The position numbers were made by a program, and so were the translations under genes. A stretch of 39,050 bases of DNA from Candidatus Phoenicimicrobium oleiphilum (GTDB taxonomy: Bacteria > Atribacterota > Phoenicimicrobiia > Phoenicimicrobiales > Phoenicimicrobiaceae): positions 1 through 39,050 of the forward strand of contig JBDIWJ010000012.1 of NCBI GenBank assembly GCA_039638295.1. The letters are read 5' to 3'. The notes under the pieces are model-generated. The model was not told the origin of the DNA and made no database searches. It worked only from the letters and a program-made list of their open reading frames with translations. This document shows positions 1-39,050 of the stretch, one piece after another. Numbering within the stretch: the first letter of the stretch is position 1; every line of letters starts with the position of its first letter.

Positions 1-91
1 TTAAGTATTCAAGTATAACTTAAGAGAGGTATTATTTTATAGATATAACTAGGGAATTTTCTCTGGCGATAGCTCTGGAATTTATTATAGC

Positions 92-207
92 TTTGAGGCC
101 GAGGATTGCGTAAGATTTTTATTCCAGTAAGATCAGAACAGAAATATTGCTCAAAAAGGTGTGTCAAGGGAATTTGGGCCCCGAAGCAGGTGCTTTTAAA
201 ACGTTAA
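92..207 (+). pseudogene. Remnant of a CGNR-like zinc-finger protein C-terminus
   Basis: Manual translation gives EAEDC (95-109), then a frameshift, then KIFIPVRSEQKYCSKRC...* (112-207). The Cys spacing fits a CGNR-type zinc finger. Confidence 0.5.
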
Positions 208-211
208 TAGT

Positions 212-239
212 TTGACTGAGTTCTAATATGGTATATAAT
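212..239 (+). promoter_or_regulatory. Sigma70-type promoter
   Basis: TTGACT (212-217), 16-bp spacer, TATAAT (234-239), directly upstream of a hairpin-rich leader. Confidence 0.55.
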
Positions 240-252
240 ATATATAAAAGGA

Positions 253-400
253 CAAGCCCGCTATGCTCTTTCGGACCGAGATAAGCGGGCTTGAACAGAG
301 CCGAAGTCCTTATTGTCCCTCTGGCTCGTAGCTTATTATAGCATATTTTGAATAAAAACAATAGAGGGCTTGGCTCCTGTTAGAAGTTAGGCCTTTTTTT
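253..400 (+). ncRNA. Putative structured leader or small RNA ending in an intrinsic terminator
   Basis: Perfect 10-bp stem CAAGCCCGCT (253-262)/AGCGGGCTTG (284-293); terminator stem 367-375/385-393 followed by T7 (394-400); alternative pairing of 298-311 with 364-376. Confidence 0.45.
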
Positions 401-419
401 ATTAGTTGGCGAAAACAAA

Positions 420-551
420 ATGATAAATAACTCGATTAATCTGATCAAGAAGATGAGAGGGGAAAAGGGATTAACTCAGTCAGACTTGGCTCTCCTGGTG
501 GGGATATTCTAACCCACTATTTTCCAATTTGAGTGGGGGGGGAACTATCCC
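420..551 (+). pseudogene. XRE/Cro-family HTH regulator with in-frame stop
   Basis: MINNSINLIKKMRGEKGLTQSDLALLVGIF*PTIFQFEWGGNYP matches the XRE HTH pattern; TAA at 510-512 sits where Gln is usual. Confidence 0.7.
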
Positions 552-553
552 TA

Positions 554-712
554 TGTTATCCTGTGTGTGGAAAACTTACTTATGAAGAAATAGATGGATA
601 TGTCGAGATTGCACCAAATGAAATATGTGTACAGCTTGAGCCAGATATTGGTTATTGTTCAAGTTGTAGTTTTAGCTATTCACAGCACGTTGATCAGCCT
701 TTTGATGAGTAG
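554..712 (+). pseudogene. Degenerate small zinc-ribbon protein (mobile-element type)
   Basis: Open frame CYPVCGKLTYEEIDGYVEIAPNEICVQLEPDIGYCSSCSFSYSQH...; second CxxC intact, no in-frame start. Confidence 0.35.
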
Positions 713-866
713 GTAAAAGACCATATAAAATATTTATAAGTAAAAAAAGAAAGTAGGAAGAAAAAATGCAGGAGATGAAAATAAGTTTAGCAAACAGGGA
801 AATAATGATAGAGGAGATGAATAAAATGTAGAGCTGGGCCTTATTAATTATTATAGTTTTATTGAT

Positions 867-2126
867 TTGGCTAGTTCTCAAATTAAAATGAATAAAAGAA
901 ATATAATGATGATTTCAATTCACGGTGATCCAACAGCGGGGATCGGATCTGAGGAACAAGGCGGGCAACCTATTTATATAAAGGATATCTGTAGATTGCT
1001 ATCAAGGGATTTTCAAATAGATATATTTACGAGGAAAAAAAATGCATTTGAAGCAAATATTATAGAGTTATTTCCTGGAGTTAATGTTATTAAAGTAAAG
1101 GCAGGGCCCGTTAAATTTATCCCAAAAGAAAACATTTATCTATATCTAAACGAATTCTTTATGAACACAACACGCTGGATTGAACAGAATAAGAAAGAAT
1201 ACTCGTTAGTTCATTCACATTATTGGTATTCGGGGAGTGTTGCCCTTAAATTAAAAGATTATTTTGAGATACCGATGGTGCATAATTGCCATTCCCTTGG
1301 CAGAGTAAAGTATGAAATTTTAAAGGAAGATAAACCATCATTTGCAGATATGAGATTATTGGAAGAAGAATTAATTCTGAAGAGATCTAATGCTATAATT
1401 GCCTCAACCCCACAAGAAGTGAAAAATATTCTAGACCTTTATAATGTTACAGGAGAGAATATCGAATTAATTCGGGCTGGAGTTAACGAAAGACTATTTA
1501 AGCCTATTGAAAAAACAATGGCAATTAAAGAAATAGGTTTAGATTTTAAAAATGTTATTTTATTTGTCGGTAGAATAACTAAAGCAAAAGGATTAAGAAT
1601 ACTTATTAAAGCTCTTGCAAGAGTGAAAAGGGAGTTTAATAAAGAATTAAAACTTTTCATAATTGGTGGTGATGTTTCTAATACTATGCATTCGGAAATA
1701 GAAAGCAGTGAAAAGAAATACATAAAAAAATTAGTTAATAAGACAAATTTATCAGATGATGTTATTTTTTTAGGACCTGTAGAAAGAGAAAAACTTCCCT
1801 ATTATTATTCAGTTGCTGATATTTGTGTAGTTCCTTCTTTGTATGAATCATTTGGGCTTGTAGCAGTAGAAGCTATGGCTTGTGGTACTCCAGTAATAGC
1901 TTCAAAAGTTGGTGGGCTTGTCCATACAATAAAAAATGGATATTCCGGCTTGCATTTTGTGCCTGGAAGATCTGATCTTTTAGCCAAGAGGATATTAGGG
2001 ATTATTACAGATTCGGAAAGATTAAAAGAGATGGGTGTAAATGCTCGTATAAGAGCAGCCAGAGAATTTGGATTGGAAAGAACTGTTAGACAAATGAAAG
2101 AATTATACGAATCCTTGATTTTCTAA
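867..2126 (+). CDS. GT4 glycosyltransferase, sucrose-phosphate synthase-like (MshA/MfpsA/SPS group); likely start ATG 888
   Basis: ISIHGDP..IG.EEQGGQ..Y, DIFTR, HSHYW, HSLG, PSLYESFGLVAVEAMACGTPV; adjacent SPP-like phosphatase. Confidence 0.85.
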   Translation: MASSQIKMNKRNIMMISIHGDPTAGIGSEEQGGQPIYIKDICRLLSRDFQIDIFTRKKNAFEANIIELFPGVNVIKVKAGPVKFIPKENIYLYLNEFFMNTTRWIEQNKKEYSLVHSHYWYSGSVALKLKDYFEIPMVHNCHSLGRVKYEILKEDKPSFADMRLLEEELILKRSNAIIASTPQEVKNILDLYNVTGENIELIRAGVNERLFKPIEKTMAIKEIGLDFKNVILFVGRITKAKGLRILIKALARVKREFNKELKLFIIGGDVSNTMHSEIESSEKKYIKKLVNKTNLSDDVIFLGPVEREKLPYYYSVADICVVPSLYESFGLVAVEAMACGTPVIASKVGGLVHTIKNGYSGLHFVPGRSDLLAKRILGIITDSERLKEMGVNARIRAAREFGLERTVRQMKELYESLIF

Positions 2127-2137
2127 AGGAGTAAAAG

Positions 2138-2914
2138 ATGGAATATGTACTTGTTTCTGATTTAGATGAGACATTAACTGGAGATAAAGAAGGAATTATG
2201 CAGTTTAATAAGATTATGTTGTCTAATAGAGAAAAATTTTATTTAGTCTATTCCTCCGGAAGGTTTAAGGAATCAATATTGTCAGTATTAGAAAAAGAAA
2301 GATTAATCCAACCAGATGCTATAATTTCCAATGTGGGCACTGAAATATATTATGCCCCTAATTGGGATATAGATAAGGAATGGGAGAAGATAATTGGGAA
2401 AAATTGGAATAAAGAAGAAATCGCTTCAATTCTTGGTAGATTTTACCTGCAGCTCCAGCCTTACGAAAAAAAATTTGTAATACCATATTATATTGAGGAG
2501 GAAAGTATAGCAAAAAAGGTAAGAGAAATATTGAAAGGACATAGAGTTAAAGTTATATGCACTAGGAGTTTTCGGCTCCAAAAAGTGATAAAAACTCCCA
2601 TAATATCCACTGCTCCTGTTGCTTTTAGTGTTTTTTCTGACAAATTATATCTAGATATTGTTCCAGAATGTGCAGGGAAAGGGAATGCTGCAAAATATAT
2701 TAAAAATAAAATGAGTTTACCAATAATTTGTTGTGGAGATGCCGAAAACGATGAAAATATGTTAAAAGTTAGTAATTATGGGATATTAGTAGGAAATACA
2801 TCTATTAGATTAAAAAGCAAATTATCAAAATTTCCCAACATTTATTTAGCTAAATCTTATTATGCAAAAGGGGTAATTGAGGGATTAAAATTTTATAGTG
2901 TTATTAAAAAATAA
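2138..2914 (+). CDS. HAD-IIB sucrose-phosphate phosphatase-like hydrolase
   Basis: DLDETL motif I, SSGR, NVGTEIY, LDIVP..AGKG.A, GDAENDENML; RBS AAGGAG; 11 bp after the synthase gene. Confidence 0.85.
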   Translation: MEYVLVSDLDETLTGDKEGIMQFNKIMLSNREKFYLVYSSGRFKESILSVLEKERLIQPDAIISNVGTEIYYAPNWDIDKEWEKIIGKNWNKEEIASILGRFYLQLQPYEKKFVIPYYIEEESIAKKVREILKGHRVKVICTRSFRLQKVIKTPIISTAPVAFSVFSDKLYLDIVPECAGKGNAAKYIKNKMSLPIICCGDAENDENMLKVSNYGILVGNTSIRLKSKLSKFPNIYLAKSYYAKGVIEGLKFYSVIKK

Positions 2915-2984
2915 AAATGAAAGTAGAAAAATAAGGATCAACCATCTAATCTTTATTAGTAAAATTAATAGAAAGGAGAGCAAA

Positions 2985-3200
2985 ATGAATGATAATGAAA
3001 TTAGGGATGCTCTTTTAAAAGCTGCTTATAATAGGGCAAAAGAGGATGGTAACATTGAAGGCGGATTATTTAATGTTTATAAAATAAGTAATTTGGAAGG
3101 AGTAGAAAAAAAGAAAATTAATTTTAACGCTGACTATTTAGATAAGAAAAATTTAGTAAAGTGGGCTACTATGAGTGGAGGCATGGCAATTACTGTGTAA
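2985..3200 (+). CDS. Small hypothetical protein, possibly a truncated winged-helix-like protein
   Basis: RBS AAAGGAGAG before ATG 2985; ADYLDKKNLV...ITV* resembles a wHTH wing, and KG follows the stop in frame. Confidence 0.5.
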   Translation: MNDNEIRDALLKAAYNRAKEDGNIEGGLFNVYKISNLEGVEKKKINFNADYLDKKNLVKWATMSGGMAITV

Positions 3201-3259
3201 AAAGGCGTCATTTATTATTATAATTCAATATAAAATCGTTATTTTCAGCTATTTTAATT

Positions 3260-3806
3260 TTTATCCAAATAATTAAACGAGAATAACCCGCTTCACTACC
3301 TTCTTTTCTAATCATTTCTATTTTGTAACAATCGTATCCTTCTTTTTTTCAGAACCGAGTTTTTTATTGCTGAAATCTTTAATAAAGGCATCGCTTGTTC
3401 CAGTGTCTTCGTAGGAAAAATCGCTTCCTTCCATTTTTTTAGCTTTTAGAATGAAAGGCAAGTTTACGTACTCGTTTGGTTCGGAGGAAATAGATCCAGA
3501 TATCTTCGGCATAATTAAGCATCAAGATAGCCTGTCTCTTTACCTGTTTAGGTTTAATATAACGTATCAGATTCTTTTCACTGTTATTTTTGCTGTATGA
3601 ATCATAGATAAAACTTATTTCTTCACTTGAGGTGGTAGTAATAGTCATTTTTACCTTGGCTTGTACTGTATCCTGATTAATTAATTCATTTACTTTGTTT
3701 ATAATTTCTTCAGCGGTAAGTTCTTGTCCGTTTGAGGTAATTAATATATTAAAAATAATATATTTAAAATGAGGATTATTTTTATAAATCTATTTTCTGA
3801 TTTCAT
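3260..3806 (-). pseudogene. Outer-membrane lipoprotein-sorting (LolA-like, TP0789-type) protein, frameshifted and 3'-truncated
   Basis: ATG at 3806 overlaps the upstream stop (ATGA). Pieces in different frames: signal-like MKSENRFIKIILIL; QELTAEEIINKVNE...DIWIYFLRTKRVRKLA; KKMEGSDFSYED; CYKIEMIRKEGSEAGYSRLIIWI. Confidence 0.8.
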
Positions 3807-4570
3807 AATTTTTCTCCTCTCCTTTTACCCATAAGATTTAATTTAAATTTTCTGATAATATCGGGAGATATTATATTACCTTTTCCAAAATCAAAGAAGA
3901 TAAAACCAATCCTTTTTCCTTTTGAGTTTAATAAGTGTTGGTAAATAGGGAAAGATATAAAGATTAAAAAGGATAATAGCCATACTATAGATACAAGAGA
4001 GGGTATATCTTTAGGCCAGAATGGGATTATAATTAGAGAGGATACAGTAGAAATGGGGAAAGCCCAGGCAACAGCCATTTCAATGCGCTGAGATAAGGGA
4101 AACTCAACTTCTCGCATTGATGAGATTTTCTGAAAATTATTATTTATGAAGAGGGGAATATCTTTAGCATATATCGGACCCCAGATTATTTCCCACCCAG
4201 TCTTGTTTTTAATAGTTTTAGCTTCGATGCCACTAGCGGCAAGCTGGGGTAATATTACTTTTCTATGGGATACAAGTTTTTCGATACCACTGGTCTTGAG
4301 GGCAGAAATAACACTGTGATTGGTAAAATGTCCTCCGGTAGCAGCACACCAGACATTGATGCCCTTGCTATTAGCTATGAGTAGGTAACAATTTATTCCT
4401 ATTAATGCTTTTTTTACTCTTTCTACAGTTAGATGGAAATTACAGGTTAAAAAAACAGGAGAGTTTTGATTTGGGTTTCCGATTTTAATTAAACTCGGTT
4501 TGCAAGGAAAAGGAAACATTCTTAATAAAGTTTCTATAATATTAATAATAATATAATTAAATATATTCAT
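3803..4570 (-). CDS. HgcA-like (CdhD-family corrinoid-binding) membrane protein; HgcA paralog, probably internally deleted
   Basis: IGNPNQNSPVFLTCNFHLT, GINVWCAATGG (4334-4357), ILPQLAASG, WGPIYAKDIP; only about 2 TM helices; no ferredoxin motif. Confidence 0.85.
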   Translation of the reverse strand: MNIFNYIIINIIETLLRMFPFPCKPSLIKIGNPNQNSPVFLTCNFHLTVERVKKALIGINCYLLIANSKGINVWCAATGGHFTNHSVISALKTSGIEKLVSHRKVILPQLAASGIEAKTIKNKTGWEIIWGPIYAKDIPLFINNNFQKISSMREVEFPLSQRIEMAVAWAFPISTVSSLIIIPFWPKDIPSLVSIVWLLSFLIFISFPIYQHLLNSKGKRIGFIFFDFGKGNIISPDIIRKFKLNLMGKRRGEKL

Positions 4571-4598
4571 TTTTATTTTATTCCTCTATCTTTGTTCT

Positions 4599-5255
4599 TT
4601 ACTTTGGTTTTTTTGCCACTAATTCGATAAAATTTTCTATATTATTTAATTTTACTGATTCTATCAATAAACCGCTTTCTTTAATCTTTTTTGGTAAGTT
4701 ATCTATGGTATGTATAGTAGTTTGGATAATAACATAAGTAATTATTTTCAAGGGAAATTTTGTTATCTCATTTATAATTTTCTTGAAAATATTTTTAGGT
4801 CTTACTTCATCTGCAATAAGGAGAAGACCTCCAGGTTTTAATATCCTTTTTATTTCTTTTAAAGTATTAATTAATTCACTTTCAGTTAATTCTGAAAAGC
4901 AAAGGCCACTCATTACCACATCGTAAATGTTTGATTTTTCACTTTCTAATTCAGCAACTCCCATTTCAAATAAGCTAATATTGGGGAGGAGATTTGCCTT
5001 AGTTGCGCGCTTTTTGGCAATTTCTAACATTTGCGGATTAATATCAATCCCTTTTACTTTTGCCCCTTTATGAGCAGCTTTTAAGGTTAATGCCCCAGTC
5101 CCACAGCCGAGGTCAAGAACCTTCTGGCCCTTTTTTAAGTGGGATGTTAAATGTTTATAGACCTTATCTAATTTTCCCAGGGTAAGAATGTAAATACCCC
5201 GATCATATCTATTAGGGGCAGATTCAAGTATTTTCATTAAAATGAATGTACTCAT
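4599..5255 (-). CDS. Class I SAM-dependent methyltransferase (resembles the corrinoid protein-associated CpaM type)
   Basis: VLDLGCGTG, GIDINPQML, RILKPGG; the N-terminus MKILESAPNRYDRGI matches my recollection of that family. Confidence 0.85.
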   Translation of the reverse strand: MSTFILMKILESAPNRYDRGIYILTLGKLDKVYKHLTSHLKKGQKVLDLGCGTGALTLKAAHKGAKVKGIDINPQMLEIAKKRATKANLLPNISLFEMGVAELESEKSNIYDVVMSGLCFSELTESELINTLKEIKRILKPGGLLLIADEVRPKNIFKKIINEITKFPLKIITYVIIQTTIHTIDNLPKKIKESGLLIESVKLNNIENFIELVAKKPK

Positions 5256-5758
5256 TTGAGTAACCCCTTTTTTCTTTTCCCTAATCTTGGGAAAAACATT
5301 GGAACCATTTTTTTATATTTGGAATAATCTCTGCCCAGTCGTTTTTCCAATTCTGGTTCTTCAATTGCCCTTAATTCAAAATAATTAAGTAAAATGAAAA
5401 GGGGAGTAAATATAAAAACGAGAGAGATTGAGTTAAATAAAATTCCTAATCCAAACATTAAAATAAAAACACCACAAAGCATAGGATTTCTTATATAAGC
5501 ATAAGGACCAGTAGTGACTAATTTTTGTGGAGGGTTAAGTGGTACCGGTGTTCCTTTTACTTTTATAAAATGCAAAATTGACCACAATATTAAGAATAAG
5601 TCTAAAGTGAGAGTAAATAAAGATATACTAAGATTTAGTGGATAAAATATAAACTGAGGAAAATGTAATATCTTATCAATCCAAAGAGATATTATGATAA
5701 ATAGTCCAATAAGGCTGAAAAAGAAGATTATCCCAATGGGAGTAAGAAGGTTTCGCAT
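5252..5758 (-). CDS. ICMT/PEMT (Ste14)-family integral membrane methyltransferase; frame extends 21 codons upstream to ATT 5821
   Basis: GTPVP..PPQKLVTTGPYAYIRNPM, EE..L..R.G..Y..Y...VP.F.P; ATGA overlap with the next gene. Confidence 0.85.
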   Translation of the reverse strand: MRNLLTPIGIIFFFSLIGLFIIISLWIDKILHFPQFIFYPLNLSISLFTLTLDLFLILWSILHFIKVKGTPVPLNPPQKLVTTGPYAYIRNPMLCGVFILMFGLGILFNSISLVFIFTPLFILLNYFELRAIEEPELEKRLGRDYSKYKKMVPMFFPRLGKRKKGLLK

Positions 5759-5977
5759 TTTTTTACTACCAGTAGCTGTTTTATAAAAAAGATTAATTAA
5801 TTTGTTGCGAAGATTCGTAATATTTGCCCCTTTTCTTATAAATATAGTTATTTGGATAGCTTTTTAAGCTTAAAATATATATTCTATAAAATTTTAAGAA
5901 ATCCTCTTTTTTGGGGAAAAATAATAAAAAAAATTGTAAGTTATTGGTTTTTAGATTTCGGTTAAATATTGATTAAC

Positions 5978-6007
5978 TTGACAGCTTCTTTGTAACCAGA
6001 GTATAAT
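5978..6007 (+). promoter_or_regulatory. Consensus sigma70 promoter of the abiE operon
   Basis: TTGACA (5978-5983), 18-bp spacer, TATAAT (6002-6007). Confidence 0.7.
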
Positions 6008-6032
6008 AAATTAACAAAAAGATTAATTAAGT

Positions 6033-6626
6033 GTGCTTAGCTCTATGAAATATAATGAGTTAAAAAAAATAAAAAACTTATATTTTACTTACCAGGATGT
6101 AGCGAAAATATTATCCATATCAGAAGATTCTGCTCGGGTATTGTGCACTCGATATGTAAAACAAAAATACTTTATCAGACTAAAAAGAAACTTCTATATG
6201 CTAAGGGAAAGATGGGATAGTATTACTTCAAATCAAAGATTGGAGCTAGCTAATATTCTTCAGGTTCCATCTTATATCTCTTTGATGACCGCACTTTCAT
6301 TTTATGAATATACTACCCAGATTCAGCAGAAATTTATTGAATCCATCTCCCAATACCGTACCTGTACCAAAGATATTGAGGGATTTATATTTAATTATAG
6401 TAAAATAAAGAAAGATTTTTATTTTGGCTTTTATAAGAAAAACGGTATATTTATTGCCTCTCCCGAAAAAGCCTTTATTGATTCCCTTTATTTAAACTAT
6501 TTAGGAAAATATAATTTTGACCTAAGTTCGCTGAATTTAGAAAAGATTGACAAAAAGAATTGTGAAAAAATATTAAAGAGGTATCTCCCAAAATTTAGAA
6601 TATTTTGTAAGAGGTATATAAAATGA
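6033..6626 (+). CDS. abiEi: Type IV toxin-antitoxin antitoxin, AbiEi family (likely start ATG 6045)
   Basis: N-terminal wHTH, PSYISLMTALSFY, IASPEKAFIDSLYL; overlaps the toxin start. Confidence 0.8.
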   Translation: MLSSMKYNELKKIKNLYFTYQDVAKILSISEDSARVLCTRYVKQKYFIRLKRNFYMLRERWDSITSNQRLELANILQVPSYISLMTALSFYEYTTQIQQKFIESISQYRTCTKDIEGFIFNYSKIKKDFYFGFYKKNGIFIASPEKAFIDSLYLNYLGKYNFDLSSLNLEKIDKKNCEKILKRYLPKFRIFCKRYIK

Positions 6627-7291
6627 ACGATTTAATACAACAAGAGATTTTTGAAATAGAAGTATTAGCTTGGCTCAAGAATGAGGGATTTCTCCGCAAT
6701 CTAATCTTTGGAGGAGGGACAATGTTAAGGCTTTGCTATAGTTTAAAAAGATATTCAGTTGACCTGGATTTTTGGACTTATCGGATAAAAGAGATAGATC
6801 GTTTTTTTATAAATTTAAAGGACTCTTTAAAAATAGATTATGATTTAACTGATGAGCAAAATAAATTTTATACTCAACTTTTCGAAATTAAAAAAGTACC
6901 TTATCCCCGCAAATTGAAGATTGAGATAAGAAAAAATGCCGGAAAAAAGGATTTTCAGGAAAAAATTGCTTATTCCCCATATTCTAACCAGCAGGTATTA
7001 GTCAAAGCTTTTACCTTGGAGCAGATGATGAAAAATAAGATAGAAGCTTTATTAGATAGAAAAGAAATAAGAGATGCATTCGATATAGAATTTTTAATAA
7101 GAAAAGGCGTTGATATTTCAGAAAATTATGAAGAATTAAAAAAGATTAGAGAAATTATTAAAGGGTTTAAAAAAAGAGATTACTATGTAACTTTGGGATC
7201 TCTTTTAGATGATGATACAAGAGAATATTATAAGAAAAATAAATTTACATATTTATTGAGTGTTATTGGCGAAAGGCTTTCTTATAAATAA
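6623..7291 (+). CDS. abiEii: Type IV toxin-antitoxin toxin, AbiEii nucleotidyltransferase
   Basis: FGGGTMLRL..RYSVDLDF; KIEALLDR..RDAFDI. Confidence 0.9.
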   Translation: MNDLIQQEIFEIEVLAWLKNEGFLRNLIFGGGTMLRLCYSLKRYSVDLDFWTYRIKEIDRFFINLKDSLKIDYDLTDEQNKFYTQLFEIKKVPYPRKLKIEIRKNAGKKDFQEKIAYSPYSNQQVLVKAFTLEQMMKNKIEALLDRKEIRDAFDIEFLIRKGVDISENYEELKKIREIIKGFKKRDYYVTLGSLLDDDTREYYKKNKFTYLLSVIGERLSYK

Positions 7292-7476
7292 GAAATGTAG
7301 TGTGTATTTAAGGGATTTAAATTTTATTAGTATAAAATTTGCTGATATTTATTTAGCTTGCTTTAATGTGTTATAATTACAAAAAATACGGCCTTTTTGA
7401 TTATATTTAAACATCGGAATTTCAAAAATTGCAATGCTCTTGCAGGGATACTTTTTCAAAAAACAATATATTCTAA

Positions 7477-7571
7477 CAAGATTGTCAGGAAAAGTTTTAT
7501 ATAAAATCAAAATGGAGCAAAAGGGAGATAGAGAGAGGTTTTGCGGGGAGTTCACTCCCCTGACAATCTTG
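7477..7571. repeat. 13-bp perfect inverted repeat enclosing internal hairpins
   Basis: CAAGATTGTCAGG (7477-7489)/CCTGACAATCTTG (7559-7571); inner GGGGAG-TTCA-CTCCCC (7545-7560). Confidence 0.7.
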
Positions 7572-7788
7572 AGTTGACTTATATGTAGAAGATTTTTAAG
7601 ACAGTAAAAGAATTTTCAAAAAGGAAAAGAATAGAAAAATAAGAGGGGGAGTCAGTTAGAGGATGTAGATATAATATTAGAAAACATTTATCAATTAATG
7701 TAAAAATAATGAATGAATTATCAATGGAGTAATAAACAAAGCATAAACAATTAAAAAATTATTTTTATGGAGGTTAGAAATAGCAGAG

Positions 7789-8346
7789 ATGCTCCCCAAG
7801 AAATCGTTAAAAGAAGATAGATTTGAAAGTGGTAGGGATTATAAGCTTTCAGAAAAAGAAATTTGCAGAGCTTTTCTAAAGGAATATAATAAAAAGAACA
7901 AAGAAGATTATCGTTTCATTAGAATAGGTGACCCCAATAAAAATGAACCTACCTGTATCTGCACCGATGATTTGAATGTGGAGATTGCCCCGGTTTATTA
8001 TAATCAGGAAGAGGCAAAAGCTACCTGGGGTTTAGTTAAATTAATGAAAAAACGGGAGAAAGAGAAAGGTTTTAAGCGTAAAAACAAGGATAAGAAAGAT
8101 TATTTAGCTGAAGCGACTCGGATGTTTTGTGATTCTTTGAATGAGCGAATAAATAGCAAAAATGATAGGGTATACAATTATACGGGTAAGTTGATTTTAA
8201 TTATTGAAGAGGGTATTGGTTTAACTGAAAAGGAGTCAGTAGAGTATTATATTAAACAAGGCAAAAATTTTAACGATCAAGTTTTTGGTGAAATTTGGTT
8301 GATGTTACAATCAGCAGGCCATTATAGAATTTATCAATTAAAATAA
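7789..8346 (+). CDS. Hypothetical protein
   Basis: 185-aa ORF with GGAGG upstream; no family recognised. Confidence 0.7.
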   Translation: MLPKKSLKEDRFESGRDYKLSEKEICRAFLKEYNKKNKEDYRFIRIGDPNKNEPTCICTDDLNVEIAPVYYNQEEAKATWGLVKLMKKREKEKGFKRKNKDKKDYLAEATRMFCDSLNERINSKNDRVYNYTGKLILIIEEGIGLTEKESVEYYIKQGKNFNDQVFGEIWLMLQSAGHYRIYQLK

Positions 8347-8415
8347 TCAGAGGTTAAGTTGATAGTTGTGGATTATCTAAAGAGACGTAATGGGCTAAAG
8401 AGAAGGGAGTAATTT

Positions 8416-9279
8416 TTGAAGATTGGATGTCATGTTTCTATTGCTGGGGGGATAGATAATTCAATCATTAGGGCAGAGAAATTAGGCTGTAATACTATGC
8501 AGATATTTTCTAAAAATGCTGCTACCTGGCGGGAAAAGATATTAGATGAAGAAGAAGTTAAGAGATTTAAAAGAAATTTAAAAAATTCTAGTATTGATAT
8601 AAATTCAGTTTTTGTCCACACTTCTTATTTAATTAATTTAGCCTCTCCTTCAGATGAGCTCTATCACAAGTCAATTAATTCTTTTATAGAAGAGATGAAA
8701 AGAGCCGATATTTTACTGAGTAAACCCTATTTAATTGTCCACCCCGGCGCACATATGGGGGCAGGAGAAGAATACGGAATTCAGAGGATAATCAAAGCTC
8801 TTAATTATATTTTGAAAAAGAGTGCGGATTTAGATTTAAAGACTATGATATTGTTAGAGAATACCGCTGGTTCGGGTACTCATCTGGCTTATACATTTGA
8901 GCAGTTAAAGAGGATGGTAGAAGGGGTGAAAGATAGAAAGAGAATAGGGATATGTTTTGATACCTGTCACGCCTATGCCGCAGGGTATAACCTTTCCAAT
9001 AAGGAAGGGCTGGAACAGACTTTAGGGGAAATTGATAGACATTTGGGTTTAGAGGGATTAAAGGTAATACATATTAATGATTCAAAGTATCCTTTAGGGT
9101 CGCGAAAAGACCGTCATATGCATATTGGTAAGGGTTATATTGGACTTAATGGTTTTAAAGAGTTGGTAAATAATAAATACCTAAAGGACCTACCTTTTAT
9201 TCTAGAAACCCCTAAATTTGGAGAACGAGATGATTGGGAAAATATTGATCTGGTAAAGAGCTTGGTTTTGAATGAATGA
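8416..9279 (+). CDS. nfo: Endonuclease IV (AP endonuclease)
   Basis: GCHVSIAGG, HTSYLINLAS, HPG, LENTAG, CFDTCH, HINDSK, DRH.HIG, ILETP. Confidence 0.95.
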   Translation: MKIGCHVSIAGGIDNSIIRAEKLGCNTMQIFSKNAATWREKILDEEEVKRFKRNLKNSSIDINSVFVHTSYLINLASPSDELYHKSINSFIEEMKRADILLSKPYLIVHPGAHMGAGEEYGIQRIIKALNYILKKSADLDLKTMILLENTAGSGTHLAYTFEQLKRMVEGVKDRKRIGICFDTCHAYAAGYNLSNKEGLEQTLGEIDRHLGLEGLKVIHINDSKYPLGSRKDRHMHIGKGYIGLNGFKELVNNKYLKDLPFILETPKFGERDDWENIDLVKSLVLNE

Positions 9280-9323
9280 ACACGCGTCAGGGGAAGAAAC
9301 CAGGGAGTTATTGATTCTCTGGT

Positions 9324-11630
9324 GTGAGTGTGAGGTGTAAATTAGTGCCGCTAGTAGAAAAGGTTTTGAATGAAATAAAAAAGTATAATAAAGTCAGCTC
9401 TTGTCTTACTGCCTGGGAACATATACCAGCAAAACCGGCGGTTTATGAGGGATTTCCGGAGTGGATAGAGGATAAATTAGTATATATTTTGAGGGAAAAG
9501 GGAATTACTAAACTTTATTCTCACCAGGCTTCTGCTTTAAGATTGATAAAAGAAGGGAAGAATGTGGTAGTGGTAACGCCTACCGCCTCAGGCAAAACCC
9601 TTTGTTATAATTTACCGGTCTTGGATTCTATTTTAAAAGATAAAAATAGCCGGGCTATTTATCTATTTCCCACTAAGGCTTTATCTCAAGATCAATTAAC
9701 TGAATTATATCAACTGGTATCAGCTTTAGATGAGGGGATTAAGACCTATACCTATGATGGGGATACCCCTTCTTCTGCCCGACAAGCGATCCGCAAACAA
9801 GGACACATTGTGATAACTAATCCGGATATGCTGCATTTAGGGATATTGCCTCATCATACTAAATGGCTGGAGCTTTTTCGAAATTTGAAATATGTGGTAA
9901 TTGATGAAATTCATATTTATCGGGGGGTATTCGGAAGTCATGTAGCGAATGTGATAAGAAGGTTGAAGAGAATCTGCAAATTTTATGGTTCGAATCCTCA
10001 ATTTATTTGTTGTTCAGCTACTATTGCTAATCCTCGAGAACTTTCCCAGAAGATTGTAGGTGAGGAATTTGTTTTAGTCGATAACAATGGAGCTCCTCAA
10101 GGCGAAAAACAATTTTTGTTTTATAATCCCCCGGTAATCAACAAAGAATTGGGAATTAGAAAAAGTTTAGTTAAAGAAGTTGCTCGTTTTGTAGCTTATT
10201 TTTTAAATTATGATGTTCAGACCATTGTCTTTGCGCGGAGTCGTCTAACTACCGAAGTTTTAACCAGTTATATGAAAGATTTTTTGACCAAGACTGGGAG
10301 GTCCAAAGATGTAGTCAGGGGTTATAGAGGAGGGTATTTACCTGACTTAAGGCGGGAGATAGAGAAAGGTTTGAAGAATGGAGAGATAAAAGGGGTAGTA
10401 AGTACTAATGCCCTGGAGCTGGGAATAGATATCGGTCAGCTTGACGCCTGTTTTATGGCTGGATATCCCGGGACCATATCCAGTACCTGGCAACAAGCCG
10501 GGAGGGCAGGGCGTAGGGCTGATACTTCAATAGCTATGTTGGTGGCATCTAGCAATCCTTTGGACCAGTTTGTGATAAATCATCCCCACTATTTCTTTGG
10601 AGAATCACCGGAGAGTGCGGTGATTGACCCGGATAATTTAAGTATTTTGATAAGCCATATCAGGTGTGCTTCTTTTGAATTGCCCTTTGAAGAAGGAGAA
10701 GATTTTGGAACAAAAAAACTTAGAGAAATTCTGGAGTATTTAGAGAAGAAAGGTGTACTTCATTTTGTGGAGAAGAAGTGGTATTGGATGAGTGAAGTCT
10801 ATCCTACTGATGAGATAAGTCTGCGCAGTGCTTCAGTAGATAATTTTGTTATTATCGATACTACCGACCAACAGGAGCAAGTTATTGGAGAAGTAGATAA
10901 GGCAAGTGTTCCTACTCTGATATATGAAGGAGCTATTTACCTTCATGAAGGTGAACAATATGCTATTCAGAAGTTGGATTATCAGAATCAGAAGGCTTAT
11001 GCCAAAAGAGTTAAAGTTAATTATTATACTGATGCTCAGACTGAAACCAATATAAAGGTTTTAGAGGAATTTGAAAGAGCAGAAGAATTAAATATGGAAC
11101 ACGCTTATGGAGAAGTAAAGATTACTACTCATACTACTTGTTATAAAAAGATAAAATTTTATACCCATGAGAATATCGGTTTTGGAGAGATATCTTTACC
11201 ACCAGAAGAGATGCATACAACTGCCTATTGGCTTTCTTTGAGCAGGGATATTAGTGGACTATTAGAGCGACAGGAAAGTGAAGTCACTTCTTTTAATATA
11301 AGCAGTGGTCTTTTAGCTTTAGCCAATGTGCTTATTAATGTTGCCCCTATATATGTTATGTGTGACCCTCAAGATGTCAGGGCAGTTTCTGAAGTTCGTT
11401 CTATCTTTACTGGCAAGCCTACCATTTATATCTATGATAATTATCCCGGGGGAGTAGGCTTCAGCGAGAAGATGTTTGAATTGCGGAGGGATTTACTACA
11501 GGCGGCCCTGGAGTTGATTCAAGGGTGTGGTTGTGAAAAAGGCTGTCCTTCCTGTGTAGGTCCTATTGATGAAGTAGGGATAAAGGGTAAAGAGAGTGCC
11601 CTTATAATTTTGAGAGAGGCTTTAAACTGA
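9324..11630 (+). CDS. mrfA: DEAD/DEAH-box helicase with DUF1998 (MrfA/YprA/Hrq1 family)
   Basis: TPTASGKT, PTKALSQDQ, DEIH, SATIANP, TNALELGIDIG, QQAGRAGR, C-terminal C.C..GCPSC. Confidence 0.92.
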   Translation: MSVRCKLVPLVEKVLNEIKKYNKVSSCLTAWEHIPAKPAVYEGFPEWIEDKLVYILREKGITKLYSHQASALRLIKEGKNVVVVTPTASGKTLCYNLPVLDSILKDKNSRAIYLFPTKALSQDQLTELYQLVSALDEGIKTYTYDGDTPSSARQAIRKQGHIVITNPDMLHLGILPHHTKWLELFRNLKYVVIDEIHIYRGVFGSHVANVIRRLKRICKFYGSNPQFICCSATIANPRELSQKIVGEEFVLVDNNGAPQGEKQFLFYNPPVINKELGIRKSLVKEVARFVAYFLNYDVQTIVFARSRLTTEVLTSYMKDFLTKTGRSKDVVRGYRGGYLPDLRREIEKGLKNGEIKGVVSTNALELGIDIGQLDACFMAGYPGTISSTWQQAGRAGRRADTSIAMLVASSNPLDQFVINHPHYFFGESPESAVIDPDNLSILISHIRCASFELPFEEGEDFGTKKLREILEYLEKKGVLHFVEKKWYWMSEVYPTDEISLRSASVDNFVIIDTTDQQEQVIGEVDKASVPTLIYEGAIYLHEGEQYAIQKLDYQNQKAYAKRVKVNYYTDAQTETNIKVLEEFERAEELNMEHAYGEVKITTHTTCYKKIKFYTHENIGFGEISLPPEEMHTTAYWLSLSRDISGLLERQESEVTSFNISSGLLALANVLINVAPIYVMCDPQDVRAVSEVRSIFTGKPTIYIYDNYPGGVGFSEKMFELRRDLLQAALELIQGCGCEKGCPSCVGPIDEVGIKGKESALIILREALN

Positions 11631-11632
11631 TT

Positions 11633-12889
11633 ATGGATGATATAAAGAAGAGATTGGAGAAGATTACCGAGTTAAGGAAGAATATAGAGAAAATCAATCA
11701 GTCGCAAAAAGATAAATATAACAGTGTGGAGATGGCAAAAAAAGAAGTAAAGATAGAAGAAGTTATATTAGGCAGATTTGTATCCACTCCTTTTGGACAG
11801 AGTTTTATTCGGGAAAATTATTTTCCTCCAGATTATAAGTGTGGTGAGGTGGAACTTTTTCAAATTTTTCAATCTTCTCCCAAAATCATTTCCCATTTAG
11901 CCAGAGACGATAGATTAAATGAGATTAATATTCACAAAACCGCTTTTTTGGATACTGAGACTACCGGATTGGCTGGAGGGGCAGGAACCTACATCTTTCT
12001 TGTAGGAGTAGGATATTTTGAAGAGAACCAATTTTGTGTCCGACAATATTTTATGCGAGATTATAATGAGGAACGAGCCTTACTATCAGCGTTGAACGAT
12101 TTACTGGTTAATTTTAAGACAGTGGTTACCTATAATGGTAAGACCTTTGATCTTCCTTTAATGGAAAGCCGTTATATTATGTCTGGAATAAAGATGAGTT
12201 TAGAAAACCCTTATCATTTTGATCTTCTTTACCCTGCCCGTCGTTTATGGAAGAGAAGGTTAGAAAGTTGTTCTCTATCCACAGTAGAAAGAGAAATACT
12301 TAAGGTAAGAAGAATTGATGATGTGCCAGGATATCTTATTCCCGAAATATATTTTAAATATTTACAGACCAAAGATGCTCGAGTGTTAAAGCAAGTCTTT
12401 GAACATAATTTGCAAGATATTCTCTCTTTGGTAGCCTTGGTAAGTAAAATGTGTGTTTTGGTAGAAAATCCTCTGGAAAATGCCGAGCATGGAATAGATA
12501 TCTTTAGTGTAGGAAGGATATTTGATGAAGAGAAAAAATATGAGCAGAGTAGTCGGTATTATGCCGAGGCTTTAAGACATAATTTATCAGAAGAAGAGGT
12601 TTTAGAAATATTGCGACTGGGTTCTTTTGCTTTCAAAAGGCGGGGAAAATGGGAAGAAGCAGAAAGGATGTGGAAAGAGATAATAGAGAGAAGCCAAGAG
12701 TTTATCTACTTCCCCTATGAAGAGCTGGCTAAATATTACGAGCACCAAGTAAAAGATTACCAAAAAGCAGGGCTAATAGTAGAAGAAGCTTTAAATAGGG
12801 TAAAAAATATTTTTCAGAAAGAAAAATTACAATATCGCCTAAATCGAATAAAATGTAAACAAAGGTGCCAGGCACCAAAGTTGTCATAA
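11633..12889 (+). CDS. mrfB: RNase H-like DEDD exonuclease with TPR repeats (MrfB/YprB)
   Basis: FLDTETTGL, TYNGKTFDLP, DLL..ARR.WK, HNLQDI, C-terminal TPR with ELAKYYEH; 2 bp after mrfA. Confidence 0.9.
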   Translation: MDDIKKRLEKITELRKNIEKINQSQKDKYNSVEMAKKEVKIEEVILGRFVSTPFGQSFIRENYFPPDYKCGEVELFQIFQSSPKIISHLARDDRLNEINIHKTAFLDTETTGLAGGAGTYIFLVGVGYFEENQFCVRQYFMRDYNEERALLSALNDLLVNFKTVVTYNGKTFDLPLMESRYIMSGIKMSLENPYHFDLLYPARRLWKRRLESCSLSTVEREILKVRRIDDVPGYLIPEIYFKYLQTKDARVLKQVFEHNLQDILSLVALVSKMCVLVENPLENAEHGIDIFSVGRIFDEEKKYEQSSRYYAEALRHNLSEEEVLEILRLGSFAFKRRGKWEEAERMWKEIIERSQEFIYFPYEELAKYYEHQVKDYQKAGLIVEEALNRVKNIFQKEKLQYRLNRIKCKQRCQAPKLS

Positions 12890-12926
12890 ATGTAAACAAA
12901 GGTGCCAGGCACTTTTGTTTACATTT
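12851..12926. repeat. Duplicated GGTGCCAGGCAC palindromic repeat
   Basis: 25-bp direct repeat at 12851-12875 and 12888-12912; the second copy is part of a 19-bp-arm palindrome 12888-12926 (one mismatch, G-T pairable). Confidence 0.85.
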
Positions 12927-12942
12927 GTAGAAGGAGTAAGAT

Positions 12943-13641
12943 ATGGAGAAAAAGAATTATACGGTAAAGGATTGGCCGGATGAGGAAAGGCCGAGGGAAA
13001 GATTGGTCAAATATGGTGTTGAATATTTGACAGATGCAGAATTGTTGGGAATAATATTGGTTAAAGGTTATCAAGGGAAGACATCGGTAGAAGTCGCCAA
13101 AGAAATATTATCGGAAACTAAAGGTTTGAGAAAGTTAGATTCCTTGAGTTTTTCTGAAATGAGTTCCATTAAGGGGATAGGTCTGGCAAAATATGCTCAG
13201 ATAAAAGCTGCTTTAGAGATAGGAAAAAGATTATTAAGAGAGAATAGTTCCCCCAAAAAGGAAATCCATAATGCTTCTGATTTATTTAATTATTATGGAC
13301 CATCTATGAGAGACTTAAAAAAAGAAATTTTTAAGATAGTGTTGCTGGACGTAAAGAATAAAATTATCAGGGATATCAATGTTTCGGTGGGAAGCTTGAC
13401 AGAAAGTATTGTTCATCCTCGTGAAGTGTTAAGGGATATAATTAAAGAATGTGCTGCTTCAGTTATATTTTTACATAATCATCCTAGCGGGGAATCAAAC
13501 CCCAGTAGAAATGACTTAGAAATTACCGAGCGGTTAGTTGAGGCTTGTGAACTGATTGGAGTAAGAGTGCTGGATCATATAATTATAGGAGATGGTAATT
13601 TTACCAGTTTTGCCCAGGAAGGTTTATTGAGTAAGGAATAA
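12943..13641 (+). CDS. radC: RadC/JAB-domain protein (UPF0758)
   Basis: ERPRERL..G...L.DAELL, GIG.AK, VHPREV, HNHPSG...PS..D, LDHII. Confidence 0.95.
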   Translation: MEKKNYTVKDWPDEERPRERLVKYGVEYLTDAELLGIILVKGYQGKTSVEVAKEILSETKGLRKLDSLSFSEMSSIKGIGLAKYAQIKAALEIGKRLLRENSSPKKEIHNASDLFNYYGPSMRDLKKEIFKIVLLDVKNKIIRDINVSVGSLTESIVHPREVLRDIIKECAASVIFLHNHPSGESNPSRNDLEITERLVEACELIGVRVLDHIIIGDGNFTSFAQEGLLSKE

Positions 13642-13670
13642 TGAGCAATAAAGTAGGGAGTTATTAATAT

Positions 13671-14171
13671 ATGAAAAGCAATTTAATGATAAAGTATTGT
13701 CCTTATTGTGGGGATAAGTTAACCAGAAAGATGGTAGAAGGAAGAAAGAGACTGTTTTGCCCTGAATGCGAGAGGGTATATTATGAAAATCCTACTCCAG
13801 TGGTAGCGGTAGTAGCCAGGGACAAGGAGGGCCAAATTTTACTGGTTAAAAGAAAGTTGGAACCGGGAAAAGGTAAATGGGCACTTCCCAGTGGGTTTAT
13901 GGAAATAGAAGAAACTCCTATTCAGGCAGCTTTAAGGGAATTAAAAGAGGAAACGGGTATAACGGGAAGGTTTAAAAGATTAATAGGAGTTTATTCTAAT
14001 AAAAGTGAAGTTCATGGTTATTTAGTCAATATAATCTATGAAGTAGAGGTTGTTGGAGGAAATATTTGTGCGGGTGATGATGCAGAAGAGGCAGAGTTTT
14101 TTGCAGTAGACCAAATTCCTCCTTTGGTCTTTCAATCTCATCGAGAGGCCTTGGGAGAAGTATTAAAATAA
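13671..14171 (+). CDS. NUDIX hydrolase with N-terminal zinc ribbon
   Basis: CPYCG...CPEC...YENP; Nudix box GFMEIEETPIQAALRELKEETG. Confidence 0.9.
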   Translation: MKSNLMIKYCPYCGDKLTRKMVEGRKRLFCPECERVYYENPTPVVAVVARDKEGQILLVKRKLEPGKGKWALPSGFMEIEETPIQAALRELKEETGITGRFKRLIGVYSNKSEVHGYLVNIIYEVEVVGGNICAGDDAEEAEFFAVDQIPPLVFQSHREALGEVLK

Positions 14172-14200
14172 ATATATTTAAAAATATTAGGGAGGAAAAA

Positions 14201-14539
14201 ATGGAAAAAGCAAATTTTTTTAAAGTTAGTGAATTAAAAGCAAAAAAAATGTTAGAAGATTCTACTTTAAGAGCTGTAGCGAATAAGAATACTATGGTAA
14301 CCTTTTTTGAATTTGGGCCTAATACCTCTATTATGCCTAAACATAAACATCCACATGAACAGACTGGAATTGTAATGTCGGGTTCTATAAAAATGATTGC
14401 AGGAGGGGAGAGCAAGATTTTAAAAGTGGGAGAAGGAGTAGTAATTCCTCCCAATGTTGAGCATGAAGTTATTCCTTTAGAGCCAAACACTAAGGTAATA
14501 GATGTTTTTTATCCTATACGTGAAGAGTACCTTAGTTAG
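14201..14539 (+). CDS. Cupin-domain protein
   Basis: H.HPHEQ..IV.SG...GE...IPPNVEH; RBS GGGAGG. Confidence 0.88.
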   Translation: MEKANFFKVSELKAKKMLEDSTLRAVANKNTMVTFFEFGPNTSIMPKHKHPHEQTGIVMSGSIKMIAGGESKILKVGEGVVIPPNVEHEVIPLEPNTKVIDVFYPIREEYLS

Positions 14540-14553
14540 AATTGAATTAGAAA

Positions 14554-15393
14554 TTGTTAGAAGTTAAAGGAGATGGAGAATTGACGATATTAGCCTTAGA
14601 TTTTGACGGGGTAATTGTAGATAGTGTTTTAGATTCACTTTTTGTTGGTCATAATGCTTACTTAAGATTGTATGGTAAGGAAATGAAGAAAAGTTTCGGA
14701 GGAGAACTTTTTACTTTTGAAAACTGGGAAGAAATTAAAAAAAAGTATAAGAAAGAGATAAGATATTACTACACTTTAAGACCTTATATTCGCGGGGCAA
14801 CTGATTATGGTTTAATTCAAAAATTAATGGAGGAAAAAAAGGTTATTAAGAATCAGAAAGAATTTGACCAATACAGAAAGTCGGTAAAATTTGATTTTGA
14901 AGCTTATGAGAAAGAATTTTATAATGAACGAGAAAGACTACAAAAAATAGATTACAGAGCCTGGTATAATTTAGAACCACCATACCCCAAGATATTAGAA
15001 GGAATGAAGAAATTATTAGAAGAAAGGATTAAAATTGTTATTGCCACTTCTAATAGGAGAAAAGCTATTGCTAAAAGTTTTACTCCTGAATATTTTGGTT
15101 TTACTATTGAACCAAAGGACATTTTAGATAAGAGGTATGGAGAAGATAAATCTGAACAAATGAGACAAATTGTAAAATTATATAAGGTCAATTTTAAAGA
15201 TATTTACTTTATAGATGATCAGGTGAGCCATTTGATCCAGACTAAGCGGTTAGGGGTAAAGGTTTTTTTAGCAGGATGGAGCTATGCAACTGAATCTCAA
15301 AAAGAAGAAGCACGCAAACAAAATATCCCCGTAATTGAAAAAGAAGAAGATTTTTACCCAATTATTAAAAATTCTTTAGAAATGGACGTTTGA
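14554..15393 (+). CDS. HAD-superfamily hydrolase (likely start TTG 14581)
   Basis: LALDFDGVIVDS, IATSN, K, FIDDQ..HL, LAGWSY. Confidence 0.85.
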   Translation: MLEVKGDGELTILALDFDGVIVDSVLDSLFVGHNAYLRLYGKEMKKSFGGELFTFENWEEIKKKYKKEIRYYYTLRPYIRGATDYGLIQKLMEEKKVIKNQKEFDQYRKSVKFDFEAYEKEFYNERERLQKIDYRAWYNLEPPYPKILEGMKKLLEERIKIVIATSNRRKAIAKSFTPEYFGFTIEPKDILDKRYGEDKSEQMRQIVKLYKVNFKDIYFIDDQVSHLIQTKRLGVKVFLAGWSYATESQKEEARKQNIPVIEKEEDFYPIIKNSLEMDV

Positions 15394-15507
15394 AAAGATA
15401 TTTCATTATACACCTATTGATATATTTGTATTAATTTTAATGTTATTATTAATAAAATATTTTTAATAATAGAATTATTTAATAATAAAAAAGAAGGGGG
15501 AAATAAA

Positions 15508-15849
15508 ATGAAAATAGTGGATTACAAAGAAGTTAAAGCTGAAGCCGTAGATTTTGAAGAGGTAAAAGATGTTAAAGTTAGGTGGCTTATTTCTGATAAA
15601 GATAATGCCCCAAATTTTGCTATGAGATTGTTTGAAGTTGGGCCGGGAGGTTATAGCCCTTTACATACTCATAGTTGGGAACATGAAGTATTTATTTTGG
15701 AAGGCGAAGGGGTAGCTACCGATGGTGAAAAGGAGATTCCAATTAAGAGTGGTACAGTAGTTTATGTAGCACCCGAAGAGAAACATCAGTTTAGAAATAT
15801 AGGGTTAGATACATTAAAATTTTTATGTTTGATACCTATAAGGAAATAA
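15508..15849 (+). CDS. Cupin-domain protein
   Basis: APNFAMRLFEV.PGG..P.H.H.WEHEV..LEG.G...HQF.N. Confidence 0.9.
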   Translation: MKIVDYKEVKAEAVDFEEVKDVKVRWLISDKDNAPNFAMRLFEVGPGGYSPLHTHSWEHEVFILEGEGVATDGEKEIPIKSGTVVYVAPEEKHQFRNIGLDTLKFLCLIPIRK

Positions 15850-15901
15850 TATTAGCACGTAGCGTACAATGTTTAGAATATAAAAATGTAAAGCCAAAAA
15901 A

Positions 15902-16055
15902 GTAGGGGCTTATTGAATGTGCCCCAGGAAAATGAGAATTTTTGTCATTGCGAGCTCCGATTTATTGGAGCGTGGCAATCTCGGTATTGAAATTGCTTTG
16001 TCACTAACGCAATGATATTTTAAATTATTGTGGGTTAGATGAATCGAACCCTTAC
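15902..16055. repeat. Composite repeat island: GTAG-REP, TGTCATTGCG-type inverted repeat, inverted GTAG-REP
   Basis: GTAGGGGCTTATTGAATGTGCCCC (15902-15925); TGTCATTGCG...CGCAATGATA (15943-16017); GGGTTAGATGAATCGAACCCTTAC (16032-16055). Confidence 0.7.
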
Positions 16056-16113
16056 AAATTACTTATTACATGTTACTAATTACTGTATTCTACAGCTTGC
16101 TTGTCTACAGAGT

Positions 16114-16707
16114 TTATCCTGAAACAGTAAATTCAATAGTTACCTCAGTGGTCTTTCCAGAAAAAATATCCTTTAAAACTAGCAGAAATTTATAATCACC
16201 CACAGGGAAGGGAGAAGTTTGAGTAAGTGTATTGGTAATAAACAGATCGGAATTTTTAGAATGTGATGTTATGTGATAATCAAGAAAATCTTCTTGTTTG
16301 AATAATATATTATTATTTTTATCTAAGATGTAGAGGTCTTCCTTAAGGTATATTTCATAGAGGTCTTTTTTAATTTCCTTTATAGTAAAGTTTTTTGCCT
16401 CTCCATAGATAAAGAAGGTTTCTCCTTGAGCAAAAACTGCGTTTTTTCTGGGATTATACATACCAAATCCCCAAGCTTCTTCATCAGTAAATGTCACATT
16501 GACAAATTCTAAATCAGCTTTACTTCCAACTATTGACAGGGCTTCTTCTAATTGTCTTACTGCTTCATTATATTCTTCTTCCTCGATTAATTTTAAGGCC
16601 CGGTTAATATAATCTTTTTCTTCACTGGCAAAAGAAAACATAGTAAAACTGGTGATGATAAAAATTAAAACTAATCCTAAAAGTATAATTTTTTTACTTA
16701 AATTCAT
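16114..16707 (-). CDS. Exported hypothetical protein
   Basis: Sec-type signal peptide (KK, hydrophobic core, SFA), one TPR-like hairpin, beta-rich C-terminal domain. Confidence 0.75.
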   Translation of the reverse strand: MNLSKKIILLGLVLIFIITSFTMFSFASEEKDYINRALKLIEEEEYNEAVRQLEEALSIVGSKADLEFVNVTFTDEEAWGFGMYNPRKNAVFAQGETFFIYGEAKNFTIKEIKKDLYEIYLKEDLYILDKNNNILFKQEDFLDYHITSHSKNSDLFITNTLTQTSPFPVGDYKFLLVLKDIFSGKTTEVTIEFTVSG

Positions 16708-16942
16708 TTATACCACTCCTTTTTTAAATTTGGTAAAATTATTTTACGCTTTTTTATTATATAATAAACTGTAAGATAATTCAAAAAAATGAATGAGCTT
16801 ATTTTATTTTCGGTAAAAGATTTGAAGTGAAATATTTTTTAAATTATAATTGGTTTAAATAAAAATAAAAAAGATTAAGATGGTTTAGGATTATTAAAAC
16901 AAGCTGGTGAAATACTATTTAAAAGTATATGGAGGGAAAATA

Positions 16943-17134
16943 ATGGAATGTAATATTGAAAAAAACAAGAGAAATTGTACCTGTACTTATGAACCTTGCA
17001 GCCGAAAAGGAAAGTGTTGCGAATGTATTGTTTATCACAAGAGGATGGGTGAGCTTCCTGGTTGTCTGTTCCCACTCGAAGTGGAGAGAACTTACGACCG
17101 CTCGATTGAAAAATTTGTTGAAACTTATAAATAA
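16943..17134 (+). CDS. Small Cys-rich protein (DUF6485-like)
   Basis: RBS GGAGGG before ATG 16943; C.CTYEPC.RKG.CCEC..YH...ELP.C.FP...E.TYDRS. Confidence 0.8.
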
Positions 17135-17194
17135 GATCAGTATATATTATCGAGTATCGAGTATATAGTAAAGAAGAATAGCGTATAGCGTATA

Positions 17195-17222
17195 GTAGGG
17201 GCGTATTGCAATACGCCCCTAC
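17195..17222. repeat. GTAG-type REP, perfect 28-bp palindrome
   Basis: GTAGGGGCGTATTGCAATACGCCCCTAC between convergent genes; may double as a bidirectional terminator. Confidence 0.85.
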
Positions 17223-17328
17223 AGTAACCGAAAACTGAGGACTTATATTTGAAATTAACGATTAGAATTAACTGGTGTTAACTGGCAAACCGGCTAATCA
17301 GGTAACTAACTAAATACTAACGACTAGT

Positions 17329-17877
17329 TTACGGTATTCTGATTCTGTTCAAGGGCCAAAAGACTACCCACGCCTTACCCACTACATTCTTACGGGGGAC
17401 AAATCCCCAATATCTACTATCACTACTATTGGGACGATTATCTCCCAAGACAAAATAGGAGTCTGGGGGGACGATGAATGCTGGTAAATTTTCAAAAGAT
17501 TTATATTTTACATAAGGTTCTTCTAATTTTTCTTCATTAAGATAAACTTCTCCATTAATGATTTCAATTTTATCTCCTGGAATTCCGATTATTCTTTTTA
17601 TATAATTCCGTTTTATTCCTATAGGAGGTCTAAAAATTATTATTTCCCCTCTTTCAGGCGATTCGAAACGATAACTGATTTTGTTAGCAACAAGTCTTTC
17701 GCTATCATGCAGGGTAGGCTCCATCGAAGCACCTCTTACTACCGTTACCTGCCCAATAAAGGTAATAATTATGAAAGCAATTATCCCCGCACTGATTACT
17801 GTTTCAAACAGTTCTCTAATCATTGACTTTTTCCTTTTTTTTGTATCCTTCTTTAAATCTTTTTCCTTTTTTTTCAT
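17329..17877 (-). CDS. lepB: Signal peptidase I
   Basis: GASMEPTL (catalytic Ser), YIKRIIG (Lys), GDNR.NS.DSR.WG; single N-terminal TM. Confidence 0.95.
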   Translation of the reverse strand: MKKKEKDLKKDTKKRKKSMIRELFETVISAGIIAFIIITFIGQVTVVRGASMEPTLHDSERLVANKISYRFESPERGEIIIFRPPIGIKRNYIKRIIGIPGDKIEIINGEVYLNEEKLEEPYVKYKSFENLPAFIVPPDSYFVLGDNRPNSSDSRYWGFVPRKNVVGKAWVVFWPLNRIRIP

Positions 17878-18177
17878 TTTTACCCTCTTTCCAACAATAA
17901 ATATTTTGGTTAGATTAACAAAAAATATTATAACACATTTTTTATGATTTTATAAAAATTTTATTATATTTTTGCAATCCTTCTCTTGCTATGTATCTTA
18001 TTACTAACCAAAGAAAGTATTATTAATATATAATATTTTTTCTTCTAACTACCCCACTAAAGTTTACACTAACTTATATTTTCTTCCCTATAGTACCTAT
18101 AGATATATAGCAATGATCTTCAATTTACCAGCCATCTCTTTCCATTATAATCTATTATTACGAGCTCTGATTTTGTT

Positions 18178-18202
18178 GTAGGGGTCGGATTTATCCGACC
18201 CG
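18178..18202 (+). repeat. GTAG-type REP
   Basis: GTAGGGGTCGGATTTATCCGACCCG. Confidence 0.8.
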
Positions 18203-18250
18203 AGTATTTTGCAATTTCTTTTCACGAGATACGAGATACGAATTTTATGT

Positions 18251-18279
18251 TTGCGAAGTAGCATCATTAAAGTTATAAT
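18251..18279 (+). promoter_or_regulatory. Putative sigma70 promoter
   Basis: TTGCGA, 17-bp spacer, TATAAT. Confidence 0.45.
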
Positions 18280-18306
18280 TAAAAAGAATTTAAGCAAAAG
18301 GAGAAG

Positions 18307-18591
18307 ATAAAGATCAAGACCATTATATTTGATTTAGATGATACCTTGATTAGGACTTCCAAATTATATAACCAGGCGAGAGAAGAGTTTTCCTTTCTAA
18401 TGGAAAACTTCGGCTTTAAAAAGGAAGAAGTATTAGTAAAACTTGATGAAATTGACATCAAGAATGTACATCAGTATGGTTTTGTGAAAGAAAGATATCC
18501 CTGCTTAACCTGGAAATTTGAGGAAGAAAAGCCTATATCTGAAAATTTTTTGCAATTAAGTTCTTTAAAAGAATTACTAAATTATCTTTAA
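18307..18591 (+). pseudogene. HAD hydrolase remnant (start ATA, large in-frame internal deletion)
   Basis: After RBS GGAG the frame reads IKIKTIIFDLDDTL (HAD motif I), then joins ERYP directly to C-terminal-like CLTWKFEEE; 94 codons, motifs II-IV absent. Confidence 0.75.
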
Positions 18592-18604
18592 GGGAGGGTA
18601 TTAA

Positions 18605-19531
18605 TTGTCTGAAGAATTGAAATATCCTTCTTATTTAAATTTAAATGAAAAAGAACTGGATAAAAGAATCGAAAAGGCCTATAAATTACTTTCACCTTGC
18701 CAAGTTTGTCCTCGAAATTGTAAAGTAAATCGTCTAAAAGGAGAACAAGGGTTTTGTCGCTCAGGTGAAGAAGTAATAGTCTCTAGCTATAATGCCCACT
18801 TTGGGGAAGAGCCACCCCTGGTAGGTAATTTTGGTTCAGGTACTATATTTTTTACCAACTGTAATTTAAAGTGCGTGTATTGTCAGAATTACCCCATAAG
18901 CCAATTAGGAAATGGCAACAAAGTTAGTTTGGAAGATTTAGCTAAAATAATGCTTGCTTTACAGAAAAGAAAATGCCATAATATAAACTTAGTTACTCCA
19001 ACTCATTTTGTACCACAGATATTAAAGAGCATTAAGTCAGCCATAAAAATGGGTTTACACATTCCAATCGTTTATAACACTAGTGGTTATGAAGCAGTGA
19101 AAACTTTAAAACTGCTTTCTGGTATTGTAGATATATATCTACCTGATGCTCGGTATGCCGATAACGAGATAGCTAAAAAATATTCATCTGCCCCCCATTA
19201 TTTTGAGAAAATGAAAGAAGCACTAAAGGAGATGCATCGTCAGGTAGGGGACCTTGTAGTAAATAAGGATGGAGTAGCTCGCTCAGGATTAATTATTCGA
19301 CATTTAGTCTTACCAGAAGGGTTAAGTGGAACGAGAAAGATTATGCATTTTATAGCCCGGGAAATTTCACCACATACTTATATTAGTCTAATGGCTCAAT
19401 ATTTTCCAGCTTATCAGGCTAGCCAATTTCCTCCCTTATCCAGAAGAATAAATAGGGGAGAATACAGGGAAACTTTACAGGCTTTTAAAGAAGAAGGATT
19501 AGAAAACGGGTGGTTTCAGGGGGATATTTAA
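18605..19531 (+). CDS. Radical SAM protein, PflX-like (COG1313)
   Basis: C..CPR.C.VNR..GE.GFC, HFGEEPP, GSGTIFF..CNL.CVYCQN, NINLVTPTH, IRHLVLP. Confidence 0.9.
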   Translation: MSEELKYPSYLNLNEKELDKRIEKAYKLLSPCQVCPRNCKVNRLKGEQGFCRSGEEVIVSSYNAHFGEEPPLVGNFGSGTIFFTNCNLKCVYCQNYPISQLGNGNKVSLEDLAKIMLALQKRKCHNINLVTPTHFVPQILKSIKSAIKMGLHIPIVYNTSGYEAVKTLKLLSGIVDIYLPDARYADNEIAKKYSSAPHYFEKMKEALKEMHRQVGDLVVNKDGVARSGLIIRHLVLPEGLSGTRKIMHFIAREISPHTYISLMAQYFPAYQASQFPPLSRRINRGEYRETLQAFKEEGLENGWFQGDI

Positions 19532-19550
19532 AGAAAATAATTATGTATTT

Positions 19551-20432
19551 ATGAAGAAAAGAGAAGAAGTCCATATGAAAGGTATTAAAGCAGAAATATA
19601 TCTATTAGGAATAGTAATTATTTGGGGGTCTACTTTTGCCATAATAAAAGATGTTCTTGACCAAATTATGCCTTTTACTTTTTTAGCTTATCGTTTTTTA
19701 TTGGCAGTTCTTATTTTAAGTGTGATATTCTGGAAAAGAATAAAAAGCATAGATAAAATAATTCTTAAAAAAGGATTCTTAATTGGAATTTTCCTCTTCC
19801 TGGGTTATGCCTTTCAGACTGTGGGTTTAAAATATACTACTGCTACTAAAGCAGGATTTATTACCGGTTTATCTGTCGTGTTAGTTCCTATAATCTCCTA
19901 TCTTTTTTTCAAAGAAAAAATTAACCGAAATTCAATTATTGGGGTAGTTTTTGCTGTGGTCGGATTATGGTTTCTCAATTATAATAGTAGCTATAATTTT
20001 AATTTGGGTGATTTTTTGGTTTTATTATGTGCAGTATCTTTTGCCATGCATATTATATCAGTAGGTTTATATACTAAAAAGATGGATTATGTCTTACTGG
20101 TTATTGTTCAATTAGCTACAGTCTTTGTATTATCCTTATTGATTGCTCTGTTTTTTGAAAGACCAGATATTCATTTATCTTACTCTTTCAATGTATGGTG
20201 GTCGATTATATTGACTGGAGTATTTGCTACAGCTCTGGCATTTTATATGCAGAATAGATTTCAAAGATATTCCACTGCTACTAAAACTGCTATCATATTT
20301 TCTGGAGAACCACTATTTAGTGCGATATTTGCCTACCTTCTCTTAGGAGAGAAGGTAGGCCTTATTGCCTGGATAGGAGGATTTTTCATTATTTTTGGTA
20401 TGATTGTATCCCAAAAAGAGGATAGGAGATAG
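19551..20432 (+). CDS. DMT/EamA-family transporter
   Basis: About 10 TM helices; IWGSTF, RF, QTVGL.YT, GD, EP.F. Confidence 0.9.
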   Translation: MKKREEVHMKGIKAEIYLLGIVIIWGSTFAIIKDVLDQIMPFTFLAYRFLLAVLILSVIFWKRIKSIDKIILKKGFLIGIFLFLGYAFQTVGLKYTTATKAGFITGLSVVLVPIISYLFFKEKINRNSIIGVVFAVVGLWFLNYNSSYNFNLGDFLVLLCAVSFAMHIISVGLYTKKMDYVLLVIVQLATVFVLSLLIALFFERPDIHLSYSFNVWWSIILTGVFATALAFYMQNRFQRYSTATKTAIIFSGEPLFSAIFAYLLLGEKVGLIAWIGGFFIIFGMIVSQKEDRR

Positions 20433-20459
20433 TCAGGACCTATAAGTACCTTTAATATT

Positions 20460-21878
20460 TTATTTTTTAATTTCCTCAATCAGTTTATCTACATCTTCAA
20501 GTTTTTCAGGAATTATATCAGGCATTCCCTCTTTTTTCACATATACCTTTTCCCAGAAAGGCTGACATAGTGCAGTATATTCTTTAGAGTATTTGTCTAA
20601 ATGTTTTGCACATTCAGTTATCACTGTTTGAGCATTACCATGGGTGGGATAAGGATTACATTCTTTCACGATTTCCCTTAGTACTTTGGGGTTATCGATG
20701 ATCATACAGGGTAACATTAAATTATCAGAATACGGCTGTCTCGCTCTTATGGCCTTAAATAAAGGCGATGCCAGAGCCTCTCTTAAGGTGGCATTTCTTA
20801 CATTATGAGTAGCACAATGGGTAAAGACGCAGGGCTCATAATCTCCTCTTACATTTACGTGTAAATATTGGCGACCTCCAGCAATACAACCATTTACGTG
20901 CATTCCGTCATTCCAGAAGTCTCCAATAAAGACAGGGTATTTACTTCTAAGATAATTAACCCTTCTCCATCCATAGAGTCTCTGTTTCGGAGTTTGCATC
21001 AGGCTTACATCAGGATTTCTGCCAATAGGAACATAGGTGAAATACCAACCAAAACTACAGCCTTTTTCTTCAACTAATAATTTCATAAATTCTTCACTAT
21101 AGACGATTTCTGTGTTATATTTAGTGGGAGTGATAGAAAAACCATAAATTATTCTTGCTTCTCTACAGTTATCCATAGCCTGCATTACCTTTTTCCAGAC
21201 CCCTTTACCTCGGCGGGCATCAGTTTCTTCTTCGAACCCTTCCACACTTATCGCTGGAGCGACATTACCCAATTCTTGTAGTTTAAAAGCCATATCTTTA
21301 TCTATAAAAGTTCCATTGGTGTAGACCATAAAGGCGGCATCATTATGTTTTTTATAGATGTCTAACATATCATCTCTAACAAAGGGTTCACCCCCAGAAA
21401 TAACGTAAAAATAGGTACCCATTTCTTTGGCTTCAGTTATAACTCTATCTACATACTCAAGGGGGAGGTCATCTTTTTTGGAATAATCCCCGGCATAACA
21501 ACCAATACATCTGAGATTACATCTCATGGTGGGGCTAATAACTATCACCGCAGGGCAAGGAATGCCTTCTTTTTTTTCAAAATTTTCTCTATTTTTGGGC
21601 CCCAGTAAAACATAATTAATCATAAAATTTAGCACCATTTTATCCCGTACATTGGGATGAAGTTCTTTTAATACTTTTTGGGCAATTAAATAAGCGGGAG
21701 CTTTATCTTCAAACATTTTTCTAACTTTACTTATTTCGGGTTTAAATTTGGGGGCGATTCTTTCTGCTGCATAGGTCATTCGGATAAGATTCTCATCAGA
21801 GGTGTTACTAAGGGCTTTCATAATCAAATTTACGGTCTGTTTGGTAGTGTAATTTTTGAGTTTTTCCATGTAATCCAT
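20460..21878 (-). CDS. Radical SAM protein with SPASM/twitch-like C-terminus, function unknown
   Basis: CNLRCIGC, SGGEP, YTNGT, GCIAGG...EPC, later Cys; N-terminal extension of about 110 aa. Confidence 0.88.
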   Translation of the reverse strand: MDYMEKLKNYTTKQTVNLIMKALSNTSDENLIRMTYAAERIAPKFKPEISKVRKMFEDKAPAYLIAQKVLKELHPNVRDKMVLNFMINYVLLGPKNRENFEKKEGIPCPAVIVISPTMRCNLRCIGCYAGDYSKKDDLPLEYVDRVITEAKEMGTYFYVISGGEPFVRDDMLDIYKKHNDAAFMVYTNGTFIDKDMAFKLQELGNVAPAISVEGFEEETDARRGKGVWKKVMQAMDNCREARIIYGFSITPTKYNTEIVYSEEFMKLLVEEKGCSFGWYFTYVPIGRNPDVSLMQTPKQRLYGWRRVNYLRSKYPVFIGDFWNDGMHVNGCIAGGRQYLHVNVRGDYEPCVFTHCATHNVRNATLREALASPLFKAIRARQPYSDNLMLPCMIIDNPKVLREIVKECNPYPTHGNAQTVITECAKHLDKYSKEYTALCQPFWEKVYVKKEGMPDIIPEKLEDVDKLIEEIKK

Positions 21879-21906
21879 GATATTCTCCTCCCATAATTAA
21901 AGAATT

Positions 21907-22680
21907 CTAAAATTTTATAAAATATTTATTTTTGTTTTTTTTATGTATTTCATCTAAGGTATCTTTTAAGAATTCCAATAATGATTTTTGCTCTTTTTCA
22001 TCCATTTGAGAAACATATTGATTATAGGTTTGAATGTAATCTACATATTCATCCAGATTGTTATTTGAACCAGTTATATAGTCTGGAATTTTATTGATAT
22101 ATTTGGTTAGAACACCCAAACACATTCCCACAAAGACAACTAAAGCTAATTCAATATAAGTATCGGTTGTATTGGCGGGAATAACCTGGCTTAATAATTT
22201 TATTTCAGCTATACCTTCAGTTATTTTTTTAATGAGAAGGATTAAGATAAGCAATAGACAAGCACAGAAAATTAAAGGAGATTTGGTTTGCAAGGCTTCT
22301 TTAAGCAGGTCTTTCAGGGTAAATTTTTCTTTGAGTTCATCAAATTTTTGGATAATTTCTTTTTTTAATTTATTTAGCTCAGCTACTTTGGTAGGGAGTG
22401 TTCTTGGGGGAAGATTAGAGATGGCATATCCTTTTTTAGTAGGAAAGAAAGTAATAGTAGAACGGCCCAATTTTCCCCAATTATAGTTATCTGATTCCGG
22501 AATCAGGTATTCTACTTCTACGAGTCCGTTTTTGTGGAGTAATTGTAGAATATCGTAAGCAGTCCATTTACTTACTCCCATTTTTCGAGCTACTTCAGAA
22601 TAATGAATGGGAGAGCCTTTCTCTTGGTATAAATCTATCAAAGTTTCTAAAAATTCTCTTTGTCTTTTAGTTATATTCAT
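21907..22680 (-). CDS. Membrane-anchored winged-helix transcriptional regulator
   Basis: ITKRQREFL..L...Y....PIHYSEVA..MGVSKWTAYD.L..L...GLV; two hydrophobic segments in the C-terminal half. Confidence 0.8.
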   Translation of the reverse strand: MNITKRQREFLETLIDLYQEKGSPIHYSEVARKMGVSKWTAYDILQLLHKNGLVEVEYLIPESDNYNWGKLGRSTITFFPTKKGYAISNLPPRTLPTKVAELNKLKKEIIQKFDELKEKFTLKDLLKEALQTKSPLIFCACLLLILILLIKKITEGIAEIKLLSQVIPANTTDTYIELALVVFVGMCLGVLTKYINKIPDYITGSNNNLDEYVDYIQTYNQYVSQMDEKEQKSLLEFLKDTLDEIHKKNKNKYFIKF

Positions 22681-22737
22681 AAAAATCTCCCAAAAGACCC
22701 AAAAAGTAATTTAAAAAAAATTTAATTTTGCAAATTA

Positions 22738-22765
22738 ATTATATCACTTTAAAATGATTTTGCAA
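22738..22765 (-). promoter_or_regulatory. Putative extended -10 promoter for the regulator/radical SAM pair
   Basis: Minus strand TTGCAA, 16-bp spacer, TATAAT with TGn directly before it. Confidence 0.5.
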
Positions 22766-22942
22766 GTTTTTTTATGATATTTTTTTTATACCCGGTCAGT
22801 GCAAAATTTAGTGGGGCAAAAAAGATTTTGGTATTATGATAAAAAGTATTATAATTGTATAGAATAATCCTTTTTTCTTAAAAGAGAGAATAGAAAATAA
22901 GATATGAAAATTAGTAATAAATAAAAAAGGAGAAAAGTTAAG

Positions 22943-23077
22943 ATGAAAAAGGATAAAGAAAATTTGGAAAGTTCCGAAGCCAAGGATGAATTAAAAGAAT
23001 TAGATAATCTGGAAGATTCGTTGGAAACAGAAGATTTGGAAAAATTAGATAAAGAATCAAAAGAGTACTATAGATAA
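22943..23077 (+). CDS. Small acidic protein, 44 aa (not in the ORF track)
   Basis: RBS AAGGAG (22927-22932); MKKDKENLESSEAKDELKELDNLEDSLETEDLEKLDKESKEYYR*. Confidence 0.5.
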   Translation: MKKDKENLESSEAKDELKELDNLEDSLETEDLEKLDKESKEYYR

Positions 23078-23099
23078 AGATGATGTTTCACCTTTTGAA

Positions 23100-23152
23100 G
23101 TAGAGGTCGGATTCATCCGACCCAAAACGGGTTCGATGAATCGAACCTCTAC
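23100..23152. repeat. REP doublet (REPIN-like inverted pair)
   Basis: GTAGAGGTCGGATTCATCCGACCC-AAAAC-GGGTTCGATGAATCGAACCTCTAC. Confidence 0.85.
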
Positions 23153-23202
23153 AGGGCAGATAAAGTGGTGGTATTTTAATAATTTTTAAAGGAGGAAATA
23201 AG

Positions 23203-23712
23203 ATGATTTTAGAAGCAATTAAAAAAAGACAGAGTGTTAGGAGTTATCAAGATAAAGAAATTCCCAAAGAAATGTTATAAGAAATATTAGAGGCTGGCAG
23301 ATTAGCTCCTTCAGCAAAAAATACTCAATCCTGGAAATTTATTGTAGTAAAGGATAAGGAATTAAGAAAAAAATTGGTTCCAGCTTGCAAGAACCAGAAA
23401 TTTATAGGAGAAGCCCCAGTAGTGATAGCCGGTTGTGGAACCAATATTGAATATATAATGAGTAATGGTGAACACACTTATCCTATCGATTTAGCTATTG
23501 TCCTTGACCATATGAGCCTCCAGGCTGCTTCTTTAGGATTAGGAACTTGCTGGATCGGCGCTTTCTATCAGGATCAAGTGAAAGAAATATTAGGTATTCC
23601 AAAAGAAGTGAGAGTAGTGGCCTTAATGACAGTAGGATATCCTAAAAAATTAGGACCCAAGACCGAGAGAAAACCTTTGTCAGAGATTGTCTGTTACGAT
23701 AGATATGTTTAA
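23203..23712 (+). pseudogene. Nitroreductase-family protein with premature stop
   Basis: RBS GGAGG, MILEAIKKRQSVRSY...EML*EILEAGRLAPSAKNTQSWKF in frame with ORF 23374-23712; TAA at 23278-23280. Confidence 0.9.
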
Positions 23713-23823
23713 TAAATTTTGTTAGGGAACGGACAATTATCCTATGATAAAATTTGCTTATAATTTATATAAGCATAGCGTTGTTATGCTGAATTTTTTA
23801 GTCAATTGTTCTTAGTTTTTTGT

Positions 23824-23847
23824 GTAGGGGGCGGATTTATCCGCCCT
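23824..23847 (+). repeat. GTAG-type REP
   Basis: GTAGGGGGCGGATTTATCCGCCCT. Confidence 0.8.
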
Positions 23848-23874
23848 AAAGCATTAACTAATATTTTTAAATTC

Positions 23875-24294
23875 TTAATCAGATAAAAGATTTAATCCTA
23901 TTTCTTTATCAAATTTTCTTTCTAATATACCCTTAATTTCTTCAATTATGATTTCTCCGGTTCCACTAATAATTGAAGAAGTAAGATGCCCTCCATAAGC
24001 ATTATATTTAGAATCTGCTAAACTAATATGGAGATGAAGATATAGTTCTCCGTTCATGGTGGAGATATTTCCAGATAAATTAGTAATTTCGTATTCTCCT
24101 ATCAATTCCTGGGATTGAAATTGTTTATTCTTTGTATTAAAAAGTCCGATAATTACTCTATCAGTAGCTCCAATCCCACTAATTATACCCAGTTTTATCT
24201 TTTTATCTTCACAGAATTTCCTTAAGGTCTGAACAATCTCTTCTCCTCTATCAATTCTTACTATCCATTTGTTCCCTAATTTTTTGTATTTCAT
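23875..24294 (-). CDS. PPC-domain (DUF296) protein
   Basis: R.D.GEEI, GIGA, EIT.L.GNI, HLH, GGHL. Confidence 0.88.
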   Translation of the reverse strand: MKYKKLGNKWIVRIDRGEEIVQTLRKFCEDKKIKLGIISGIGATDRVIIGLFNTKNKQFQSQELIGEYEITNLSGNISTMNGELYLHLHISLADSKYNAYGGHLTSSIISGTGEIIIEEIKGILERKFDKEIGLNLLSD

Positions 24295-24370
24295 ATTTTT
24301 CCTCCTATTTTGATAAATTCACCAATTTGCTAATTTATCGGTAAATTGGTTAACTGGTTTACCGGTTTCT

Positions 24371-24425
24371 GTAAGTGTCGAATTTATACTCCACGTATTT
24401 AATGGGCTCGATGAATCGAATCCCC
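24371..24425. repeat. Degenerate REP doublet
   Basis: GTAAGTGTCGAATTTAT... and GGGCTCGATGAATCGAATCCCC resemble the pair at 23100. Confidence 0.5.
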
Positions 24426-24447
24426 AAAACTCATTACTTATCACTCA

Positions 24448-25539
24448 TTACAGTATCTGATAAGGTGACTCCATTTTTTTGCTTTTAATCAAAATATTTT
24501 GGGGAGTTCCAAATTCTATTAATTGAGTATAAAGAGATTCAATAAAGAATTTTTCTGTATCAAAATGTTCTATGTCCAGAATATTTAATCCTAATTCTTT
24601 CGCTCGAAGGGCACTATGATAAGTAATATCTCCAGTAATGTATAAGTCAACATCAAGATTACTAACTTGTTCTAAAAGAGAACCTCCTCCTCCGGCGCAA
24701 AGAGCAACTTTCTTTATTTTCCGGTTGTGAGATTTAATAAGTCTTACATATCTTGCCTGGAGTTTTTCTCTTACCCAGCAAGAGAATTCAGTTAATTCTA
24801 ATTGGTTATTTATTTCACCCCACAGACCAATTCCGGAAGATGGTCTGGTCAAAAGTTCATATACATCATAGGCGGGCTCTTCATAGGGGTGAGCATTTTT
24901 CATAGCTTGTATAACTGACTCTAAATCTCTTTCAGCTACTACAGTTTCAATTTTTATCTCCTGAACTTCTTCTCTTTTTCCTATTTCCCCGATGAAAGGA
25001 TGAGTTCCTTGTAGGGGTTTAAAAGTACCTTTTCCGGCAATATGGAAAGATGTTTCAGTGTATTTGCCAATTTTTCCTGCTCCTGCTTCAAAGATTGCCT
25101 GGCTTACTCTATCTGCATATTGCATAGGTACATATACGGCAAATTTGAAAATTTTTTCTGGGCTTCTTTTTAGGGGAGCAATTTTCTTTATTCCTAATAA
25201 ATTCCCTACATAGTCATTTAATCCCTTTTCCGCCAGGTCATAATTAGTGTGCATAGCGAGAAGATATGTTTTATTAATTATAGCTCTAAAAAGCAACGGA
25301 TTTTTCTGTTTGGTAATCTGCTTTAAGGGAGATAAAATGAGGGGGTGATGGACAATTATTAAATTAGCCTTATTTTCTATAGCTTCATCTAAGACCTCGT
25401 GAGTCACATCTAAAGATATTAAAGCTGTTGTGATTGGGACATCGAGGTTGGCAAATTGGATACCACTATTATCAAAGCTTTCCTGTAAGGAAAAAGGGGC
25501 AATATTGTCTAAGGTATTTAAAATTTCTTTTATTTTCAT
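24448..25539 (-). CDS. Nif3-like dinuclear metal-centre protein (YqfO type, with PII-like insertion)
   Basis: AP.SLQESFDNSG, HHP, HTNYD, AGAGKIG.Y, HPYEEPAYD, ITGD..YH, HF.TE. Confidence 0.92.
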   Translation of the reverse strand: MKIKEILNTLDNIAPFSLQESFDNSGIQFANLDVPITTALISLDVTHEVLDEAIENKANLIIVHHPLILSPLKQITKQKNPLLFRAIINKTYLLAMHTNYDLAEKGLNDYVGNLLGIKKIAPLKRSPEKIFKFAVYVPMQYADRVSQAIFEAGAGKIGKYTETSFHIAGKGTFKPLQGTHPFIGEIGKREEVQEIKIETVVAERDLESVIQAMKNAHPYEEPAYDVYELLTRPSSGIGLWGEINNQLELTEFSCWVREKLQARYVRLIKSHNRKIKKVALCAGGGGSLLEQVSNLDVDLYITGDITYHSALRAKELGLNILDIEHFDTEKFFIESLYTQLIEFGTPQNILIKSKKMESPYQIL

Positions 25540-25741
25540 TTAAAATCTTACACCTCATCAACCCCTGCAAAGGAAAATGGGGGAGAAGAGATATTGCTCC
25601 TTTCTATGTTTAAGATTTAATTTTAAGTAGCTGGTTACCCAATTAATTAAGTTAAATGTTTAATTACATAATTTTTCATCTATCTTTTATTTCTTGTATA
25701 TTATAATATGGTTATTACCCAAAAAGTAAATAAATAGTAAT

Positions 25742-25765
25742 GTAGGGGCACGATGCATCGTGCCC
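25742..25765 (+). repeat. GTAG-type REP
   Basis: GTAGGGGCACGATGCATCGTGCCC. Confidence 0.8.
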
Positions 25766-25894
25766 ACGGTAAATATTTTTTGGATTTTTAGGTTATAATC
25801 ATAATATATAATAACACTTTTTACATATTTTTTCTTGTTTTTTTTCAAAGAAAACTACCCGCAAAGTGGAGACACAGACTTTTTAGGTAAAAAG

Positions 25895-26140
25895 TTGACA
25901 AAAATTTGAAAATGAGTAAACTATACAGTAGAAAACATATATAAAAATGGCTGGCCATTTTACTAAAAAGAGATGCTAAAAACAATCAATTAAGTCCTCT
26001 GAAAACAGATTGTTTATGAGGGATCTCTTGTGTTTTAATAATGTTATCGTTAAAGAGGTTAGAATCAATATTTTGTTTCTACCTCCTAAAGAAACGTTAT
26101 TGGACTTAAGAGAAATAATAACGAAAAGGAGGTAGAAAGC
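25895..26140 (+). promoter_or_regulatory. Promoter and structured 5' leader with anti-Shine-Dalgarno helix
   Basis: TTGACA (25895), 16-bp spacer, TAAACT; TTTCTACCTCCT (26076-26087) is the exact complement of AGGAGGTAGAAA (26127-26138). Confidence 0.6.
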
Positions 26141-26401
26141 ATGCAAGGTAGTAAATTATATGTTGGAAATCTTAAGTATTCTGTAACCAATGATGAATTG
26201 AAAGAATTATTTTCCAGTTACGGTGAAGTTAAGAGTGTCAACATCATTGAAGGCAAAGGTTTTGGGTTTGTAGAAATGTCTTCTCCAGAAGAAGCCGAAA
26301 AAGTTAAAGATGCTTTAAATAATACCGATTTCGTAGGTCGTCCTTTAAAGATTGATGAAGCCCGTCCGCCAAGACCAAGAAATGAATATAAAAGATACTA
26401 A
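26141..26401 (+). CDS. RRM (RNP-1) RNA-binding protein
   Basis: KLYVGNL (RNP2), KGFGFVEM (RNP1), GRPLKIDEAR. Confidence 0.95.
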   Translation: MQGSKLYVGNLKYSVTNDELKELFSSYGEVKSVNIIEGKGFGFVEMSSPEEAEKVKDALNNTDFVGRPLKIDEARPPRPRNEYKRY

Positions 26402-26527
26402 AAAATAATTGTCAAAAATTAGTTAAATTTAGATTTAGCAAAATTCTATTATATTGAAAAATAGGCTAGCCATTTTTTGAGATATATAAAATATATGTAA
26501 ATGTAAATAAAACAAAATAGAATATAG

Positions 26528-26618
26528 AGATATAGGGGAGCTTATTAAAGCTGAGAGTGTTTTTAATAAACAGACCCTTAGAACCTGATCTGGGTAATGC
26601 CAGCGTAGGGAATTATAG
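26528..26618 (+). promoter_or_regulatory. TPP riboswitch
   Basis: GGGGAGC...GCTGAGA...GACCC-TTAGAACCTGATCTGGGTAATGCCAGCGTAGGGAA upstream of the thiamine genes. Confidence 0.95.
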
Positions 26619-26633
26619 CAGAGGTTTTATTTT

Positions 26634-26680
26634 AAACCATAGATTTTGATTAAAAAGATCAGGTCTATGGTTTTTTTTAT
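26634..26680 (+). terminator. Riboswitch expression-platform intrinsic terminator
   Basis: AAACCATAGATTTTGAT/ATCAGGTCTATGGTTT stem followed by a T8 tract. Confidence 0.8.
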
Positions 26681-26759
26681 TTGGTAGGTCAATCTATTTA
26701 TTTTTTTCGAAGTTAATAAAAGAAAAATTTTAAAATTAAAAGGGTTAAGGAGACATTAG

Positions 26760-27260
26760 ATGGAGGAAAAATCTGTCTTAAGAAAAATTGTTTTAACTGG
26801 ATTATTTGCGGCTATGGCGGTTATTTTGTCTGGAATCCATTTTCCAGTTGGTCCCACTAAGTGTTTCCCCTTTCAACATGCAATAAATGCTGTCAGTGGG
26901 GTATTGCTGGGGTCCTGGTATGCTTCTATTGCCGCAACTGTTGCTGGAGTAATTAGAAATATGTTGGGGACTGGAACTATCTTCGCTTTTCCTGGTGGCA
27001 TACCTGGGGCATTGGTAGTGGGGATAGTCCACCGTTTTTGGTCTAAAGATTATGCTGCTTTTGTTGAACCCTTAGGCACTGGTCCAATAGGAGCATCAAT
27101 AAGTGCTTATGTTGTTGCCCCCTGGATTGGGAAGAGTATGCCTTTTCTTACTTTCCAAATAGCATTCTTAGTCAGTTCTATACCTGGTTGTATATTAGGA
27201 TTTTTGGTTTTGCGAATTTTACGTAAAACGGAAGTTTTTAAATTTGCTGAGATAAAATAA
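26760..27260 (+). CDS. thiW: ECF S component ThiW (thiazole precursor uptake)
   Basis: FPFQHAIN...GVLLG.WY, R..LGTGTIFAFPG...GA, EPLGTG.IG. Confidence 0.9.
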   Translation: MEEKSVLRKIVLTGLFAAMAVILSGIHFPVGPTKCFPFQHAINAVSGVLLGSWYASIAATVAGVIRNMLGTGTIFAFPGGIPGALVVGIVHRFWSKDYAAFVEPLGTGPIGASISAYVVAPWIGKSMPFLTFQIAFLVSSIPGCILGFLVLRILRKTEVFKFAEIK

Positions 27261-27277
27261 TAAAAATAAGGAGAAAT

Positions 27278-28552
27278 ATGGTGATGAACGGAATAAAACC
27301 TATTAAAGAAGAAGAGAGAAATCTTGCCGGAATAGATTTTCTACTTTTATGGAGTGGAGCAGCCATTTCTCTGGCTGAGATTTTAGCAGGAGGAATTCTT
27401 GTTCCCCTTGGTTTGATGGTTGGAATTTTAGCAATTTTGTTGGGGCATATAATTGGGAATACCCCCTTTGCATTAGGGGGAATAATAGGCAGTGAACAGG
27501 GCATCCCCTCTATGGTCTCTGTTCGCCCATCTTTTGGCAATAGAGGTTCTTATTTGCCTGCTTTTTTAAACGTGGTTCAACTTATAGGTTGGACCGCAGT
27601 AATGCTTATTATTTGTGCGAAATCTGCGGAAGTAATAAGTCAAAAACTTTTTGGGTATTCTAATTTTCAATTATGGGTAATTATGGCAGGTGCGATTACT
27701 ACTCTGTGGGCTTTCTTTGGCCATAAAACCTGGAAATGGCTGCACAGAATATCAGTATCTGCCTTGCTTTTATTATGTGTGGTAATGACTTATGTGGTTT
27801 TTAAGGAATACGGTTTTGCAGAATTAGCTCGAATCCCTTCAACCTCTGATTTATCTTTTGCTATTGGATTAGATATTGTAATTGCTATGCCCATTTCCTG
27901 GCTACCTTTAGTGGCTGATTATTCCAGATTTGCTAAAAGCACTCCTTCCAGCTTCTGGGGTACCTGGTTGGGATATTTTGTAGTGAGTTCCTGGATGTAT
28001 TTTATAGGTCTTTCTGCTGCCCTGGCAACTGGTAGCGCTGATCCTATTCCTATGCTTTTAAATTTAGGTTTGGGGTTTGCAGCCCTGATAATAGTTCTAT
28101 TTTCTACTTTTACTACTACTTTTTTGGATATTTATTCTACTGCTGTTTCTGCCCTGAATGTTTTTCCCCAGTTAGGAGAGAAAAGAGGAGTTGTTATAGG
28201 GGGTATCTTAGGTACTTTAGTAGCCCTGGTATTCCCCATAGAACAGTATGAAAACTTTTTACTCTTTATTGGAGCGATGTTCTGCCCTCTATTTGGAATT
28301 GTTTTGGCTGATTATTTTATCCTTCGGAAGAGAAGATATTTTGTGGAAGATATCTACAAAAAGGGGAGATATTGGTATTCACAAGGGGTGAATGTAATTG
28401 CGGTTATCTGCTGGATAATTGGGGTGGTATTATATCAACAATGTATAAAATATGGTTTATGGATAGGCTCATCGATACCGAGTATGGTGGTAGCCGGTGT
28501 CTTATATTTGATAATTATGAAAAAAAGCAAAAAGGAGATTATTAATGAGTAA
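27278..28552 (+). CDS. cytX: Putative hydroxymethylpyrimidine transporter (NCS1 family)
   Basis: W.GAAIS.AEI, LGHIIG, LNVVQLIGWTAVM, AMPISWLPLVADYSRF, STFTTTFLD.YS; TPP regulon context. Confidence 0.85.
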   Translation: MVMNGIKPIKEEERNLAGIDFLLLWSGAAISLAEILAGGILVPLGLMVGILAILLGHIIGNTPFALGGIIGSEQGIPSMVSVRPSFGNRGSYLPAFLNVVQLIGWTAVMLIICAKSAEVISQKLFGYSNFQLWVIMAGAITTLWAFFGHKTWKWLHRISVSALLLLCVVMTYVVFKEYGFAELARIPSTSDLSFAIGLDIVIAMPISWLPLVADYSRFAKSTPSSFWGTWLGYFVVSSWMYFIGLSAALATGSADPIPMLLNLGLGFAALIIVLFSTFTTTFLDIYSTAVSALNVFPQLGEKRGVVIGGILGTLVALVFPIEQYENFLLFIGAMFCPLFGIVLADYFILRKRRYFVEDIYKKGRYWYSQGVNVIAVICWIIGVVLYQQCIKYGLWIGSSIPSMVVAGVLYLIIMKKSKKEIINE

Positions 28553-29381
28553 AAAAATAGATTTTAGCAGGATAAATTTAGGGAAAAAAATATTTGAAAC
28601 AATGGAGAGGATACGTCAAGAAAGACCCTTAATTCACAATATAACCAATATGGTAGCTATGAATGATTCGGCTAATATTATCTTAGCTATTGGTGGCCTT
28701 CCTATAATGGCTCATGCCCAGGCAGAAGTAAGGGAAATGGTAAGGGCAGCAGGGGCATTAGTATTAAATATTGGAACCCTAACCTCAGAACAGATTGATT
28801 CAATGGTTGCTGCGGGGGAAGAAGCAAATGGTTTAAAAAAACCAATAGTACTTGACCCGGTAGGGGCAGGGGCAACCTATATGCGTACCGAAAGTGCACT
28901 TCGTTTGCAGGAAAGGGTTAAAATTGATATAGTTAGAGGAAATTATGCGGAAGTTTCTGTTTTGGCAGGTCTTAAAGGTAATATAAAAGGTGTAGAGTCA
29001 GTTGGTAGTGAAAAGAATTCTGTTGAAGTAGCCCGAACCTTAGCTCGTAAGCATAATCAGGTAGTGATAATTACTGGGGAAAAAGATATAGTTACTGATG
29101 GTAAAATTGGGTTAGAAATAAGTAATGGTTCCCCAATGCTGAGAACCATTACTGCTACTGGCTGTATGGTAACCTCTTTGATTGCTACTTTTGCTGCAGT
29201 ATGTGATGATTATGTTTTGGCTTCTGCAGGAGCCTTAGTCTGTTTTGGATTGGCTGGAGAGAGGGCGGCAGTAGGGGCAAAGGGTCCAGGAAGTTTTAAA
29301 ATGAATTTATTTGATGAGGTATATAACTTGAATGAAGAGATAATCTGTAAAGATTTGAAGGTGAAGATTTATGAATTATGA
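28545..29381 (+). CDS. thiM: Hydroxyethylthiazole kinase
   Basis: PLIHNITN.V, ALVLNIGT, LDPVGAGAT, RGN..E, TATGC. Confidence 0.95.
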   Translation: MSKKIDFSRINLGKKIFETMERIRQERPLIHNITNMVAMNDSANIILAIGGLPIMAHAQAEVREMVRAAGALVLNIGTLTSEQIDSMVAAGEEANGLKKPIVLDPVGAGATYMRTESALRLQERVKIDIVRGNYAEVSVLAGLKGNIKGVESVGSEKNSVEVARTLARKHNQVVIITGEKDIVTDGKIGLEISNGSPMLRTITATGCMVTSLIATFAAVCDDYVLASAGALVCFGLAGERAAVGAKGPGSFKMNLFDEVYNLNEEIICKDLKVKIYEL

Positions 29382-30009
29382 CCTTTATATAATTACTGAC
29401 CAGAGAATTTCCCTCGGCAAATCTCATCTGGAAGTTGCAGAAGCTGCTATTGTGGGAGGGGCGACAATTATTCAATTTCGAGATAAAGAAATGAAGGATG
29501 AAGAAGCTATCGAGGTTTGTCGGAAGATTCACAAATTAACCAGGGGAAAAGGAATCCTTTTTATCGTAAATGACCGAGTTGAAGTGGCGAAAGCTGTAGA
29601 TGCAGAGGGAGTTCATTTGGGGCAAGAAGATGTGCCCCTTAATTTTGCCAGAAAAGTTTTGGGTAAAGAAAAAATAATTGGTATTTCGGTAGAAACTGTT
29701 GAGGAAGCTCTGAAAGCAGTAGAGGAAGGTGCAGATTATTTAGGAGTGGGTCCTATATATCCCACTGCTACCAAGCCTGATGCCGGTAGTGCGTTAGGAA
29801 TATCCAGATTAAAAGAGATTAAGGATTCAGTAAATATCCCTATTGTAGCTATAGGTGGAATTAATGAAAATAATTTAGAAGAGGTATTAAAAGCTGGAGC
29901 AGATGGTGTAGCAGTTATTTCTGCGGTGGTGAGTGCTCCTGATATTGCCCAGGCTTGCCGAAAATTAAAAAATAAAATAGAATTTATTAAGAAGAGATTA
30001 GGGAAATAA
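29371..30009 (+). CDS. thiE: Thiamine-phosphate synthase
   Basis: LYIITD, QFRDK, IVNDR, GVHLGQED, GP.YPT.TK, AIGGI. Confidence 0.95.
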   Translation: MNYDLYIITDQRISLGKSHLEVAEAAIVGGATIIQFRDKEMKDEEAIEVCRKIHKLTRGKGILFIVNDRVEVAKAVDAEGVHLGQEDVPLNFARKVLGKEKIIGISVETVEEALKAVEEGADYLGVGPIYPTATKPDAGSALGISRLKEIKDSVNIPIVAIGGINENNLEEVLKAGADGVAVISAVVSAPDIAQACRKLKNKIEFIKKRLGK

Positions 30010-30011
30010 AA

Positions 30012-31031
30012 ATGAAAATTTCTGAGATTGGTGAATTTGGATTAATAAATCGGATAAGTAGAGATACTATTATTAACCCGAAAAATATTTTACTGGGTAT
30101 AGGTGATGATTGTGCTGCGTATTATGCTTCTCCTGATAAAATTACCCTTATAACCTGTGATATGTTAGTGGAAAATATTCATTTTACTCTTTCTACTTGC
30201 TCTCCTCGACAATTAGGCAGAAAATCTCTGGCAGTTAATATTAGTGATATTGCGGCAATGGGAGGAATACCTCGCCATACCTTACTTTCTTTGGGAGCTT
30301 CTTCTGATACCTCTGTTGAATTTATCGATCAGTTGGCTGAGGGAATAAAAGAGGAAGCCAAATTATTTGAAGTTAATGTAATCGGGGGAGATACAGTTCG
30401 TTCACCTTTAGGATTAGTAATCAATATAACTTTAATTGGAGAAGTGGAGCCCGATTTAGTAGTTAAAAGAAGTACGGCAAGGCCAGGTGATTTAATAATA
30501 GTTACTGGAGAATTAGGTGGTTCTGCTGCTGGATTGATTTTGTTGTTGGAGGGGGAAAAATATTCTGCAATTCCTTTAAATATTGCCAAAAAAGTAAAAT
30601 TGGCTCATCTTTCTCCTGTTCCTCGGATAAAAGAGGGGAGAATTATAGCCAGAGAAAAAATAGCAACTTCTATGATTGATATTAGTGATGGACTGGCCAG
30701 TGATTTAACCCGAATATGTGAAGCAAGTGCAGTGGGAGCAAAGGTCTATGCTTCCGAAGTTCCTATTCTTCCAGCAGCAAAAGAAGTAGGAAAATTAATA
30801 AAAAGGGATCCACTTGCTTTTGCCCTTTACGGCGGAGAAGATTATGAATTATTATTTACTGTCTCTCCTAAAAAAGCGGAAAATATTGTTAAATTAATCA
30901 AAAAAGAATTAGACATTAAGTTATCAATAATTGGTGAGGTTAGAGAAAAACAAGAAGGTATCAAAATAGAAAACTTACAGGGAAAAGTGGTTGACCTTCA
31001 ACCTAAAGGCTACAATCACTTTAGGGGGTGA
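30012..31031 (+). CDS. thiL: Thiamine-monophosphate kinase
   Basis: [45 protein letters not shown]. Confidence 0.95.
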
Positions 31032-31819
31032 ATAAGATGAAGATTGCTTTAACTATTGCTGGGTCAGATTCAGGTGGAGGAGCAGGTATCCAGGCAGATT
31101 TAAAGACTTTTTCTGCTTTAGGAGTTTATGGGATGAGTGTTTTAACATCGATTACTGCTCAAAATACTTTGGGTGTTCAGGGAATCTATGACCTTCCTGC
31201 TGATTTTGTGGGGTTGCAGATTGATTCGGTAATGCAGGATATAGGGGCTGATGCGGTAAAGATAGGAATGTTATCAAATACTCAAATTATTAAGATAGTA
31301 AGTGAGAAGATCAAGGAATATAAAGTAAAAAGTCTGGTTATTGATCCAGTTATGGTAGCCAAAGGTGGGGATCGCCTGCTCAAAGAAGATGCAGTAGAGG
31401 CGTTAAAGCAAAAATTAATTCCTTTGGCTATGGTAGTTACTCCCAATTTGAGGGAAGCAGAAGTCCTATCAGGTTTAAGGATTAAAAATATTGAAGATAT
31501 GAAAGAAGCGGCTCAAAAGATCTATCACTTGGGACCAGAGAATGTTTTGATAAAAGGAGGGCATCTTTTATCTAAAGAGGCAATAGACCTTCTATTTGAT
31601 GGTAATAACTTTAAAGAATTTAAAGCCAAAAGAATTAATACTAAAAATACTCATGGCACAGGCTGCACCTTTTCTTCTGCAATTGCGGCTGGGCTGGCTC
31701 AAGGAAAAGGGATAGATAAAGCGGTAAATATTGCTAAAAGATATATTACCTTAGCTATTCAAAATTCCTTAGATATAGGTCATGGTTATGGCCCACTCAA
31801 TCACTTAGTCGATTTTTGA
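31028..31819 (+). CDS. thiD: HMP/HMP-phosphate kinase
   Basis: [41 protein letters not shown]. Confidence 0.95.
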
Positions 31820-31983
31820 TTAAACTTGCAATCCTAGACTAATATCAATAGCTTTATCTACCTTTTTCATAATTAAATCATCCAGGAGCCCAAGTTTTTT
31901 TACCTTCGTTCTTTTGATATAGTTCTTATTTGACCACCTTGAATAATACTATCTAAATTTAAAACACTTTTATTTTTAGCCAT
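31820..31983 (-). pseudogene. MazF/PemK toxin C-terminal remnant
   Basis: Manual translation LNLDSIIQGGQIRTISKER, frameshift near 31904, VKKLGLLDDLIMKKVDKAIDISLGLQV*; N-terminal half absent. Confidence 0.8.
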
Positions 31984-32123
31984 CCCTTCATAATTTATTT
32001 ATCTGATTTCTTATACTAAAATCTACATTAATAATGAAGTTTAAAAACAAAAATGTTTGTAAATGAAAAAAAATAAAGGTAAAATATTATCAAATATCGA
32101 TATGTAGAAGGAGGAGTTAAAAA

Positions 32124-34112
32124 TTGTTTTATAAAATTGCCAATACAGTAAGAGGATTAGCTATAGATATGATAGAAAATGCTAACTCTGGCCATCCGGG
32201 ATTGCCTCTCGGTTGTGCTGAAATAGGGGCAATTCTCTTTGGAGATGTCTTGAAATATGACCCTTCTACCCCCGATTGGCCCGATAGAGATCGTTTTGTG
32301 CTCTCTGCTGGCCATGGTTCAAGCTGGCTCTATTCTCTATTACATCTTTCGGGATATGACCTTTCTCTGGAGGATTTAAAGAAATTCCGGCAACTTAATA
32401 CCAGAACTCCTGGCCATCCTGAGTATGGAGAAACTCCCGGAGTGGAAGTCACTACTGGACCATTAGGGCAAGGATTTGCCAATGCCGTGGGAATGGCTCT
32501 GGCGGAAAAGATGTTAGCTGCCCGATACAATAAGGGTGATTGTAAAATTGTTGACCACTATACTTATACCCTTTTAGGTGATGGATGTATGATGGAAGGG
32601 ATTGTTTCTGAGGCAGCATCTTTGGCCGGTCACCTTGGTTTGGGAAAATTAATTGCTATCTATGATGATAATGGGGTCTGTCTTGCCGGAGAGACCAGAG
32701 CTACTTTTACCGAATCAGTAGCCTACAGATTTAGGGCTTATAACTGGAAAGTAATCGACCATATTAATGGTCATAGTGTGGAAGAAATTAAGGCGGCAAT
32801 TATTAAAGCTAAAGAAACCGAAGACAAACCCACCTTGATTATAGCTAAAACTCATATTGGCTATGGTGCTCCTACCAAACAGGATTCCAGTAGTTGTCAT
32901 GGTGCCCCCTTAGGGGAGGAAGAAGTAAAAGGTTTAAAAAAAAATTTAGGACTACCCCTGGAAGAGAAATTTTATATCCCTACTGAAGTCAAGGATTTTT
33001 TTGCCAACAGAAAAAAACAACTGATTAAAAAAAGAGAAGAATGGGAAGATACATTGACCAGGTGGGGTAGAAAGTACCCTGAACTTAAAGAAGAGTGGAA
33101 TAAGGCCTTAAATTTGGCCATTCCTCAGGATTTAGAACTGGAGAGTTTAGAGATAAAATCTCCCCTAGCTACCCGGGTAGCCTCATCGATAGTTTTGAAT
33201 AAGATTGCTGACAAAATCCCCTACCTTATTGGGGGTTCAGCAGATTTAGCCCCTTCTACCAAGGCCTATCTGGATAAATATCAAGAGGTGCAAAAAGGCA
33301 GTTTTGAGGGTAGAAATATCCGCTTTGGAGTTAGAGAACATGCTATGGGGGCAATTACCAATGGTATTGCCGCCCACCAGGGGTTCAGACCCTATTGTTC
33401 TACCTTCTTTGTATTTTCTGATTATATGCGACCAGCCATCAGGATGGCAGCTTTAATGAAGCTTCCGGTAATCTATATCTTCACCCATGATTCTATCTTT
33501 GTAGGAGAAGATGGACCGACACATCAGCCAGTTGAGCAACTTGAGTCTTTAAGGACTATACCGAATCTAAAAGTAATAAGGCCCGCTGATGAAGAAGAGA
33601 CAATACTTGCCTGGAAAGAAATTGTAAAGAAGACCGATGGTCCTGTTGCTCTGGTTTTATCCCGACAGAATCTACCTCACCTAGAAAAACATCGGGGGAC
33701 AAAAGAATTCTCTCGAGGTGGTTACATAATATCCCACCAGGAAAAAGAAGTCCCCCAAGTAGTTTTACTAGCCAGTGGTAGTGAGGTATCAATTGCCACA
33801 AATATAAATCTCATCTTAAAAGTAAATGGTATTACTGGTCGAGTTGTGTCTATTCCCGATAGAGAAGAATTTTTAAGGCAGGAGAAGGAATATATAGATG
33901 AAGTGCTGGGACCTAAAGATGCCCTTCGGGTAGTGATTGAAGCTAATACTGGTCAGGGTTGGTACCAGCTTTTAGGAGATTCGTATTACACTGTATTTAT
34001 GAAATCCTTTGGTAAGAGTGCGCCAGCTCAGCAATTGGCAGAATATTTTGACTTTACTCCTGAGAAGATTGCCCAAAATATCATTCAACAATGTAAGAGG
34101 AAGGTCCTTTGA
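32124..34112 (+). CDS. tkt: Transketolase
   Basis: SGHPG, DRFVLSAGH, TPGHPE, TTGPLGQG, GDGCMMEG, FGVREHAM, THDSI.VGEDGPTHQP. Confidence 0.97.
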   Translation: MFYKIANTVRGLAIDMIENANSGHPGLPLGCAEIGAILFGDVLKYDPSTPDWPDRDRFVLSAGHGSSWLYSLLHLSGYDLSLEDLKKFRQLNTRTPGHPEYGETPGVEVTTGPLGQGFANAVGMALAEKMLAARYNKGDCKIVDHYTYTLLGDGCMMEGIVSEAASLAGHLGLGKLIAIYDDNGVCLAGETRATFTESVAYRFRAYNWKVIDHINGHSVEEIKAAIIKAKETEDKPTLIIAKTHIGYGAPTKQDSSSCHGAPLGEEEVKGLKKNLGLPLEEKFYIPTEVKDFFANRKKQLIKKREEWEDTLTRWGRKYPELKEEWNKALNLAIPQDLELESLEIKSPLATRVASSIVLNKIADKIPYLIGGSADLAPSTKAYLDKYQEVQKGSFEGRNIRFGVREHAMGAITNGIAAHQGFRPYCSTFFVFSDYMRPAIRMAALMKLPVIYIFTHDSIFVGEDGPTHQPVEQLESLRTIPNLKVIRPADEEETILAWKEIVKKTDGPVALVLSRQNLPHLEKHRGTKEFSRGGYIISHQEKEVPQVVLLASGSEVSIATNINLILKVNGITGRVVSIPDREEFLRQEKEYIDEVLGPKDALRVVIEANTGQGWYQLLGDSYYTVFMKSFGKSAPAQQLAEYFDFTPEKIAQNIIQQCKRKVL

Positions 34113-35029
34113 CCAGTTCTGTTCTTATGACTACAGGAATAATTTTTAATATTCAAAGATATTCAATTCATGATGGACCAGGAATTCGAACCACTGTCTT
34201 TTTGAAAGGATGTCCACTTAATTGTTGGTGGTGCCAGAATCCTGAAAGCCAGTTGAGTGGGCAGGAAATGGTATTCTGGGAAGATAGGTGCATTGGCTGT
34301 GGAGCGTGTGCTTTGAATTGCCCTTCTAAAGCTATTCAAATAAAAGTTGGGAAGCCTGTTACCAATAAAAATAGATGTGACCTATGCGGAGAATGTTCTC
34401 GACTTTGTCCCGCTCAAGCGCGGGAAATAATAGGAAGTAAAATAACTGTAGATGAGGTTATAAAAGAAATAGAAAAAGATTTAATATTTTATGAAGAATC
34501 TGGCGGGGGAGTAACTTTCTCGGGTGGAGAACCATTGAGCCAATCAGGATTTTTAGAGATTCTCCTTGAGGGTTGTAAAGAAAAGAAAATACATACTGCA
34601 GTTGATACTTCCGGATATATTCCCTGGAAAATTTTAGAAAGAATAAGCTCTAAAGTAGATTTATTTTTATATGACCTTAAAATAATGGATGATAAAAGAC
34701 ATAAAAGATATACTGGAGCATCCAATGAGCTTATTTTGGAAAATTTGAGGAGACTTTCGCTGATTCACAGTAATATCTTTGTTCGTTTTCCGGTTATACC
34801 GGGAATAAATGATAATGATCAAAACATCAAGGGAATGGGAGAATTTTTATCATCCCTGAAGATAACTCAAATCGATCTTCTCCCTTATCATTATATAGGT
34901 ATAGATAAATATAGAAGATTGGAAAGAACATATAAGTTAGTAGACATCCGGCCTCCTTCAGAAGTGAGATTATCAGAGATATCCATGATTTTAAAGAAGT
35001 TTAATTTGAAGGTGAAATTAAGAGGTTAA
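34109..35029 (+). CDS. Glycyl-radical enzyme activating protein (HypD activase)
   Basis: IHDGPGIRTTVFLKGCPL.C.WC.NPE, two ferredoxin-like Cys clusters, GGVTFSGGEP; 5 bp before the GRE gene. Confidence 0.93.
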   Translation: MTSSVLMTTGIIFNIQRYSIHDGPGIRTTVFLKGCPLNCWWCQNPESQLSGQEMVFWEDRCIGCGACALNCPSKAIQIKVGKPVTNKNRCDLCGECSRLCPAQAREIIGSKITVDEVIKEIEKDLIFYEESGGGVTFSGGEPLSQSGFLEILLEGCKEKKIHTAVDTSGYIPWKILERISSKVDLFLYDLKIMDDKRHKRYTGASNELILENLRRLSLIHSNIFVRFPVIPGINDNDQNIKGMGEFLSSLKITQIDLLPYHYIGIDKYRRLERTYKLVDIRPPSEVRLSEISMILKKFNLKVKLRG

Positions 35030-35034
35030 TTTGT

Positions 35035-37395
35035 ATGAATAAGAGAATAGCAAAATTAAGAGAGGAAAGTTTAGATACAAAACCTTATATCTCTATTGAG
35101 CGAGCCAGTTTAGTGACTGAAGCCTATAAAAAATACGAGGGGACAGTTTCATTCCCTGTCCTTCGAGCATTAACCTTTCAACATCTAATGGAAAATAAAG
35201 AAATTTTTATTGATAAGGAGGAACTGATAGTAGGAGAAAGAGGCGGAAGGCCTCTGGCAACTCCAACTTTTCCCGAACTATGCTGTCACAGCCTGGAAGA
35301 TCTTGAATTGATTAATAACCGAGAGAAAATATCTTTTGTGGTAAGTCCAGAAGTAAGGGCAATTCAAAAAAAGGAAATTATCCCTTATTGGATGGATAGG
35401 TCGATGCGTACTCGAATCTTCAAAGAGATGTCTCCAGAATGGAAAGACTGTTATAAAGCCGGTATCTTTACCGAATTTATGGAGCAGAGAGCCCCTGGAC
35501 ATACCGTAGCAGACGATAAGATCTATCATAAAGGCTTTTCTGATTTTATTCAGGATATAGAGGTAAGTTTGCAAAACCTTGATTATTTAAATGATCCTGA
35601 AGCTTATGATAAACAGGAAGAGTTAAAGGCAATGCTTATCTGTGCTAAAGCAATAATCAGGTTGGCTGAGCGTTATGCTAAAGAGGCTTTAGAGATGGCT
35701 GAAGCCGAGAAGAATCCTCAAAGAAAAAAAGAGTTACTAAAAATTGCCGAAGTTTGTTCATATGTTCCCGCTCACCCTCCTCGAGATTTTTGGGAGGCTC
35801 TCCAGATGTACTGGTTTGTTCATATTGGCGTTATTACCGAACTTAACACCTGGGATTCGTTTAATCCAGGAAGATTGGATCAACATTTATATCCCTTTTA
35901 TAAAAAAGGGTTAGAGGAGGGGACACTAACCCAAGAGAGAGCAAAAGAACTTTTGGAGTGTTTCTGGATAAAGTTTAATAATCAACCAGCACCACCCAAA
36001 GTAGGAGTGACTTTAGCGGAGAGTGGGACATATACCGATTTTGCCAATATTAATAATGGAGGATTAAAGGTAGATGGTTCTGATGGAGTAAATGATTTAA
36101 CCTATCTAATACTTGAGGTAATCGATGAAATGAGATTGTTACAACCCAGTACCAATATTCAATTGAGTAAAAAGAGTCCTGATAGGTTCTTAAGACGGGC
36201 TTGTGAAATCATTAGAAAAGGCTGGGGCCAACCCTCAGTATTTAATGCCGATGAGGTTATAAAGGAGATGTTAAGACAAGGTAAATCTATAGAAGATGCT
36301 CGCTGTGGTGGTACCAGTGGCTGTGTGGAAACAGGTGCATTTGGTAAGGAAGCTTATATTTTAACTGGTTATTTTAATTTAGTTAAAGTTTTAGAAATTA
36401 CTTTAAATAATGGTGTTGACCCTCAGACCGGTAAGAAAATTGGGGCGGAAACTGGTGAACCAACTCGATTTAATTCTTTTGAAGAATTATTCCAGGCTTT
36501 TAAAAACCAGCTTCACCATTTTATCGAAATAAAGATTAGAGGAAATAATATAATTGAAAGATTATATGCTACCTATATGCCTGCACCGTTTCTTTCCATA
36601 ATAATCAGCGATTGTATCGAAAAGGGGAAAGATTATAATGCTGGAGGTGCTCGTTATAATACTGATTATATTCAGGGGGTAGGGATCGGAACTATTACCG
36701 ATAGTTTATCGGCAATTAAATACCACATCTTTGACCATAAAAACATAAATATGAAAAAATTAATAGAAGTTTTAAAAAATAATTTCAATGGACACGAGGA
36801 GATGCGTCAGCTGTTTTTGAGTAAGACTCCTAAATACGGAAATGATGATGATTATGCTGATAATATTATGAAGTTAGTATTCAATGCTTTTTACCAGGAA
36901 GTAGATGGGAGAAAAAATACTAAAGGCGGGGTTTATAGGATTAATATGCTTCCTACAACTTGCCATATATATTTTGGTTCGGTAGTAGGAGCTACTCCTG
37001 ATGGAAGAAGAGCAGGAGAACCACTTTCGGAAGGAATCTCCCCGGTACAGGGGGCAGATCGTTTGGGACCTACAGCAGTGATTAAATCTGCAGCAAAGAT
37101 GGATCATATAAAAACAGGAGGGACTCTCTTAAATCAGAAATTTACTCCCAAATTACTGGAAGATGAAGAAGGTATTATTGCTTTAATGCATCTGATCAGG
37201 ACTTATTTTCGGCTGAATGGCCACCATATACAATTTAATGTAATAAGTGCCGATACTTTAAGGGCTGCCCAGAAGGAACCAGAAAAATACCGGAATCTTA
37301 TTGTGCGAGTCGCGGGTTATAGTGACTATTTTAATAACTTAGGCAAAACCTTGCAGGATGAAATAATTAGCCGAACCGAACACAAGAACTATTGA
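35035..37395 (+). CDS. hypD: Glycyl radical enzyme, trans-4-hydroxy-L-proline dehydratase
   Basis: FTEFMEQRAPGHT, WD.F.PGRLDQ, KFNNQPAPPKVG..ES.TYTDFAN, GTSGCVE, MLPTTCHIYFG, VRVAGYS; all match HypD as I recall it. Confidence 0.9.
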   Translation: MNKRIAKLREESLDTKPYISIERASLVTEAYKKYEGTVSFPVLRALTFQHLMENKEIFIDKEELIVGERGGRPLATPTFPELCCHSLEDLELINNREKISFVVSPEVRAIQKKEIIPYWMDRSMRTRIFKEMSPEWKDCYKAGIFTEFMEQRAPGHTVADDKIYHKGFSDFIQDIEVSLQNLDYLNDPEAYDKQEELKAMLICAKAIIRLAERYAKEALEMAEAEKNPQRKKELLKIAEVCSYVPAHPPRDFWEALQMYWFVHIGVITELNTWDSFNPGRLDQHLYPFYKKGLEEGTLTQERAKELLECFWIKFNNQPAPPKVGVTLAESGTYTDFANINNGGLKVDGSDGVNDLTYLILEVIDEMRLLQPSTNIQLSKKSPDRFLRRACEIIRKGWGQPSVFNADEVIKEMLRQGKSIEDARCGGTSGCVETGAFGKEAYILTGYFNLVKVLEITLNNGVDPQTGKKIGAETGEPTRFNSFEELFQAFKNQLHHFIEIKIRGNNIIERLYATYMPAPFLSIIISDCIEKGKDYNAGGARYNTDYIQGVGIGTITDSLSAIKYHIFDHKNINMKKLIEVLKNNFNGHEEMRQLFLSKTPKYGNDDDYADNIMKLVFNAFYQEVDGRKNTKGGVYRINMLPTTCHIYFGSVVGATPDGRRAGEPLSEGISPVQGADRLGPTAVIKSAAKMDHIKTGGTLLNQKFTPKLLEDEEGIIALMHLIRTYFRLNGHHIQFNVISADTLRAAQKEPEKYRNLIVRVAGYSDYFNNLGKTLQDEIISRTEHKNY

Positions 37396-37443
37396 GTATT
37401 ATTAAAACTTGTATAGTATTTCCTGAACAACACACAAAAAAAT

Positions 37444-38932
37444 TGTTAGTTAAATTTTAAAAGTGAACCATTTAAATTTTAAAAGTGAACACCCTAAGAA
37501 TTAGAAATAAAATATTTTTAAATCTCTGGATATCACAAGTCATTATTTAAATTTCAAAAGTGCACTAAATTAAGTTCACTATTTTTAACTTTTTGTATAC
37601 CTAAAAGTTCACTTTCATGCCAGAATCGGACTTCAGATAAACCAGACTCTTTATCTGGTATTATCCGAAGTTGGATTCTCTCGTGTAGTGGTGCACTAGG
37701 TACTCTTAATTCTAAACTATTTATGGAGATTTTACGGTAAGAATTTACCATCCTATCTACTCTTAAACAGAAGATATCTTTGATAGACTTAAAAGGTGGT
37801 CTTATCGTAAATTCTCTAAAGAGAGACCTTTTCTCTCTTATTGCTCTTTGAAATCTGACATAAGGAATTTCCCCAGTGGTAGAATGAATTATTCTGTAAT
37901 TGTATTGTTGGATAAGGTGATTTAGGATTAATTGGGCTTTTTTAATATCCCTAATATTCTCTCGGTAACAGGTCCTTACCAATCGGTCCTGAATCCACCT
38001 ATAGGGTCTTTCAATCTTACCCTTGGCCTGGGGAGATAGGGCATAGATTACCTTCACCCCACAGTCATCTAATACCTGTTTCCACTGCGGGTTAGCCTCA
38101 TCAGTGAGTTTATAGTGATTTCGCCAGTAAGAGTCTCTACCTTGTACAAAGCGAAAGATAGAAAGACTATCTACATAATAGGCCAGAGGAAAACCATATT
38201 TTAATAAAACATATTCCAAGGCCAAGATATGTTCCCAAGCGGTATCTCTTTCTACTAAGACAGCATACAAGATAAGTCTACTGTAGTCATCTAAAGAGGT
38301 AATCAGATACCATTTATCAGAAGCATAAGGGGCAAACTGGTGATGAGAAGAATCGTGTTGGATAAGTTCTCCGGGGTAGTTGGTCAATATCTCCTTATCA
38401 TGTGCTTTCCTTTCTGGCTTGGAGAAATAAAAGTTGTTCCTCTTGGCTCGGTCGATTACGGTAGGCAGAGATACCTTCTGTCCATATTTTTGTTCTAAAA
38501 GATCTTTGATATAACTGTAGTTATACCACTTAATCGGTATATCTTTATCCTTAATTAAATCTCTTTCGATTTCTAGTTCTTTTAGAATATTTTTCTCTAT
38601 ATCTGGACCTATCTTTCGAGTAGATATTCTACGAGAGTATGAAATAGAGAAGTTTTCGGGATCATCTTTAAATCGTTTTACTAAAGCAAAGAATCTTGTT
38701 TTCTTAATACCTAAAATTTCTTGGATGTATTTTCTTGCCATTTTCTTTTTTAGATAACGGGTAATTAGTTCTTTAATCTGATAATCGGTGAACTTTTTGT
38801 GTAGCTGTTTCATAATATAGGACCTCCTTATATTTTTATCCTATATTATTACATTTTTTAGGCTATTTTGAAGAGTTCACTTTTAAACTTTAAATTATTA
38901 AAAAACGGTTCACTTTTAATTTTTAATTGACA
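37444..38932 (-). mobile_element. Complete insertion sequence, IS1202-like (IS481-related), 1489 bp
   Basis: TGT...ACA ends; 26-bp terminal inverted repeats, 22/26 identical (37444-37469, 38907-38932); subterminal copies at 37472-37490 and 38875-38893; 15-bp flanking direct repeat AACACACAAAAAAAT (37429-37443, 38933-38947). Confidence 0.9.
37554..38813 (-). CDS. DDE transposase (rve/integrase core)
   Basis: N-terminal HTH; GELIQHDSS.H, LDDYSR, YVD, A.SPQAKGKIER...QDRL. Confidence 0.92.
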   Translation of the reverse strand: MKQLHKKFTDYQIKELITRYLKKKMARKYIQEILGIKKTRFFALVKRFKDDPENFSISYSRRISTRKIGPDIEKNILKELEIERDLIKDKDIPIKWYNYSYIKDLLEQKYGQKVSLPTVIDRAKRNNFYFSKPERKAHDKEILTNYPGELIQHDSSHHQFAPYASDKWYLITSLDDYSRLILYAVLVERDTAWEHILALEYVLLKYGFPLAYYVDSLSIFRFVQGRDSYWRNHYKLTDEANPQWKQVLDDCGVKVIYALSPQAKGKIERPYRWIQDRLVRTCYRENIRDIKKAQLILNHLIQQYNYRIIHSTTGEIPYVRFQRAIREKRSLFREFTIRPPFKSIKDIFCLRVDRMVNSYRKISINSLELRVPSAPLHERIQLRIIPDKESGLSEVRFWHESELLGIQKVKNSELNLVHF

Positions 38933-39050
38933 AACACACAAAAAAATTTGACAAGTCAACTTCGCCATTTAATTCAATTTAAACTCTCCTAAACCCTTAC
39001 TGCAGTTGTTTTTTCCTTTTTTTTATCCCATATATATAGTGAAATGATTA

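Follow-up and report, generated by a model that had tools for sequence, protein, structure and literature searches.

HgcAB, the mercury methylase, draws its methyl group from SAM via a Cys-ligated methylcob(III)alamin and needs no separate methyltransferase, and the C-terminal Cys pair of HgcB is required for Hg methylation (PMC11588087). The cap helix of HgcA carries the motif N(V/I)WC(A/S)(A/G/S)GK (PMC10087281). HgcAB has also been reported to dehalogenate halomethanes (2026 preprint). A fused HgcAB protein has been in print since 2015 (Podar 2015, PMC4646819); it is further described by Gilmour 2018 (PMC5893877) and Lin 2023 (bioRxiv 2022.11.21.517362) and covered in PMC7438021 and PMC10087281, and this literature already names OP9/Atribacteria among its carriers. 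Cultures of two species with a fused HgcAB, P. furiosus and M. methylutens, produced no methylmercury (PMC4646819, PMC5893877), although the authors of PMC4646819 state that this negative result does not establish catalytic inability. NCBIfam holds a profile for the fusion protein (NF043039) and another for CpaM (NF043040), a methyltransferase whose family name already records its pairing with a corrinoid protein. In the passages of fused-HgcAB and HgcAB papers that our search covered, no partner methyltransferase is mentioned, and the same search found no paper on CpaM.

Here we analyze a locus in a stretch of 39,050 nucleotides, referred to below as the window, from Candidatus Phoenicimicrobium oleiphilum. 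The window is contig C12 of its genome (G000, 91% complete), and its nearest named relatives belong to Atribacterota. A first-pass annotation had put the locus forward as a candidate uncharacterized system, a four-gene operon in which a methyl relay from SAM to a corrinoid would act at the membrane and be served by a periplasmic carrier. We consider it probable that the locus is instead a decaying copy of the catalogued cpaM and HgcAB-like module, which would transfer methyl groups from SAM to a corrinoid when intact and is likely inactive here. What we show directly is the family membership of the genes, an internal deletion, a dead LolA-like gene and a tight two-gene linkage.

Gene content and layout of the locus

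The four genes do lie in one orientation, on the minus strand, with ATGA overlaps at 5252–5255 and 3803–3806 and a gap of 28 bp at 4571–4598, as the first-pass annotation had it (Table 1). Its broad family assignments also hold, namely PEMT, class I methyltransferase, CdhD (PF03599, 68 bits) and LolA_like, the last recognizable as a fragment. While the genes and junctions of the run are real, two of the four genes are broken. The fourth, which reads from 3806 to about 3261, does not form an open reading frame: its coding pieces change frame. A scan of the operon for promoters and terminators stayed at chance level and gave no clear promoter. The contig assembled from X8, an RNA run, has uniform depth over intergenic DNA and over genes of either strand, which gives no signal of transcription. 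Sequencing runs that contain the stretch carry mostly oil-field, crude-oil and aquatic labels.

Table 1 Features of the locus, with positions in the window
Feature	Position	Strand	Evidence
PEMT/ICMT-family membrane methyltransferase, frame intact	5252..5818	-	PF04191 46 bits > 25; orthologs 68-81% identical
CpaM, corrinoid protein-associated class I SAM methyltransferase, 218 aa, intact	4599..5255	-	NF043040 268.7 bits > 180
HgcAB-like fusion gene, internally deleted allele, 255 aa	3803..4570	-	NF043039 328.4 bits > 285, profile positions 2-217 of 350 only
Junction of 381-bp in-frame deletion, 5-bp microhomology AAAGG	3879..3883	-	DNA compared with L006, L055, L057, L058
LolA-like (PF17131) pseudogene, three frameshifting indels, truncated	3261..3806	-	Frame breaks versus relatives; intact ortholog 177 bits > 30

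Read from the ATG at 5758, the PEMT-like gene encodes 168 amino acids (5252–5758). We compared the upstream codons across 13 sequences and found the N-terminal extension to be conserved, with an ATG in G004 at the position of the ACG at 5818, and this ACG is likely to be the true start. The protein reached no specific NCBIfam family, scoring 31.7 of 160 for ICMT and 21 of 270 for MddA.

Three indels separate the LolA-like gene from its ortholog in L055: 10 bp are deleted at one site and 1 bp at another, and 1 bp is inserted at a third. The gene breaks off near codon 185 of the 264. Its longest fragment scores 24.4 bits against PF17131, below the gathering score of 30 and short of an intact exported protein. 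Relatives have an MMPL ortholog (PF03176, 140 bits) directly after the LolA-like gene; this gene is absent from the window, and only its last 48 codons were found in the genome, on contig C42.

The corrinoid protein is a broken allele of the HgcAB-like family

The window's corrinoid protein had been called an HgcA paralog. Relatedness to HgcA stands, but the protein is not HgcA, and it already has a name as the HgcAB-like fusion protein. On the HgcA profile (NF040863, cut-off 275), it scores 168.3 bits, close to the 167.9 bits of the intact fusion P0002, whereas the true HgcA of L003 scores 397.8 bits. In a tree of 31 corrinoid domains, three true-HgcA rows, defined by motif and HMM rather than by culture, occupy a branch of their own (support 96/89, length 1.88). 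The window protein does not cluster with them; it sits among the fused proteins, which are not resolved as one clade, and is 90% identical to that of L053.

The cap-helix motif is NVWCAATGG, as annotated, with Cys75 as the cap-helix Cys, and departs from the HgcA consensus. In our survey, which includes the best 80 of 578 metagenome loci, all 92 fused proteins keep this Cys and have xGG in place of GK, the exact NVWCAATGG occurring at 54 of the 92 loci, and none of the 92 has a Cys within its last 25 residues; the same was true of 115 of 118 proteins in a second set, among the matches listed. Their first Fe-S motif mostly lacks the second Cys (CxxXxxCxxxCP), which few fused proteins retain; a three-Cys motif of this kind suggests a [3Fe-4S] or open-site cluster. 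Intact orthologs reach 45 of 99 bits on the HgcB profile NF040864, and the window locus has no ferredoxin at all and neither C(M/I)ECGA nor the C-terminal Cys pair of an HgcB partner. The predicted model of P0002 (pLDDT 71.9) resembles both CFeSP structures and the model of HgcA, from which we infer that the HgcAB-like fusion binds a corrinoid.

All but a few of the 119 other homologs listed are 365–402 residues long, mostly 378–402, and most carry Fer4 domains, whereas in the window allele the alignment joins residue ~231 straight to the C-terminal tail and skips 127 internal residues. Hydropathy and Cys positions show that the missing segment contained two of the four hydrophobic helices and every one of the eight ferredoxin Cys. 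The corrinoid domain, two membrane helices and the C-terminal tail are retained. Relatives 82–90% identical keep the ferredoxin and the full membrane domain, and among the 120 listed homologs none besides the window protein shows the deletion by length, the sole other short one, P0020, being a plain truncation. Judged by its sequence, the window protein is therefore a broken allele of the family, with the score and the cap-helix Cys of a member but not its fused ferredoxin or full membrane domain.

The lesions are not readily explained by misassembly. Single contigs from X4 (depth 70.7) and X8 (depth 55.8) span 3000–6100 with 0 differences and 0 gaps, no alternative joint is listed for the region in the run contigs, and the words of the stretch are present at a share of 1.00 in 13 of the 24 listed runs. 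Since X4 and X8 may include the window's source sample, they are not independent replication, but they still argue against a one-off assembly slip, and we rejected this reading.

We then asked how long the genes had been kept. What is left of the three upstream genes, 1,923 bp in all, contains 0 frameshifts, against three in the 545 bp of the LolA-like remnant. At the rate of the latter, 10.6 frameshifts would be expected in the three genes (P(0) = 3e-5) and 4.2 in the corrinoid gene alone (P(0) = 0.015). Because none was found where 10.6 were predicted, the upstream genes outlived the carrier gene; they were longer under constraint and may still be so. Substitution ratios cannot decide the matter, since pN/pS for the window's private changes is 0.20–0.23 in all four genes, the frameshifted one included.

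The frames left open upstream invite the view that the deleted allele still works without a ferredoxin of its own by drawing electrons from another cellular one, such that the PEMT-like, cpaM and corrinoid genes function together in this organism. The deletion is in frame and keeps the C-terminal tail, but chance alone would keep the frame in a third of deletions, the loss took two of four hydrophobic helices along with the ferredoxin, and the junction lies at a microhomology typical of slippage. The identical allele recurs in several oil-field runs, further B12-binding proteins are encoded in the genome (5 matches), and a CpaM–corrinoid fusion without a ferredoxin exists in nature (P0123); on the other hand, no other listed homolog shares the deletion and the locus is eroding in many kin. 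We regard a working variant as very unlikely. With the ferredoxin deleted, the LolA-like gene dead and the MMPL gene lost, the idea of a working system in the window genome is not supported. The allele is also a warning, as it would pass an HMM screen despite having no ferredoxin.

cpaM and the fused gene form the conserved unit

The window CpaM, a member of NF043040, matches its family profile along the whole length (positions 1–216 of 216) and is encoded directly upstream of the HgcAB-like gene. Its predicted model (pLDDT 85.4) carries extra hydrophobic helices and has yeast Coq5 as its best fold match.

We surveyed 97 loci with a full-length fused gene, comprising 17 of the 18 from genome contigs (the fragment L023 was left out) and the best 80 of 578 metagenome loci. 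The window's family group consists of 16 loci, 14 of them assigned on a fused-protein identity of 78% or more; because L079 and L080 were added for their shared flanks, the group is partly defined by context. Among family loci with enough flank, cpaM lies upstream in 16/16, a PEMT ortholog upstream in 13/15 and a LolA-like gene downstream in 11/13. Outside the family, in the survey with its best 80 of 578 metagenome loci, cpaM is directly upstream in 69 of 72 loci by script, or 70 of 72 when L087, where it ends 15 bp upstream, is counted as linked, but a PEMT ortholog is upstream in 1/51 and a LolA-like gene downstream in 0/67. These linked outside loci come from Chloroflexota, Thermodesulfobacteriota, Spirochaetota, Aminicenantes, Binatota and archaea. 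No third gene recurred when 109 ORFs flanking non-redundant outside loci were scanned with Pfam; the flanks hold scattered extra methyltransferases (L012, L113 and a divergent PEMT in L093) and otherwise unrelated genes. In P0122, a single chain comprises both CpaM and the HgcAB-like protein, with both profiles over cut-off. A 613-aa ORF in L130, considered as another CpaM fusion, was rejected because its N-terminal part is an off-frame shadow.

Erosion is seen throughout the family. In a set of 86 genomes from the phylum, G000 and G018 alone exceed the cut-off for NF043039 or NF043040; the apparent NF043039 matches in 86/86 are generic ferredoxin matches. Ten other family genomes (63–96% complete) have an intact-looking LolA-like ortholog (78–87% identity), adjoined by MMPL in nine, yet cpaM and the fused gene both stayed below cut-off in them, and no cpaM precedes the LolA-like gene in the eight with upstream DNA visible. 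In G023, G078 and G009, only the last ~30–36 codons of the fused gene are left before an intact LolA-like gene, and in two of these family genomes the PEMT gene now adjoins the LolA-like gene. In other kin, cpaM is broken in L053, L054 and L063, and L061 and L064 keep cpaM and the fused gene but have lost the LolA-like gene.

Because cpaM is near-universal outside the family, where the PEMT-like and LolA-like genes are not, and because the LolA-like gene persists without the pair, gene context identifies the two genes cpaM and the fused gene as the conserved functional unit. By the same comparison, the four-gene run is ancestral synteny of the family that is eroding piecemeal and repeatedly. 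The co-occurrence expected of the four genes in other genomes accordingly holds for the central pair and breaks down for the outer two, and the proposed conserved four-gene system with a periplasmic carrier is not supported by the loci surveyed. Nor is the system uncatalogued, given that NCBIfam names both central genes and the fused protein has long been in print.

Might the intact run of five genes (PEMT-like, cpaM, HgcAB-like, LolA-like and MMPL) nonetheless constitute a single pathway, in which a lipid or another hydrophobic compound is methylated and then exported across the periplasm, and of which the window holds the ruin? All five genes are full-length and tightly spaced in L055, L057 and L058, and the frequent PEMT-like and LolA-like flanks within the family agree with such a pathway, but the family loci are close kin and count as one event. 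The best matches of MMPL are HpnN/BstA lipid transporters, below cut-off; the papers on such MMPL proteins were, among the matches listed, all on mycobacterial MmpL. The modeled resemblance of CpaM to Coq5, the PEMT-family neighbors in L105 and L093, and the hopanoid genes hpnJ/hpnI located 2–4 kb away in L015 may point to lipids as well. Against these stand the near absence of both flanking genes outside the family, the intact LolA-like genes of the ten family genomes in which the pair stayed below cut-off, and the two loci holding the pair without a LolA-like gene. We judge a single five-gene pathway unlikely, and its specific form, in which the family's cpaM and HgcAB-like methylase belong to a lipid operon making and exporting a cobalamin-methylated lipid or prenylated molecule, quite unlikely. 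If true, the clade that is sister to the mercury methylase would thereby gain its first substrate class, and L055, L057 and L058 could serve as intact templates.

Another reading is that the intact module methylates a metal(loid) for detoxification, be it As, Sb, Se, or Hg under other conditions. Its Cys-ligated corrinoid chemistry would be that of HgcA, and true hgcAB often adjoins ars genes (PMC7438021). Half of an ArsP-like permease follows the fused gene in L084, L092, L103 and L123, the neighborhood of L103 also containing an ArsC-like LMWPc gene, but the ArsP-like neighbor is limited to about one lineage group. Moreover, CpaM scores far below the ArsM cut-offs of the NCBIfam profiles, the GK motif and the HgcB C-terminal Cys pair are absent, and the two cultured fused-HgcAB species made no methylmercury. 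We therefore give detoxification of metal(loid)s little probability.

Proposed mechanism and significance

Returning to a decaying copy of the cpaM and HgcAB-like module, we infer the following chemical steps for its intact relatives. The C-terminal ferredoxin would reduce the corrinoid to Co(I), and CpaM, docked at the membrane, would methylate the Co(I) corrinoid from SAM. The resulting methyl-Co(III) species, with the cap-helix Cys as lower ligand, would hand the methyl group to an acceptor that may be membrane-associated or a soft electrophile, beyond the reach of a plain SAM enzyme. The SAM-to-corrinoid relay of the first-pass annotation gains support, at the level of gene linkage, from the near-obligate association with cpaM and from the single chain P0122. 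Since HgcAB needs no separate methyltransferase, however, CpaM could act on another substrate. The acceptor is probably other than mercury, because no methylmercury came from the cultures of P. furiosus and M. methylutens, and halomethane dehalogenation by HgcAB broadens the list of candidate substrates for the fused clade. The family has inherited the PEMT-like gene and the LolA-like/MMPL pair as neighbors of cpaM and the fused gene, and loses them independently of these two.

The module is a known two-gene family, and the window holds a poor copy in which to study it. With both genes and their association on record and this copy broken, the locus adds little beyond the warning given above and a signpost to relatives of the same Atribacterota family that have all five genes intact. 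The substrate of the fused HgcAB-like clade bears on the evolution of mercury methylation, and CpaM is the missing reagent for a direct assay.

Comparison with known systems

One close counterpart is CpaM of NF043040, which the window methyltransferase resembles over its full length, in its position adjoining the fused gene upstream and in the LCFSEL sequence invariant in 16/16 aligned proteins; no difference was seen in CpaM itself, but its partner gene is broken. That partner is over the NF043039 cut-off, 90% identical to full-length members and shares NVWCAATGG with them, but is without the 127 residues that form two membrane helices and the whole ferredoxin. In intact family orthologs, the LolA-like gene is followed 7 bp on by an MMPL/RND gene of ~907 aa, and kin keep these two without cpaM and the fused gene, whereas the window has a pseudogene for the first and lacks the second. 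HgcA/HgcB and the intact orthologs have in common a CFeSP-type corrinoid domain, the cap-helix Cys, a membrane anchor and a ferredoxin partner. The fused clade differs from HgcA/HgcB in having xGG rather than GK, no HgcB with C(M/I)ECGA, no C-terminal Cys pair, mostly three Cys in the first Fe-S motif, a methyltransferase partner of its own and a separate branch in the tree.

Operon start and flanking sequences

The N-terminal extension of the PEMT-like gene is conserved, and it opens with ACG in 11 of the 13 sequences compared (window 5816-5818) and with ATG in genome G004. ACG is thereby a possible non-canonical start codon of the gene. The AT-rich element 5′ of the operon is matched on many other contigs of sequencing runs X4, X8 and X16, and at a few places within the source genome; it is possibly a shared promoter or operator.

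The neighboring AbiEi/AbiEii pair is accompanied by a 12/12 match to the sigma-70 consensus at window 5978-6007, and its synteny is kept in loci L056–L058, L079 and L080. The intergenic repeat, which has whole or partial matches (82–97% identity) on more than 20 contigs of the source genome, is MITE- or REP-like. The GT4 and sucrose-phosphate-phosphatase-like genes probably serve compatible-solute synthesis.

Features of the window outside the operon
Feature	Window position	Remarks
GT4 glycosyltransferase and sucrose-phosphate-phosphatase-like gene	867-2914	PF05116 (phosphatase-like gene)
AT-rich element	5871-5912	~40 bp; upstream of operon
AbiEi/AbiEii	6033-7291	type IV toxin-antitoxin pair; divergent from operon
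Intergenic repeat	7412-7572	~160 bp; internal inverted repeat, arms ~80 bp apart

The fused gene and its neighbors in other loci

L079 (5903-7075) and L080 share their genomic context with the family locus. Their fused proteins are just 65–67% identical to the intact ortholog P0002, whereas the flanking genes are 73–85% identical to their respective orthologs, suggesting a possible allele replacement.

In L084, L092, L103 and L123, the fused gene has an ArsP-like permease half on its downstream side, and the next gene is DsbD/TsoB-like or LMWPc (ArsC-like). These neighbors weakly suggest an arsenic link. In a Methanococcoides MAG (L007:4928-5617), a helicase-like fragment replaces the first ~60 residues of CpaM.

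By motif and HMM, true hgcA genes occur in three other Atribacterota genomes (L003:1043-2062, L186 and L187). That of G021 scores above the NF040863 cut-off and carries NVWCAAGEG; those of G048 and G050 carry NVWCAAGK and adjoin HgcB.

Follow-up and report, generated by a model that had tools for sequence, protein, structure and literature searches.

A conserved, uncatalogued leader RNA family of RRM-protein mRNAs in Atribacterota and other bacteria, a predicted translational switch

The RRM locus and its predicted transcript

The window (the whole stretch of 39,050 nucleotides that was analysed, from Candidatus Phoenicimicrobium oleiphilum) carries a gene for a small RRM protein on its forward strand, preceded by a putative structured leader. 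The features discussed below are the following:

25895-25922, + strand: predicted sigma-70 promoter (-35 box TTGACA at 25895-25900, 16-nt spacer, -10 box at 25917-25922)
25943-25956, + strand: 5' arm of the end helix P0, pairing with 26464-26477 over 14 bp with one G-U and holding AUGGCUGG
25968-26029, + strand: 5' hairpin P1 of the minimum-energy fold (25968-25977 with 26020-26029 and 25980-25987 with 26008-26015)
26024-26048, + strand: 5' strand of the long helix P_L, 21 bp with 26091-26113 (RNAalifold)
26055-26064, + strand: Shine-Dalgarno (SD) look-alike, or anti-anti-SD, the 5' strand of P_i; it pairs with the anti-SD strand and forms the distal helix of the long hairpin
26076-26087, + strand: anti-SD strand, with either 26055-26064 or the SD region 26127-26138 as its partner
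26091-26113, + strand: 3' strand of P_L, in a 21-bp long-range helix with 26024-26048
26117-26123, + strand: 3' half of an inner stem with 26095-26101, a family-specific reinforcement of the SD-closed fold
26127-26143, + strand: SD region and start codon (AGGAGG at 26127-26132, flank to 26138, ATG at 26141-26143)
26141-26401, + strand: RRM-protein gene, 86 aa (Pfam RRM_1, E = 1.3e-21)
26464-26477, + strand: 3' arm of P0 in the 3' UTR, 63 nt past the stop codon and running into a U tract

The promoter matched the consensus at 10 of 12 positions. Because of this near-consensus promoter, transcription is predicted to start near 25930, giving a leader of about 210 nt. A leader of this length had been claimed in an earlier note on this DNA and was borne out by the homologs, in which the promoter box and the 5'-most leader motif are both conserved. 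The TTGACA box lay 200-250 nt 5' of the ATG in most homologous loci (at 178 nt in one) and was absent at eight, mostly ones clipped by contig ends. The 5'-most motif, at about -198, was kept among homologs.

A divergent NIF3-family gene (24448-25539, - strand) lies 600 nt from the RRM gene. In the middle of the intergenic region between them is a perfect palindromic G+C-rich hairpin with T-rich flanks on both strands (25745-25765), with no gene on either side for a terminator to serve. Downstream of the RRM gene, a TPP riboswitch (26524-26628, 75.5 bits, Rfam) is followed by genes for ThiW (26760-27260) and a cytosine/purine-family permease (27278-28552). The same order of RRM gene and TPP riboswitch was also found in a close relative (L130).

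A leader family at RRM genes

A BLAST comparison with 41 related genomes recovered the leader and gene from every one of the 24 genomes in the window's family, with 81-89% identity across the entire 521 nt. Leader and gene formed two paralog classes, and the window genome has a member of both, one on contig C12 and the other on C16. The sister family kept the architecture of the leader but not its sequence.

We searched further with a covariance model (R1) made from 44 leaders over 128 positions, with the long helix as its sole structure. It gave 94 matches in 50 of the 86 Atribacterota genomes (28/29 in family f1, 21/22 in f2 and 0/34 in f3-f7), all of which, compared by eye, sit at RRM_1 genes. 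The tally of RRM_1 genes themselves was the same (f1 28/29, f2 21/22, f3-f7 0/34). Ten RRM genes were left unmatched by R1, and with filters off two of these showed weak, divergent leaders (E = 0.12-0.18). A third class of RRM paralogs had no leader detectable by R1 even with filters off, including the window genome's copy on contig C31. That copy (G000:C31:10857-11051; L041, 62.9 bits) belongs to a divergent class that was likewise leaderless in two other genomes. On another contig (G035:C112), two equal-scoring copies of leader and RRM gene were found in inverted orientation about 2 kb apart (2406-2537, +; 4394-4525, -).

Outside Atribacterota, 80 loci with close RRM relatives, from a species-representative collection, were searched with R1. 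Matches of 31-72 bits lay directly 5' of RRM genes in MAGs whose labels name at least seven other phyla, these labels being record titles of bins that may be mislabelled. They read Thermodesulfobacteriota, Nitrospinota, Aerophobetes, Humimicrobiia/Actinomycetes, Zixibacteriota, Neomarinimicrobiota, Desulfurellaceae and several unnamed bacteria. The leader was matched in 5 of 31 genomes of the phylum of the Aerophobetes hit and in 2 of 81 of that of the Zixibacteriota hit. R1 found no match at the RRM homologs of methanogens, Chloroflexi, WOR-3 or Desantisbacteria. The RRM proteins of three methanogen MAGs (L169, L171 and L175, labelled Methanoculleus, Methanogenium and Methanobacteriota) share about 75% identity with that of the window, and their genes lack the leader; these genes are either inter-domain transfers or mis-binned contigs. 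At one locus labelled Clostridia (L158) the leader begins at the anti-SD: its 3' half alone is present, fused to unrelated upstream sequence, as if a natural truncation had taken away P_L and the SD look-alike.

When positions 25000-27500 were scanned with Rfam 15, only the TPP riboswitch passed, and no family matched the leader at E <= 10 save noise, the best of which was a plant miRNA model on the minus strand (E = 0.13). The leaders of 11 homologous loci were likewise without an Rfam match at E <= 0.1, and a literature search with most subscription journals outside its scope found no description of the motif. The element had been called undescribed, and it was without a match in Rfam 15 or an account in the literature searched. 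On these comparisons the leader is a real RNA family, uncatalogued in Rfam 15, its class of mechanism familiar and its construction unusual.

Conserved pairings of the leader

The predicted helix P_L, absent from the earlier note, is the main conserved helix of the leader. Among 95 distinct leaders, in an alignment that was fitted to the model and favours the structure, 86.9% of its cells were paired, compared with 40-59% when the partner was slid, and 12 of the 21 pairs had changed on both sides (e.g. GC:49/AU:40 and AU:48/GC:40). None of 500 shuffles reached the observed pairing or covariation score, but the count of doubly changed pairs was unexceptional alone (63/500 shuffles). Since the leader sequences are related, shuffle controls overstate the support for helices.

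The anti-SD strand (26076-26087) matches the reverse complement of 26127-26138 exactly, forming 12 bp that cover the AGGAGG. This 12-mer has exactly two occurrences in the window, one per strand. With one mismatch allowed, a 12-mer match over the whole window is not rare (at least two matches in 11 of 100 shuffles), and the evidence that argues against chance pairing is comparative. Over 83 distinct Atribacterota leaders, the leader's own anti-SD:SD duplex scored -15.25 kcal/mol and cross-partner duplexes -12.65 kcal/mol, with no permutation out of 5000 as good, and the result held after collapse to 73 unique combinations. The flanks of the SD were analysed by anchoring on the core motifs, which dropped the 4 of 83 leaders without a motif and left 79. 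The first flank pair was formed in 70 of these (AU 36, GU 17, CG 7, UA 8, UG 2), and the contiguous flank helix averaged 3.7 bp, against 2.1 bp for permuted partners (0/2000 as good). In one paralog class, inspected by eye, the same flank position was C:G in seven leaders, U:A in seven and U-G in one, with no mismatch.

The competing partner of the anti-SD strand, 26055-26064, pairs with 26077-26085 in 4+5 bp with one bulged U (26059). The GAG:CUC core of this helix, P_i, was 95.6% paired when 30 leaders, drawn from Atribacterota and from other phyla, were aligned with MAFFT, and all three of its pairs had changed on both sides (GC:25/AU:5 and others). For the sister family, an independent RNAalifold prediction gave P_i as well. 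By eye, the three strands had shifted jointly in three distant leaders, from GAGG/CCUC/GGAGG to GAAG or GGAG/CUUC/GGAAG. The core of the earlier idea, that one pyrimidine-rich strand would have two alternative partners, thus holds on the comparative evidence. The 12-bp pairing that it described is exact and covaries with the SD flanks, the rival pairing with 26055-26064 is present, and over about 100 homologous leaders both were kept and covarying.

The same data bear on whether the long hairpin could be the aptamer of a small-molecule riboswitch, with a ligand deciding the release of the anti-SD. The architecture has two states and some unpaired stretches are highly conserved, such as the A-rich joints beside P_i, both as expected of a riboswitch. 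Against it, length and sequence vary freely between look-alike and anti-SD, no multi-helix junction is present, and three mutually complementary strands account for what is conserved. An RRM protein is the only gene ever found downstream; we found neither a conserved ligand pocket nor genes of one metabolic theme. We consider a ligand-dependent aptamer very improbable. Of the thermosensor, autoregulatory element or riboswitch that the earlier note had offered, the riboswitch is ranked below the other two as the least likely.

Every pairing of the earlier note exists in the sequence where the note placed it; those other than the two anti-SD pairings were kept less widely or not at all. The hairpin P1 is present in the minimum-energy fold, with a 3' strand that shares positions with the outer part of P_L. 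Its two helices were 97.7% and 94.1% paired in family f1 and nearly invariant there, so that covariation neither supports nor refutes it. Leaders from outside Atribacterota conserve a second SD-like purine block, of GGGGGUGAU or GGAGGUGGU type, in their 5' domain some 150 nt ahead of the ATG, at the place taken in the window by the 5' strand of P1.

The proposed inner stem exists in the window as exact 7-bp complements (26095-26101 and 26117-26123), and it excludes, and competes with, the conserved core of P_L. The stem is lineage-specific: a full 7-bp partner was found in 21 of 91 leaders, all from family f1, and the 3' half mutates without compensation. The 5' half is conserved because it is part of P_L. 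A further pairing that the earlier note had set in competition with P1, 25990-25997 with 26102-26109, is likewise present as exact 8-bp complements and was rejected as a conserved helix, being 68% paired with 498 of 500 shuffles as high.

We also considered a translated upstream ORF, whose leader peptide would couple to or attenuate RRM translation. In the window an ORF of 41 codons (26010-26135) does end within the SD, as such a peptide would have it. Among 97 leaders, closed ORFs of at least 30 codons occurred in only 10, in differing frames, no frame was stop-free in more than 16, and indels were not multiples of three. ORFs this scarce and frame-inconsistent led us to reject a conserved leader peptide, and translational coupling through this ORF is scarcely credible.

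A helix between the ends of the transcript

The arms of P0 are predicted to close the whole RRM mRNA, 5' to 3'. The P0 duplex was computed at -22.4 kcal/mol, against -5.2 and -3.4 kcal/mol for the two local hairpins, and at 10, 25 and 37 C the full transcript had all 14 pairs in its minimum-energy fold. The AUGGCUGG motif in the 5' arm is conserved across phyla. A local hairpin at 25944-25960 was tried and rejected as a conserved structure (51.6% paired), the sequence there being kept because it is the P0 arm.

Across loci, P0 was scored by ungapped helix, since the long flanks of this AT-rich DNA gave too much noise with duplexfold. Of the window-type (type I) loci with both flanks, 26 of 43 scored above the 99th percentile of unrelated background; a score of at least 30 was reached by 1 of 24 sister-type (type II) loci. 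Loci scoring at least 30 held 27 distinct complementary arm pairs, with three to five pair types at several positions, in an arm alignment that was fitted, being anchored on the best helix. In one paralog class the arms extend to 19-27 bp. Seventeen of the 43 window-type loci had no P0; among them is the second copy in the window genome, where an ordinary terminator takes its place. Where present, P0 is a covarying helix that links the 5' end of the transcript with its 3' UTR.

Complementary arms might also be the terminal repeats of a small mobile cassette made up of leader and RRM gene, with no role in the RNA. This would explain the patchy distribution across phyla, and similarity between the two paralog classes does begin at the 5' arm and stop at the stop codon. 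The arms differ between lineages and yet stay complementary (the 27 distinct pairs), which argues for selection on pairing. In distant homologs, moreover, the consensus promoter lies just outside the 5' arm, and a non-systematic look revealed no transposase or target duplication. We consider a mobile cassette very improbable.

Folding energetics

The fold of 25925-26160 was more stable than expected (z = -3.18; 0/200 shuffles as stable). In the window copy the minimum was the SD-closed fold (P1, anti-SD:SD helix and inner stem), with the two leader folds about 2-4 kcal/mol apart. As ensembles, the open fold (P_L and P_i) lay above the closed one by 2.2 kcal/mol at 37 C and by 0.8 kcal/mol at 0 C, so that the open state gains 1.4 kcal/mol over this range. 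A heuristic estimate of the refolding barrier over RT gave about 28 at 50 C, 34-39 at 25-37 C and 70 at 4 C, peaking in the cold but rising unevenly. In most of the non-Atribacterota homologs that were folded, the open long hairpin was by eye the minimum-energy fold, and the closed state may thus be minor there.

The probability that the SD is unpaired was bimodal over 83 leaders. Its mean was 0.309, compared with 0.252 when the upstream part was shuffled, and the native value was below the shuffled control in only 48 of 83; in this model the accessibility of the SD is on average no lower than in controls. Folding at several temperatures did not give the opening in the cold that a simple equilibrium thermometer would show. 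Only 9 of 83 leaders had a more accessible SD at 10 C than at 37 C, cooling mostly closed the SD, and the equilibrium thermometer is not supported.

The earlier note had described two exclusive folds. This stands for P_i against the SD pairing. P_L and the anti-SD:SD helix could instead coexist as a pseudoknot, which nested-fold programs cannot score, and "exclusive" therefore applies strictly only to P_i versus SD.

These results have to be weighed against the reading that the element is mainly a device for mRNA stability or processing, in which the long hairpin and P0 protect the ends or offer RNase III sites and the SD complementarity is incidental to a purine:pyrimidine helix and hardly affects initiation. 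The covarying 14-27 bp of P0 fit this well, as do the RNase III gene encoded in the window genome, the many homologs whose minimum-energy fold leaves the SD free and a mean SD accessibility no lower than in shuffled controls. In addition, the accessible part of one source describes cspA as controlled largely by mRNA stability (PMC9450479). Incidental complementarity would not yield SD flanks that co-evolve with the anti-SD strand, however, and P0 is missing from type II leaders (1/24 at a score of at least 30) and from 17 of 43 type I loci, all of which retain the trio of SD, anti-SD and look-alike. We regard a device mainly for stability or processing as unlikely.

RRM genes in place of cold-shock-domain genes

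A role as substitutes for cold-shock proteins and Hfq-like regulators is emerging for bacterial RRM proteins. In Atribacterota, cold-shock-domain (CSD) genes were found in 0/29 genomes of f1, 1/22 of f2 and 31/34 of f3-f7, and the lone f2 match was weak (40.6 bits on a short contig). RRM and CSD genes were thus almost perfectly exclusive among the 86 genomes. The window genome, which is 91% complete, had no CSD match. This exclusivity within one phylum fits a role of RRM proteins as substitutes for cold-shock proteins in Atribacterota, a role that the accessible part of a preprint describes for Bacteroides (PMC13370968).

A predicted translational switch

A long 5' UTR, a gene for an RNA chaperone and two exclusive folds at the initiation region, features of a cspA-type leader, were recovered here in silico and by comparison. 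The predicted switch architecture is well supported by the covariation described above. Our preferred reading is a translational switch like that of cspA or of autoregulatory leaders, for which cold, the RRM protein or both are the predicted candidate triggers. We hold it somewhat more probable than its negation that the leader of the RRM mRNA, as a conserved and uncatalogued family, acts as a translational switch in which 26076-26087 pairs either with the SD look-alike, so that the ribosome site stays free, or with the SD, so that it is closed. In terms of the folding model, the alternative folds likely hide or expose the ribosome-binding site and so tune the output of RRM protein.

We suggest the following course of events for such a switch. 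The long hairpin (P_L capped by P_i) would form first during transcription and occupy the anti-SD, leaving the SD free on emergence. Strand exchange to the SD-closed fold, the predicted minimum of the window copy, would then shut translation. This exchange may be slow in the cold, or may be promoted by free RRM protein binding to the purine-rich look-alike or to adjacent single strands. The balance of open and closed states would likely be set by temperature-dependent refolding kinetics, by RRM protein on its own leader, or by both. Acting on its own leader, the protein would exert negative feedback, as reported for cspA and the Bacteroides rbp genes. P0 probably sets the lifetime of the mRNA, either protecting both ends or offering an RNase III site.

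A broader proposal is possible, and we offer it tentatively, as one we would sooner doubt than defend. The whole RRM mRNA may be a self-contained sensor of the RNA-folding state (cold, or a shortage of free RRM chaperone) that sets its own translation and lifetime through the P0 clamp and the exchange between look-alike, anti-SD and SD. Gene and device would then have moved as a unit between at least eight phyla and taken over the role of CSD proteins in JS1-type Atribacterota.

The leader family would fill a gap in Rfam. Of wider interest are the clean replacement of CSD by RRM genes inside one phylum, and a bacterial mRNA whose 5' and 3' ends would be joined by a conserved helix. To our knowledge, bacterial mRNAs joined end to end in this way are rarely documented outside hok-type toxins and rRNA precursors.

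Comparison with known systems

In hok mRNA, studied by the Gerdes laboratory, pairing of the 5' and 3' ends reportedly gives fold-back inhibition, and rRNA precursors form RNase III processing stalks. As in both, a predicted helix between the 5' and 3' parts of the RRM mRNA encloses the rest of the transcript. Unlike in hok, there is no toxin or antisense RNA, and unlike in either system P0 is absent from part of the leader family.

Autogenous protein-binding leaders, such as the ribosomal-protein leaders and that of T4 gene 32, provide a second parallel, in that the leader of an RNA-binding protein's own gene carries a structured element beside the SD. Feedback is the natural logic of such leaders. 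For the RRM leader, binding of the RRM protein is a proposal from gene linkage only.

A candidate cis-regulatory RNA 5' of RRM-protein genes has also been proposed by comparative genomics, the Chlorobi-RRM motif (Rfam RF01697; listed among the candidates in the accessible part of PMC2864571). It was unmatched in the window (E <= 10) and in the 11 homologous loci (E <= 0.1), and is a different RNA family from a different phylum.

The E. coli cspA mRNA is a thermosensor with two mutually exclusive folds and a stability component (Giuliodori et al. 2010, as summarised in the available part of PMC9450479). The RRM leader resembles it in being a long 5' UTR before the gene for a small chaperone that binds single-stranded RNA, in its two predicted exclusive folds, which would open or mask the initiation region, and, if P0 acts as suggested, in the part played by mRNA stability. 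In keeping with this parallel, the RRM genes occupy lineages without CSD genes. There is no similarity in sequence or model (the Rfam cspA model was unmatched at E <= 10), and equilibrium folding of the RRM leaders does not reproduce a temperature response. Unlike that of cspA, the RRM leader is built as a three-strand exchange inside a long closing helix, to which the 5'-3' end helix is added.

Bacteroides rbpA, rbpB and rbpC encode proteins of the same family (RRM-1). From what is accessible of the 2026 preprint, these genes also have long 5' UTRs (122-155 nt), their proteins are cold-induced, and they are feedback-regulated, redundantly and partly through the UTR (PMC13370968). The same part of the preprint defines no structure or motif in those UTRs and leaves open whether they are thermosensors, whereas the leader family described here has helices defined by covariation. 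With dozens of natural variants, and with SD decoy, anti-SD and SD each open to mutation and compensation, it offers a concrete object on which the thermosensor question of the rbp UTRs can be tested.
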